The notes under the pieces are model-generated. The model was not told where the DNA came from, ran no database searches, and worked only from the letters and a program-made list of their open reading frames with translations. The position numbers were made by a program, and so were the translations under genes. From Parvularia atlantis (lineage: Eukaryota), in NCBI GenBank assembly GCA_943704415.1, contig CALSCO010001386.1:1-64000 (forward strand): a DNA stretch of 64,000 bases. Direction: 5' to 3'. Numbering within the stretch: the first letter of the stretch is position 1; every line of letters begins with the position of its first letter. Positions 1 to 64,000 of the stretch are shown piece by piece.

Positions 1-127
1 CTCGACCCGTCGCTTGGCTTCAACCCCCACTGGCGTTTTTAAATGCCACCTCCACCTCTGCCGCTGAACGTTCGCGCTCGGTTCTCGCCAGCTCGCCTGC
101 GTCCTGTGTCACTTTTTTTTTGTGCGG

Positions 128-848
128 ATGGGCCTCGCGAGCTACCGCCGCCTGTGCGACCCGCGCCGCACGCTGCTGCTGCGGCTCCCGCGCGAGCAGC
201 TCGCCGCGACGGTTCACACACAGCTGGCACGGAGCGTGCAGCTCGCGCTCGACAAGACGCGCCGGCCGGGCCAGGCCGAGCCGCGCATTACGCTCTTCCG
301 TCTGCTCAAAGCGCGTGGGCGCCCGCACGGCCAGCTGCGGCCTGACCGCGGACGCGCAGGACCCGTACGGCTTTGTGCAGCACCCGCTCGCGGTCGTCAC
401 GTTCTCGTCCGCGGCCGGACGCGCGGAGGCTCTCACCGCGTCGCGCGACGACCTCACCTTCTTCGAGATCCCGTTCGGTGCATGCGCGACGCGGCCTGCC
501 CGCCCGCTGACGCGCTGGTGCACCGCAGCGGTGCAGCGGCAAGGGCGCACGCGGCCCGTGTGGCTGGAGGAGGCCGACCGGGTCGACCAGGTCTTCTTCG
601 CGACGCGCGAGCAGCTGGACGCGTACAACGCGAGCGTGCGGGCGCGCGAGCAGCAGCAGCAGCAGGCGGCGTCGCCGCCGCGGCTGGTCAAGACATCGTT
701 GTCGCGGCCGCGAGGTGCCGCCTCGAAGCCGTCTGCTGATGCGCGGCCTGCGTCTGCCGGTGCCTCGAAGCCGTCTGCCGATGCCTCGAAGCCGTCTGCC
801 GATGCGCGGCCTGCACAAGCACAAGCAGCACCGGCAGCAGCGGGCTGA
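128..848 (+). CDS. Hypothetical protein with possible RRM-like alpha/beta core and low-complexity C-terminus (2 introns; start uncertain)
   Basis: Splicing 311-359 (GC-AG) and a second GTGCAT..GCTGAC..CAG intron joins RTLLLRLP...RLLK|DPYGFVQHPLAVVTFSSAAGRAEAL, followed by poly-Q and ASKPSAD repeats. Confidence 0.45.
719..803 (+). repeat. 21-bp coding repeat (gcctcgaagccgtctgccgat), 3 imperfect copies encoding ASKPSAD
   Basis: Directly visible; two exact adjacent copies at 761-803. Confidence 0.85.
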
Positions 849-934
849 CGTGTGAACCATGCGAGTGCGCAAACAGACACAACACTGCAACCAAACGCGC
901 GCGCACAACGCCATCGCCTCCGCACGTCCGCGCC

Positions 935-1818
935 TCACGCCCGCACGGCACGCATCAGGTCCAGCACGGGCCGCAGCAGGCCCGTGCCCAGCGCGCCGTC
1001 TGCGCCCTCGGGGCAGTTGCGCGGCTGCGTGAACAGGCTCGGGCTGTGCGACTGTGCGCGGAACGTGTTGAACTGGACCGTGGCCACGAGCTCGGGTGGG
1101 TAGTAGACCTCGATGCGGAACAGGTTGTTGGTGCCCGAGAGGAACCTGCGCAGAACAGGTCAGCAGACGTGCGATCGATGCACGGGACGGCGCACCACAG
1201 GTCGACCGGGATGTTGCCGGCCTCGGCATCGGTCACGCGCCAGTGGTCCACCGTCTTGTTGTTGACCGTTTCCTGCCGACGCGGCCGTTGGCGTCGGCGA
1301 GCGTGAGCGGCTCGTGCCCGGCAAGGTGTGCACACGCCTTGCCCACAAACTGGACCGAGTCGGCCCGCCGCAGCACGTCTGGCGGCAGCTGCGGCGTGTC
1401 GAGCGCCTGGCGCGCGAGGCAGCGGCCAAGCAGCACCACGTACGCCTCGCCCAGATCGTAGCGCGCGATCACGGTCGCGGCTTGCGCGCGAAACGTCAGC
1501 AAATCACGCACACCCGCTCCGCGCCCGCCCCGTGCCCCGTGCCCCGCACAGCGCCCCGGCGCACGCACGCGGCACGCCCGGGATGGTCGCGTCCAGGCGC
1601 GTCGCGTTCTGCTTATAGCTGTAGTACTGGATCGCCGTCAGCTGCACCTCGCGCGGCGCCGACAGCACGACGGTCACGTCGGCGTAGTACTCGGACGGCA
1701 GCACGGGCGGCGTCGGGTTCTGCGCCACGGCAGGGCGCGGGCCGAGGGTGGCGAGCGCGAGCACGAGCGCAAGCACGAGCGCGACGGCGGCAGCGGCGGA
1801 CGACGGCTGCGCACGCAT
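935..1818 (-). CDS. Secreted ependymin-related (EPDR-like) protein
   Basis: Signal peptide MRAQPSSAAAAVALVLALVLALA; PxLPxxY N-terminus; YYSYKQNATRLD; FVGK|ETVNNKTVDHW; C-terminal PSLFTQPRNC; 3 introns. Confidence 0.6.
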
Positions 1819-1865
1819 GTCGTGTGGTGTGTGACAAAGGTAAGTGCGAGCATACGCAAGTCACA

Positions 1866-3916
1866 TCACGCGACAGCTCGTTGGGTCTGTGCGGCCGAGG
1901 AAGCCGCTGCCGGGTCGCCCGCCGCCGCGGTCAGCTGCTGATACTGGACGAGCGCGACGATTGCCGACGAGATCTGCGCCGGCGCGTCAGCGGTGCGGAC
2001 GGGTCTGACACGCGGCGCGGACCTGTTGCTGCACGCGCTGCAGCAGCCGGATGCGCTCGATCACCGCCGCGCGCTCCGTGCCCTCCATGCGCGCGAGCTG
2101 TTCGGCCGTCAGCGCCTCGAGGTTGACTGCGCCCGCGCCGTCAGCCTCGCCGACACGCTCGTCGCCGGCCCGCGCGCACCGTCCGCGAACGGCAGGTTGT
2201 CGAGCGGGTAGAGCAGCACAGGCCCCGGCGGGAGGCCGCCGACGGACGTGAGCGCCGCGGCCGTGGCGGCGAGGGGCGATGCGGCGTCGTCCCCGGGCCA
2301 CCGCGTACTACTGCTTGCGCCGCCGAGGCGCGCTGCTGCGTCCGTCGCCGCTGCTGCAGGGCGCGCAAAGCCTGGTGGCGGCGGCGCGGGCCGCTCGTGC
2401 ACGGGCAGGGGCTGCGGCGGCGCGCGCTGGGGCATCGGTGGCCGGCCAGCGACCGCCGCGGCCGGCGCCGCATTCGGCCGCCGGTTGGGCCCGGCGAGCA
2501 CGCTCATGCGGCACGTCGGGCAGGTCTGCTGGCGCTCGAGCCAGGACCGGAGGCAGTGGAAGTGGAAGATGTGGCCGCAGGGCAGCTGCGGGCGCGCGCG
2601 TGAGCTCGCCGCGTGGGCCAGAGCGAACGAAGGCGCACCTTCTTGCCAGAGTCCATGTCCTCGCGGCAGATGATGCACGTCCGGTCCGTCTGCGCCAGCT
2701 CGGCCTCGGTCGCGTCCGGGTAGCGCTCGTTCATGTTGTACGTCGCGCGGCGGTATTGGAGCATGTCGGCCAGGCGCATCGTGAACGAGCGGAAGGAGTA
2801 GTACAGGTCGCGAACGATGTGCAGCGGGATGCCGTAGTACGTGAAGATGGCACCAAACAGTCCCGTGTACAGCACGAACTTGAGGAAGTCTGTGCGCGCG
2901 CGCGTGCTCCTGCGTCGGCCGCGCGGCTCGCTCGCAGGCGGCAGCGACGCACCGACGACCAGGTCCAGGTGGAAGATGTACACCGACTTGTTCTCCCACG
3001 GGTTCTCGTCGCGCAGGTCGATCGTGTGCAGGACGTATTTGATCATGATCGAGACGCACGTCACGGCGAGCACGGCGTACTGCGGCGCGGCCGTCAGGCC
3101 GGTCGTCATGCCAGGTCGCCGGTGCGCGCACCTCGAACGCAAACAGGATCATCATCGACGGGCCCTTGGCCATCGTGTACGTGATTGTGTAGTGCAGGAA
3201 GAACGCGTTGACGGCCATCAGCGCCACAAACAGGCTGACCATGCGCACGTGGAAGACGCGTGTCAGAACGGGGCTCTGCTCCATCTGCGCGCCGGCCGCG
3301 CGTCAGCCGGCCCGCCGCGCGCAAAGCACTGCCAGCGACGGCGCACAAAGTCGATCCGGTCCTGGTACAGCCAGTGCAGCAGCTTGACGGCGAGCAGGAC
3401 CGAGAAGAACATGACGAAGCGCAGGTCGAACTCGTCGCGGAACATGGTCATGGCAAGGCACGTCTCGGTGATGGCGTACCACACGTTCTCGTACGCGTGC
3501 TGGCGCGCGCCGCGCGGGTCAGCAGGCCGTGTGCGCACACGAAGGCGGCGGCAGCGGCAGTGGCGCACCTCGACCTCGATCGGCCGCAGCGCGCCGAAGA
3601 AGACCGTCTGCAGCAGGCGCACGAGCAGGATCATCGCCAGGAAGCCCGTGTTGACGAAGACCTGCGCGGTGCGTCAGCGCCCGTCACGCCCGCCCGCGCC
3701 CGCCCACGCCGCGCACCATCACGCTCAGGTTGGACTTGGACAGGTACACGCACGCGAGGTAGAACTGGGCTGCGGCGGCGAGGTGTCAGCTCTTGGGCGT
3801 CCGTCCGCGCGCGCGCGCGCGCACGCCCGCGCACCGTGGTGCACGAGCGCGTTGGCCACGACCATCGCCGCGAGGCCGACGCTCACGAACGCGTAGGTCG
3901 AGAAGGTCAAGCGCAT
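1866..3916 (-). CDS. HRD1: ERAD E3 ubiquitin ligase Hrd1/synoviolin
   Basis: [47 protein letters not shown]2 [34 protein letters not shown]; about 9 GT-AG introns. Confidence 0.96.
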
Positions 3917-3996
3917 GACCGGCGCAAGTCACGGACAGGCTCTGACGTCACAGACGCGGCACGCGCAGATTGGCTTGCCGCCCGTGCCCAATCGGC
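3917..3996. promoter_or_regulatory. 80-bp bidirectional promoter region (HRD1/STK16) with TGACGTCA and two opposed CCAAT boxes
   Basis: TGACGTCA 3943-3950; ATTGG 3969-3973; CCAAT 3988-3992; lies between divergent ATGs. Confidence 0.5.
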
Positions 3997-5424
3997 ATGC
4001 AGCTCGAGGAAGCCGCCACGCGCGACCCGCGCGATCGCTCCTGGTTCGAGTCGTGCCTCGGGCCCGTCTTCGCCTTCCTCACGGACGCGCTGGGCGGCCC
4101 GCCGAGTACCGTCACGATCAACGGCCGGCGCTTCCGGCTCGCGCCGCTGGGCGAGGGGTGGCGTCGTCGATCTCGCTGGCGCATCAGAGTCGCTAAACGT
4201 GTGCGTCGCGCATCGCGCGCAGCGCCTTCAGCTTTGTCTTCGCGGCCGAGGAGATCGGCACGGGCCACACGTTCGCGCTCAAGCGCATGACTTGCCAGGA
4301 TAACGAGTCCGTGCGCGAGGCCCTGCGCGAGGCCGAGCTGTACCGGCTGTTTCGCCACCGCAACATCATCGCCCTGCACGACTCGTGCGTGCTCGACTCG
4401 CCGCGCGTGCCGGGCGCCAAGGACGTGTACATGCTCCTGCCGCTGTATCGGGTGTGTGGATGGCCGCCGTGTGCGCCGCGATGCTGAGCGCGCGCGGCAG
4501 AGGGGCACGCTGCAGGACCTCATCAACGACATCGGCGCGCGCGACCGCCTCGAGGAGGACGAGGTGCTCGCGATCGCCCTCGGCCTGTGCGAGGTGTGTC
4601 CTACGCACACGATTGCGCACGTGCGCTGACTGCGTGCAGGCCGTCGCACAGCTGCACCACTTCAAGCCGCCGGGCTCGAGCGTCGAGACGCCCCTGGCGC
4701 ACCGCGTGCGTCTCGCTCACCCCGCCCGCGAGGCGCTGACGCGGGCACGGTGCAGGACATCAAGCCGGGCAACGTGCTCCTCGCCGACGACGACCAGCCC
4801 GTGCTGATGGTGCGCGCCTGCGTGTGTGCCTGCGTGCCGCCGCCGCCGACGCGACACGACGCGACGCGCGCTGCAGGACTTTGGCAGCGTGACCAAGGCG
4901 CGCGTGACCGTCAAGACGCGCACCGAGGCCGTGGCGCTCTCGGTGCGTCCCGCCGCGCGTGCGCCCGCGCACCGATCACGCCGCGCAGGACCTTGCGGGC
5001 GAGCGGTGCACGATGCCGTACCGCGCGCCCGAGCTGTTTGACGTGGCGACGGGCGTGACTCTGGACGAGCGCACGGACATCTGGGTGCGCACGCCTGCGT
5101 CTGTGCCGGAACGTGTACGCACACACTCATTCCGCCCGGGTCCAGTCGATCGGTTGCACGATCTACGCCGTTGCGTACGGCATATCGCCCTTCGAGAGGC
5201 AGGCCGCGGGCGGCAGCCTTTCGCTCGCGATCGTCAACGGCAGGTTCGAGTACCCGCGCGACGACCCGTACAGCGGTGCGCGCCACCGCGGCCTTGCCGT
5301 GCCGGGGCTGAGCGGTCGGGCAGCCAAGCTGCGCGGGATCATCAACTTCTGCCTCGTCGTCGACAAGGACCAGCGGCCCTTTGTGGACGAGGTGCTCGAG
5401 CGGCTCCGCACCGCCAGGCAGTAG
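3997..5424 (+). CDS. STK16: NAK-family Ser/Thr kinase STK16/Env7-like
   Basis: LGEG|AFSFVF, FALKRM, AHR|DIKPGNVLL, M|DFGS, ERCTMPYRAPELFDV, DERTDIW|SIGC, GGSLSLAI. Confidence 0.92.
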
Positions 5425-5488
5425 GCATCACGCTCACCGCTTTTTTTTCAGCTGCACAAACGGAACCAGAGAAAGCGAGTGGTGATGC

Positions 5489-8168
5489 TCAGAGCGGCTG
5501 AACGCGGACCTGCAAAGTCACGTTGCCCGTCACGTTGTCCTCGTTGCTGCACGCCGCCGCCGCGTCAGCTCGCGCCTATGCCCAGGGTCGCGCCACGCAC
5601 CGGTACCAGACCGACGGCCGCCGCTCGCACTCGAGCGTGTAGTCGACAAACCCGCCGTACTTGCCCTCGACCATGGCCGTCTCGGCCACGACGTTGACCT
5701 CGCCCATGAAGTCGTCGGCGCGGACCGTGTTGTAGTTCCAGATCTGCACGTTGACCAGCGCCTGGTCGAGCGTGTGACTGAAGAACACAAAGCTCTCGTT
5801 AAACTTGGGGTTGAGCGTGTCGTTGCAGATGACAAAGCCGCGCGCCTGCGCCGCACGGTTGGCAACCCGCACGCCGCAGCGAAGCACTCGCGCACCTCCT
5901 GCGTCTCGCGCGACTGGATCGCGCAGCAGCCCTCGGTCGAGTCAGTGCAGCGCACGAGCAGGTACGGGTCGGCGCCCTGGCCCATCATGTCGCTCTTGCG
6001 CAGGTTGTCGGCCTGGATGACCTGCGTGGCGTGGGTGGCGCGCGTGGGGTCACGCCCTGTGTTCGCGAGCGAGCGGCGGCGGGCGTGCGGCGCACGTTGA
6101 CCGTGATGCGGTACTTGTACGGGCCCTTGCACCGCGGCTCCTTGGGCTTGGTCGCGACGAGCGGCTCGCACTTGGCGAAGAGCGTCGAGACGCGCAGGAG
6201 CGACGTCTCCACAAACACGCGCAACAGGAACTCGGACGTCTGGCCGGGCTCGAACGTGCTCGGGACAATCACGTAGTTGCCCGGCATGAGCTCGCAGCGC
6301 GACGACAGCTGGCGCGCGTTGATGTAGTCGACCTTGTGCGCGACCTTGCCCAGCTCGACCATGCGCAACATCCGGTTGGCCTCGGTTTGCATGATCACAA
6401 ACCTGTTGCGAGCGCGCGCGCACGCTCAGTCACCCCCCGTTGCAGCCACCTCCCACACGCGCGCACCCGATCGACACGTTGGCGCTCGGCGGCGGCCCGC
6501 TCTCGGTCGTCAGCGCCATGCTCGAGCCGCTGCCGGCCGCGGGGCCGCCCCGATGGTCCTCCTGCATCAGACTCACGATCACCTTGGCCTTGTGCTTGAG
6601 CGTGAGCATGAACTGCGGGTTGTTGAGGAACGTGTCCGGGTGGTTGGTGCTCCCGCCCGAGTTGACTGCCGCACGCCGCGCGCGCGGACCGTGAGCGTGG
6701 CGTAGCGTGGCGTGGCGCGCGGCCCTACGCACGCTTTGTCCACGAGTTGTTGAACGTAAACACATGGAACGTCGACTTGGTGCTCAGCAGCGCCGTGTTG
6801 ATCACGCGGCACAGCACGATCTTGTTGAAGTGCTGCGCGGCGCCTCTGCGGTGAGCGCGCGACACGCGCGACGCACACGCCCGGCGCACCTGCACAAAGT
6901 CCTGGAAGCTCATCCAGAACTCGCCGTCGTCCGCCTTGACCAGCCCGAGCTTCTTCTTGTCAGCGTCCGAGATCTTCTTCCACTCCTGCGCGCTCAGTCA
7001 GGCGTGCGCTGCGCTGCGGGCTCATTGGGCGGGCGCGCGGACCTCCGAGTTGTCGGCCCACGCGCCCGTCCACTCGCCCTCGCCCCACGGGTTGCGCAGG
7101 CGGATCATCTCAAACTGCTCAAAGTTGAAGAAGCCGCGGTGCTTGATGCGCTGGATCGCGGTGATGGCGTACGCTGTGTCGCGCGGCCCACGCGTCAGAC
7201 GAAGTGAGCGAGCTGGCAGTCGCGCGCACCGTGGCCCGGCACCAGGCCGCTCTCGCCCGGACGCTCGCGCTCGTCTTCGGGCACGTCCAGAGCGCCGATG
7301 CTCGCCGTGACCAACGCACCATCGCGACGCGCGTGCGCGAGGCGCTCAAACAGGCGCTTGACGTCGGTCTGGTCGTCGACGGTGATGTCGTCCACGACTG
7401 CCCGCGCGGCCGCCGCCGTCAGTCGTGCCGCACCGCACGAGCGGCCGCGCACCGCCGTTGGTGAAGTCGACAAGCGCGTCGGCCGTGCTGCCCGTGTCGA
7501 GGCGCTCGTACGAGCCGACGAGCTTGGCGTAGGCCTTCTCGAGCAGCGACGCCCAGAACTCGTTCGAGGCCTTGGACTGGGCGAAGATAAGCTGGCCCGT
7601 CTCCTGGTTGACCGGGAGGGTGTCGTCGACGACGACCTCGATGCGCTTGCCCATGCGCCAGAAGCGGAAGCGCACGATGCCCGCGTACTGCTTGTCGTCC
7701 GTCATCTGCATGTCCTGCGCCTCCTTGTCGGGGAAGACCTGCGCACGGCGTCAGCCTCCCCCGATCGCATCGGCCTGCAGCCCGCGCCGCACGCGCCTCG
7801 TCCAGGTACTCGCGGTTGCCCGCCAGGACGCAGCACGCCGTCACCAGCCAGCAGTTGCCGATGTGGCCCTGGACGATGTCGTTGGTTGACGCGCCGTCCA
7901 CCAGCAGCCGCGCGCCCGCCGCGATCTCGTGCGGCCGCTTCCAGACGATCTTGGGGTACTTGGCCGAGAGCGCGGGGCCGATCGACTGGCGCGGGGGGGG
8001 CGGGCCGTGAGTCTGTGCGCATTCCCACGAGCCGACGCTGAGCAAAACCTGGCTCGACGCGGGGAACTTGTCGTCGACGAAGAGCGCGCCACTCTCCTTG
8101 TGGCCGGCATGCTGGCGCAGCAGCGCCGCGTAGTCCTGGCCGAAGAAGTGCACCAGGCTCGGCGCCAT
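5489..8168 (-). CDS. Calpain with CysPc, domain III and C-terminal C2 (calpain-5/TRA-3-like architecture)
   Basis: FVDDKFPAS, QGHIGNCW (Cys), GH|AYAIT (His), RLRNPWG (Asn), NSGGSTNHPDTFLNNPQF, IVPSTFEPG, C2 ADPYLLV..LNPKFNESF..DDFMG. Confidence 0.93.
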
Positions 8169-8484
8169 GGCTCTGCGCGCGCGCCCGCGGTGGCGGTGGC
8201 GTGAGCTTCCTCGCGCGTGCCCTGAAACAGGCCCCGGCGCGCTTAGATCTCGCGCGCACAGACGCCCCCCTCCCACAGCCGCAGCCCCGCTCCCGGCACC
8301 GGCCTCGCGCGCAGCACGTCCGCGCCGCGCACCAGGCGGCGGCTGTCGCGGGCTGCACGGCACAGCGGCGCGCGCGAGGCAGCTCGCCGGGCCCCTGCCG
8401 CGCCGCCAATAAGTCGATTCGAGAGAATGCAAGTACGTATCGCGCGCTGATTGGTCCGCACGCCCAGCCAACCAGCGACGCGCG

Positions 8485-11400
8485 ATGAACAGCGCGGCCG
8501 ATGTGTCGGCCGCGCCGGCCTCGCTCGACCTGCCGTGCGTGGCGGCCGCTCGCGCGCACGCGTGCACCGCGAGAGGCGCTGATCGCGGCGCGCGCAGGTA
8601 CCGCGTCGAGCGCTCGATGGACAACGAGCACCTGCAGGCGATCATGGAGCCGCTCATCCACGGCGCCGTCGACGGCGAGGCGCCGCTGCCGATGCTCGCT
8701 TTCACGCGCGTGCGCGTCGAGGGCGCCGCCGCCGACCTCGGCCAGACACCCGAGTTTGTCGCGATGGCCCAGCAGCTGCGCGAGTGCATGCGCCTGCGCC
8801 GGCGCTACCTCGATGCCAGCGTCCAGACCGCCGGCGCCAACCCAAAGGACGCGCGCACGGGCGTGCGGGCCGACGGGCGCACACCGCCGTTCGACCCGTT
8901 CGATGCGCCGGTGCCGGCGAACTGCAGCAACACGGTGCGTGCGGGCGGGCCCACACCCGCACGGCGGCTGATCGATCGAGCAGTACACGTGCGAGTTCCG
9001 CGACGGCGTCTTTGTCGTGCTGCGCGCCGCGGGTGCGCCCGTGCGCCGCGGGCTTGCGCGGAGCAGCTGATAGTGCGCGGCCGTGCAGACAGATCGGCAG
9101 AGTACGACATCCCCAACGTCGGCCAGTTCTACCGCGACCTCAACGTGCTGCTGTCGGTCGCGTCGGACGGGCCGACCAAGTCGTTCGCGTTCAAGCGGCT
9201 CAAGCTGCTCGAGTCAAAGTTCAGGTGCGCGCACACGCCCCGTCGCGCCGTCAGCCTCACCGCCGCACGCCAGCCTCTACGTGCAGCTGAATGAGCTGGC
9301 CGAGCGCGCGGCGTGCAAGGTTCGGCGCCTGCACGGTGGGCCCGCACGCTCAGCCCGGACCCCGCTCAGCTCGTGCCTCACCGCGACTTTTACAACGTGC
9401 GCAAGGTCGACACGCACGTGCACCACAGCGCGTGCATGAACCAGAAGCACCTGCTGCGGTTCATCAAGTGCAAGCTCAAGCGCAACCCGAACGTACGCGC
9501 CGCATAGCACCGCGCCGCCAGTGCGCTCACGTGCCCGGTCCCCTCAGGACGTCGTCATCTTCCGCGACAACCAGCATCTGACGCTCGAGCAGGTGTTTCA
9601 GTCGCTCAAGCTGACCGCGTACGACCTCAGCATCGACACGCTCGACATGCACGTGCGTCCCTGCTACGCGGCCGCTATGCGGCCGGCTCACGACGCACGC
9701 AGGCGCACAGCGACGCATTCCACCGCTTCGACAAGTTCAAGTGCGCGTCGCTGGCGTCGTGGGCACAGCGCGACGTATGCTGAGCCGCGCCGCGCCGCAC
9801 AGCCTCAAGTACAACCCGGTGGGCGAGTCGCGTCTGCGCGAGATCTTCCTCAAGACCGACAACTTCATCGGCGGGCGGTACCTGGCCGAGCTGACGATGG
9901 GTGGGGCGCGCGGCGAGGCCGGGCCGAAGCGCACACAAGCTAACCTCACCGCCCCCGCGCGACGCCAGAGGTCATGGCTGACATGGAGGAGTCCAAGTAC
10001 CAGATGGCCGAGTACCGCGTGTCGATCTACGGAAAGTGCGTGGGCGGCCGCCGTGCGACGCGGACCGCGCGTCCTGACGCGGGGCGCGCAGGTCTGTGTC
10101 TGAGTGGGACAAGCTGGCCAGCTGGTTCTGCGCCAACCGCGTCTTCTCGCCCAACGTGCGCTGGCTGATCCAGGTGCCGCGACTGTACAGCGTGTACAAA
10201 AGCACGGGCCTCGTGCGCACGTTTGCCGACTTTCTGCGCAGTGCGTGGGCGTACGCAGCGTGTGAGCGCTCGCTGAGCCGGCCGCAGACCTGTTCCAGCG
10301 CCTGTTTGAGGCGACGATCAACCCGGAGGCGCACCCGAGCCTACACCGCATGCTGCAGCAGGTCATCGGCTTCGACTCGGTGGACGACGAAAGCAGGTTT
10401 AGCAAGCGCATCCACAAGATGTGCGTGCTCGCGCGCATTCAGCCCCGCGATGGCTCACGTGCGCGTAGCTACCCGACGCCCGAGAATTGGGACCTGCCGT
10501 CCGACCCGCCGTACTCGTACTACATCTACCACATGTGGGCCAACGTAGCCTCGCTCAACCGGCTGCGCAAGGAGCGCGGCATGAGTGCGTCGCAGTGGTT
10601 GCGGCGGCCTCACGCTCACCCGGCCGCGACGCACGCACAGACACGTTTGTGCTGCGACCGCACGCGGGCGAGGCCGGCAACGAGGCCAACGAAAACCTGG
10701 CCGTGTGCTTCCTGCTGTCGTACGGCATTTCGCACGGCATCCTGCTGCGCAAGGTGCCGGCGCTGCAGTACATGTGCGCCGCCGCGACCGTCGCGCATCG
10801 CATCGGCCGCGGCTGAGCGTGCCGCAACCCAGGTACTACCTCGAGCAGGTCGGCGTGGCCATGTCGCCCCTGTCCAACAACGCGCTCTTTCTGCACTACG
10901 ACCGCAACCCCTTCCCCGAGTTCTTCAGCCGCGGCCTCAACGTCTCGCTGTCGACGGACGACCCGCTCCTGCTGCACTTCACGCGCGAGCCCCTGATGGA
11001 GGAGTACTCGTGCGCGGCGCAGGTGCACGGCGACATTGCGGGGGCGCGCGGTCTCACCCATGGCGCAGATCTGGCGGCTCACGGCGGCCGACATGTGCGA
11101 GCTCGCGCGCAACAGCGTGCTGCAGTCGGGATTTGAGCTGAGCCTCAAGCGAGTGCGCAGCACTTGGTGGGCGAGACCAGTCTGACCACGTGCGCAGTAC
11201 TGGATCGGCGACCGCTGCGACCGGCCCGGCGTTGAGGGCAACGGTGCTGGCGCTCATGTGCACACGCTGCAGCCACTTGATGCATGCGCGCGCATGCAGA
11301 CATGAACCGCACCAACGTGCCCGACATCCGCATCGCATACCGGCACGAGACGCTGACCGAGGAGCGCCGGCTGATCTGGGGCGACGGTGCGTGACGCGGG

Positions 11401-11706
11401 CTGCTGCGGGCTGCTACGCACGGCGGTCTCACTTACCTCGCCGCAGATTACGCCGGGACGTACGAGCCCGCCGCCACGACCGTCGCGCAGCCAGAGGCTC
11501 TGCCGCATACAGCACCAGCCGCAGCAGCCGCACCCGCGCGAGACCACAAGGCGCAGGCGCTGGCGAGCGTCAAGCGCAAGCTGTCGGTGTTCACATCGCT
11601 CGGCGTGCTCAACAGCCTGCACGGGCTGCCGGGCTCGCCGCACAAGCCGGGCGAGGCGGACGCGGCCGGGTCGCCGCCACGCAAGACGGCGCGCAATGAG
11701 ACGTGA
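8485..11706 (+). CDS. AMPD: AMP deaminase
   Basis: [75 protein letters not shown]; about 17 introns. Confidence 0.97.
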
Positions 11707-11737
11707 TGTTGCAGATTAGACTTGCAGCTCGTCCTTG

Positions 11738-13375
11738 ATGTATCGTGTGCAAGCAACGAGCTGGATCGATGCGCCCGGCGGGGGCGGCGCGTGGCGCACG
11801 ACGACGGTCGAGGTGACGGCGCGCGGCGTCGAGCTGAGCGCGGACGGGAAGCGGCGGGTGTGCGCGCAGACGGGGCGGGCGCGATGTGCGTGACGTGGCA
11901 CGGCAGACTGTCAGCTTCCGCGACGTCGTGCGCGTGGCCAAGGACGCGTCGTACTGGGTCGTGCCGGACGCGGTTACGCTCACGCTCGGCAACGGGCGCG
12001 TGGAGCACATCGCGGGCCTGCCGCACCAACACGACGCGTTCCTCGTCCTCAGCCACTTCTGGCACGGGTGCGCGCGCTGCCGAACGCGCGTGTGCTGACC
12101 GGCCCCGTTGCAGATGGTGGGCCACCGTCAACGCGCTCAAGACGGGACACGAGGCCGGGATGCACGCCGCGCCCCGGCTCAGCGGAGCGGTGCTCGCGCC
12201 CGAGATGGCCAACGCGCTCGTGCGCCTCGTCACTCGCGTGATCGGCTCGCGAGCTGACGCGCGATCGACGCCGCAGCGGCGCCTGGACGAGGCGGCCGCG
12301 GCCGGCGCGGACGCGGCACGCGAGCTTGCGCGGCAGACGGGTGCGCGATGTGCCCCGGTGCGCGGCAGTGGATCGCTCACGTCCGCCTGCAGAGCAGCTC
12401 GAGCGCATCTACAGCGGCACGGTCGAGGTCAACCACAACCTGGGCGTGACGCAGCGCCTGCTCGACAGCATGTCGTCGTGGTGGTACGTGCCGATGACCA
12501 CGGCGAGCGCGGCGCCGTCGAGCAAGGGTGCAGCGTCTGCTGCGACCGCCGCGCCGGCCGTGACCAAGACGCCCGGCCCGCGCGACCCGCCCGGGTGGGC
12601 AATGTATGCGGCCGAGGCGCGTCGCGCGTTGTGCACACTGCGCCGCCGGCTGACCGCGGCGTGCCTGCACAGAAGCGCGGCGAGTACGCGGCCCTGCGCA
12701 TCGACGAAGCCGGCCACTGTGCGTGCGGCCGCGTGCCCGTTCGCGCTCACACGCCGCACAGACCGCGCCTGCACGCTCCGCTGCGGCAACGGCGGCGTGC
12801 GGCTGCACGACGAGGAGCGGCAGAAGAACGAGACAGTGCCGCTGGCCAGCGTCGCGTCAGTCGCGTGCGACCTCGACCGCTGCCGCCTCGTCATCCGCGA
12901 TCGCGGCGGCGTAACGCACGAGCTGCTGAGCGCGCGGCTGTCGGTGCTGGCCGCGCACGTGCACCGCTGGCTGCCGGACGCCGGCAGCGCGGGCGCGCAG
13001 CTGTCAAAGACGTCGGCGCACAAGGCGTGGGGTGCGGCCGCCGCTGAGGTGGACGAGGCGGTCGTGCGACCCGTGGCCGTGACGTGGCTGCGCGTGGATG
13101 GACCCGCGCGCCCCGCGTCGGCCGCGAGCGAGAGCACGGGCAGTGGCGGCATGCAGGCGCAGCTGCGCGCGACCGAGCAGCTGCCCGGCACGGACGCGTT
13201 CCTGGACGAGGTGTCGGCACAGGTGTCACGGCTAGGCCAGCTGGCGACGGCGCTCAACACAACGCTCGTGAGCAACGACGAGCTGCTGGACCGCATCGAG
13301 CGCCAGGTCGACCAGGCCGACGCGGCGCTGCACAAGCAGACACGCCAGGCCGTGCGCATAACCAAGGCGCTGTGA
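11738..13375 (+). CDS. SNAP47: SNAP47-like Qbc-SNARE (PH/GRAM-like, SNARE, PH-like, SNARE)
   Basis: VVRVAKDASYWVVPDAVTL..AFLVLSHFW; ARELARQT|EQLERIYSGTVEVNHNLGVTQRLLDSMSSWW; HELLSARL; C-terminal t-SNARE helix LDEVSAQVSRLGQLA..LLDRIERQVD; no TM segment. Confidence 0.72.
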
Positions 13376-13390
13376 ACGTTGTATGTCATG

Positions 13391-14477
13391 TCACCCATTT
13401 GCGCCCTCTGTCTGCTCACAGCACAGCTCGCACGCACACGTGAAGTAGTAGTGCTCGCGCAGGAACGCCTGGCGCAGCTCACGGCACGCGTCCTCGGCCG
13501 AGTAGCACAGCGAAAGCTCGTCGCCCGCGCGCACGGGCGCCGTCGTCACGACCATCGCGTGCCCGTCCGCGTAGAGAAAGCGGCAGTTGGCGCGGCAGCT
13601 GTGGTTGAAGAAGGACGCGAGCGGGAACATGGCGACGCCGACCGGGTCCCAGTCCTCGTCGAGTACATTGAAGCTGTTGCAGCGCACGCGCAGGAACGCC
13701 TCGCGCAGCGCGTCCTCGCTCAGCGGCGCATCCGCGTGCTCGCGCGCCGGCACAGTGAGCAGCTGCCGCCGATCGTGCGACGCGCCCTTGGGGTGGAAGC
13801 ACGCAAGCGCCGTGCGCACGACGTAGGCGACCGTCTCGAGCTGCCCGGGCGTGAGCAGGTCGCGGCGGTCCATCATGCTCGCCACGTCGACGAAGCTGCT
13901 CAGCAGCACCGCGTCGTCCCCCTCGGGCTCGGGTGGCACTGGTGCGTGTGCCTTCCACGCTCGCTCCGCCGCGAGCATGATGCAGAGACGGACCTGGTCC
14001 CAGGTCTCGCGAAACTCGCGGTGCACCGATCGCTTCGTCGCCTTGAAGGCCGCGCGCTGCACGCCCGCGAGCCGCTGCAGCGCGCGGCACTCGCCGCCCG
14101 CGCGGTGCGGGCCGTCGGGGCGCGTGCACTGCTCGAGGCACGCGAGCGAGCACAAGAAGATCTGGCCGCGGCACGCCTCGCACGTGATCGTCCATTTGCG
14201 CGGCCCGGACGCGAGGCACTCGTGGCACACGAGGCGCTGCTCCCACGCGCGCACGCACGCACGTCAATCGGCCTGCACGAGCGATGGGCTTGCAACGCGC
14301 CTTGTACTTGTCGCCAACGCCGAACGCAAGCCAGCGCGTGCGCATCACGACCGCGCCCTCGGATAGGTCCACGCGGCTCGCAACGTACCAGCCGCGCGCC
14401 GCATCGGCCTCGTCCGGCGCGGCGCCGGCCACGCGCAGCCGCGGATGCGCCCTCAGTGCGGGCGGCACGTCACGCAT
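13391..14477 (-). CDS. SMYD-family SET/MYND lysine methyltransferase
   Basis: MYND-like CHECL..CEAC..CSLAC; NSF..FPLASFFNHSCRANC, GDELSLCY, YYFTCACELC; one GC-AG intron. Confidence 0.9.
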
Positions 14478-14592
14478 GTGAACTTGCGCGTAGACAGCCA
14501 CATTCTTGTGCGTGCGTCCTGCGCGCTGCCGTGCGCCGCCCGCCGTGCGCGTGACCGACCGCGCGCGCACAGCCGATCGGCCCACGGCGACG

Positions 14593-16945
14593 ATGCGCTG
14601 GTGGGACGCAGCGCTCGCGCGCGAGCAGCGCCGGCTGCTTGTGTACCGCGTCTCGCTCGGCGCGGCGCTGCTCGTGCTCGTCGTCGCCGCCGGCGCGCTC
14701 ATCGTGTACCTGTTCGACGGGTGCAAGTTCCCCGGGGGCGGGTACCAGGGCTGCTGCGCCCAGGTCGTGCTCGGGCAGCAGTCGTGCACGAGCGAGACGG
14801 GCGTGCTGCAGTGCTGCTACCTCTCGGGCGGGCTCAACTGCACCACGGCGCCGGCCGAGGAGGGCAAGTGCACCGCGCCGCGCACGGACGACGCGACAAC
14901 GGCGATGGCCCTTGCGATCACGGGCATTCTCGTGAGCTACCTCGTCGTGAGCATTGCCTGGCCGCTCTACGTCTATACGAGCCAGCAGGCGATCCACCCG
15001 CTCTTTGTGCGCATCGCCCGCACCGCGTCCGAGGACACGCCACCGGACGACGTCGCGGCGCTCGTGGCCGACATCAACAAGAACGCCGCGTTCGAGATCG
15101 TCGGCATCCTCCCGCCCGACGTCCGCCTCGCCGTCGACCGCACCACCCAGGAGGCCCTGCACGAGCCGCTCCGCGTCGTCCTGCCCACGCTGCTCTGGGC
15201 GTGGCTGTCGCCGCAGGGCCACCAGTTCCTCGACACGTGGAGCTCGCGCGGCACACGCGTCGGCAAGCGTACGTCCGGCCGCATCCTCTTCCTCTCGGCC
15301 GCGCTCAACCGGGCCGACCTGCTGCGCGTCATCGTCACTGCGCGCCTGACCGACGCCAACATCTCCGTGCTCAACACGGGCTGCGACATCAGCTTTGCCG
15401 ACCTTGTGCGTGCGGTCTGGCCTGGCTGCGTGACTGCCTGCCGCTCACGCTGCGCACGCGCGCGCGCGCGTGCGCAGGAGCCCGTGCCGTGGCGCATCGC
15501 GCTGCAGGCGCTCATCACGGCCGGCGTCGTCAACATCCTTGCGCCGATCAGCGCCCTCAACAGCACGCCCGACCAGTATCCGCAGCGCATGCCGCCGCCG
15601 CTCATCGTCGCGACCGTGCTCGGGCACCTTGACGTGGTCGTGGCCCTGCTCGAGATGCGCGCGAACCCGTCGATCACCTTTGTCGGCGGCATGACCCCGC
15701 TGCACTACGCCGCCAAGTTTGGCTTTGGCGAGATTGCCAAAATGCTCATCTTCAGCGGCGCGTCGGCTGAGACGCGCTCGACCGCGGGCACGACGCCGAT
15801 GGACCTCGCGTCCAACGCTGACGTGCAGGTGATCATGCGCGCGGCCCTTGCCGCCAAGCGCAAGGTCGACCAGGCCGCGCGCGACACGGCGCTCTCGCCG
15901 ATTGAGTCCGAAGCGCTCCTGCTCTTTGGCGAGATGCGCCTGACCGAGCGCACCAACGCCGATACGCTCAAGGGCACGTTCCGCGGCATGAGCGTCGCCG
16001 TGCAGGCGCGCGCAGCCCCGCGCGAGGCGCACAAGACCATCCTGACCGAGGCCGCCGTCCTGCGCACGCTCGCCCACGCGAACCTGCTCGCGCTCTACGG
16101 CGTCGCGCTCGGGCCCGAGGACAAGCGGCTGTACTTTCTGCAGGAGGTGGCGTCGTGCGCTTCAGTGCGCAGGCCGTGTCTCACTCGCGCGCTGGTGCGC
16201 ACGCAGCCGATCGAGGCCGACACCTTGCTCGATTACATCCGCCAGCGCGCGCGCCGCGGCCAGGCGCTCACACTCACGCTCAAGCGGCAGGTGGCCGCGC
16301 AGATCGCCGACGGCATCGCGTGCCTGCACGGGAGCGGGCTGCTGCACCGGCACGTCGCTGCGCGCAACGTACTCGCCGTGCGCCCGCCCACGCCCTCTGC
16401 GCCGATCGTGCCCAAGATCATCAACGTCTCGCTCGGCGACCAGCCCACGAGCGCCGACGTGTCCTGGACCGCCCCCGAGTCGCTGCAGGACCCGGCCAAG
16501 CACGTGTCGGCGTCGGACGCGTGGTCCTTCGGCGTGCTGTACTGGGAGCTGCTGACGGACGGGCTGGTGCCGTTTGGCACGGCGCAGCCGAGCGACGTGC
16601 GGGAGCGCATCCTCGGCGGCGAGGTGCTCTCGCGCGTGCCCAACACGCCCTCGGACGACACGATGATCATGATGGACTGCTGGCAAACCGACCCAGACCT
16701 GCGGTGCGCGGCGTGCACGTGCGGCCCGCCCCACCCGCCCGCGTGCCTCACCGCCGCCCCCGCGCAGACCCACCTTCAAGCAGCTGCGCCGGCGCCTCGA
16801 GCAGCTGCAGTCGTCGACATCGATCCCACGCCCGCAGGCGTCGCCGACCAAGGCCGCGCGGGGCGCCCGCGCCTCGAGCGCGCCCGCGAGCGAGACGTCG
16901 CCGCTGCTCGTGCGGCAGTACTCGGGCTCGTCCCTGGACGACTGA
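14593..16945 (+). CDS. Two-TM, ankyrin-repeat, tyrosine-kinase-family pseudokinase
   Basis: Two hydrophobic helices around a Cys-rich loop; GMTPLHYAAKFG ankyrin; HRHVAARNVL, WTAPESL, SDAWSFGVLYWELLTDGLVPF, MMDCWQTDPDLR|PTF. Confidence 0.8.
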
Positions 16946-17005
16946 GAGAGAGGCGAAGATTCGTTCGCAGCAGTGACATACGACAAGTTACAACAGCAGC
17001 ACCTC

Positions 17006-19694
17006 TCATGCGGCGGCGGGCGCGGGAGGCTCGCCCGCGTCCTCCGCGCCCGGGCTGGTGGCCGCGGCCGCCTTGGCCTTCTTTGTGCCCTTCTTGGCCT
17101 TGGGCTTCTGCGGCGACGGCGGGCGTGTGAGCGGCGCGCATGCGCGCACGGTTCGCACACACGAGCACGGGCGAGGCGTCGGCGCTGCCCGGTGCCGCGG
17201 CGGCCCGCCGTGTGCGCTTGGGCACGGCCGCGGGCGAGTTTTCGACGCTCGACGACGGCGCAATGCCGTCCACGGCCTTGGCCTTGGCCTTGCCCTTGGT
17301 CGGCTTGCGCTGGCGGCCGGCCAAGTCAGCTCGCGGCTACTTGCAGGCGCCATAGCGCGCGCACCGGCTTGTCGGACTTTTTCTTGGTCTTGCGAGGCGG
17401 CGCGTCCAGCTGCGATGCGCCGAGCGGGTCCGCCGCTGCTGTCCCGGCCACACCCTCGTCGCCCGATGCCAGCTCGTCGCCCGACGAGGCCAGGTCGTCG
17501 CCCGACGACGTCACGTCGTCCGTCGAGTAAGCGTCGTCGTCAGACGCCTCGCGTCGCGCGACGCGGCTTGCCGCCGGCCCGTCCGCCAGCGACACGTACG
17601 TCTCGTCTGCCTGGCTTTCGTCTCGCTCGCGCGGGACGGATGACTGGCGCCACAGCCGCGCGTGAGCACGGTTGCGAGCATGGTGCGCGCGCGGACGCGC
17701 ACCCTGCTGGGCATGGGCGAGAAGGATGTGCGTGGGGTGTAGGCGTTCGTTGCCGTGCCAGCGGTCGCCATGGCGCCGGACGTGATGTCGGCCAGCGGCG
17801 CCTCGCCAGTCTGCGCAGCCTCTGCGCGGGCCGGGGGGTGCGTGAGCAGCGGGTCACGTGGCTGGCAGGGCGAGGGAGGACGCACGCTGCCAGAGCGACG
17901 TTGTCTGCGTGCTCGGGACGCCGGGCGCGACGTGTGCGCCGTCGTCCAGGTCGATCTCGTCCGCCGCGACGGAGCCCGCGGGCTCCTCGACGTCGGCATC
18001 GTTCGCGACCGTCGTCGTGGGCGGATTGGCCGCGGGCTCGGCCTGCGGCTTGTCTGGCCCGATTTTGATCTGCAGCAGCGCGTGGAAGGCTGCCGAGGCG
18101 CGCGGTCGGCGGCACGGCCTGCTGTACGAGCGTACACGCACGCTGGCGGCAGATCGGGCACTTGTTGGACTGGAAGCGGAGCTGCTCGGCGCACTGCGAG
18201 CACAGGCACAGGTGCCGGCACGGCAGCACGACCGTGTCCTTCGGGTCCGACATGCACACGACGCACTCGCGTGTCGTGTCGCCGCTGCTTGGCGTGAGCC
18301 CCTCCACCGCGCGCACGACATCGGGCGCGCACGCACCTGTCGTCGCCACCGTCCGTTGTTTGCTCGATGCCAAAAATCTCCTGCAGCAGGAACGACACGC
18401 CGTGCGCGACGACCTTCTGCTTAAGCACCTTGCGATGTCCTCGACGGTCAGCCGCGTGCGTGCGGTGAGCGACGGGGGGCGCCGCGCACCTTGGCGTCGG
18501 CGTGGCCCGACTCGCCGGGTGCGTTGAACGTGAGCAGCGTGCTCTCCGTCTGGATCTCGTCGATCGACGATGCGAGCATCCCTGGCGGGTACGCGTTGCG
18601 CATTTCGGTGACCGCTTGAGTGTCTTTGTGGATGCGGCCGGCTGGCAGGGTGAGCAGACCGCGCGCGCGGCGGAGTGCGGGAGTACGGAAGCGGATGAGG
18701 GGAAAAGGGCGGGCGCATCACACACCGTGCTGCAGGCCCTGCGCCGCGTGCACGTCGGGCGGGATCGAGCTGAGCAGGATCACGAGCGGGTACACGCCCT
18801 TGATGTGGCTCTCGTGGTCGACCTGCGCACGTCGCCCCGCTCAGCGCTGCCCAGGGCGTGCTCAGCGGGGCATGCCAACGCACCTGCAGCTCCTCGGCCG
18901 TGTACAGCGACAGGTCGAGCGCGTGCTCGGGCGGCAGCGCAAACGTCTGCCCAAGGCCCTTCGGGAACGAGAAGACGGGCAGGTGCCCCTCGGGGCGCGC
19001 GGCCGTGTACCTGCGGTGCGCGCGCGCGTGGGGGAGCGGGGTTGAGCCGGCCGATGCGCGAGCCCCGGTCGCGAATGTGACGCACACGACGTTGTGCTTG
19101 GCGTTGATCGACTCGGTGCACGCGACGAAGAGCTGCACGGTGCACGGCGTGTCGGCGTCGAACGCGAAGCTGACGGTGTAGCGCATGGGGCTCGTGCTGC
19201 GGGCGATGCACGGCCCCCAATGAGCCCCGATGGCGACAGAGCGCGCGGCCGGCGCCGCACCCCTCGACGGCGGCCAGCTTGAACGTGTTGCGCTTGAGGT
19301 GGACGAACGAGCGCACGGTCGTCGTCGTCTGCACCTCGGGCGTGGGGTGGCCCTGCGCGCACCGCGCGTCACCCCTCCACGTGCCCGTCACGTGCGCGTC
19401 GCGGCGGGCCGCACCATCCGGCTCAGGCCGAACGCCGTCATGGGCGAGAAGTCGCTCGTGAGCCCGCCAAAGAGGAACGCGTCGGGCGCGGCCGTGTACT
19501 CCTGCCCGCCCATCACAAAGTGCGGCCCAAAGTACAGCCCGCGCTCGGCCTCGGCAGCCTGCGCCGCGGCCGTGGCGGCCTCGAGGTCGGCTTGGCGTGG
19601 CGCGCCTGTGGCTGCTGCCGTGAGCACGGTGGTCACGCGGCCAACCGCGCGCGGCGGCCGCACCGGCGCGCAGGCGGCTGGGCAGCTGCCCCAT
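17006..19694 (-). CDS. MGRN1: MGRN1/RNF157/LOG2-type RING E3 ligase with long acidic then Lys-rich tail
   Basis: N-terminal [89 protein letters not shown]. The 3' exons down to 17006 are joined by plausible GT-AG introns and are less certain. Confidence 0.88.
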
Positions 19695-19859
19695 TCGCTG
19701 TGTGGTCGGCTCGCCGCGGACGCGCGGTGCTGCTGCTGGGGGGGGGGGGGGCGCGCGTCACGTCAGCGGGGCCGCGCGGCTGCGGAAGGGAGGCGGCGGT
19801 CGAACGGCGCGGCGTGTGTACACCGCAGATAGACTGATAATTATTGACAAAGTGATCGC

Positions 19860-21202
19860 ATGCGCGACGCGTTCGCCTTCGCCGGCAACGTGCACTGGTT
19901 CCCCGGGCACATGGCGCGAGGCCTGCGCCTGATGCGCGAGGCGCTGCGTCGCGTCGACGTCGTCGTCGAGGTCCGCGATGCGCGCCTCCCGCTCACGTCC
20001 GTCAACCCGCACGTCGAGCGCCTCGCCGCAAACCACGACCGCATCGTCGTCTACAACAAGGCCGACCTGGCCAACAGCAACATGCAGGCGGTGCGGCGCC
20101 GCCGGCGCGTCGATGCACCGCGCGGGCTGAGACACGCCAGGTCATCGCCAGGGCCTTTGAGCAGCACACGGCCCTGCCGCCGCCGCTGTTCACCAACGCG
20201 CTCGAGAACCGCAACCTGCACGAGATCGTCCGGCTTGCGCACAGTGCGATGCACAGCCGCGTGCGCATCGGCCTGAGGCGCGGGCGGGCGCAGACGTCGG
20301 GCGGCACAAGGCCGGCCCGCTCGTGTACCGGCCCGAGGTCACGATGATGGTCGTGGGCATCCCAAACGTGGGCAAGTCGTCGCTGATCAACGCGCTGCGC
20401 CGGCTCGGCACGCGCAAGGGTGCGGCACGCGCGTGAGTCTGCGGGGGCGCCGCTGAGGCGTGTGCTGCACAGGCAAGGCCGCGGCGGTCGGGAGCCTGCC
20501 AGGCGTGACGCGGACGGTGATGGGGCGGATCAAGGTGCTCGACAGCCCGCCGACGTACATGATCGACACACCTGGTGCGCGGGGCGCTGCTGAACGCTCT
20601 CTTGCTCGCGTGCTCACGGTCTGCCAGGCGTCTTTGTGCCACACGTGCCCGACCAGACGAGCGGGCTCAAGCTCGGGCTGATCGGTGCGCGTGTCTGTTC
20701 TCGCGCGCTTTGGGCCTGACGGCGCCGCGCGGCAGCCGCGATCAAGGACCACCTCGTGGGCGAGCTCGTCCTGGCCGACTTTCTCCTGTACACGCTCAAC
20801 CGCATCGGCTCGACGGCGTACCTGGCGCCGTGCGGTCTGCGCGAGCCGAGCGACGACATCACGGTCGTGCTCACGGCGCTCAGCCGGCGCGTCGGGGCCG
20901 TGCTGCGCCAGGGCGAGCCGGACCTGGACCTGGCGGCGCGGCACTTTCTGACGGTGCGCCCTGCGGCGGCTGCGTGTTCGTTGTGCTGAGCGCAATGGCG
21001 GCAGAGCTACCGCGAGGGGCGGCTGGGGCGCTACACGCTTGACGTGCTCACGCCCGACACGCTCGCGGCTGCGTTCCGCCGCACGACGGCCGAGCTCGAC
21101 GACGGCGACGACCGCCACGACCGGCGCAGCACTGCGCCCGGGCGACCCGCGAGCGCCGAGAGCAGCCCAGACGCCGAGCAGCGCAGCGCACTCACTGTAT
21201 GA
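19860..21202 (+). CDS. MTG1: Mitochondrial ribosome assembly GTPase MTG1/RbgA
   Basis: WFPGHMARGL, EVRDARLPLTS, NKADL, VGIPNVGKSSLIN, PGVTR, IDTPG, YREGRLG. Confidence 0.93.
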
Positions 21203-21216
21203 ACACGGCACAACAA

Positions 21217-21841
21217 TCACGCCCGCACGCCCCACTGCGTCAGGAGGATGTTGAGGATGTGCTGCCACCCCTCCGACAGGTGCACCTGCGCGCACGCGCG
21301 TGTCGGTGCGCGTCTCCATACACGCGCCCGCGACGCACCACGACGTGAGGCCGCAGGACGTGCACGTTGGGCGGGTCGGCCACGTGCCGCGCCAGCAGCG
21401 TCACGGCCGTTTCCTTCTCGGCCAGGTACGGCAGCTGGTCGAGGATGCGCCCTGGCCGGCGTGGGTCAGCTGTGCGCACGCACCCCGCGCCGCACGCCGC
21501 ACCGAGCTGCGCGCACGATACGATCGGCCCCGCGAGCACCGTGCGCACGACCTCGAGCCGCGGCCCCGGCCCACTGCACCGCGCCAGCCGCTCCAGCAGC
21601 TGCTCGTGCGCGTCGTCCGGCAGGATCGGGCCCTGGCTGGGCCGCCACGCGCCGACGACCCCCGCCGACGTAGCAGATACAGGCACGCGGGCGACGAGCT
21701 GGGCGAGCGCCGTCAGCGCGGCCGTCGCCTCGGCATCGCGCCGCTCGAGCTCTGCGGGCGCCCGGGCGTCACTCGCGGTGGGTGCGCTGCGCGTGCAGCG
21801 AGCACGGCACCCTCCAGTCGCGCGGCAACGTTGGTGCTCAT
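21217..21841 (-). CDS. Small DUF4476-like domain protein (first exon uncertain)
   Basis: LLERLARCSGPGPRLEVVRTVLAGPIVSCAQLG|RILDQLPYLAEKETAVTLLARHVADPPN matches the DUF4476 pattern (CxQ..IL..F..EK..V.DP.N). Confidence 0.55.
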
Positions 21842-21895
21842 CGGCCCAGCACGGAAAAATGAACACAGCACTCTCTCTCTGTCGCGCGCTCTCGC

Positions 21896-23032
21896 TCAGC
21901 GCTTCTGCGCCTGGTAGCCGTAGTGCAGGTCGGTGCAGTCGTCGGCCGAGATCTTGACCCAGCCGTCCTTTGTGACGTGGTACACGTGCACGATGCCGCC
22001 CGAGAACGAGTCGCGGTGCGTCGCGTGGTAGATGGCGCGGCGACCGAGCTCGGCGGCCTGCTGCGGCGTCATGTCCCACTTGAGCTCGTTGTCGAGCACA
22101 CCGTAGGCTTGCGGGGGCCGGGCGAGCGCGTGAGGGGCGTGCGTCGCGTGCGCACGCGACGCAACGCACCGTATGTCGAGCCCGAGCCGACCGAGAACAG
22201 GTCGCCCTTGAGCCGCTGGCCGTCCGAGTCGACGTAGAACAGCGCCGGGCCGGTCTTGTCCCAGCCCGTGATCATCGTGCCCATCGACAGGCCCTGGCGT
22301 GCACGCCCGTCAGCAAGCACGAAGCAAGGGGCGCGAGGGCGAGGGCGCGCACCATGCCCTTGTAGCCGTAGACCATGTTGGCAAGCACCTTGGACGCGGC
22401 CGCGACCGAGATGCGCTCCTTGTTCTGCAACTCGTACAGGCTGCGGTGCGCACGTGCGCGCGCATTGGCCGGTGGCCGGTGGCCGGTGGCTGGGCAGGGC
22501 GTGCGGCGGGCGGGGCGCACCGGCACCGCCGGCCCAGCTCGCGCTCCCAGAAGGAGCAGTCGGCCGCGCCGCCGGCCATGGTCCCGAGCAGGTACGGGTT
22601 GATCTCGATCACCTTCTTCACGTCCTGTGAGGCTGCGCGCGCGCGCGTCTCGCGGGGCTCAGCGGCGGCCGCCGAAGCGTGTGCGCGCGCGCACCAATGT
22701 ACGAGCCGCCGGTCGCGCGCGAGTCGACGGCGACGATGACGCCGTGGGCGAACTTGAACGCAAGCGTGGTCGTGCCGTGCTCGAAGCGGATCTTGACGGG
22801 CGACGCCGACGTCTCGCTCGTGTACGGCGCGAGGAAGTCGACGGGCTGATGGTGCGCGCAGTCAGAGAAAGGCAGCAACAGAGAGGTGGCGGCGCACGTT
22901 CATGCCCGGCGGCAGCTCGAGCGCGTGCACGCCGCGGTGCGCCAGCGGCAGCGCCCCCGCGAGCAGGTCGTCGTCGGCCGCGACGAGGGCCTCCGCGCGC
23001 CGCGGCGCGTCGAGGAACGCGAACGGGGCCAT
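21896..23032 (-). CDS. PSMB5: 20S proteasome subunit beta 5
   Basis: [65 protein letters not shown]. Confidence 0.98.
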
Positions 23033-23119
23033 GGTCGCTCGCTCTCTGTGTGCTGACGCGGCGCTCACCCGGGTAACTAGCAGTCGCGTGGCTGGCACGC
23101 GGCACTTTCCACCGTGGAG

Positions 23120-24264
23120 ATGTCGGCCGTCCAACACCTCTCGTCGATCTTTGGCTCGGAGAAGGTGCGCCCGCGCGCAACCCCCCCCCCCCCCCCCCCC
23201 CCCCCCCGCTGCTGACCCGTGCCCGCGCGCGCTCGTGCACCGCGCAGGACAAGGTCAACTGCTCCTTCTACTACAAGATCGGCGCGTGCCGCCACGGCGA
23301 CCGCTGCTCGCGCCAGCACAACCGGCCCCTCTTCAGCCAGACCGTGCTCCTGCACAACCTGTACCAGAACCCGGCGCACATGCCCGACAACACGCTCAAC
23401 GAGGCGCAAATCCAGCAGCACTTTGACGACTTTTACGAGGACGTGTTCACCGAGCTCGCCGTGCGCTACGGCGAGGTCGAGGAGCTGCACGTCTGCGACA
23501 ACGTCGGCGACCACCTCATCGGCAACGTCTACGTGCGCTTCCGCTACGAGGAGGACGCGCAGAAGTGCGTCGACGGCGTCAACAACCGCTTCTACAACGG
23601 TGCGCGCGCGCTGTTTTCTTTGCCGCGCCTGCCTTTGCTGACCAAGACGTCTGCCCGCCGCCAGGCCGCACCATCAGCGCCGAGCTCTCGCCCGTGACCG
23701 ACTTTCGCGAGGCGTGCTGCCGCCAGTTTGAGATGAACGAGTGCACGCGCGGCGGCTTCTGCAACTTTATGCACCTCAAAAACGTCTCCAAGGGCCTCAA
23801 GCGTGACCTGTACCAGTGCGTCCGCGCTTGCGCACGCGCATGGTGCATCCGCCGCTCACCCCCTCGCCGCAGGGCGCAGCGCGAGATGCTCCGCCTCAAC
23901 CCGGACCCGCGCGGCCGCGCTCTGTCCAAGACGCCCGAGGACGCGCGCTCCTACTCGCCCGGCGCGCACGCCCGCGCTCGCGGCGGCGGCGGTGGCGGCC
24001 GCTACGACGCCGGGCCGCCGCGGTACGGGCGCGACCGCTACGACGACCGCGACCGCGGCCGCCCGATGGGTGCGCAGGGTTTGCACGTGCTTGTGAGCGG
24101 GCAACTCATACGCGCGCGCAGACTACCACCGCGACGCCGACCGCGGGCGCGACTACGACCGAGACCGCGGGCGCGCGCGCGACTACGCCCCACCCGCCAC
24201 GATGACCCAGCGCGAGCTCGACGACGGCGCGGCGGCACACGCGGCGCGCGCGCTGCTGGGATAG
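23120..24264 (+). CDS. U2AF1: Splicing factor U2AF small subunit
   Basis: LSSIFGSEK|DKVNCSFYYKIGACRHGDRCSR, CDNVGDHLIGNVY, ELSPVTDFREACCRQFE..CTRGGFCNFMH, RD-rich tail. Confidence 0.98.
23181..23207. repeat. Poly-C homopolymer (about 27 nt) in U2AF1 intron 1
   Basis: Directly visible. Confidence 0.9.
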
Positions 24265-24303
24265 CACATGCGAATCTGTTACTGTGTGCGAGCTTTGACC
24301 GGC

Positions 24304-24355
24304 ATGCTCGCCTGCTTCTGCTGCGGCGCTCGGGTGCGCCGGCGCGGCGGGGCGC

Positions 24356-24390
<35 letters not shown>

Positions 24391-27300
24391 GAGAAGATTC
24401 CGATCGTCGAGGTGCGTCGGGCGTGTGCCGGCGGCGCGCGCGTGGCGTTGGCACCCGCGGCCGCTCACACTGCCGTCGCGCACGCACACGCGCCGCTCTC
24501 GCCTCGCGCACGTCCGCAGCAGCCGACGGCGACGTCTGCGGCGCTGGCGGCGTCGGCCGTGCCGCCCGTGGCCGTGGTGCTGCACGACGGCGGGTACGTG
24601 CGGGCTGGGCCGCGCCAGGTCGCCCCTCTGTTGTGCTGACGGCGCGCTGACTGGACGGCCAGGGGCAGCGTGCGCGGCAGCACGGCCGAGACGGACGACC
24701 TGACGCGCGGCAAGCGCTTGTTCAACGTCAGCCCGGAGAAGGCGCGCGGCGGCCGCGATGGTGGGGCGACCGTGCTGAACGGCGCGGCGTGCGCAGGGCA
24801 TCCGCTTCCTGCAGAGCAAGGAGCTCGTGGGCACGACGCCGGCCGAGGTCGCCGCGTTCCTACGAGAGAGCCTGTTCCTAGACCGGAGCAAGATTGGCGA
24901 CTACATCAGCAACCCGTGCGCCCGCGCGCGGCGATCGCCGCGGCCGTGTGCGCTGACCAGTGCGGCGCCAGTGGGCCGTTCTATGAGCAGCTGCTGCAGT
25001 GCTTCGTCGACAGCCAGAGCTTCACGAACCTCGAGTTTGACCAGGCGCTGAGGCACGCTCCCGCGCTGACGCACTTGTCGTACTCACGACCTGTGCAGGA
25101 AGCTGCTCGAGGGCTTCCGGCTGCCGGGCGAGGCGCAGAAGATCGACCGGGTGATGGAGAAGTTTGCGCGGACGTACTGCGCGGCCAACCCGGGCGTCTT
25201 TGCATCGACGGGTGCGCACGCCCACGCTGTGCTGGCGCTGGCGCTGACGCTGCCGCGCGCAGACACGGCCTACATCCTCGCATTCTCGCTCATCATGCTC
25301 AACACGGACCTGCACAACCCCAACATCAAGAACCGCATGACCAAGGAGGCCTTCATCAAGAACAACCGCGGCATCAACGGCGGCCAGGACCTTCCCTTTG
25401 AGATGCTCTCGGTGCGGCGGCAGGCGTGTCGCGATCGCGGCGGCTGACCGGAAGCGCGGCAGCACCTGTACGACTCGTTCAAGCGCAAGGAGCTGCAGAT
25501 GGACGAGGGCATGACGTACGAGGACACGTCGTACACGTTCTTCAACCCGGAGCGCGAGGGCACGCTCTGGAAGCTGAGTGCGTCGCGTCCGCGCCCTCGC
25601 CCACCGCGCACGCAAGCACTTACGCGCCCGCGCCAGACTCCAACATGCGCGGGTGGAATCGGCGCTTCTTCGTCGTGACGGGCAACTGCCTGTACTACTT
25701 CAAGAACCAGGAGGTGCGCGCGTGGCCCGGCGTACCGAGCGCTGCCTCAAGCGGGCTGCGCGTGTGCAGGACAAGGACCCGAGCGGCATCATCCCGCTCG
25801 AGGACCTGTCTGTGCGCGAGGTCGACCTGTCGGGCGTGCTCGACTTTGACACATCGCCCAAGTACTGCTTCGAGCTGTACGACGCCAACCGCGAGGGGGT
25901 GCGCGCCCTGTCTATCGCTGCGCGGCGGCTGACGCCGGCTGACGTGTGGCGCCAGAACCCCAAGGCGACGATCAAGGCCGTCAAGCGTGCCGGCGGCACA
26001 CTCTCGCGCGGTGCGTGCGCACGCGGACCCGCTCGTCAGGACGGAGCTTACACGCCGCGCGGTAGCCAACCACACGACGTACATCTTCGCGGCCGACAGC
26101 CCCGAGGAGCGCACCGAGTGGGTCAAGTGCATCCGCACCAACATGGCCCCGCCGCCCATCTTCTCGCTCATGGACAAGCGCCGCAAGCTCATGCAGGTCG
26201 GCGGCAGTGGCGCCGGCGCGGGCGGGTCCAAGGGCGCGTCGGGCTCGTCATCGAGCGTGTCGGGCGCGGGTGAGTACGAGAAGATCGGCACGGGCGGCAA
26301 GGACAGCACGCGCTCGGCGCGCTCGACGCACGGCCAGGCGACGTCGCTCGCGACCATGTTCATGCCGCTCAAGAACCAGACCGAGTCGCAGGCCAACCTC
26401 GTCACCAACGCCGACGCACCCTCGCCCGTCGTCTCGCCGCGCGACTCGTCCGCCCCGTCGTTCTCGGGCATGGTCTTTACGGGCGCGCAGGCGCTCGACG
26501 GCACCGCGGGCAGCTCGCCGCGGAGCATCCCCACCAAGCCCAGCGGCAGCATCAGCCTGCCGGCCGAGGCGTTCCTCTCGCGCTCGTCCAGCGGCAGCTC
26601 GCAGGGCGTCACCGCGCCGCACGGCTCGGTCGAGGCCCCCTCGCCGCCACCCACTCTGCTCGCCACGCCGCCGCGCCGCGCATCGGGCGACAGCACGACG
26701 TCGACACCCGCCGCCGCACCCATGACGCCCGCGGCCGCGGCCGGCGCGACGCCGCTCAACAAGATGCGCGCCAACGTCGGCACGCCGCCCTCGGCCGTGG
26801 CGCCGCGCGTGCGCCAGGGCCACAACCGGTCGGTGTCGGACACGTCGGCGCTGGCGCCAACGCCGGTCAACGGAGCGAGCGGGGCGCAGCTCAAGTTGGC
26901 CGGGCCACCGAGCGGGCCAGCGAGCGGGCCGATGTCGGCCGGGTCAGCGCCGACGGTGCCGCTGCCGTCCCCGCTCGGCAGCAGCGGCGGCCTGGCGACG
27001 CGCTCGGCGTCGACGGATGGGATGCTGCACGAAGCCGGGCTGGGGCCTACGACGCCGCGCGACGCCATGGTCGACTCACACCGGCGGTTCGGCTCGGGCT
27101 CGATGCTGTCGTCGCTGCCGCGCGTGCCGAGCAGCCTGCGGTCGAGCAGCAGCAACACAGACGAGCCGCTGGCAGCCATGGCCGGCGGCAGCGCTTTCGC
27201 CTTTTGTGAGTCGGAGCAGGCCGCGACGACCGGGCCCGGGTCCGACGTGACCAACGAGGTGCTGGCCAACGTGCTCCAGCACGAGTCGTCCGTCGCGATG

Positions 27301-27417
27301 GACACGGGCACGCCGACCGACAGCCCGCCCAAGACACGGCACAGCAAGGACGGCGACGACACCGAGCTGCATGCGTCGCTGCTCGCGAGCCACCCCGCCG
27401 GCGCCGTCGGCAGCTGA
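24304..27417 (+). CDS. Cytohesin-like Arf-GEF (Sec7 + PH) with long S/P/T-rich tail
   Basis: [72 protein letters not shown]; about 11 introns. Confidence 0.93.
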
Positions 27418-27495
27418 AATACGCGGTTTTGTCTTTTCGTGTGCAGTACAGGATTGGCGCGGCAGCAGTCGTAGCAGAACACAACAACGTTAGGT

Positions 27496-29293
27496 TTAGA
27501 GCATGGCCATCTCGGCCCAGAAGCGGTCCATCCGCGCCTTGGCCCGCGCCTGCTCCGTGTCGGCGAGGGCGGCCGAGGCCGCGGCGTAGGCGGTGCTGGC
27601 GCTGGTGCTGTTGTGGTCGCGGTGGCAGCGCGCGCGCAGGTCGTGGAAGGCGCGCCAGGGGAACGCGCCGCCGACGGTGTAGGCACGATCGAGCAGCGTG
27701 CCCGCGTCGTCGATGAGCTGACCCTCGTGCAGCAGCGCCGTCTGGGCCTTGAGCAGTTCGCACGCGTCCCAGTAGTCGGTCGCGCGCAGCAGCTGCGGCT
27801 CCATCTCGGCCAGGGCGACGAGCGCGATGCGATGGATGAGCTGTCGCGGCCGTGAGCGCCGCGTTCGGCACAGAGCGCAGGCCGCTGCGCACCTCGATGC
27901 CGTCGCATAGCAGCGCGTCCAGCACGCGCGGCACAAAGTGCGTCGGCAGCGAGTTGACAAACAGCGTCGACAGCCAGCGCACAAGGTGCGGGTCAAGCAT
28001 CGACAGGCCCGTGCCCAGGCCCGTCGGCTGCGCGCCCCGGCAGGTCAGGTGAGCGGCAGCGAGCGAGCGAGTATGGCGCACCAACATCGGGTCCGAGGCC
28101 GGGTCGCTCAGCCGGCGCACGTGCGCATGCAGCTGCGGCAGGTGGCGCTCGATCAGCACGCTGGTCGTAAACACCTCGGCAATCAGCCCGTCCAGCCGCC
28201 CGCTGTAGTAGTTCTCGGGCAGGTACACGTCCACGAGCGCGTGCAGTACGAGCACGATCTCGGCGTCGTCCACTTCGGCCAGGCCGTCTCCCGCGGGCGC
28301 GCCTGTGCCCTCCACGCTCGCTATCGGCACGATCGGCCCGTAGCGCTCGACCGCGCACGGGTCCATGCCCATGACGAGCGCCGCGCCAACGTACGAGAGT
28401 GACTGGCAATAGCCCACGGCCGCGTTCCAGTCCGAGTGCGCCAGGAGCACGTTGAGCAGGCGCTTCTGGCCCTCGGGCGCGCCAAAGTACGCGTGCAGGC
28501 ACGTCCGCGGCACGTCCTTCTCGATTTGCTCGCGCCAGATCGACGGCACGTGCGACGCCGCCACGAGCAGCGCGTCGCTGCACTGCGCCAGCGAGACGGG
28601 CTTCGAGCGGTACATGGTCATGGCGTGCCGGGCCAGCAGCAGCCACGTCTGGCGCACGCGCACGCGCGTGCGGGCGAGTGAGCGTGTGGCGCCTGATGTG
28701 AGCCGACTCACGCACCTGGCGCCGCAGCGGGCTCGCGGGCGACTGCAGCAGCTGCTGCAGGTACCGCCCGTCGAACGACGTCGGCTTGCTGAACAGGCTC
28801 GTCTGCTCACCCACGCGCCCGCTGTCGCGCGACCCGTCCATCGAGTTGGACCGCTTCAGGCTCGATGTCGTCTTACTCGCGCTGCGCGCCGCGGGCAGGA
28901 TGGCCGACTTTCTCGTCTCGGCCGGCAGGGCGTGCTCGGACGAGCTGGCGCCGACGGCCAGTCCTGCCGGTGCCGGTGCCGGTGCCGGTGCCGCGCGCGC
29001 GCCGCTAAAGCCGACGCCGACGTACGCCCCAAACTGGCGCCACGTGTACAGCGCGAGCTTGTCGAGGCCGCGGCGGAGCGGCGAGTGGGCGTGCGCGCCG
29101 GGCGGGTCAGCGTCGCTTGCGGCGGTCTCGGCTGAGGCCTGGCTGTCGCTGCGCGTGGCGGTCACGCTGTCGATGCTCTCGTGCGGCGCCTCGACCTCGG
29201 CAGCCGCGCCGAGCGAGTCGCGGAAGGCGAGGGCGATGCGGTTGTCGCGGTCGAGCGCAAAGTGGTCGTCGACGATGCTCAGCGTCTCCTTCG

Positions 29294-29325
<32 letters not shown>

Positions 29326-29790
29326 GGCGGCGGCGGCTGGTCCAGCGACGACGACGACGACGCCAGCCGCCGCCGCGCGCGCCGCTCGTCCACGGCCCAC
29401 TGCCGGAAGCGGCGCGTGACCTGCGCCGCGCCGTAGCGGTCGCGCGCACCGGGCGGCGGCGGTGTGCGGCGCATGTGCCACAGCCGCCACGAGTAGTTCT
29501 CGAGCCGGTGCGCCACGAGCGCGCGCTGCGCCGCGTCCACAGGGCGCGCGGGGAGTGCTGTGAGCGGCGGGGCGAATCCGTCTGGCTCCGCCTCTGCCGC
29601 CTCTGCCTCTGCCGCCGCCGCGGGTGCCGCCTCTGCCGCCGTCGGCGCGTCCGCCCACGGGTCGCTCGACAGCGCCAGCGCCGCCGTCGACGACAGCAGG
29701 CCGCGCGCCGACACGAGCGCCGCCCACGAAGCCAGTTCAGTGACAACAACAGCCGATTCCCTGCCACACGCGGCGGCAGTCGCCACGAGT
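27496..29790 (-). CDS. TBC-domain Rab-GAP with N-terminal DUF1752-like motif (start codon unresolved)
   Basis: HRLENYSWRLW; QIEKDVPRT (Arg finger), GYCQSLSY (Gln finger), RWLSTLF..RVLDALLCDG. Confidence 0.8.
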
Positions 29791-29794
29791 CGCC

Positions 29795-30724
29795 ATGGGC
29801 CTGTTTGGCAAGAGCGTGACGCCGGAAGAGTCGGTGCGTGGCGTGGTGTGGGCGCGCCGGCGGTGCTGGCTGCGCGCCTGTGCGTGCACGTGCGTGCGTG
29901 CGCTGACGACGGGGCTGTACGCGTGCGCGCATCACGTCGACGTGGGCGGCGGCAGATCAAGAAGTGGCGGCAGACGCTGCGCGGCGAGGACCGCCGGCTC
30001 GACAAGCAGATCCGCGACATCCAGGCCGAGCAGGTCAAGGTCAAGACGGCCATCAAGCAGGCGGCCAAGCGCGGCGACCTGACCAACTGCAAGGTGCGTG
30101 CTGACCGCCGCGGTGGGGACGCACCGCGGGGCCTCACCCCCGGGCGGCGCGCGCCGCCAGACGCTCGCGCGCGAGCTCGCGCGGTCCAAGAAGGGCGTGG
30201 ACCGACTGTACGCGGCCAAGGCGACGCTCAACTCGGTCGTGATGCAGCTGCAGAACCAGCTGGCCATGGCCAAGCTCGCCGGCACAATCAAGAAGTCGAC
30301 CGAGATCATGAAGCTCATGTCGCGCCTCGCGCGCCTGCCCGAGCTGCAGCGCGACATGATGGAGCTGCAGCGCGAGATGATGAAGGCACGCGTGCCGCCG
30401 CCGTCCGCGCACTCGCGACGGCGCTTGACCCGCGTCGGCAGGCCGGCGTGATTGAGGAGATGATGGATGACGCCATCAACGCCGACGACGACGAGCTCGA
30501 GGAGGAGACCGACGCCGAGGTCGACCGCGTGCTGTACGAGGTCACGAACGGTGCGCGCCGCGCGTGCGCATCAGCCGGTGGGCTCACGCGCGTCGTGCGC
30601 ACGCGCAAAAGGGCTCATGGGCGCCGCGCCGAGCGTGCCGGTCGGCAAGGGCAAGGAGCCCGACCTGGTCGAGGACGACGGCGAGGCAACCCAGGCACGG
30701 CTGGCCGCGCTCGCGGACGAGTGA
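29795..30724 (+). CDS. CHMP3: ESCRT-III subunit Vps24/CHMP3
   Basis: MGLFGK, KKWRQTLRGEDRRLDKQIRDIQ, KATLNSV, KSTEIMKLM, EMMK|AGVIEEM, C-terminal QARLAAL. Confidence 0.95.
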
Positions 30725-30756
30725 TCGGTGCCTACTGCTGCCGCTGCTGCGATTCG

Positions 30757-32510
30757 TCACTGGTTCAGGTACACACGGGCCACGGGGTCGTCGCCCACGG
30801 CGACGATGCGCGTCCCGCTCCTGCGTTGCGCACGCCGGGGCGTCAGCACGCGCGGCGTCGGCTGCGCGGCGCCAGCCGCACGGCGCACCTGGACAGGGCC
30901 ATGTCGAGCAGCACGTCCTGGTGCCCCGTAAACTTGCGCAGCAGCTGCCCGCTCCGCGCGTCCCACACGCGCACGGCCTTGTCGGCCGAGATGGATGCGA
31001 CGATCGGCTCGGTCGCGAGCCACGTGAGCTTGACCACGCCGTCCTGTGTCGGCGTCGGCACGGCGCACCACTTGCCAGGCAGACGAACGCACGTCGTGCT
31101 GCAGCGTGTGGCGCAGGCGCAGCGTCGACAGATCCCAGATGCACAGCTTGCCGTCCATCCCGCCCGTCGCCGCCAAATGCAACCTGCGCCGGGCGTCAGA
31201 CCGGCAGCCACGCGCTACGGCACACGGCGCACGTCTGCGAAAAGCCAACCGTCTCGACCGAGCCCGTGTGCGCGTCCAGGATGCTGATGATCTGCGTGTC
31301 CTTCAGCGACCCCGGCCACCACCGCAGACCGCGCACCTTGCCCGTGCCGATGTGCGACAGGATTGCGCGGTTGTCCTCGCCGCCCGTGAGCGCGAGCGTG
31401 TTGTCGTAGTTGACCGCCAGCGCGTGCACCGCGCCCTCGTGGAAGCGCCCATCGTCCTCTGCGCCGCACGACGCGCTCAGAACGCCGTGCAAGCGCTCGC
31501 AGTGCGGGCACGTACGCTTCGACAACTTGAACAGGCGCGCGGCCGTCTTTGGGTCCCACGCGATGATCGAGCCGTCGTCGGCCGCGGTCACGACGAGCTT
31601 GCCTGCGCACGCACGCGTAAGCCACCGAGTGTGTGCTTGCGGGTGAGCCGCGTACCGTCGGGCGAGAACGTGCCGCAGCTGACGCCGTCGTTGTGCCGCG
31701 CAAACACGTTCATGAGCGAGCCCTTGGCGCCCCACATCCACGCTGAGCCGTCCTTGGCGCCGGCGAGGACGATGTTGCCGCGAGGGTGCCACACAACCCA
31801 CTGCGCGCGCGATGCCGTCAGCCGAGCCGCCACCACGCGCGCGGCCGCACGCACGTTGACCTCGTCCGGCCCGTCCAGCGTCGCCTGCAGCTGCCCCGTC
31901 GCCGCGTCCCACACCCTGACGGCACCGTCCATCCCGCCCGTCGCCACCAGGCGCCCGTCCGCGCTGAACGCGACCGACGTGACACTGTCGGTGTGCCCCG
32001 CGAGTTCGACCGACGCGCCTGGGTCCGACATGCGCCACAGGTACGCGCGGTCGTCACCGCCGCCCGTCACGACCACGTCCTCGTCGGCCGGGTTGATGTC
32101 GACCGCGTACACCGAGTCTGCGGGTTGGGCTGAGCTAAGCTCGAGCGCGAGCGCGGAGACGTCGTGGTCACGCGCACCCGTGTGGCGGTGGAAGCGCGCG
32201 ACCGAGTCGTCCGGCACCGCGGGCCCCGCTGTGTCGTCGCCCATGCCGTCGTCATCTTTGCCGTCGTCGCCGTCGCCCTGGCCGGCCGGCCCGTCCGCGT
32301 CCATCCCTGCGGCGCGCGTCAGGATCGCGCGGATACGATCGACAGGCAGCCCGCACCGTCGTCGTCGCCTTCATCGTCGTACTCAGCACCGTCGGGCGCC
32401 GTGCCGTCCGCGTCGATCAGCTCCTCGACCTCGTTCACGTCGACGTACTCGGCCGGCGGCACCGCGTCGCCCGCGCGCCCGGCCGCTTCGTCAGCCTCGT
32501 GGCCCTCCAT
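30757..32510 (-). CDS. AAMP: WD40 ribosomal uL16 chaperone Sqt1/AAMP
   Basis: Acidic N-terminus, DDSVARFHRH|DSVY, TGGGDDRAYLW, GHTDSV, ATGGMDG, WHPRGNIVLAGAKDGSAWMW. Confidence 0.9.
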
Positions 32511-32531
32511 GGCCTTGCTGCGGTCCGCACA

Positions 32532-34218
32532 ATGACAATGTGGCGCGGTGTCATCGTTGTTGTGCTGCTTGTCGCGCGTGCGGCCTGCGCGTCGCCGCGG
32601 CCGGCGCTGCTGCCGCTGCTGCTCGTCGTGGGCGACGTGGGCGAGCGCGGAGCGCGCGTGCTGTACCAGAGCACGACGGGCGAGGCGCTGGCGCTTGAGG
32701 CGGTCGTGCGCGGCGGCGACGACGGCGGCGTAGTCGCGGTCGAGCAGCTCGTCGTGCGGCCCGACGTGCCGCAGGTCGTGCGCATCGGCGGCCTCGCGCC
32801 GTGGACAGCGTACTCGGTCGAGTTCCGCGGCGCGCAGCTCGCCGAGCCTGCGCGCGCCACCTTTCGCACGTTCGGCCCGCCCGGCGCGCCCGGCGAGCGG
32901 CGCCCGCTGCACGTCGTCGCCGTGTCGTGCAACAGATACAACGAGGACGGCGACCTGACGCACTGGCGGCGGCTCGTGGCGAACGAGGGCGCGCGCGACG
33001 GCATGGTACACCTCGGCGACCAGGCGCGCGTTGGCACCCTTCCCCGCGCGCGCCTGCCTGACACCAGGGCGCGCAGATCTACGCCGATGAGCTGACGGCC
33101 GAGGCGGCACGCAACAGCTCGCTCTCCAAGGCGTACCTGCTCGGGCGCCTGCGCGCGATCTACGTCGAGACGTGGGCCACGCCCGAGATGCAGGCTGTGC
33201 TGCGGCACGGCGCGCACTGGATGCTGCTCGACGACCACGACATCACCAACAACCTCGACGCCGAGCTGTACCGCCCGGGCCTTACGGCGCTGCTGGACGC
33301 GGGCCGCCAGGCGTACTACGAGTACCAGCTGGCGCTCGCGGCCGACGTGGGCGACGCCGCGACGGCCGCGCCGCCGGCGTACTTTGCGCGGCGGGTCGGG
33401 CCGCTCGCGTTCTTCTTCCTTGACACGCGCCTGCAGCGCACGTTTGCGCACGAGGACGAGTACCCGCTGCTGGGCGCGCAGCAGTGGACCGATCTGACGG
33501 TGCGACAAGCGCGCGCGCACCTGAGCCCGAGTGAGACACTGAGGTGCGGGCGGGCGCTGCAGACGACGCTGCGAGCGTGGCGCAAGATTCCGGCGATCGA
33601 GCGCGTGGTCGTGTTCTCGAGCGTGCCGCTCATCTTCGGCGGGCCTGCGGCGGCCGAACTCGTGCACCGTGTCGAGCAGGAGCGCCTGCTGACCCACTCG
33701 TCACACGTGCGCGAGACCGAGCACTTGCTCGACACGCTCTCGCCCTTTGGCGAGCGCGTGACGATCGTCGGCGGCGACATCCACATGTTTATGCAGTCGG
33801 AGCTGTGCCGTGCGAGCGACGGCGTCTGCCTGCACCAGGTGCGTGCGGCCCGTTGCGCCGGTCTTGGACTGTAACTCACGCGCCGCCGGCGCAGGTCGCA
33901 ACGAGCGGCATGACGCGCGGCTCGACCGTCGTCGACAGCCTCAAGATCTACCTGTTTGTGGCGCTCTGGTACCATGTCCTGCCGGCAACAGCGGGGCAGT
34001 GGACGGCCGTGCACAGCGACGCGTTCCTGGGCAAGAACTACGCGCGGCTGACGTTTGCCGGCGGCGAGCTCACGGTCACGCCCGTGCTCGACCCGGACAT
34101 GTCGTCGCGGCAGGCGCTGCGACAGTTTGTCTTTGAGATGATCCCGCTGTGGCCGCTGCTGCTGCTGACGGCGCTGTCGGTAGCGAGCACGGGCTACATC
34201 CTGCGCTACGCCATGTAA
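32532..34218 (+). CDS. PhoD-like metallophosphatase with signal peptide and C-terminal TM anchor
   Basis: VSCN, HLGDQ|IYAD, LDDHDI, LDTR, LLGAQQW, SSVP, GGDIH; hydrophobic N- and C-termini; the ATG may be 32538. Confidence 0.88.
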
Positions 34219-34343
34219 CAGTTTGCATAGACGCAAAGGCACACCGCCATCGACACAGACGCAGACACAGCGCGGGGCGTGCGACAGACGGTCGGCAAAA
34301 AATAAAATATCGGCCCACCCACTGGCTGCTGCGCAGGGCACGC

Positions 34344-35509
34344 TCAGTCCGAGGCGTAGTCAAACGCGTTCGGGTTCTGCTTCGAGTAGCCCTGGCCGTT
34401 GCACATGCTGCACTTGCTGCGGAAGTGCACGTCGGTGACCTCGCACGGGCCGAACGCACCGACGCCGCCCATGCCCTTGCACTTATTGCACGCGACGACC
34501 TCGTGCTTGAGGTACGAGCGGCCCTGGCAGACCTGGCAGTCCTGCTTGCGGTGGATGTCCTGCGAGCGCGCGCGTGTGTAGTCAGAGGGATGCAGCGGGA
34601 TAGCCGCGCACGTGCACACCAGCGGATCGGCTGGGCCAAACGCGCCGAGACCGCCCTTTCCTTCGCACTGCGCGCGCGGTGGTCGGGTGAGCACACGTGC
34701 CGCGGCAGACCGGCGCAGCGCGCGCACCTTGGGGCACTTGATCTGGCGGCGCGTCTGGGTCTTGCCGCGGCAGCAGTTGCACTGCTGCTTGAAGTGCATG
34801 TCGGAGGGGTCGCAGGGGCCGAACGCGCCGAGGCCTGCGCGCGCGCGTGAGCATCGGGGTGGCCTAGTGCGCAGCTGGCGGCCAGCGCACCGCCGTGGCC
34901 GTCGCACACGCGGCAGTCCTGCTTGGGCGGAGCAAAGCCGCCGCCGCCGTAGCCCATCTGCTGCTGGTGCATGCCCATCTGCTGCTGGTGCATGCCCATC
35001 TGCTGCTGGTGCATGCCCATCTGCATGCCCATGCCGGGCATGCCCATGCCCATGTTCATCTGCTGCTGCGGCATACCCATGCCCATGCCCATCTGCTGCT
35101 GCTGCGGCATGCCCATGCCCATGCCCATGCCCATCTGCTGCTGCTGCGGCATGCCGTAGCCCATGCCGGGAACCATGCCCGACTGCTGCACGGTCACGCT
35201 GGCCACGGGCATGCCCATGCCCACGCCCATGTTCATGTTCATGCCGGGCATGCCGCCGGGCGGGCCCACGTTCATGCTCAGGCCGGGCACGTTGAGCGAG
35301 AACTGCGCGTTGAACAGGGGCGCGCCGCACGCGTAGCACGCCTGCGCGGGCCGTTGCTCTGTCAGCTGCGAGATCTCCACACCTCGTCCACCCCTGAACG
35401 CCGCTCTGGCCGCGCCCCGCCCCCGCCACACGCCCGCACCACGCCTACATTCCACGCGCACCTGCGAGTTGGGCGCATTGGCCGAGCCGCACTGGGCACA
35501 GTTCGACAT
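34344..35509 (-). CDS. Zinc-ribbon + M/Q/G low-complexity + three DnaJ-like CxxCxGxG zinc-finger repeats
   Basis: CAQCGSAN..CYACG; (QQQMGMH/MGMP)n; three units CxxCxGxGGxGAFGP..DxH..CxxCxG. Confidence 0.8.
34955..35170 (-). repeat. Coding tandem repeats (21-bp QQQMGMH units and MG dipeptide runs)
   Basis: gcccatctgctgctggtgcat repeated; atgccc hexamers. Confidence 0.85.
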
Positions 35510-35596
35510 CTTTGGGTCCGCGCGGTCGCTGGGGCCGAGCGTTTCTGCGAAAAAAATGGGTGTCGAACGGCAGCCCCATGCCACGCACTTGCCACG

Positions 35597-38500
35597 ATGG
35601 CCGACGACGGGCCGCCGCCATGCGCGGGATGCGCGCAGCCGATGTCGGGCAAGTTTGTGCGCGCGCTCGGCGGCGTGTGGCACCTGGCCTGCTTCACGTG
35701 CATCGTGCGTGGCTCCTGCCTGCGCCGATCGCCTGCCCCGATCGACCGCCGGGCTGATGCGCGCGGCGCACGGGCGGGCAGGACTGCGGCGCCGTCGTCG
35801 CCAACAAGTACTACGAGGCGGATGGCCGGCCCGTGTGCGAGCGCGACCACTTCCGCCGCCGGCGCCTGCTCTGTGCGCGTTGCGACGAGCCCATCCGCGG
35901 CGCGAGCCTGACCGCGCTCGAGCGCGCGTTTCACCCGGAGCACTTTGTGTGCAGCGCGTGCGGCACGGTGCGTGTGACACCCCGTCGCGCGCGCGTGCGC
36001 CGACTGCGTTGGCGCGCGTGCGCCTGCAGCGCCTCGTCGACCCCGACAGCGCCGACAGCGCCGTCTTCTACGAGCACACCAACCAACCGTACTGCCGCCT
36101 GCACTTCTCCGTCAGCTTCGCGCAACAGTGCGCCGCCTGCAACATGGCCATCCTGCGCCAGGTCGTCGACGACGGCCAGTGCCAGTGGCACGTCGACTGC
36201 TACAAGGTCTACCAGGTGCGCGGGACCGCAACTGTGCAGATGTCATAGCGACGCTCAACCGCGCGCGCACATGCACAGATATGGAATGTGAGCCTGCCAC
36301 CGCCACAGGACGTGCTGCAGGCGATCCCGCTGACAGACTGGGCGCGCGTCGACGAGGCCCGCGCCGCGTTCGAGCGCCTGCAAGTCGAGGTTGAGGAGCG
36401 CGTCAACAACACCTTCGCAGTCCTGTGGACGTTTGAGGAGGCCGTGGCGCACTGCATCGCCGAGACCGTCATCAGCTACGACGAGTACGACTTCGCGCGC
36501 GCGCCCGACCGCGCCCTCGCCATCGTCGCCTGCGCCGAGGTCCTGCTCAACGCGATGGACACGCTGGCGCTGCCCGGCATGGCCGATGACGGTGCGTGCG
36601 CCCCCCGCACGTGCGCGTGCGCACCGCTGGCTGACCCACCGCGCCAGACTGGGCGCAGTTCACCACCGCGATCGACCGCGCGCTGGAGTTTGTCGACCAG
36701 TCATACAAAACCTCGGCCACGATCCGGCGCCGGCAGGTCTGGCTGCTGCTGCACGCGCGACGACGGCCGCTCACACCGCGCGCGATCGCAGAACAACACC
36801 AAGGTTCTGCTTGAGTTTGCCACCGACGTCGCGCGCCACTTCAAGGCGACCATCCGCAAGTGCCTCGAGGTCGTGCTCGCGCAGGACAAGGGCCGCGTCA
36901 ACGCGCTCATGGACCAGTTTGTGGCGCTGCTGCGCGAGTCGTACCAGGGGTCGTCGTCGGTCGAGGTGCGGGCGCGCAAACACGGTGCCCCCCTCCCGCA
37001 GCTGCGCTGACGCCGCGAGCCACAGCACGCGTCGGCCGTCGTTGACTCGGCGCAGGTCAAGGAGCAGATCCTCGCGGGGCCGACGGGCCTCGTGTTTGGC
37101 GAGCGCCTCGTGCGCAAGCCGTTGCAACCGGCCGAGCCCGCAACACCGACGGTCGCCGGCGACCAGTACGAGCGCTCGAAGCCGACCTTTGTTGTCACGA
37201 CGCGGCCGCCGGGCGGGCGGCGCAACCGGCATATCGTCACACTGGTCGAGCTCGTCGAGAAGCGGCTCGGGTTTCTGCGCACGGCGCCGGCGATCGTCTA
37301 CGAGGACCGCGAGCCCGAGCAGAAAACAAGTGCGGTGCAGCGGCGGCGATGCAGCGACCGCTGACCCACTTGGCGTACGCGCGCCCCAGATGCAGTCGCC
37401 GCCGCGCAGACAAGCGAGCAGCAGGACGCGTACGAGTCGGACGACGACAACGACACCGACGCCGCAGCCAGTGCCGCCGCGACCGTCGCAGACGCCGTAC
37501 CGGCTGGCATGCGCGGCAGCGGCTCGCTCGCAAACCTCAGCATCCCCGAGGTCAGCGCGCAGCTGCAGTCGCCCGCGGCCGACGAGCCCAGCCTCCTCAG
37601 CCCGCGCACGCCCACAACGCCAAAGCAGCTCATCAACGACGACGCGGAGAGGCCGTCGGACGTCAACTCGATCCGCGAGTCGTTCAACCGCATGAGCATG
37701 TCGTCAACGGTGCGCCGCAAACGTAAGCGATGGACACCGCTCACGCGCCGGCGTGCTCTTCCACAGTTCAGCTTTCGCGTGCACATGCCGCCGCCGAGTG
37801 AGCAGGAGAAGCGCGTGCAGTATGTGGCTAACCTGTCGGCGATCGAGCTGATGATGGTGCGGCAAATGGCCGTGCTGCGCCTGTCGCAGCTGCTCGGGTG
37901 CGCCCTGCTGCCGCCGCTGCGGTGTTCGCGTGCTACTGACGGTCGGTCGCCTCCCCGCGCGCAGCAACCAGTACTCGCTCGGCGACATCATGAAGCTGAC
38001 GCAGGTGCAAGACCGCAAGCCGCTGCTGCAGCGCATCTTCCAGAGCTTCCGCGTCAACCGCAAGAAGCGCGGTGCGCCGTGCATGCTCTGACACGCTCAC
38101 CAGCGGCTGACGCGCACGTTGTGCCCGCCAGAGTCGAGCGCGTTTGGCATGTCGCTCGAGGAGGCTGTGGAGCGCTCGGGTGTGGACTCGAGCCTGGGCG
38201 TGGGCCCTGCGAGCTTGCGCATCCCTGTGCTGATCGAGAAGACGATCAACTACATGGACAAGCACGGTGCGCCTGCGTGCAAGCACACCGCGCGTGCGCG
38301 TTGCCGACGCCCGCCGGCACGCAGGGCTCAACCAAGAGGGCCTGTTTCGCAAGTCGGGCAGCGCCAAGCGCATCAACGAGCTGCGCGAGCAGTTCTCGAA
38401 GGGCGCGGACGTGTCTCGCGTGGACCTGTCGCAGGCGTCGCCGCTCGACGTCGCCGCGCTGATCAAGCGCTACTTCCGCGAGCTGTCCGAGCCGCTGCTC

Positions 38501-39182
38501 ACATTCAACTTCTTCGACCTGTTTATGGCGTCGCAACGTGCGCGTCGCGGCGAGGCGCGGGCGGAGCTGACGCGACGCGGCGCGCGCAGAGTTCGAGGAC
38601 AAGAAGATCCGCAACGAAATCATCCATCTGCTGCTCCTGCTGCTGCCCAAGGCGCACCGCGACGTGGTGGAGGTGTGTGCCGCCTGTACGCCCAGTCTCG
38701 TGTTTTGACGGTGCGCGCAGGTGTTCATGGCGTTCCTCAAGCGCGTGGCGCAGCATGCGCACGCGTCGGCCACGGGCGGCCAGCCGGGCAACCTCATGAC
38801 CGAGGCCAACCTGGCTGTGTGCCTCGCGCCGTCGCTGCTCATCGCGCGCACGGCCGACCGCGACGCCGACGACGGCGACCACCGCAAGACGGGCGCGCAC
38901 TCCGCCGCGGCGCTGTCGCAGTCGGCCATCGGCTCGACGTTCCTCACACCGACGACGCCAACGACGCCGTCGGTGTCGGACGTGTCGGACGTGTTCCGCG
39001 CGAGCGAGCGCCAGAACAGCCTCGCGATCAGCGTCGTAACGTCAATGATCAAGCACCACCTCGTTTTTGCCAAGGTGCGCGCCCGCGACGTTGCCGCCCT
39101 GGTCTTGATGCGGGTGCGCACACAGGTGCCCGACCACATCGCCGCGCAGCTCGTCAAGCCCAAGCAGATGATGGGTCTCTGA
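35597..39182 (+). CDS. LIM-domain RhoGAP (fungal Lrg1/Rga1-like)
   Basis: CAGCAQPMSGKFVRALGGVWHLACFTC, CERDHFRR, FHPEHFVCS, YCRLHFS, WHVDCY..WNV; FGMSL, EGLFRKSG, LIKRYFRELSEPLLTF, NLMTEANLAVCLAPSL. Confidence 0.9.
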
Positions 39183-39251
39183 CCTGCTGTCGCGCCCGCC
39201 TGCTACTGTTACCACTGCTGTTGCTGCGTTCCCACAGACACATGAGCGATC

Positions 39252-39786
39252 TCAGAGGCTGTGCTCCTTGGCGCCGCGCGTGAACCATTCGAGCCGCGTG
39301 AGCACGTAGAAGCGCGCGACGCCAAAGAGCACGATCGCACCGACGAGCGACACGCTGCCGTCGAGCCGCAGCGGCGCGCCAATGGCGTAGCACAGGTGGA
39401 TGACCACGGGCGCGACCGTGATCTCGCCCGCGAGCATGGCCCAGTACGTGAGGCGCTGCGCGATGAACTTGTGCTCGGCCGGGACGACGAGCGTGAGGAC
39501 GAGCAGGGCCGATTGCATCAGCATCTGCGCGCGCACGCGCGCGTGGCGCCGTCAGCGTGCCGGCTTCGAGACGGTCAATCGCGTGAGCACACACCATCGC
39601 GCCAAAGAGACCGAGGATAAGCCCGCCGAGCAGCACGGCGTCGTCGTTGGCGCGCAGGCGCTCGTTCAGCAGCGGCGCGAGCATGAGCTGCGGGCGCAGG
39701 ATGTACACGAGGCCGATGATCGTGCTCAACACGGCCTCGCCCGCCAGCAGCCGCTCGACAACGGGCGGTTTCGGAGGAGGCGCCAT
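39252..39786 (-). CDS. Small four-TM membrane protein of unknown function
   Basis: Two exons giving four hydrophobic segments; one GT-AG intron. Confidence 0.65.
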
Positions 39787-39825
39787 ATGTATGAGACGAT
39801 TAGCGCTGAACGGGAGCAGTTGCTA

Positions 39826-42333
39826 ATGGACGCGTATGCAGAGTGGCTGAAGGCCGTCGGGTCTGCGGCGCCCGGTGCGTCGCCTCGTGGGCGCGGCCGC
39901 GCGGCTGCTGCTGGCTGACGCGCGGGTGCAGCGGCCGGTTCGTGGTACACCGCGCCAGCCGGGCCAGCCACGCAGCCGCAGCCGCAGCCGCAGCCGCCGC
40001 CGCCGCAGCAGCAGCAGGCCGCGAGCTACCCGAGCCTGCCGTACCCGTACTACAGCGCGGCCACGGTGGTGCAGCCCGCGACGTACGCCTACGCGCCGTA
40101 CGCGGCGCAGGCGGGCGGCCCGGCGGCGGGCGGCCCGGTGGGCGTCAACGGCGTGTACCATGGCGGGTGCGCGGCTCAGGCGGCGTCACGCACGCGCTCG
40201 CGTGTCTGACGCGTCTCGTAGGACGTACGCGTCCTACAGCGCGCCGCGGACGGGCGGGACGTACTACACGGTCCCACCGGTGGCGCCGTCCAAGGCAGCG
40301 ACGTCGACGGCAGCAGCACCGCCACCACCACCACCACCACCGTCGAAGCCGTCGTACAACGCCGTGCCCCCGCCGCCACCGCCCTCGCCGCCAAAGTGCG
40401 GCTGCAGCCGCGACGGCCAGGACGCTCACGCCACGCGCCGCAGACCGCAGGGGCCGCCGTCCAAGAAGGACTGGCCCGAGCCGCTCAAGTAAGCGCACGC
40501 GCACGTGTGCAGCCGCGCGCGCGGGCGGGCTGAATGGCGTTTGGCAGGGACTACGTGACGCGCTCGATCGCGCAGGCGCGGGGCGCGGCGGACGAGACGT
40601 TTGTGCAGGAGGCGCTCAACAAGCTGCTGAGCCAGGTGTACGCGTCCGGGCGGTTCCTGTCGCACCCGTGGGCGACCGAGAAGACGCCGATGTGCGCGCC
40701 AATCATTTTGGTGCCACTACTGCCGTCGCTCATGCCCGCCGTGCGCAGCGAGAAGCGCACCGAGGAGCAGGAGCGCGAGCTGCAGCGCCTGCAGGAGATG
40801 AAGGCGCGCGGCGGCGGCAGCAGCGTGCATCGCAGATCGGCTGATGCCGCAGCCTCGCGCAGACCGCGAGCGCCAAAGCCAAGGCGCTCGCACAGCAGTC
40901 CAGGGCCTCGCCGTCCAAGGCCGCGGCCAAGATCAAGCGCAAAGCGTGCGTGCGCAGAGAGAGAGAGATGCGTTGCTGCGAGTGACGGGGTGCTCACGGC
41001 CCGCCGCAGCGAGCAGGCCGTTGCGCAGCTGGAGGAGTCGGGCGCGAGCGAGGAGCGCTTCGAGAGGCGCAACAAACGCTTCCAGAAGGAGGGTGTGCGC
41101 TCGTTCTTGGGCAGCAAGTCATCCGAGTTTGTGATCGTGCGTCGGTGCGCGGCGCGGCGCCGTGCGCATCTGACGTCGTGTGCAGGACGACGAGGGGTGG
41201 ACGGCCGAGGCGATCGTGGGCACGTCGACCGTGCTCGAGAAGCGCTACTTCCGGCTGACCTCGGTGCGTGCGCGTGCGGCGCGCGAAGGCTGCCGTGCCC
41301 ATCGTGCGCGCGTGTGCAGGCGCCGAAGCCCGAGGACGTGCGCCCCCTGCCCATACTCAAGCAGACGCTCGAGCTGCTCAAGAGCAAGTGGTCACGCGAC
41401 GGCGACTACACCTACATCTGCGACCAGTTCAAGTCGATGCGGCAGGACTTGACGGCACGCGCCGCCTTTTTGCCGCGCGCACATGCGGCGGTCTGACGCA
41501 CCGGCCACAGGTGCAGCACCTGCGCAACGACTTCACGGCCAAGGTGTACGAGGCGCACGCGCGGATAGCGCTCGAAAAGGTGCGGCGGCGCACATGCAGG
41601 CAGTCTCGGCTGACGAGGGCCGCGGGCAGGGCGACCTGGGCGAGTTCAACCAGTGCCAGACGCAGCTCAAGATCTTGTACGACGACGGCATCCCGGGCAG
41701 CCGCAACGAGTTTACGGCGTACCGGCTGCTGTGCGCGGCGGCCGTGCGTGGCAGGACGGCCGGCTGATAGCGCGGCGCACAGGTACTTTCTGCTCGCGCG
41801 CGACCGCGCCGACATCAACAAGATGCTGGCCGAGCTCGCGCCGGAGGACAAGGCCGCACCCGAGGTCGCGCACGCGCTGCAAGTGCGCGCGGCCATCGCC
41901 GCGGGCGACTATCGTCGCGTCTGCGACCTGTACGTCAAGGCGCCGGCGATGGGCGCGTACGTGATGGACCACTACATCGAGCGCGAGCGCGTGCTGGGCC
42001 TGTGCGCGATCTGCAAAGCGTGCGTGTGCGCCTGCGGTCGTGCCGACCGCCGCACCTGACGCCCGCGCCACAGCTACCGCCCGGATTTGCTCGTGCAGTA
42101 CATCGAGAAGCAGATGCAGCTCGGGTCGCCCGAGGCGGCGCTGCAGTTTCTAGAGTCGTGCGGCGCCGTCTTCACCGACACGAGGTTTGTGTGCGCGCAC
42201 AAAGTGAGACGCGTGCGCGGCTGACACGGCTCGCGTCCGCAGCAAAACGACGCTCGACACGAAGCAGTCGCTCGTTGCCGTGCTCACAAAGGCCTCGGCG
42301 TACACCAAGGTCGACATCCGCGGGCAGCTGTGA
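39826..42333 (+). CDS. LENG8: Thp3/LENG8 SAC3-GANP/PCI protein (alternative ATG at 39787)
   Basis: [77 protein letters not shown]-terminal KVDIRGQL. Confidence 0.93.
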
Positions 42334-42374
42334 CATGCGGCTGTACAAAAACATGATGCATTGCGAGCGGGCGG

Positions 42375-42998
42375 CTATGCGGCGCGGTCGCGCTGGAGCC
42401 CGAGCGGGGCGTGGTCGCGGCGCCCCTCGGTAGCGGCCACGGCTGCCGCGGTTGTGTCGTCGCCCTCGAGCCAGCCCCACCGGGCCCGCGCGGCAAACAC
42501 GGTGAACTCGTACACGGTGAAGATGAGCGCGCTGCGCGAGACGGAGCTGATCAGCTTGGGCTGGATGCCCTTGTAGAAGCCGAAGAAGCCCTCACGCTGC
42601 CACAGGTCGCGCGCGATGCCGAGCACGGGCCGCCGCTCCGGTATGGCCTGCAGCCTGTGCGCGCGTGCTTGGTTGCTCGCTTTGCATCAAGCACGGCGCA
42701 CAGCACCGTGTCTTGACGACGTCGAGCGGCGTGAACGCAAGGGTGGTCAGCAGGCCCGAGAACGCGCCGGCGGTGGCGTGCACGGCGGGCGAGGACGTGT
42801 CGAGGCCAAACAACGGGCCGAAGAGGTGCTTGCTGCGCTCGCTCGCGAGCCACCAAAAGGACGATGCCGGCACCGCCACGAGCATGGTCAGGGCCGTCCC
42901 GCGGAACAGGCCGCGCACGCCCTCCTCGCGCACGATGTCGCGCAGGATGCCCGCGGCGCTGACGGGTTGCGCGCTCGCGGGCTGCGCCGGCCGTGCTA

Positions 42999-43033
<35 letters not shown>

Positions 43034-43812
43034 GTAACAACGCCGTGCACCTGCAGCCGCTGGCTGACGATGTCCACAGGCACGTACAGCGCGATCGAGA
43101 CCACATCGACGATCAGGCTCGACGCGACAAACGCCGCCACTGCGCCCGCGCGCGTCAGCCGTCGCGCGGCAGCCGTGCCGTCGGGCCACGCACGCGGGTG
43201 CTCGCGCCCAAAGTCGCTCTGCGTCAGCCGCTCACGCGTCATCGTGTAGGCGTAGTAGTAGCTGTAGCGCGCGCATGTGTGAGACGGCCATCGGGCGCGG
43301 ACGCCGGGGGCGCCGCACGCAGTGTCGAACGGGATGTGGCTGACGTTCCACCACCAAAAGCCGCGGTACAGCGCCAGGAAGCCCTCGCGCCGGTACAGCG
43401 CGCGCATCTGCGCCGACAGGCTCGGCTCCTGCGCGGCGTCTGCGTCAGGCGCGCCGCACGCGTTCGAAACGCGCGGCCGCCGCACCCGCCCGACGCGCAG
43501 CGGGTTCGCGTCCGTCACGGCCTGGCGCGAGCTGCGCGCGCCCACGCGCCCACCCGTCAGCCGTGTGCCCGCGTCCTGCTCACACAGGCCGCACCGCATG
43601 AGGTCGAACGGGTAGAAGACGGACGAGTCGAGCAGGCCGACGAGCGTCGACACTACGAAGAACTTGCCCGGGTGCACGTCGGCCGGCGGCCTGCCGTCCT
43701 GCTCCTCCACGCCGGCCGCTGCGGGCGTGCGCGGCCTGCGGTGCCGCAACCCCGTCGGGCCGCGCACGTGCGCCGAGGCAGCCGCTGCGCACCGCTCGAC
43801 CTCCGCCGGCAT
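42375..43812 (-). CDS. Mitochondrial carrier (SLC25A44-like)
   Basis: Three carrier motifs YPFDLMR, VPVDIVSQRLQ, TPLDVVKTR; EGFLALYRG, EGVRGLFRG, EGFFGFYKG. Confidence 0.9.
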
Positions 43813-43874
43813 ACCCGCCGCCTTGCGCGCCACGCGCCGTACCCGGTAGTGTGTGCGTGTGTGCGCAGCCCTCC

Positions 43875-44537
43875 ATGCTGCCTGTTCCGCGGTCCAGCAT
43901 GACGCCGCACGAGCACGCGGCCGGCGTGACCGTGATCAGCGCGGCCGGCGCGGACGACGACGGCGCCGGCGCCGCGGGCGACGAGTTCTACATGGCACTC
44001 GCGCTCAGCCTTGCGCGCCTGTGTGAGCCCGTCGACTCGGCGTACTGCGTCGGCGCCGTGCTCGAGCGCGCCGGGGCCATCGTCGCCACGGGCTTCAGCC
44101 GCGAGCTGCCCGGCAATACACACGCCGAGGAGGTCTGCCTGCTCAAGGTCGCCGACGCCGACGGCCGCGTCGACGCCCGCGGCTGCACCCTCTACACGAC
44201 CATGGAGCCGTGCTCACGCCGCCTCTCGGGCAAGTGCCCGTGCACCGTGCGCCTCATCGACGCCGGCATCTGCCGCGTCGTCGTCGCCGTGCGCGAGCCG
44301 CCGACGTTCGTGGCCGACTGCACCGGTGCGTGTGCACGCGCGCCCGCTGCGTCGCGTGATCGGCCGACCCGCACGGCGCGCACAGGCTGCGAGGACCTGC
44401 GCCGCGCGGGGATAGAGATCGGCTTCTGCGAAAAGTTCGCGCCCGAGGCGCTCGCGCTCAACCGGCATGTGCTGCCGCCAGGGCTGTTCGACGCCGTGGC
44501 CGCGCGGGCGGCCACAGGGCCAGGCGGGCCAGCATAG
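43875..44537 (+). CDS. Stand-alone Rib2-type pyrimidine (riboflavin pathway) deaminase, CDA superfamily
   Basis: GFSRELPGNTHAEE, LYTTMEPCSRRLSGKCPC, REPPTFV; the ATG may be 43899. Confidence 0.82.
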   Translation: MLPVPRSSMTPHEHAAGVTVISAAGADDDGAGAAGDEFYMALALSLARLCEPVDSAYCVGAVLERAGAIVATGFSRELPGNTHAEEVCLLKVADADGRVDARGCTLYTTMEPCSRRLSGKCPCTVRLIDAGICRVVVAVREPPTFVADCTGACARAPAASRDRPTRTARTGCEDLRRAGIEIGFCEKFAPEALALNRHVLPPGLFDAVAARAATGPGGPA

Positions 44538-44573
44538 CCTCATCGCCTCACCATCGATGTGTCTGTACAGCTC

Positions 44574-45694
44574 TCATCGTACAAACCGCGTCGTCCGGGC
44601 GTACGTGGCCGGGTCGCGGAACGTCTGCGCGGCCGCGCGCGGTCACGACCAAGCGCAGCCCGCCGCAGCGCACCCTGGTGATGCTCTGGCACAGCTCGTC
44701 GAAGGGCGTGTCCAGCGCGCCCTTCTGCACGCTCACGACAAAGTCGTAGCCTGGGCGCGGCGCGAACCCGGTCAGCGCTGCGAGCGAGCCGGGCTGCGGC
44801 GCACCCGCGCGCGCGTGCGTCTGCGACAGGCGGACGGCCTCGCGCAGCCGGCGGCGCGCCCGGTTGCGCACGACGGCGTTGACCGGCATCTGCTTCTTGG
44901 TCACAATCACGTTGATGCGCGCAAACGCGTCTGCGGTGCGAGCGCCAGCGTGAGGCGCGGGCGCGCACGGACAAGCCGCGCAGCGCACGGTTGCCCTTCC
45001 TCTTCCGCACGCGCATGATGTAGGCGGACGACGACGCGGCCGGCCACCCGCGGTTCAAGTCGATCAGCGTGCCAAGGTCGAGCTTGGCCGGCGCAAACAG
45101 GCGCGGCGGACCGGCCTTGGCGGCAGCGAGGCGGCGCTTCGTGGCCCACTTGAGCTCCTTGTGCTCCTTGCGCAGCTGCAGCTGCAGCCGGACGCGGTTC
45201 CACCGGTTCCGCAGCGACGGCTGCTTGCGCGGCGCGAGCGGCACCGGCCGTGGCTGCACCTGCTGCGGTCTGGTGGCGGCCGGCGGTCTGGTGGCGGTCG
45301 GCGGCTTGCGCCATCGCTGCGGTTGCGGCGGCAGCGGCTGGTGTTGCGGGAGCGTGATCCTCGGCGGTTGCTGCGGCAGCGGCTGCAGAGGCGGTTGCGG
45401 TTGCGGAGATGGCGGCCTCGGCTGCTGCTGCAGTAGCGGTGGCGGCCTCGATGGCTGTCGCGGCAGTGGCGGTGGCGGCCTCGATGGCTGTCGCGGCAGT
45501 GGCTTCAATGCTCTCAATGGCTGCTGCTGTTGCGGCGGCCCTGACTGCCACGGCCTCGCCTGCTGTCCATCGATGCGCTGCCCGTCCGGACGTGGTCCGT
45601 CGACGCGTGGGCCCGGCTGCCATCGCGGCGGCGGGGGCGGCGGCGGCGGCGGCCTGGACGCGGTCGCGAAGCCACGCAGGGCGCGCGTCACCAT
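44574..45694 (-). CDS. rnpA: Bacterial-type ribonuclease P protein (RnpA), predicted mitochondrial
   Basis: Spliced: RINVIVTKKQMPVNAVVRNRARRRLREAVRL..G|YDFVVSVQKGALDTPFDELCQSITR (RNR motif); N-terminal MVTRALRGFATASR presequence; 3 GT-AG introns. Confidence 0.87.
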
Positions 45695-45726
45695 TCCAAC
45701 CCCCAAACAGGCGGCAGGTGTGGCGG

Positions 45727-47389
45727 ATGCTCATCACCCCGACGCCGGCGACCGTGCGTTGCGCCCTGCGCCCCGTGCCGCGCCCGCTCACGCCGCGCCG
45801 CAGGAGATCGAGGCGCGCAATCGCGCACGGCTCGAGTCGATCGTGCGCAACCGCGAGACGGGCGAGGAGCTCAAGAATGGTCCGGCGCCGCTGCTCTCGC
45901 CTGCGCGCGTCCAAACGCTGACAGACGCGCGCAGACCTGTACACCGTTGTCACGTTCGAGAGCTCGTCGCAGCAGTTCCTGCGCACGGGCTCCACCGAGA
46001 AGTTTCGCATCTACCTGGGCGCGCCCAACGACCTCAAGGACACGAAGGCGCGCGGCATCATCGTCGCCAAGGACGCGATGTACGAGGGCATCATCGACGA
46101 CTATGCCCTGCTCAACAAGTACGCCAGCAAGGACAAGGTCCCGCCGGGCGAGAAGAAGCCTGTGCGGGCCCGCGTCGCGCGCGCGCGCGCGCGCATCGGC
46201 CAACCGCGCCGCGACCGCAGTTCAACTATATCCAGAACATCATCACGGCGCTGTGCAAGGAGGACCAGGACAAGCTGCGCGCGGAGCTGCACCGCGACAG
46301 CGGGCCCACGCCCTACACGAGCGTCGACGCCGAGTGCGTGCACCCGCGTGCGCGTGGCTGGCGCTGATCGCCCCGGCGCAGCGACACCGACGAGTTGGCC
46401 ACGCCCGAGGACGGCGCGCGCGTGAGCGAGATTCTGTACGAGAACCAGCGCAGCCTCGTCGTGGGCGACTACTCGTCCAACTACCTCATCCCGATTCTCG
46501 ACCGCTGCGGGCCCTGGTGCGATGTCAAGGTGTGCGCGGCGTCACTCGCCGATGTTTGCGTTGACCCGTGGCGGCCAGGGCAACCCGCGCACGAAGGAGG
46601 ACGTGCAGCTGCCGAGCGAGAGCTGGCAGTGGGTGGGCGACTGGCACGCAGACACGCCCCGGCCGGGCGTGGATGACGACGGCTGGGAGGTGCGCGCACA
46701 CCCCCCGCGGCCGCGCAAGCGTGTGACAGAGCGCGACCGGCCAGTACGCGTTCAACTGGAACATGACGTGGTCCGGGTCGCGCGGCGTGACATCGTACGT
46801 GCGGCGGCGACGCTACGTCCGCGAGCGTGTCTACCACGGTGCGCACGGGCCGAGTGCTACTGCAATGGCTGACGATGCAGGCAGAGCCGAGCAAGGTGAG
46901 CGACGCGGGCGTTGCGAGCCAGCCAGCAGCGGCGCCAGCGGCCCACGACGAGCACGACCAGTCACCCGTGCGCTCATCTGCGACTGCTGCCGGATGAGTG
47001 TCGTCGTCTGACGCACGCGCGCTTAGGCACCAACGGTGATCGTGCCCAACTTCCGCGCCATCGTCCGGGCCGCGCGCGGTCTCGTGAATTCGCCGACGCT
47101 GCCGCCCGCCTCGCCGCCGGCCCAGCCCAGCACGTGCGCGCGCGTCTGCACGACGAGCGTGCGCGTGGTGTGACGGCGGCGCGCACGCAGGCTCAGCAAG
47201 CCGGCGCTGGGCGTGCACGAGCCGCTGCGCCCATCGGCCGTGACGTTGAGCATCGAAATCGCCGTCGTGGTGCTGCTGGCGCTCGCCACCGTGCTCACTG
47301 TCGTCATGCTCTTCCAGCTCGGCGCGCTCGAGAGCGAGGTCGCGCAGCTGGGCACGCTCATTGGCCAGCAGCAGCACCACCACCACTGA
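45727..47389 (+). CDS. Dysferlin (DysF/Pex24-type) domain protein with C-terminal TM anchor
   Basis: LYENQR..DR..WCD, LPSESWQWVGDW..VDDDGWE|YAFNW..YVRRRRYVR; hydrophobic IAVVVLLALATVLTVVMLF near the stop. Confidence 0.8.
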
Positions 47390-47415
47390 GCCGCCACCCT
47401 GTTTTTTTTCCCTTC

Positions 47416-50049
47416 CTATTCATTGTCGCGCACAGCATGCACAGCCAGCGCTAACTTCTTCGCGGGCGGCTCGCGCCGCTGCAGATGGTACGCGGCCAGC
47501 ACAGCGTCGCTCACGGACGAGGGTGAGTCGACCAGGAGCTCCTGGCCCGTGTGCGTCTTTGGAAAGGCGATCACGTCGCGCAGCGAGCTCGCGCCACACA
47601 GGAGCGTCATGAGGCGGTCGAAGCCTGCAACGCCGCATGTATTCAGCACGCGGTGGGACGGGCGCGCACGGACGCGCAGCGCACCAATCGCCAGCCCGCC
47701 GTGCGGCGGACAGCCCTGGCGCAGCGCGTCCAGCAGGTGGCGGAAGCGTGCCGTCTCGCTCTCTGGCAGCTAGACACGCCGTCAGCAGGCGCGCGCACAG
47801 ACCGTGAGCCCAGGCAGCACACCCGCAGGATGTCGCGGAAGACGGCCTCCTGCAGCGCCGCGTTGTGGATGCGGATGGACCCACCGCCGAGCTCCATGCC
47901 GTTGAGCACGAGGTCGTAGTGCAGGCCACGCACCTGAGCGGTCGCGTCACGACCGGGAGGCATGCGTGGCGCAAGCGAACCGTCGTCGGTGCCGAGAACA
48001 GGCGCGGCAGGTCGTCAGGGTGTGGGGCCGTGAACGGGTGGTGCACGCTCTCGAGGCCCACGCCACCTGCCGCCCCGGCTGTCACGCACACACGCGTACG
48101 CCAAAGCTTGCGTGGCGCACCGGCCTGCGGGTTGACGCCGGGCTCAGATGGGCTCGACGTGAACAGCGGGAAGTCGACCACCCACAGGAACTGCCACGGG
48201 TCCCTGCGCTTCTCGAGAACGCCGGCTGCGTCCATCTCGCCGGCAACGGTCGTGCGCACGGCCCCGGCCGCCGTCGCGCCGGGCTGGCGCAGGGTGTGAG
48301 TGGTGTGACGGCAAGCGCGGAGGCCACACGTTGACGAGCGGCGGCGAGAGCACGACGAGCAGGTCCCGCGTCCCGGCCGGCGCCACACCCCGCAGCGCTT
48401 CAAGGGACGTCGGACTGAGCGGCGGCACGTGTCGCCGCTGCATCTCGCTCAGGCGCAGCGCGGCACCGGCTTGCACGCCCTCGACGCCGACGACCTGTTG
48501 TCAGTCAGCCGACGCGTCAGTCAGCCCGGTCCAGCCGCGACGCCGGTCGCCGCGCCTTGATCGCGCCGTCGCGGAAAGGGCTGTTCTCACCCAGCTGGGT
48601 AAAGTGCTTGCCGACGGCTTTGAGTAGTTGCGCCAGCTGCGGCGTGCCTTGTGTCGCGGCGATGAGACGCGCGGCTGACGGCCCGTCGCGCACCTTGCGT
48701 TGCCGGTATCACCAGCGCCTCGGCCTGCAGCGTGCCACCGGCCGTCCACTCGGGCACGAGCGCGGTCGCGTGCGCGAGCTCGAGGCCGTAGCGCACGTCG
48801 GGCTTGTCGCTCCCGTACTGCCGCCCCGGCCGTCAGTGCGCCCGACGCACCGAGCTGCAGCGCACCTTGGCGATCGCGTCGGCGTACGACATGCGCGGGA
48901 ACGGTCGCTCGATGGTCACGCCCTGCGCCCCCGCGCAGCATGAGCGCGCAGGCACAGCAGGGCGGGCGCGCGCACCTGTGCGTTGTGCCACGCGGCCGTC
49001 ACGAGGTGCTCCACGATCTCGTAGATCTGCTCCGGCCCCGCGAACGACATCTCAAGGTCGATCTGGCGCGTGCGTTTTGTGCAGGCGTAGCACACGCGGC
49101 GGCAGCGGCGCACCTGCGTGAACTCGGGCTGGCGGTCGGCGCGCAGGTTCTCGTCGCGGAAGCACCGCGCAAACTGGTAGTAGCGGTCGACGCCGGCCGA
49201 CATGAGCAGCTGCTTGTACTGCGCCGCCCGCGTGGTCAGCCGCACATCTTTTTTGTGCACACTCGCGCCCGCGTGCCTGCTGCGGGCTCTGCGCGAGCGC
49301 GTAGAACTTGCCCGGGGTGCGCGTGGGCACGATAAACTCGCGCGCGCCCTCGGGCGTGCTCTTGAATAGTACCGGCGTCTCGACCTCGACAAAGCCGAAC
49401 GAGCGCAGCACCTCGCGGACAGCGCGCGCGACCTGCGCGGCCGCGTCAGCCACCCCGTCCTTCTGCACCCGCGCCCACGCCCTGCTCGGCCCACCTCGGA
49501 TCGCATGTGCAGGTTGGTCTGCATCTGCGCGCGGCGCAGGTCGAGGTAGCGGTGGCGCAGGCGCAGCTCCTCGCCGACGGTCTGCGCGCTCGACAGCGGG
49601 AAGGGCAGCTTGTCGGCCGGGTTGAGCACGACGACGTCGTCCACGTGCACCTCCACCGCGCCCGCGCCCGTGCCCTGTGCCGCATCGCCGGGCCGCCGCT
49701 GCACCACGCCCTCGACGCTCACGACCGTCTCGGGCGCGAGCTCGAGCAGGCGCTCGCGCAGCGCCTGCGATTCGGCGCCCTGCAGTAGCAGCTGTGTCGT
49801 GCCGTTGGCGTCGCGCAGCGGGGCGAAGACGAGGCTGTCGCCGACGCGGCTGCGCGCATCCCGGCGTGAGCGGGCATCGCGCGTTTGGCTCGTGTGCGCG
49901 CACCGCGGCCGCTGCAGCCACCCGTTGAGCACGACGCGGCGGCCGACGTCGTCCGCGCCCAGCTGGCCGCACTTGTGCGTGCGCTGCTTGTACGCGGTCG
50001 GGCGCGCGAGGGCGCTGAGGCCGCGGATCGCCGATCGGCGCAGGAGCAT
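47416..50049 (-). CDS. DARS2: Mitochondrial (bacterial-type) aspartyl-tRNA synthetase
   Basis: [92 protein letters not shown]. Confidence 0.96.
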
Positions 50050-50094
50050 TCGCTGCGTTCGTTGTGCACTGGACAAGGGTAGAAACACAGGCGC

Positions 50095-51023
50095 TCACGG
50101 CGACATCTGCTGCTGCAGCTGCAGCTGCCGCTCGAGCTTGTCGAACTCGTTCTTGGTGACGACGTCGACCTCGTCGCGCACCTCCTCCACGCGCTCGACC
50201 TCGGGCACGTAGTGCATGAGCATGCCCTCGATGCCGTTCTTCAGCGTGGCCGCCGACGACGAGCACGACGAGCACGACCCCTGCATCTTGAGCTTGACCA
50301 CACCGTTCTCGAACGAGCGGAACTCGACGTCGCCGCCGTCCTCCTGCACAAACTGCGTAACGCCGCGTTGCCGTCAGCAGCGCATCGGCCGCACGTCGGC
50401 GCGCACCGGCCGGATGCGCTCGTCGAGCACCTCCTTGATGTTGCGCACGACCTCCGGGTCGTCCGACACGATCGAGCTGGCCGACGAAGGCGTCTGACGT
50501 GGCGCGTCAGCAGCGACCGGCAAAGGTACCCGGACGGCGCACCTTGTCGTAGAACAGCGGCTGGCTCGACGAGAAGAAGTCCATGATGGTCGCATAGACG
50601 TCGGGCTTGAGCAGCTGCCACTCGTCGTCGGGCCCTGCCCCGCCCCGCGTCAGCGCCGCGTCCGGTCTGCGCGCGACCCGGCCCGCACCCTTGATGACCG
50701 AGACAAAGTCGCGCCCAAACATGACGCCGCGCACGCCGCTGATCTGGAACAGCTTGCGGGCCAGCGGCGACACGCTCGCCGACTGCGCGTCAGGGAAGTC
50801 CCTTGTCCTGCGCGCGTCCGGCGAAGGGGCGTCAGTGCGGGCAGACCGCAAACGCGGCCGCGCCGCACCCGCCCTCGACCAGCAGCGGCACGCCCGGCTT
50901 GAACTTGAGGCTGTCGGCGTTGGGCGTGGGCTCGGTCTGGATGAACATGGTGCGCACGGGCGCGAGCAGGCGCAGGAGCGGGCGCAGAGGGCCCGCGCGC
51001 GGCGCGAGGCGGCCGATGAGCAT
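50095..51023 (-). CDS. NFU1: Mitochondrial Fe-S carrier NFU1
   Basis: [54 protein letters not shown]. Confidence 0.96.
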
Positions 51024-51105
51024 GGGTCGGACGGGCGAATGGGTGTGGCGGTGGACCGCGTTGCACAGCGGGGTGTACGCAGATCCGGGAGAGAGGCGGC
51101 GCATC

Positions 51106-54100
51106 ATGGCAGCCCTCGCGCTTGGCGCAGCACGGGCGCTCGGCGCGGCGCGGCGCGTGCGGCTGCCGCCCGTCGCGCGGCTCGTGCCGGTCGCGTGGCT
51201 CGGCACGGAGGCCGGTGACGGCAGCAGCGGCGACGACGACAGCGGCGGACGCCCGCGCGCGCGCCGGCGGGCACACGAAGGTGCCGTCTCTTTCCTCGCT
51301 CGCCCGGCCTCACCGCGCGCGCGCACGGCAGGGCGGCTGGCGCGCTTCAAGGACGACAGGCCGCAGCGGTACGGCGGCTCGCGCATGCGGCCGGAGGAGC
51401 ACCCCGACTTCAAGGACCTGGCCCCGCTGCGGCAGGAAGAGCGGGCCCTGTTCGAAGCCATCGTGGAGTACGAGGCCGCGGACGAGGAGCTCGACGGCGT
51501 GCCGCAGCGGGCGTTGCCCGAAGACCCCGAGGGGTCGGATGCGGAGGAAGAAGAGGGCGGCCAGATCAAGATCCAGTCCGGGCAGCGGGACGGCGAGGAC
51601 GGCCTCGACTCGGACGACGACTCCGATGACTTTGAAGACGCACAAGAAGAGAAGAGGCAGCACATCTTCCGTAACGTCAAGCGCTCCCTCAGTCAGCGCG
51701 TACGCCACCTGCTGGACCGCGAGGACCTGGACGCTGAGAGCCTGGCCGAGCGCGAGAGCATGCTGGACGAGATGGCGATCAACGAGCTCGAGGAGGACCG
51801 CGTGAAGGCCGTGCTGCGCAGGAGGGGCAAGCTTGTCTCCGACGACGAGTTCACGGAGACGGACGAGGACGAGGACGAGGACGAGGAGGACGAGGGAGAG
51901 ACCACCGACGAGGAGAACGAGGAGCTGTTTGACCCGATCTCGCACCTGCGCGTGCGGCAGGATGACCTCGACAACCTCGAGGAGATGGAGCTGCTTGGCA
52001 TCGACCCCGACGACGCGCAGGTTGCGGAGAGGCAGACGGGCCGCAAGAGCGAAGCAAGCGGCACATCCACGTCGGACGCCTCAAACGACGAGCGCGAGGA
52101 GGCGGGGGACGAGGGCGACCTGATGTACGACGACGACGAGGACGCGGACGAGGACGAGCTGCTGTTTGAGGATGGCAGCGACAACGAGATCGAGCCCGAG
52201 GACGACCCAACGGTCGAGCAGCGCGACTGGAACGAGTACCCGATCTTCAACACGATGGACAACGACAGCGACAACGACTTCATGTCGAGCTTCACCGTCA
52301 TGGGGACGCCGGCCATCTCGGGCGGCGTGACGATGACGATCGGTCTGAAGGCGCGCGCTGCACCTTGCCCGCATGGGCCGCCCGCGGGGGCCTGACGCTG
52401 TGCGACGCGACGCGGTGCGCGCAGACCAAGGCCGCCGAGGTCTTTCGCGAGATGTCCAAGTACGGCGTCGTGCGCAACATCGAGGTGCGCCGCCACCTGT
52501 GCGCCTGCGCCGTCTGCTCACGCGCGGGGTGCCCTCGCGCCCTTGCGCAGATCCGCAGCGGCAACGTTGACAAGAAGAAGCCGCTGTACCCGGACTTCCG
52601 CTTTGCGCAGGTCACGTTCGAGCACGACGGCTCGACGCAGGAGGTCATCAGTGAGGTCAACGGTGCACCGCGCGGGGGGTGTGCGCGTCTCGGTGGTGGG
52701 CAGCTGACGGAGCGGCCGGCCGCGCGCAGGCAAGCCGCTGTTTGGCCTGGAGAAGGTCATGGTCAAGGAGCTGCCGTACCACAGTAGCCCGAAGATGTGG
52801 CACGAGGTGCTGATGCGCGACGTGCACGAGGCCGTGGACGACTTCCACGAGAGCATCATCGACAACAACTACATCATTCCGCCGAAGCCCGGGGTGCGTG
52901 GTCGGCTGCAGCGCACGCCCGTCGCTGAGCCGCCCGCTCGGCGCAGATCTGGTACCGCACGGACGTGCGCGTGGCGAAGACATTCAGCGCTGAGCAGCAA
53001 GTCGACCTGTACCGCTTTTGTCAGCGCTACCCGCACTACCCACTCGAACTGTGCGTGCGGCCCGTGTGTGGCGGGCGCCGTTTGCGCTCACCGCGCGCGC
53101 GCCAGGCTCGCGTACGTGTACGAGTGCAACGTGCGCTACATCATCGGCGCGGTCCGTCTCGGCGGGCTGCAGGTGCAGCGCGAGATTAAGGTGCGAAGCG
53201 GCCGTGCGCGTGCGTGCGCGCTCACACGGTGGCCGCGGCGTCAGGGCACAATCGCGCCCAAGGATTACGTCGAGCTGATGGAGACTGTCGGCATGATGCA
53301 CTTCTACACGCCCAACGTGAAGCGCGCCGAGGAGGTTGGCCTGGTGCGCCGCCATTGGGCCCACCCTGCGCGCTCGCGGGCCGCTGACTGCCGCGGCGCG
53401 CAGACGCGCATCAACACGGTCGATGAGGCGCGCAAGCCGTTCTTTTACGACGGCCACGCCAGCTCTGACGACGACATCGACCACTTGCTGTTTAGCTTGG
53501 AGGAGATGGACTCGGAGGAGGAGATCGAGGCCGAGCTCAACGCGTTGGGTGCGCGCGCTCTTTTCCCCGACGGGCAAGCGCGCTGATTGCAGCCGTCCGC
53601 GCCAGCCCGCGCGAGCATGGCGAAGCACGCCGAGGGCGTCCGGAGCGGCGACTACGAGGCAGTGGGCCGCAGCATCGAGTACGATATCAAGCCCTTCCAG
53701 ACCGACGACGAGGCGGCCGCAGCGGCCGACGCGCGCACGACCGAGACGGCGACGGCGGACAAGCCGGTAGACAAGCCGGTAGACAAGCCGACGGCGGGCA
53801 AGGCCGCATCGGGCAAGGCCGGGAGACGCGCCGCAAAGCAGCAACAACAACAGCAGCAGCAGCAGCAGCAGCAGCAGGCGCTGGAGGCGAATGACGAGGA
53901 CCTGGAGCAGGACCTGGACGCCGAGCAGGACCCGTTCATCGCCGCCGCACTCGACGACGACCAGATCGAGACGGTCGAGGGTGGCGACTACGAGCAGCCC
54001 GGCGTGATCGGCCTGACGGAGGACCAGGAGCACCTGGACCCGCTGCTCGAGGTGCGGCTCATGCTGCGGCGGCTGGCAGCGTCTCACCGGGTCGCGCAGA

Positions 54101-54559
54101 ACGGGTGGCAGAGACCGAGGCGCGCAAACTACGCCGACTGGGGCCGCGGCATGGACACGATGCTGAAGCACATGCAGCAGGTGCGTGTTGCGCCGCTCGT
54201 GTGCTGTGCAGCTGACGCGGCGCTTGTGCGCGCGCCAGACCGAGGCGCTGCGCGCGCCGGGCCCGGTCGTGTCGGTCGAGAAGGAGCTGGCCGTGCGGTG
54301 CGGAGCGCCGCGGTCGCGTCCCTTGCGCGCGCTGACCGGCGATGCTGCCCGCAGACGCGACTTTGTCTTCACGCACTTCAACAAGAAGACGGGCGACAAG
54401 CAGGTGCGCGTGGCCGAGGCGCGGCGTGGTGGTTGACACGGGCGTTATCAGATCTACGTGCGGCAGAAGGACGGCACGCTGCGCAAGATGACCGACTTCC
54501 AGGTCAAGGTTCAGATGGCGCCGCGGCGCGCACGGCCCTGGCGCCGGATGTTGCAGTGA
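51106..54559 (+). CDS. Large mitochondrial protein: acidic region, RRM, and mS45 (Bot1/GCD1)-like segments
   Basis: Arg/Ala/Leu presequence; D/E-rich stretch; RRM (EVFREMSKYGVV..FAQVTF); FSAEQQVDLY..LELLAYVYECNVRYIIGAVRL; C-terminal FVFTH..IYVRQKDGTLRKM..PRR. Confidence 0.55.
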
Positions 54560-54941
54560 GCGACACGCCGTGCACATATGCGCACGTGTGCTTGTGTCGA
54601 GGTTCGGGTCGGACAGACGGCACCCATAAGCACACGTGCCGGACTGCCTCGGGCGCTCCAGACACGGCGCGCCCAATCGGGTCGGGCGATCAAAAGAAAG
54701 TCTCTCTCGTTTCTGCCACACCGCTCGCTCTGCTCCCCCGTGGCGATGCACCGGCGCTCAATGGGAGAGCAGACCAAGCACCAGGCGCATCAAGGAACTG
54801 GCACGGCCGCCGCGCTCGCGCGGTGAGAGACTGGCCGTGAAAGGTCGACGATGCTCGCCACAGTCCTTTCACGCACAAAACAAGAGAAAAACGACACAAC
54901 GGCACATGCACGGCGCGCACGCCACCCAGACCCGCAGTGGA

Positions 54942-56481
54942 TCAGCGAACGCGGCCTGCACACGACGCGTTTGAGCCGCAGCGACAGCACGCGAAGCACG
55001 CGCAGCACGCGCAGCACGCGACGGGCGCACCGGGGCGCATCGGCTTCTTGAACGTCTTCTTCTCGTCCGCCGGCTTCGGGTGCAGCTCCTCGTAGATGAA
55101 CGACTCGGTCAGCTCGGCCGGGTCGCTCACCTCCGACTGCGAGGCGCGCGCGGTCAGCACGGACGCGGGCGGGCGAGGGCACGAGGCCACGCACGTTCTT
55201 GTCGATCGTCAGGTTGAGCTCGTCCGTGCCGATCTGGATCACGGCCGCCTTGCATGACGAGTAGAGCATGCGCTCCTTGACCTTGGACTTCATCGGGCAG
55301 CTGTAGATGAAGACTGTTGCATGGCGCGCCGAAGCGGGTCAGCCTCTCCACCGCGCGCGCGCGCGCCCGCAGCCGCGTGGCGCACCGATTGAGTCGATCG
55401 TGTTGTCCTCGAACGCGTGGCGGTAGCGGAAGAAGTGGTACCGTGGCTCGTCCAGCGGCGTCAGGCCCGTGATCTCGCCCGCGTCGATGTTGCTGGCGCT
55501 GACCAGGTCGATGACCTCGCCCGTCGCGTTGATTTTCTGCGCGCGGTGCACGCGAGGTGGGGGCGTGAGGGCGGCGTGCAAGCGGGCGGGCAATGCGCGT
55601 TCGCCGCGCACCAGCTGCACGTAGTTGACCGCGCCGCTGACAAAGTCGTTCATCTTCTCCTTGGCCGCGTCGGTCATGGGGAAGAACACGCCGTGCACGT
55701 GCGCCTTCTTTGTCGTCACGCCGACCTCCGAGCCCGACTGGGTGGTGCGCAGGGCGGCCGGCACGTGAGCGCTGCGTGAGGGGGCGTCGAGCGCGAACCT
55801 CCTCCTTGCGCATGCGCGCGATCTCCTCCTCGCGGGCCGTCAGCGGCGCGCTGGCCGTCACCGACGAGCGGTGCTTCTCGTAGCCGTCCCACGAGAAGTC
55901 GCGCTGGGCGGGGCGGCGGGGCGTGTTTGAGCGCGGTGTAGAAAGCGGGGCGCGACGCACCTTGTCCGTGCCGTACAGGTCGTCGACAAAGTGGTTGTCG
56001 CCGAGCGACTTCTTGAGCGTCGAGCGCGTCGAGGCGTAGAGCATCTTGTCGCGGACCTGGTGCGGCGCAGCGCGGCGCGACGTGGCGGGTCAGGCGGGGC
56101 GTGTGCGCTGGTGTTTTGCGTCGCGGGCGGGCGCCGTGCCTTGGCCAGGTCCGGCACGTAGCACAGGAACGCCCAGTCGTAGCCGAGGCCGGTCTTCTTG
56201 TCGAGGCGGTAGGCGATGTAGCACGGCGCCTTGTCCTCGAGCAGCGTCTGGATCCCGCCAAAGTCCTCCTCGAACGAGCCGCCGACGGGCAGCGTCGCCG
56301 CGTGCACGAGCGTCTCTGCGCCGCGCGTGAGCGCCGCGCCCACCACGCCGCGCCCACGCCGCGCCCACGCCGCACCGTTCTCGATCACGATCTTGACCGC
56401 GCGCGTGCCGTCCGACGACACGGCCTGCGCAAACAGGTCCGCGAGCTCGGCCGAGACGTTGATGCCCGACGCGTGCGACAT
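54942..56481 (-). CDS. TWF1: Twinfilin
   Basis: MSHASGI, PCYIAYRLD, VPDLAK|VRDKMLYASTR, PLTAREEE, GVFFP, PRYHFF, ERMLYSSCK, FKKPMRPG. Confidence 0.96.
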
Positions 56482-56506
56482 GCCTGCCTGCGATCCACCG
56501 AAACCG

Positions 56507-57655
56507 ATGGCGGCGACGACGTCGGCCGACGCACTGCCCGCGCCGCTCGCGTTCTGCACGGCCCAGACCGTGCTCGACCACGTCCTCCTCGTCACCATCA
56601 ACCGCCCGGCCAAGCTCAACGCGCTCAGCGCCGAGGCCAGCGCTGAGCTGTCGCGCGTCTGGGACCACTTCGAGGCCAACCCGGAGCTGTGGGTCGCGAT
56701 CGTGACCGGCGCCGGCGAACGCGCGTTCTGCGCCGGCTTCGGTGCGGCGCAGCGATGGGGGCCGGCCGGGCCGCGTCGACTGACATCGCGCCGCCCCCGC
56801 GCGCAGATCTCTCGACCGACCCGAACAAGGTGAGCAAGATGGACACGGGCGGCGCGACCGTGCGCACGGGCTTTGGCGGGCTCGCGCAGCGCGAGACGTG
56901 CTTCAAGCCCATCATTGCCGCGGTCAACGTGCGCGCGCCCCCGAGCGTCCAGTCGCGCTGCTGCTGAGACGTGCACGCGCGTGCGTACGTGCGCAGGGCG
57001 TGGCGCACGGCGGCGGCTTCGAGCTCGCGCTGGCCTGCGACGTGATCCTCGCGTCCGAGCGCGCCTCGTTCGCCCTGCCCGAGCCCAAGCGCGGCCTCGC
57101 GGCGCTCGCGGGCGGGCTCGTGCGGCTGCCACGCGTGATTGGTGTGGCTGCCCTGCTGCTGCTGCTGCTTGCGTGCGTGCGTGCGTGCTTGACGCGGCGT
57201 GCGCCAGGCGTGCACCGCGCGATGGGCATGATCCTCACGGGCAAGACGGCGACGGCCGTGGAGGGCCTGCAGCTGGGCTGGGTCAACGAGGTCGTGCCGC
57301 ACGATGTCAGCTGCCGCGCTTGCGTGCACCGTCGTCTTGCTCATCACCCGCGCAGAAACTGCTCCCGCGCGCGCTCGAGTACGCGCGCATGATCATCGAC
57401 TGCTCGCCCGACTCGATCGCGGCCAGCAAGGCACGCGCGCTGTCGCCGAAGCGGATGGCGGCCAGGGCTGACACGCGCGTGCGCACACCGCAGCGCACGG
57501 TCGCCCTCTCGCTCGAGACGCCCAGTGTGTACCGCGCGATGGACGCGCAGAACAAGCTGCCCGAGGTGCGCGGCATGCTCAAGGGCGACAACATGCGCGA
57601 GGGCCTGGCCGCGTTCATGCAGAAGCGCGCGCCGCGCTGGAAGAGCCGTCTGTAG
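56507..57655 (+). CDS. Enoyl-CoA hydratase/crotonase (CaiD-like), peroxisomal
   Basis: TINRPAKLNAL, AFCAGF|DL, KPIIAAVN|GVAHGGGFELALACD, LPEPKRGL, C-terminal SRL (PTS1). Confidence 0.93.
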
Positions 57656-57681
57656 CGTGCTCGTGAGGGACACAATGACGA

Positions 57682-58996
57682 TCACAGCTCGTCGTGCGTC
57701 GTGCGCAGGCGCGGGCACTCGGCCCAGAGCAGGTATGTGAGCCGCGAGTCAACGATGTCAGGCCCGGGCTGGCGTCGCGCAGCGCAGCGTGAGCAAGCAC
57801 AGCCGCGCACAGCGGCGCGCGCACCTCGGCAAACGTGTCGCCCTCGCGCTCGTTCTCCGGGTTGAAGCGCACGACGCGGCCACGCCCGGCGTTGCCCACG
57901 TAGCCCTTTGGCGCGCGCAGGTCAGCACGGTGCGCGGGGCGTGCGTGTGCGGGAGCGCTCACCCAGCCGTCCGGGCCGAAGACCACGTCGCTCGCGCGCT
58001 CCATGTGGCGCAGCACGACCGAGTCCTCGTACGCCCCAAACTGCGCGCGTGTGCGTCAGCCGTGAGCGTGCGGCACAGGCGGCGCGCACAGCGTTGAAGA
58101 TGAACACGTCGTTACGCGTCTTGCTCGCTGCGTACAGCTTGCCGTTCGGGCCGAACGAGAGGCCGGTCCAGCCGGCCTCGCGCCACTCGCCGTCGCTGTG
58201 CAGCGGCAGCTTTGCAAACTCCTTGACGTCGTCGGGCGTGCCGTCGACGGGCACGCGGAAGATCTGGCGCGCGAGGTCAGGCGTGCGCGGGCGCGCTTGC
58301 GACAAACGACCTTGTCGTGCTCGTACAGGTTGCACGTCGGCTTGCCGTTGACGAGCTCGGACGTGCAGTGGCTCGCGAAGAACACCTCGCCGTTGCGCAC
58401 CGCCACGCCAAAGACCGCCGGCAGCCCCTTGGCGAGCACCTTGACGAGCTGCTCCTGCAGCGCGCACAGAGTTAGCCCTTGCGCCGCCCGGCCGGACACG
58501 CCCGCGCACCGTGCGCAGGTCGTACTTGAGCACGGCGGCGTCTTGCGCCATGCCGCAACCCACGTACAGGTGGTCGCCGTCGATCGCCAGGCCCTCCGGG
58601 AAGCAGCGCTGCAGCTCTGGCCCGGTCTTCATCGGGCCCAGCGCCTTGAGGTAGTCCTTGACGTCGTACTTGGCGACCGTCGGCGGCTGCTTGCGCAGGT
58701 CGCCGTACGAGGCCACGTATAGGACGCGGTCCTTGATCGCCAGGCCCGTCGGAAAGCGGTTCGGGTAGACCTGCGCCGCAGCGGCGCGGCGCTAAGTGTG
58801 CCTGTGCATGCGCTCGCGTCGCTCGGCGTACCTTGCCGTGCGGCACACTCGGCGGCACCGCGCCCGCCTTGACATTGTAGATCATGACCTCGTGCTGCTG
58901 CTGGTGCGACAGGTACAGGCACTTGCCGCCGAGCGCGTCGCCCGGCCGCGCCGCCAGCAGCGCGAGCAGCACGAACGCGAGAAGGTTCGCCGGCAT
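57682..58996 (-). CDS. NHL/SMP-30-like beta-propeller with signal peptide and C-terminal HDEL
   Basis: MPANLLAFVLLALLA; repeats PTGLAI..LYV, PEGLAI..LYV, GLSFGPNGKLY, DVVFGPDG; last exon ends THDEL*. Confidence 0.75.
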
Positions 58997-59043
58997 ACGT
59001 CGCAGCAGTGGGATGCTGACGGTCTCTTTCGTCGAAAAGCAAC

Positions 59044-59822
59044 ATGGTGAGCCGTCACCCAACCCGAACGACGCCCGCTCCCGCACCCCTCCCGCACCTC
59101 CCCGCACGCCACCCGCGCACGCACCGCACACACGGACGGACGGATGGATGGACGGATGGACGGATGGACGGATGGATGGGCGCATGCGAGGGAATGGGGG
59201 CGCTGATGCACCGCACGCGCGCGCCACTTAGGCCGAGGCTGCAACAGCGACGCTGCGCACGCGCAAGTTCATGACCAACCCGCTGCTGCAGCGGAAGCAG
59301 ATGGTGCGCGCGCGACGCAGCAGGCAGCACAGACACCGCAGGGCTCACGCCGCACGGGCAGGTCGTGGACGTGATCCACCCCGGCCGCGCCAACGTGCCC
59401 AAGGACGAGGTGCGCGACATCCTCGGCAAGATGTACAAGGCCGACAAGGCCAACATCTTCGTCTTCGGGTTCAAGACCCAGTTTGGCGGCGGCCGCTCGA
59501 GCGGCTTCGGCTTCATCTACGACACGATCGACGCGGCCAAGAAGTACGAGCCCAAGTACCGGCTGGCACGGGTGCGCGCGCGGGCTTGCGCGGGCCGTTG
59601 GCGCCGACGCGGTCGTGCTGACGCCGGGCGCGGGGCCGGGGGCGGCAGCACGGTCTCTTCACCAAGGAGATCTCGACGCGCAAGCAGCGCAAGGAGCGCA
59701 AGAACCGCACCAAGAAGGTCCGTGGTGTCAAGAAGGCTAAGGTCACGTCGGGCAAGAAGGTGCGCGGGCGGCCGCTGGAGGCGTGTGTGCGAGGGGCCTT
59801 GACGACGGCGTGTCTGCAGTGA
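59044..59822 (+). CDS. RPS24: 40S ribosomal protein S24 (eS24)
   Basis: [67 protein letters not shown]. Confidence 0.97.
59134..59179. repeat. (GGAC/GGAT)n microsatellite in RPS24 intron 1
   Basis: Directly visible. Confidence 0.9.
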
Positions 59823-59984
59823 GCGGGCGCAAGCGGCCGGGCGCGTCGCGAGCGCGTGGGAGCGAGGGGGAGACTTGGTGTGCTCGGGTGTGTGCGCCGC
59901 CCGCGCGCGCGTCTGGTGCTTGTGCTTGCCTGCCTCTCAGCGCTGCCGCGCCGCCATGCCACTTTTCCCGTTGCCGTCGGTCCG

Positions 59985-61460
59985 ATGCGCACGCGGCGCG
60001 ATCTGCACGCCGGCCGCAACGACTTTGCGTGCGGCGGGCGCTGCGTGCTCGCGCACAACCGCTACACGCTCTACGGCATATACGCGATGCTGCTCGTCGC
60101 CGCGCCGCTCTCCGCGGGCTTTGTGTGCGTGCCGCGTGGGCTGCACGCGCGGCCGATGCTTACGCGCGCCCGCTCACGCGCAGCCTGCCGAATCTCGTTG
60201 CGCAGGTGCGCCGCCGCATCGCGCCGCGCCCAACCGACGCGGAGCCCGCAGGTCTCATGGCTGCTCGCCCTCGTCTTCGTCGCCCTTGTTCTGCTCACGC
60301 TCGGCGCGCTGACGGCGACGGCCGTGCGCGACCCGGGGATTGTGCCGCGCGGCACGCATCTGCCGCCCGAGGTGCTCGAGGACGCGGCGGCGCTGCGCGC
60401 GCTCAAGGCCGACATGTGCCCGCGCCCGCGCTGCAATCGGCGCGACCGGCCGGCCGCTCACCGCCGCCGCGCAGGCCGTTCATGCGCCCGCTGTACCGCC
60501 CGATCGAGGTCAACGGCGTCACGGTCGAGCTCAAGTTCTGCTACACCTGCCGCCGCTTCCGCCTCCCGCGCAGCAGCCACTGCAGCGACTGCGACAATTG
60601 CGTCGGTGAGCGCGAGCGAGCTTGCGGGCGCCGGTCGCGTGCTGACGGCGGCGCTCGCAGACCACTTTGACCACCGTGCGCCGCAAACGCACTGCCGCGA
60701 GAGCGCGCCTGCTGACCGCCGGCGCCGCACACAGACTGCCCCTGGGTGGGCAACTGCATCGGCCGGCGCAACTATGGCACCTTTGTGGCGTTCCTGCTCT
60801 CGGCCACGGCGCTGCTGGCGTTCGCGGTCGCGTGCTGCGTGCTCAACCTGTACCTGCTCGCGAAGGGCGCCGAGGCCGACGGCGCGGCCGAGGCCGTGCG
60901 CGTCGCCTTTGCCAGCAGCCCCGTTAGGTGCGTGGCGGCCTGGCAGCAGCTCGCCTGCTGCTGATGCTGGCCCCTTCAGCGTCATCCTCACGATCTTCTG
61001 TGGCCTGATCGGGCTCAACGTGGGCGGGCTCGCCGTGTTCCACCTGTGCTGCGTCGTCACGCACACGACGACGAACGAGTTTGTGCGCGCCCCGCCCTGG
61101 CCTCCGCGCACACACGCCACTGACTGGCGGCGCGCAGGTCAAGATCAACGCCACCGAGACCGGCTTCGACGTGACAAACCCGTACTCACTCGGCTACGTC
61201 GGCAACGTCGTGCGCGCCCTGTTTGGCCCGCAGCACCCGACGTGCGCTCGCGGTGGCGCGAGTCCGGTGCACAGCAGCACGCTGACGGCGCGCGCGTGCG
61301 CAGGTACCTCGGCGCCAGCGAACCGCTCAGCGCCGCCGAGGCGGCCGAATGGGACGCCGCGCAGGCCGCGATGACGGCCGCGTACGACTCGATCGACGTG
61401 ACCGTGCCGCCGGGCGCTGGTGCCCCCGTGCTCGTGTACAGGCCAGCTCAGCTTGTCTAG
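59985..61460 (+). CDS. DHHC palmitoyltransferase, Erf2/ZDHHC9 subfamily
   Basis: GRNDFACGGR, DPGIVPR, KFCYTCRRFRLPRSSHCSDCDNCV|DHFDH|HCPWVGNCIGRRNY, TTNE, NPYSLG. Confidence 0.93.
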   Translation: MRTRRDLHAGRNDFACGGRCVLAHNRYTLYGIYAMLLVAAPLSAGFVCVPRGLHARPMLTRARSRAACRISLRRCAAASRRAQPTRSPQVSWLLALVFVALVLLTLGALTATAVRDPGIVPRGTHLPPEVLEDAAALRALKADMCPRPRCNRRDRPAAHRRRAGRSCARCTARSRSTASRSSSSSATPAAASASRAAATAATATIASVSASELAGAGRVLTAALADHFDHRAPQTHCRESAPADRRRRTQTAPGWATASAGATMAPLWRSCSRPRRCWRSRSRAACSTCTCSRRAPRPTARPRPCASPLPAAPLGAWRPGSSSPAADAGPFSVILTIFCGLIGLNVGGLAVFHLCCVVTHTTTNEFVRAPPWPPRTHATDWRRAGQDQRHRDRLRRDKPVLTRLRRQRRARPVWPAAPDVRSRWRESGAQQHADGARVRRYLGASEPLSAAEAAEWDAAQAAMTAAYDSIDVTVPPGAGAPVLVYRPAQLV

Positions 61461-61482
61461 ATTGCAGCCGCAGGAGAGAACA

Positions 61483-63430
61483 TTACACCGTCACGCCTCC
61501 GTTCGCCGCGCCGGCCGGCTCGCACTCGGTCGCGACCGTCCCGAGCAGCTCCATTGTGTCCTTGTCGCGGAAGATCATCTCGCCGCTCTCCACCGTGACC
61601 TTCACCGCAGGCGTCAGGCAGCGCGAGGCGGCGCGGTCGCACACGCGCACCAGCACGTTCTCGGCCAGGGCGGACATGAGCGGCTGCTGCGGCAGGCCGT
61701 CCATGCCGAGCGCCGCCGTGCCGTTCGAGCCGAGCCGGGCGCTCCCGGTGCTGCCCGGCAGGCTCGCCTGGACCATCTCGGCGATCATGTTCTGCGGCGT
61801 GAGCGCGTCGCTCGGGCGGAAGCTCGAGCCGAACGGCAGGATCGACATGCGGTGCTCGTAGTTTTCTGCCAGCCGTCGTGAGCACGGCAGCCGTGCGCGT
61901 GTTGCGCACGCACCGTGCGCCTCGTACAGCCGGTTCATCACGCCCACAATTTGGTTGTACCGCTTTACGTACTCGTCCTCCTGCGACCCGACCAGGTTGC
62001 CCCCGCAGTCGTAGCAGTACCAGCGCTGGGCGTCGGTGAGCAGCTGCGCGGCACGTCCACGGCGCCGTGTCAGCGAGGCGGCGCGCGACAAAGATACGCG
62101 CGCACCCCCTCGCGGATGCTCGGGAAGTGGCACATCTGGTGGTAGTAGCGCTCGCACTGGCTGCACGCGACCAGCTGGTTGCCGTAGTACGACATCGGCC
62201 CGCGGCACATCTGGCAGGCGTAGTCGGGCGTCTTATCTGCGGGCCAGGCACAGGCGTCAGCGTGCGCACGCACGGCACGTGGCTTTGCGCGGCGCGCCTG
62301 CCCGCCGCCGGGCCCTGCGCGCGGTCGAGAGAGTGCCGGCCCACGAGCTGCTGCTGGCCACCGCGCGCGCGCTCAGCTCGTCGGTCTCGGCGCGCCGGCC
62401 GCGCAGCTCGTCGCTAATGCCCTGCGCGTGCCGCCGCCGGGGTGAGAACACCCGCGCGCGGAGTGCGCGTGCAGCGTGCCTGCAGCGCGTCGTCACCCAA
62501 AAACAGGCCGTCCATCTGCCGCAGGCGCCGTGCGCGGCTGCGGCGCTTGGCACCGCCGTCGCTCTCCGCCTCTGCGCGCACGGTGAGCGGCTGCCGGCGC
62601 ATGCGAGGCGCATCGCCCGCACCGGGCTCCTCTTCGTGCGCCCGCTTGACCACCCGGGCGCGCGGTGGCGCGCTGTCGGTGCTCGCCGTCGTCGGCGGCG
62701 ACTCGGGGCGCCCCTCGTTGTCGCTTGACGTGTGCGGCGGCTTGGCCCGCTTGTACTTGCGCGCGGGCGTGCGCTCCTGCTCCTCGGCCGTGCGCCCGAG
62801 ACGCGCAGGGCCTGCTGTGCGTGAGCGCTGGCACGACGCACGGCAGGGTGCGCCGCACCGTTCAGGCGGCTGCGCATGTACTGCGCCGAAAAGTCCGTGC
62901 CGTGGTTGCGGTCGAACGTCTGGGCGCCTAGTTAAGCGGCGTGCTGTGCGCGCCCGCGTCGCACCTGCAGCAGCTGCGTGATGTGCTCGACCAGGTGCAC
63001 AAGAAAGAGCGCCTTGTCGCTGAACGGCGCGCCCTGGAGAAAGCTGCGTTGTGGGCGCGGTGCGTTGTGGGCACGGGCGAAGATGTGCAGCCGCGCTGCG
63101 CACGCACCACTCGCGCCAGCGGCACGGGCCCGGCAGGACGTAGCGGTTAGTGTGGCCCTGGATGTGGTTGCGCCACTTCTTCCAGTTGTCGAACGTGAGC
63201 GTGCACTGCGCCCACGTGCAGAGGAAGAACGGGCGGTTGACGCCGCTGTCGTCGGGCTCGTCGTCCTGCTGCTGCGCATCGGCGGCGACGGGCGCCTGCG
63301 GCCGTGCGGGTGCCGATGGCCGGCTCGGCAACGTGGCCGTCGTGGCCGTCGTGGCCGTCGTGGCCGTCGTGGCCGTCGTGGCCGTCGTGGCCGCCGACGC
63401 AGACGACGCACCGACGTCCGCCGCCGCCAT
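61483..63430 (-). CDS. C2H2 zinc-finger + PHD-finger nuclear protein
   Basis: FLCTWAQCTLTF..HIQGH, CRW..HLVEH; PHD CQMC..GNQLVACSQCERYYHQMCH..WYCYDC. Confidence 0.78.
63332..63393 (-). repeat. 9-bp coding tandem repeat encoding (TTA)n, about 7 copies
   Basis: cgtggccgt repeated. Confidence 0.9.
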
Positions 63431-63454
63431 GCTGCAAATCTACTCATCGAGCCA

Positions 63455-64000
63455 ATGGCACCGGCGGTCGGTGACGCACCGGCTGACGCCAACGAGCGTG
63501 CGCGCGTCGCCCCCCACCGCCGAGAGGGCGCGCGCTCACACGCGTGCGGCGCAGACTGCGTCGGGCCGAGTAGCGAGCAGGCCGGCAAGGCCGTGTCGTG
63601 TGAGGGGTGCCCGAACCAGCAGGTGTGTGCGACGGCGGAGAAGGGTCCCGACCCCGGTGCGCGCCCGACGGCCAACAGGTGGCGGCGAGGACGACTGACC
63701 GCGGCACGGCGCGCGCCGCAGACATCCCGGCCATCCAGGCGCGCCTCGCGGGCGTGCGGCGCAAGGTGCTCGTGCTCTCGGGCAAGGGCGGCGTTGGCAA
63801 GAGCACGTTCGCGTCGCAGCTCGCCTTCGCGCTCGCGCACGACGCCACGACCCAGGTCGGCCTGATGGACATCGACATCTGCGGGCCGTCCGTGCCCAAG
63901 ATCATGGGCGTCGAGGGCGAGCAGATTCACCAGAGCGGCAGCGGGTGGTCGCCGGTGCGCCCGCGCTGCGCCTGACGACACGGCTGCTGACTAAGGCACT
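63455..64000 (+). CDS. NUBP1: Cytosolic Fe-S scaffold Nbp35/NUBP1 (5' part; runs off the window)
   Basis: [55 protein letters not shown]. Confidence 0.96.

Follow-up and report, generated by a model that had tools for sequence, protein, structure and literature searches.

A Qbc-SNARE with SNAP47-like domain order in Parvularia atlantis, a design that probably predates animals

The window analysed here, a stretch of 64,000 nucleotides from Parvularia atlantis, contains a gene for a Qbc-SNARE that resembles animal SNAP47 in the order of its domains. P. atlantis belongs to the nucleariids, part of the lineage that is sister to fungi, and taxonomy places Nuclearia in Opisthokonta, Rotosphaerida. 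The favoured reading, with a probability of about 0.6, is that this nucleariid protein shares its design with SNAP47 by descent and would have a role in membrane recruitment and fusion. That the two are related by descent is, taken by itself, quite likely. The SNAP47 type of Qbc-SNARE probably predates animals and possibly reaches back to the root of eukaryotes. Features of the gene and its protein are collected in Table 1.

The gene is real, being expressed and spliced, and its model stands from exon 2 onward. Exons 2 to 7 are joined across introns 2–6 in a transcript-like contig (run X1, record 2; 11906-13427), while the DNA-like run X3 gives an unspliced stretch without these five joints. 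The transcript-derived database protein P0001, which carries the source label EukProt EP00160 Parvularia atlantis, is identical to gene model B from residue 110 on, that is, over the last 335 amino acids. Together with the contig joints of X1 it rules out the other three of the four candidate models (A, C, and D). Intron 1 is spanned by no contig, the spliced contig beginning at the exon 2 border, and the support for exon 1 is its conservation in the ortholog L001. Run X2 contributes one 203-base piece at the locus (11643-11845) besides short chance matches. After removal of six introns, every word quoted in the preliminary description is found on the plus strand between 11738 and 13375, with AFLVLSHFW in exon 2, RLLDSMSSWW in exon 5, and both HELLSARL and TLVSNDELLD in exon 7.

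An animal source or contamination was considered and rejected. The protein matches one labelled Parvularia atlantis at 100%, the genes are compact with short introns (43-57 nt in the SNARE gene) in a window of ~70% GC, and a syntenic ortholog occurs in independent metagenome contigs. The source organism is thus not an animal, as the preliminary description had supposed.

Table 1. Positions of the SNARE gene, its exons and introns, and the parts of its protein in the window
Feature	Position	Strand	Basis
SNARE gene, 7 exons, 444-aa Qbc-SNARE, SNAP47-like domain order	11738..13375	+	model B; protein P0001; contig joints
Exon 1, first half of N-terminal domain	11738..11857	+	aligns to L001:4300-4692
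Intron 1, GT-AG, 49 nt, inferred	11858..11906	+	frame kept; spliced contig begins at 11906
Exon 2, with the second half of the putative GRAM/PH-like domain at the N-terminus, whose last residue is W92 (12060-12062)	11907..12067	+	57% identity to L001; weak GRAM match
Intron 2, 46 nt; position common to L001	12068..12113	+	contig joint
Exon 3	12114..12219	+	contig joints
Intron 3, 57 nt	12220..12276	+	contig joint, P0001
Exon 4	12277..12340	+	model B
Intron 4, 52 nt; position common to L001	12341..12392	+	contig joint
Exon 5	12393..12616	+	model B
Intron 5, non-canonical GC-AG, 56 nt	12617..12672	+	joint 12614/12671, two shared letters; P0001 reads through
Exon 6	12673..12718	+	model B
Intron 6, 43 nt; position common to L001	12719..12761	+	contig joint
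Exon 7	12762..13375	+	model B
3' untranslated part	13376..13427	+	spliced contig X1 record 2 reaches 13427
Qb SNARE motif, ~aa 128-181, exons 3-5; zero-layer Q149 at 12334-12336	12214..12484	+	PDB chain matches
Predicted PH-fold linker domain of seven strands and a C-terminal helix, aa 225-311, exons 5-7	12614..12973	+	AlphaFold2, Foldseek, VIA-align
Short conserved words KAWG ... RPVAVTW in disordered second linker	13022..13087	+	kept in P0002/L001
Qc SNARE motif, aa 384-444, with N412 (13274-13276) as its zero layer	13190..13372	+	SNAP29 Qc E 2e-4

A further protein, P0002, has 39% identity to P0001 and pointed to four metagenome loci. The metagenome locus L001, at 56% GC, has a gene order in common with the window, consisting of a kinase, AMP deaminase, the SNARE, an ankyrin kinase, and a RING-type gene, of which the first and last were named from their translations. 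The L001 SNARE gene keeps all four parts of the protein, including the N-terminal domain with its exon 1 portion, and three intron positions (introns 2, 4, and 6) are common to the window gene and the modelled L001 gene. Synteny and similarity together point to L001 as a syntenic ortholog from a nucleariid-type lineage.

The neighbouring genes show features of their own. The AMP deaminase gene has the orientation of the SNARE gene, and its stop codon precedes the SNARE start by only 31 nt (window 11704-11738); the corresponding distance in L001 is 56 nt (4243-4300). Contigs of runs X1 (11500-11822) and X2 (11643-11845) cross both genes, and overlapping or read-through AMP deaminase/SNARE transcripts are possible; contigs of this kind cannot prove a single transcript. 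A membrane-anchored ankyrin and tyrosine-kinase-like gene (window ~14593-16750, plus strand; L001 ~6140-8597; Pfam Ank and PK_Tyr_Ser-Thr) has HRH/HKH instead of HRD in its catalytic loop in both species, and by its sequence is a probable conserved pseudokinase in a relative of fungi. A SMYD-like SET-domain gene on the minus strand (13391 to ~14500) is convergent with the SNARE gene and overlaps its 3' untranslated part. A calpain-like gene, also on the minus strand (~5500-8030), seems from its translations to end in a C2-like segment. Neither the SET-domain nor the calpain-like gene has a match at the corresponding place in L001.

The SNARE protein contains a Qb and a Qc motif in one chain, which defines a Qbc-SNARE of the SNAP25 family. 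Both helices had been proposed from the sequence, and both match SNARE chains in the PDB. The best match of the Qc motif is SNAP29 (E 2e-4), with a weaker match to Sec9 (E 0.28). The Qb motif matches a Vti1-like chain best, at a weak E of 0.013, and then SNAP25. The hydrophobic layers of Qc are regular, and several of the N-terminal Qb layers are Ala. The highest 19-residue Kyte-Doolittle window reaches 1.04, which indicates that there is no transmembrane anchor. All four Cys residues (244, 248, 276, and 281) fall inside the linker domain and L001 has two, leaving no Cys cluster of the SNAP25/SNAP23 type after Qb. The protein is therefore without a transmembrane segment or a Cys cluster, as first described.

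The Asn that had been pointed out at the Qc zero layer is real (N412) and also occurs in L001. It is not unusual and is unlikely to be decisive, because eight of 30 aligned Qc motifs carry N or H at this position; it is probably a tolerated lineage change. The spacing between the two zero layers is 263 residues in the window protein and 270, 292, and 250 in the other long forms, compared with 108-185 in 26 other Qbc matches. LIR-like words are frequent in the window SNARE sequence, perhaps by chance.

The linker between Qb and Qc is predicted to adopt a PH fold. AlphaFold2 was run with a four-row alignment on P0001, which is without the N-terminal domain, and gave two long helices with seven strands and a helix between them (pLDDT ~70-75). 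At E<=0.001, Foldseek matched this model to 13 entries, and the top ones listed contain PH-fold domains (CARMIL, SSRP1, TBC1D23, and MTMR6). VIA-align superimposed model residues 111-215 on PH, FERM-F3, and PTB domains at Z 10-12 (up to 11.9) and also matched the helices of Sec9 and SNAP25. The second PH-like domain of the preliminary description thus corresponds to a predicted fold. In the disordered second linker, the short conserved words (P0001 residues ~219-240) loosely recall the SNAP25 linker as printed in PMC11344281.

The N-terminal 92 residues form a conserved domain that is also found in L001, putatively a diverged GRAM/PH domain. It has no Pfam match. Similarity to protist GRAM domains is weak, with 45 and 26 of 1000 shuffles reaching the score in one comparison and 7/500 and 41/500 in another. 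The hhalign probability to GRAM is <1%, obtained with two-sequence profiles that are uninformative, and a profile of the N-terminal domain found nothing meaningful among PDB sequences. Of the PH/GRAM-like segment originally described, the conserved domain therefore stands, but its GRAM/PH identity is putative given the missing Pfam match and the 7/500 shuffles.

Long Qbc-SNAREs are also found in two other protists. In the jakobid Andalucia godoyi, P0008 passes the Pfam cut-off for GRAM and continues with Qb, a linker domain, and Qc. The amoebozoan Luapelamoeba hula contributes P0045, in which a GRAM domain (E 9e-17) is followed by Qb, a long linker of like size, and Qc. The combination of GRAM, Qb, long linker, and Qc in a jakobid and an amoebozoan is new here, and the two GRAM domains match each other with a z of 10. 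Two transcript isoforms of L. hula, P0044 and P0045, differ in the absence or presence of the N-terminal GRAM domain, which may reflect a real isoform or incomplete assembly.

P0008 aligns to P0001 in one piece through Qb, linker, and Qc (E 3e-12). Its linker matches that of the window protein with a Smith-Waterman z of 6.8 (0/1000 shuffles reach the score), and the linker profile scores 14.0 bits against it, compared with a shuffle maximum of 8.0 (n=500). The L001 linker alone does not match the jakobid linker significantly (236/1000 shuffles). Likewise, the amoebozoan linker is not significant against the nucleariid profile (296/500 shuffles) and is marginal with a three-row profile (3/500). 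The single-sequence fold of P0008 is poor, with a pLDDT of 41, and Foldseek with this fold gave nothing at E<=0.001. A comparable linker joins Qb and Qc in the jakobid, so the PH-in-linker design probably arose before the opisthokonts. The scope of the preliminary description was too narrow because the jakobid and the amoebozoan share the layout.

Searches by protein features place SNAP47 first. In the ESM Atlas, the top three clusters for P0001 are chordate-dominated SNAP47 (best 0.92, 186/256 features), with PH_SNAP47_2nd (PF28207) in 95-99% of members and GRAM (PF02893) in 15-20%. For P0008 the three leading clusters are again chordate-dominated SNAP47, with PH_SNAP47_2nd at the same 95-99% (best 0.91, 182 features). 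With this tool, nine of ten true family members share at least 170 features and shuffled proteins reach 0.9 in 4-10 of 100 cases; for P0001 the top family is common to just five of the ten best family-bearing matches. An oomycete PH-containing cluster ranks lower, at 0.82 for P0001 and 0.81 for P0008. This rank-5 cluster of both proteins has 56 members, most commonly Oomycota, with a length of 364 aa and Pfam PH in 84%, and is automatically named SNAP47. PH-bearing Qbc proteins may therefore exist in stramenopiles too, and database labels of this kind may already anticipate SNAP47 outside animals.

Sequence searches by contrast do not reach SNAP47. A phmmer search with the 335-aa P0001 against 1.84 billion representatives (E<=0.001) gave 31 matches, 26 of which are other Qbc proteins that have two motifs and do not belong to the long forms. 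No animal protein of SNAP47 length is among the 31, and the 20 that were looked up include two named animal proteins, both SNAP29. Word-based homolog searches matched the protein itself, P0008, and P0044, with no SNAP47. Two candidates were discarded, P0004 as a bacterial repeat protein matched by chance and P0030 as it has a single motif only. Another match of unusual Qbc layout, P0020 (356 aa, ENA), has a C-terminal domain after the Qbc-SNARE with a weak Fascin match (E 0.057).

PMC11718230 gives the zero layers of human SNAP47 as Q143 and Q390, a spacing of 247. The SNAP47 design likely predates animals because the host is not an animal, the domain order agrees, ESM ranks SNAP47 first, and the zero-layer spacing matches. 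This upholds the part of the preliminary description that concerned the age of the design, but orthology to SNAP47 goes beyond the evidence, the named animal matches of phmmer being SNAP29. PMC6143360 calls SNAP-47 metazoan-specific, and PMC5399786 counts SNAP-25 among the proteins of LECA. Within the literature searched, which did not cover the founding SNARE classification papers, supplements, or SNARE databases, SNAP47 is nowhere reported beyond animals. SNAP-47 terms are absent from the accessible portions of PMC11344281, PMC2639358, PMC9546365, PMC7934909, and PMC9750855, and those of PMC7191049 and PMC13639004 contain nothing on the origin of SNAP47.

The relationship among Qbc-SNAREs was examined with a tree of joined Qb and Qc motifs, comprising 30 rows picked by similarity to P0001 and ~125 coiled-coil columns, without SNAP47, SNAP25, or Sec9 rows and omitting P0004 and P0030. 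In this tree, the nucleariid-type pair group as sisters (99.6/100), separate from the SNAP29-like clade. The tests reject a grouping of all four long forms into one clade (p-AU 0.003; 0.007 with repeated searches), also with P0006 and P0015 added to it after the tree had been viewed (p-AU 0.017). A clade of nucleariids and jakobid is not rejected (p-AU 0.09-0.13), nor are nucleariids as sister to the SNAP29-like proteins (0.28). The rejection of a long-form clade is compatible with two histories: the extra domains were lost repeatedly, or they arose independently in the amoeba.

Repeated loss is at the centre of one alternative, in which the long GRAM-Qb-PH-Qc form is the ancestral Qbc-SNARE, the short SNAP25, SNAP29, and Sec9 types arose from it by repeated domain loss, and the gene is the nucleariid counterpart of Sec9 acting in exocytosis. 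The scatter of long forms among short forms in the tree agrees with this, as does the weak grouping (72/74) of the amoebozoan long form with two short ones. Nor did a short Qbc of nucleariids appear in the data, which do not include a whole genome. The deep nodes of the tree are however unsupported, and ESM ranks SNAP47 first rather than Sec9 or SNAP25, making this alternative improbable.

Convergence is a little less probable again. PH and GRAM domains are mobile, and PH-fold domains could have been added independently in animals, nucleariids, and other protists, which would reduce the likeness to SNAP47 to one of layout only. The lack of SNAP47 among the 31 phmmer matches and the rejected clade of four long forms agree with such a history, and the weak similarity of the N-terminal domain and of the amoebozoan linker, as well as the existence of an oomycete cluster whose PH domain is of the ordinary Pfam kind, are in keeping with it. 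Against this, two domains would have had to enter the same two places in four lineages, and the match between the nucleariid and jakobid linkers is significant. Even for P0001, which does not include the N-terminal domain, SNAP47 clusters rank above the oomycete PH cluster. A regulatory or inhibitory SNARE, whose Asn zero layer and Ala-rich Qb layers would form a weak bundle competing with a working Qbc, is very improbable. In its favour, both nucleariid-type genes retain N412 and Ala fills several of the N-terminal Qb layers; against it, the Qc layers are regular and N or H at the zero layer is common enough (8/30).

Under the favoured reading of shared descent with SNAP47, a role can be proposed by analogy with the human protein. 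PMC11718230 and PMC10968809 describe recruitment of human SNAP47 through its PH domain by PI(4,5)P2 and ATG8, followed by assembly with STX17 and VAMP7/8. As an anchorless Qbc-SNARE needs another route to membranes, the window protein would be soluble and be recruited via its PH-type domains, by binding phosphoinositides and possibly ATG8. One syntaxin and one VAMP7-type R-SNARE would then join its Qb and Qc helices in a four-helix bundle. This bundle would bring about the fusion of lysosomes with autophagosomes, phagosomes, or endosomes, most likely in an autophagic or endolysosomal pathway.

The two papers tie SNAP47 to autophagosome-lysosome fusion through its PH domain, a recent development (PMC11718230, PMC10968809). 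A version of SNAP47 in the sister group of fungi would imply an origin at least in the opisthokont ancestor, with a presumed loss in fungi. With the jakobid and amoebozoan genes, this origin could lie as deep as the eukaryote root, and the ancestral trafficking machinery could gain a component. Tentatively, the last eukaryotic common ancestor may have had GRAM-Qb-PH-Qc as a second type of Qbc, kept in animals (as SNAP47), nucleariids, amoebozoans, and jakobids and lost many times elsewhere, although the odds are somewhat against it. If so, the SNARE targeted through lipid and ATG8 that is currently described as the default in autophagosome-lysosome fusion would be ancient and no animal invention. 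The result dates a known type of protein and extends its range rather than adding a new mechanism, and the protist sequences offer diverged material for mapping the PH-domain residues that matter.

Compared with known systems, P0008 and P0045 are like the window protein in having an N-terminal domain, Qb, a linker domain of ~90 residues, and Qc, with significant linker likeness in P0008. They differ in that Pfam still recognises their GRAM domain and both of their zero layers are Q, and the linker likeness of P0045 is not significant. SNAP29 is the best PDB match of the Qc motif and is a Qbc-SNARE that, like the window protein, lacks a Cys anchor; it is soluble, as the window protein probably is too. 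The SNAP29-like matches are however 222-284 aa long, without a folded domain in the linker, and group in a clade of their own (99.5/99) to which the window protein does not belong. SNAP25/SNAP23 and fungal Sec9/Spo20 share the Qb and Qc motifs, but have short linkers and match more weakly than SNAP29. SNAP25/23 use palmitoylated linker cysteines, according to PMC7191049.

SNAP47 differs from the window protein in being an animal protein with Q rather than N at the Qc zero layer, and the two are too distant for phmmer to find SNAP47. In the window protein the GRAM/PH identity of the N-terminal domain is putative, and so is orthology to SNAP47. The two proteins nonetheless agree in length (444 aa here, ~420-430 aa in SNAP47) and in the placement of the zero layers (149/412 here, 143/390 in human). 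Both combine two SNARE motifs, a PH-type linker (predicted in the window protein), and an N-terminal domain in a chain that has neither a transmembrane segment nor a Cys cluster.

What the first reader, a model, noticed from the sequence alone, without database searches (positions are those of the whole stretch)
44574..45694. Nuclear-encoded, mitochondrion-targeted bacterial-type RNase P protein (RnpA) in an opisthokont-like genome
Seen: after removing three ordinary introns, the C-terminal region reads ..IMRVRKRKGNHAFARINVIVTKKQMPVNAVVRNRARRRLREAVRLSQTHARAGYDFVVSVQKGALDTPFDELCQSITRTF. It follows a presequence-like MVTRALRGFATASR and a long P/Q/R-rich linker. Known: R(I/V)GxxVxKK..AVxRNRxKRxxRE..D(F/Y)VV..K is the RnpA signature. 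Animal mitochondria use PRORP and yeast uses Rpm2 plus rnpB, while nuclear RnpA is patchily distributed in eukaryotes. Inference: this lineage keeps an ancestral alphaproteobacterial-style two-component mitochondrial RNase P, which predicts a bacterial-like rnpB RNA in its mtDNA. The P/Q-rich extension is a non-bacterial addition. Host-type introns argue against contamination.
Basis: partly seen in the sequence, partly recalled or inferred. Interest (0 to 1): 0.9.

Follow-up and report, generated by a model that had tools for sequence, protein, structure and literature searches.

The report
Nuclear bacterial-type RNase P protein gene
This protist-like nuclear genome carries a spliced gene for a divergent relative of the small protein that bacteria pair with a catalytic RNA to trim tRNAs, and the protein is predicted to enter mitochondria, where it would likely partner an RNA that has not yet been found.

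Summary
A four-exon gene (45694 to 44574, minus strand) encodes 319 aa, and one transcript contig joins all three predicted introns. The C-terminal 90 aa are an RnpA (bacterial RNase P protein) domain: Pfam PF00825, 42 bits against a cut-off of 22, even unspliced, with the RNR motif intact. It is not canonical. A near-invariant glycine is Asn, and the N-terminal helix of RnpA is not matched. The N-terminus has presequence traits like two mitochondrial-type genes in the window. The domain leans to Alphaproteobacteria, weakly. The host is a eukaryote with fungal-side and non-fungal clues; its lineage is unresolved. No genome was held, so rnpB, PRORP and Rpm2 were not searched, and a 'two-component' enzyme is inference. 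Nuclear RnpA is in print for Andalucia and prasinophytes, and this scan found similar genes before on other DNA (fungi, a fungus-related protist). Verdict: real; likely the protein subunit of a mitochondrial RNA-based RNase P (about 0.62); a new member of a known but little-tested kind.

The parts
44989..45694 (-). Exon 1 (codons 1-236): start, presequence-like stretch, low-complexity linker, basic segment, first part of the RnpA domain
   Evidence: Open frame from the only in-frame upstream ATG; X1 contigs cover 44989-45498; the first 65 codons rest on the open frame alone
45653..45694 (-). Predicted mitochondrial presequence, residues 1-14, with an R-3 type cleavage motif (predicted cut after Phe9)
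   Evidence: 3 K/R and 0 D/E in the first 20 aa, hydrophobic moment 0.77, R-3 motif at R7; my own measures, no dedicated predictor; the R-3 rule is recalled
45224..45652 (-). P/Q/R-rich low-complexity linker, residues 15-157, with in-frame tandem repeats
   Evidence: Composition; repeats of 33 nt x2.2 (45430-45503), 18 nt x2.2 and a 3-nt run; no Pfam or NCBIfam hit
45116..45223 (-). Basic, non-repetitive segment, residues 158-193; no known relative
   Evidence: Third-position GC 0.93 over codons 161-200, like the domain; no relative in metagenome contigs
45047..45097 (-). Residues 200-216: lie where RnpA has its N-terminal helix; at most a shortened, degenerate version
   Evidence: Aligned there by MAFFT with a 6-residue gap and no conserved Phe; no profile match to positions 1-29
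44613..45037 (-). RnpA domain core, residues 220-307, split by all three introns
   Evidence: Profile positions 30-114 of 122, 64-67 bits, one unbroken match when spliced; Pfam; fold search
44860..44868 (-). RNR motif (Arg257-Asn258-Arg259)
   Evidence: Columns 96-100% conserved in 71 bacterial rows and kept here
44931..44988 (-). Intron 1, 58 nt, GT..AG
   Evidence: Joint in X1 contig
44805..44930 (-). Exon 2, 126 nt; silent C/T variant at 44869
44751..44804 (-). Intron 2, 54 nt, GT..AG, in frame and stop-free
   Evidence: Joint in X1 contig
44674..44750 (-). Exon 3, 77 nt
44625..44673 (-). Intron 3, 49 nt, GT..AG
   Evidence: Joint in X1 contig
44574..44624 (-). Exon 4, 51 nt, ends in TGA

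Best explanation
This is a spliced, transcribed nuclear gene for a 319-aa protein with a divergent RnpA domain, predicted to be imported into mitochondria, where it likely serves as a protein subunit of an RNA-based RNase P that would cut 5' leaders from pre-tRNAs. Shown: gene structure, splicing, family, intact RNR motif. Inferred: (1) the first 9-14 residues direct import and are cut off; (2) the RNR helix binds the catalytic domain of a P RNA, as in bacteria; (3) that RNA is mtDNA-encoded and probably degenerate, as in many fungi; (4) the very basic extension (whole protein pI 12.0) replaces the lost N-terminal helix or props up a reduced RNA; (5) the gene came from the alphaproteobacterial ancestor of mitochondria. 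Other subunits may be needed, so 'two-component' is not implied.
For: Three junctions in one contig. PF00825 over cut-off. Spliced protein matches profile positions 30-114 in one piece, 67 bits against 49 for the unspliced frame. Of 23 columns at least 70% conserved in 71 bacterial rows, 15 are identical here, among them R240, K247, K248, A254, V255, R257, N258, R259, R262, R265, E266, R269, D280, V282. The model of an 85-aa piece (pLDDT 78) has RnpA structures as its first 12 listed Foldseek rows (E 0.02-1.8) and ranks 1, 2 and 4 in VIA-align (Z 5.0, 4.8, 4.1); both are partly circular, as the alignment held only RnpA. Presequence traits match the likely starts of the window's NFU-type and class II tRNA-synthetase genes and not those of the LIM-RhoGAP, deaminase or carrier genes. 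Closer to class-of-Rhizobium rows than to the other class sampled: median score 101.5 (n=22) against 85.5 (n=14); profile 63-69 against 56 bits. Precedent: mitochondrion-targeted nuclear RnpA with mtDNA rnpB in Andalucia (PMC7050145); Ostreococcus RnpA complements E. coli (PMC4919922); fungal mtDNA often holds rnpB while its proteins are mostly unknown (PMC3790967).
Against: Gly (99%) is Asn242; the N-terminal R-L...F helix is unmatched, and in T. maritima residues 8-21 bind the P RNA and align the leader (PMC8447495). TIGR00188 scored 26.5 bits against a cut-off of 38.35, on an 85-aa unspliced piece only. Alpha grouping drops to support 78 with 103 rows, and the query is a long branch. Splicing rests on one contig of one study; a 206-nt contig of run X2 runs through intron 3 unspliced. 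Two reviews list no rnpB for Nuclearia mtDNA or no RNase P for Nuclearia (PMC7194472; PMC4919922), which matters if the host is a nucleariid. Only 32 bp separate this ATG from that of the divergent neighbour.
Confidence: 0.62

Rival explanations
1. The protein is a repurposed mitochondrial RNA-binding protein (for example in rRNA or mRNA maturation or on the mitoribosome) that outlived its P RNA, with tRNA 5' ends made another way.
For: Loss of the N-terminal helix signature and of the invariant Gly; about 200 added residues; no rnpB listed for the one nucleariid mtDNA in a review; rnpB is patchy in fungi.
Against: The RNR helix, which binds P RNA in bacteria, is the best-kept part; degenerate fungal rnpB genes can shrink to P1 and P4 and be missed; Andalucia RnpA is also called highly diverged.
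Confidence: 0.22
2. Same or similar function, but the gene came by a later horizontal transfer from an alphaproteobacterium (prey or symbiont), not from the mitochondrial ancestor.
For: The only 4 hits among 2422 candidates of near length are 132-aa bacterial RnpA of Rhizobiaceae type; no eukaryotic relative was retrieved.
Against: The query lies outside the Rhizobiaceae clade (98 and 99 support) on a long branch, with at most 37-39% identity to any row; three host-type introns; unchecked scan notes report similar genes across fungi.
Confidence: 0.1
3. The gene is a decaying relic, or the working product is a short 93-aa protein from Met227 with the P/Q-rich part untranslated.
For: Low-complexity linker with tandem repeats; three out-of-frame ATGs between Met1 and Met227.
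Against: No stop or frameshift in 319 codons; repeats are multiples of three; third-position GC 0.93-0.97 from codon 161 to 280, so coding begins well before Met227; the one variant seen in the gene is silent; Met1 has G at -3 and +4.
Confidence: 0.05
4. The sequence is bacterial contamination or a mis-assembly.
For: All retrieved homologs look bacterial.
Against: Spliceosomal introns of the same size and donor type as those of the neighbours (49-60 nt); X4 contigs run across gene and neighbours; the window holds only eukaryotic-type genes.
Confidence: 0.01

Closest known systems
Bacterial RNase P protein RnpA / C5 (Pfam PF00825, TIGR00188; PDB 1NZ0, 2LJP, 1A6F, 6D1R)
   Same: Strand-RNR helix-strand-helix core; RNR motif, KK, AV, D-x-V; very basic.
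   Different: 319 aa against about 120; three introns; presequence and P/Q/R linker; Gly to Asn242; two extra residues before the AV; N-terminal R-L...F helix unmatched.
Andalucia godoyi nuclear-encoded, mitochondrion-targeted RnpA (PMC7050145, passages read)
   Same: Nuclear gene, predicted mitochondrial, diverged RnpA domain.
   Different: Andalucia has a known bacterial-type rnpB in its mtDNA; here the RNA is untested. Different supergroup. Sequences not compared (not held).
Prasinophyte (Ostreococcus tauri) nuclear RnpA (Lai et al. 2011, seen only as cited in PMC4919922 and PMC7050145)
   Same: Nuclear-encoded bacterial-type P protein beside organellar P RNAs.
   Different: Activity shown there in vitro and in E. 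coli; target organelle unsettled; no such test here.
Fungal nuclear RnpA-like genes (unchecked scan notes; also recalled from Lechner et al. 2015, PMID 26341299, which was not held)
   Same: Spliced nuclear gene, RnpA-like domain, N-terminal extension, candidate partner of mitochondrial rnpB.
   Different: This host also shows non-fungal traits; no fungal sequence was retrieved, so orthology is untested.
Yeast Rpm2/RPM1 and animal PRORP (MRPP1-3)
   Same: Same inferred job: mitochondrial tRNA 5' maturation.
   Different: Unrelated proteins (PMC3790967, PMC10941002); not searched in this genome.

Membership tests
PF00825 Ribonuclease_P domain family | Score above Pfam's gathering cut-off | tested here: met
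   42.2 bits, cut-off 22.3, on the unspliced frame
PF00825 Ribonuclease_P domain family | RNR motif helix | tested here: met
   A254, V255, R257, N258, R259, R262, R265, E266, R269 kept; the K (73%) is R261
PF00825 Ribonuclease_P domain family | RnpA fold | tested here: inconclusive
   Only an 85-aa piece with intron 2 read through was folded, on an RnpA alignment; best matches are RnpA but at E 0.02 and Z 5.0
Canonical bacterial RnpA (TIGR00188) | Score above the curated cut-off | tested here: inconclusive
   26.5 of 38.35 bits on a partial, unspliced piece; the spliced protein was not scored against this library
Canonical bacterial RnpA (TIGR00188) | Near-invariant Gly of the R-x-G strand | tested here: not met
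   Asn242 against Gly in 99% of 71 rows; the X1 contig agrees with the DNA there. Not filed as canonical RnpA
Canonical bacterial RnpA (TIGR00188) | N-terminal helix with R-L...F that binds P RNA and leader | tested here: inconclusive
   No profile match to positions 1-29; a shorter segment without the Phe aligns there; this part was not folded
Nuclear-encoded organellar RnpA of eukaryotes | Host nuclear gene, spliced | tested here: met
Nuclear-encoded organellar RnpA of eukaryotes | N-terminal targeting peptide and import | tested here: inconclusive
   Presequence traits by my own measures with in-window controls; no predictor, no localisation
Nuclear-encoded organellar RnpA of eukaryotes | rnpB in the organelle genome of the same organism | not testable with these tools
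   No genome held; no Rfam match in the nuclear window, as expected
Nuclear-encoded organellar RnpA of eukaryotes | No PRORP in the same compartment | not testable with these tools
   No genome held; mutual exclusion stated in PMC10941002 section 4
Nuclear-encoded organellar RnpA of eukaryotes | Stimulates pre-tRNA cleavage by a P RNA, or complements rnpA | not testable with these tools
   Bench test

The most novel reading that the evidence does not exclude
The host is a non-fungal opisthokont (nucleariid-like, or even on the animal side), a group for which reviews list no mitochondrial RNase P, and this gene reveals a hidden RNA-based enzyme there: a remodelled RnpA whose long basic extension replaces the lost N-terminal helix and holds a P RNA too reduced to have been recognised. 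With fungal RnpA-like genes it would show that the opisthokont ancestor kept the endosymbiont's protein subunit, later replaced by Rpm2 in yeasts and PRORP in animals.
Probability: 0.35. Interest if true: 0.65.

Novelty: new member of a known kind. Interest (0 to 1): 0.42.

Why it matters
The protein part of mitochondrial RNA-based RNase P is unknown in most fungi and their protist relatives (PMC3790967, section 2.2.2), and one review lists Nuclearia among lineages with no RNase P found (PMC4919922). A clear, expressed RnpA-family gene with a presequence names a candidate and gives a sharp prediction: a possibly degenerate rnpB in this organism's mtDNA and no mitochondrial PRORP. It is easy to test by complementation. 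It adds a lineage to a known pattern and does not open a new kind of system.

Tried and rejected
Wrong frame: (the one search of protein representatives) and 31 were sent with window:44675-44929:-, which is out of frame; their results, including P0005, are meaningless and unused, so the most sensitive homolog search was lost. Eukaryotic homologs: none found (4 hits of 2422 candidates, 91-293 aa; 98 hits of 7989 candidates scored, 232-2000 aa; 4 name an organism, all bacteria; the rest looked like bacterial RnpA with mis-called starts in the part that I saw, which was cut; 0 of 596 stretches) or 104 (0 of 476). These word-based searches are weak, so this is no evidence of absence. A single-sequence PDB search with the right frame found no RnpA; the profile search found 11 RnpA chains but the profile is 4/5 bacterial. 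The protein atlas gave no answer. First fold on 5 rows was poor (pLDDT 60). Genome searches with the 85-aa piece were mostly noise and served only to fetch loci: 23 of 30 and 14 of 30 loci held an RnpA, and L116 was dropped as a fragment. The careful tree did not finish; one search is the quick tree, and 'gamma' is my label for the class of G052 (the tool names no class). X1 contigs do not cover 45499-45710, a low-complexity stretch where the tool skips repeats; this says nothing about the start codon either way. Lineage: eS24 scores 94-99 bits on entries I recall as animal and 85-93 on fungal and plant ones, not decisive; the calpain paper did not settle it; the upstream neighbour had no homolog; one search found no PDB match. 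Two papers were not held (Lechner 2015; Jovanovic 2002). No supplements were read; those of PMC7050145 may hold the Andalucia RnpA record. No complex prediction was run, as the partner in question is an RNA.

Full report
1. The observation. The gene lies on the minus strand from ATG 45694 to TGA 44574. Splice-site listing gave three GT..AG introns: 44988-44931, 44804-44751 and 44673-44625. Removing them gives 960 nt and 319 aa with a single stop. Four public runs hold part of the stretch. One 1354-nt contig of run X1 skips exactly 58, 54 and 49 nt at these places, while contigs of X4 run through unspliced. X1 is only guessed to be RNA by the tool, but its joints at GT..AG ends here and in both neighbours show spliced transcripts. 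This is one contig from one study. Against it, a 206-nt contig of the lake metatranscriptome X2 covers intron 3 unspliced (DNA or retained intron). X1 contigs cover codon 66 onward; the first 65 codons rest on the open frame. The introns match those of neighbouring genes in size (49-60 nt) and donor, and the window holds eukaryotic-type genes throughout, so contamination is excluded.

2. The domain. Even unspliced, the frame hits PF00825 (E 9.1e-11; 42.2 bits; cut-off 22.3), and all 8 NCBIfam hits of the 85-aa piece are RNase P protein models, each under its cut-off. On a profile that I built from bacterial RnpA loci, the spliced protein matches positions 30-114 of 122 in one piece at 64-67 bits, against 49 bits in two pieces unspliced; 1000 shuffles reach 13.5 at best. 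Of 23 columns at least 70% conserved among 71 bacterial rows, 15 are identical, including the whole RNR helix. Two departures matter. The N-terminal helix (R 77%, L 85%, F 79%) is not matched by the profile; residues 200-216 align there only with a 6-residue gap and without the Phe. In T. maritima, residues 8-21 bind the P RNA and align the leader (PMC8447495, passages). A model of the 85-aa piece (exon 2, intron 2 read through, exon 3; pLDDT 78) finds RnpA structures first in both fold searches, but weakly (E 0.02; Z 5.0, rmsd 2.1, 65 aligned) and on an RnpA-only alignment.

3. The extension. Residues 1-14 have 3 basic and no acidic residues in the first 20, a hydrophobic moment of 0.77 and an R-3 type motif (rule recalled). 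The likely starts of the window's NFU-type gene (51023) and class II tRNA synthetase (50049) give 0.74 and 0.70 with the same motif; the LIM-RhoGAP, deaminase and carrier starts have acidic residues and no motif. I picked these starts by eye from 19 candidates; the ECH and NUBPL starts were not found, and an off-gene ATG pair near NFU also carried the motif, so the test is rough. Residues 21-165 are 34% P, 19% Q, 14% R with in-frame tandem repeats. Residues 158-193 are basic, non-repetitive and coded with third-position GC of about 0.93, which argues that translation starts upstream of Met227; Met1 is the only in-frame choice. The whole protein is 36 kDa, pI 12.0.

4. Origin. The nearest sequences found are alphaproteobacterial. 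Among loci drawn from two classes of Pseudomonadota and ranked by the same query, the class of Rhizobium scores higher (median 101.5, n=22, against 85.5, n=14; the first set includes the centre genome, chosen for likeness). In a quick 72-row tree the query joins the 27 alpha rows at SH-aLRT 96, outside the Rhizobiaceae clade, on a long branch. With 103 rows, 52 of them unlabelled, support falls to 78 and the tool warns of long branches meeting. This fits descent from the mitochondrial ancestor and shows no close donor, but proves neither. No eukaryotic homolog was retrieved, and my most sensitive search was lost to a frame error.

5. Host. Unresolved. Fungal-side clues: a gene at 35597-39183 with three LIM-type repeats and a C-terminal RhoGAP, the layout of fungal Lrg1/Rga1 (PMC3914944, passages; that animals lack it is recalled); the adjacent deaminase, whose best PDB hits are 7DRZ/7DRY (recalled as a fungal Rib2-type enzyme). 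Non-fungal clues: a transmembrane ankyrin protein with a tyrosine-kinase-like domain and a calpain with a C2 domain. A non-fungal relative of fungi would fit all four; that is inference. 'Opisthokont-like' is reasonable, not shown.

6. Mechanism. Most likely (0.62) the protein is imported, loses its presequence and binds an mtDNA-encoded P RNA through the RNR helix, helping it cut pre-tRNA leaders; the basic extension may stand in for the lost helix or support a reduced RNA. Every step after 'RnpA-family gene, spliced' is inferred. The main rival (0.22) is a repurposed RNA-binding protein without P RNA. No genome was held, so rnpB, PRORP and Rpm2 could not be searched; Rfam found nothing in the window.

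7. What is known. Andalucia has a mitochondrion-targeted, highly diverged nuclear RnpA with mtDNA rnpB, and prasinophytes have nuclear RnpA (PMC7050145, passages). The Ostreococcus protein works in vitro and in E. coli; the same review lists Nuclearia among lineages with no RNase P found (PMC4919922, passages). PRORP is absent from fungi and amoebozoa and excludes the RNA form within a compartment (PMC10941002, section 4). Fungal rnpB is patchy and its proteins mostly unknown (PMC3790967, passages and section 2.2.2). A review's gene list for Nuclearia simplex mtDNA has no rnpB (PMC7194472, passages). Passages of PMC6380272, PMC8509007, PMC12699882, PMC3563603 and PMC8061703 added nothing decisive. 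Lechner et al. 2015 was not held; I recall that it reports RnpA-like genes in fungal nuclear genomes. Seven searches of the held library listed no paper on nuclear RnpA in a non-fungal opisthokont; I judged most by listing only, and most subscription papers are missing. The scan's own notes show 8 similar findings in other genomes, 7 fungal and 1 in a fungus-related protist (unchecked), and none on this genome or look-alike DNA.

8. Verdict. Observation confirmed; interpretation partly supported. A member of the PF00825 domain family, not a canonical bacterial RnpA. New member of a known kind; interest 0.42, up to 0.65 if the host is a non-fungal opisthokont with a hidden, reduced mitochondrial P RNA.

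Noticed in passing
window 35597-39183 (+): One intron-rich gene with three LIM-type repeats and a C-terminal RhoGAP, the layout of fungal Lrg1/Rga1, in a genome that also shows non-fungal traits.
   Followed up: partly
window 14494-17127 (+): Transmembrane protein with a Cys-rich N-terminal part, ankyrin repeats and a tyrosine-kinase-like domain whose catalytic-loop Asp seems replaced (likely pseudokinase); best kinase hits EGFR and CSK.
   Followed up: partly
window 43875-44537 (+): Stand-alone deaminase (Pfam Inv-AAD; best PDB hits 7DRZ/7DRY, then RibD) with one 60-nt intron; it ends 37 bp from the RnpA-like gene, tail to tail, and one X1 contig runs through both, which suggests overlapping 3' ends.
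   Followed up: partly
window 45727-47390 (+): Spliced, transcribed neighbour whose ATG is only 32 bp from that of the RnpA-like gene; no Pfam hit above threshold and no homolog found; a Trp-rich stretch near 46600-46830 recalls a DysF domain (recalled, untested).
   Followed up: partly
window 5579-8804 (-): Calpain with catalytic domain, domain III and a C2 domain, as in animal calpain 5/6 (likeness recalled).
   Followed up: no
window 44030 and 44869: C/T differences in X1 fall exactly where X4 contigs break, so they are likely allelic variants and not editing.
   Followed up: partly
window 44537-44742, 45844-46068: Identical pieces of 151-206 nt in two lake-water metatranscriptomes (X2, X3; one study) hint that the organism or a very close relative lives in fresh water.
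   Followed up: no
window 33062-33871 (+): PhoD-like phosphatase in a long open frame.
   Followed up: no
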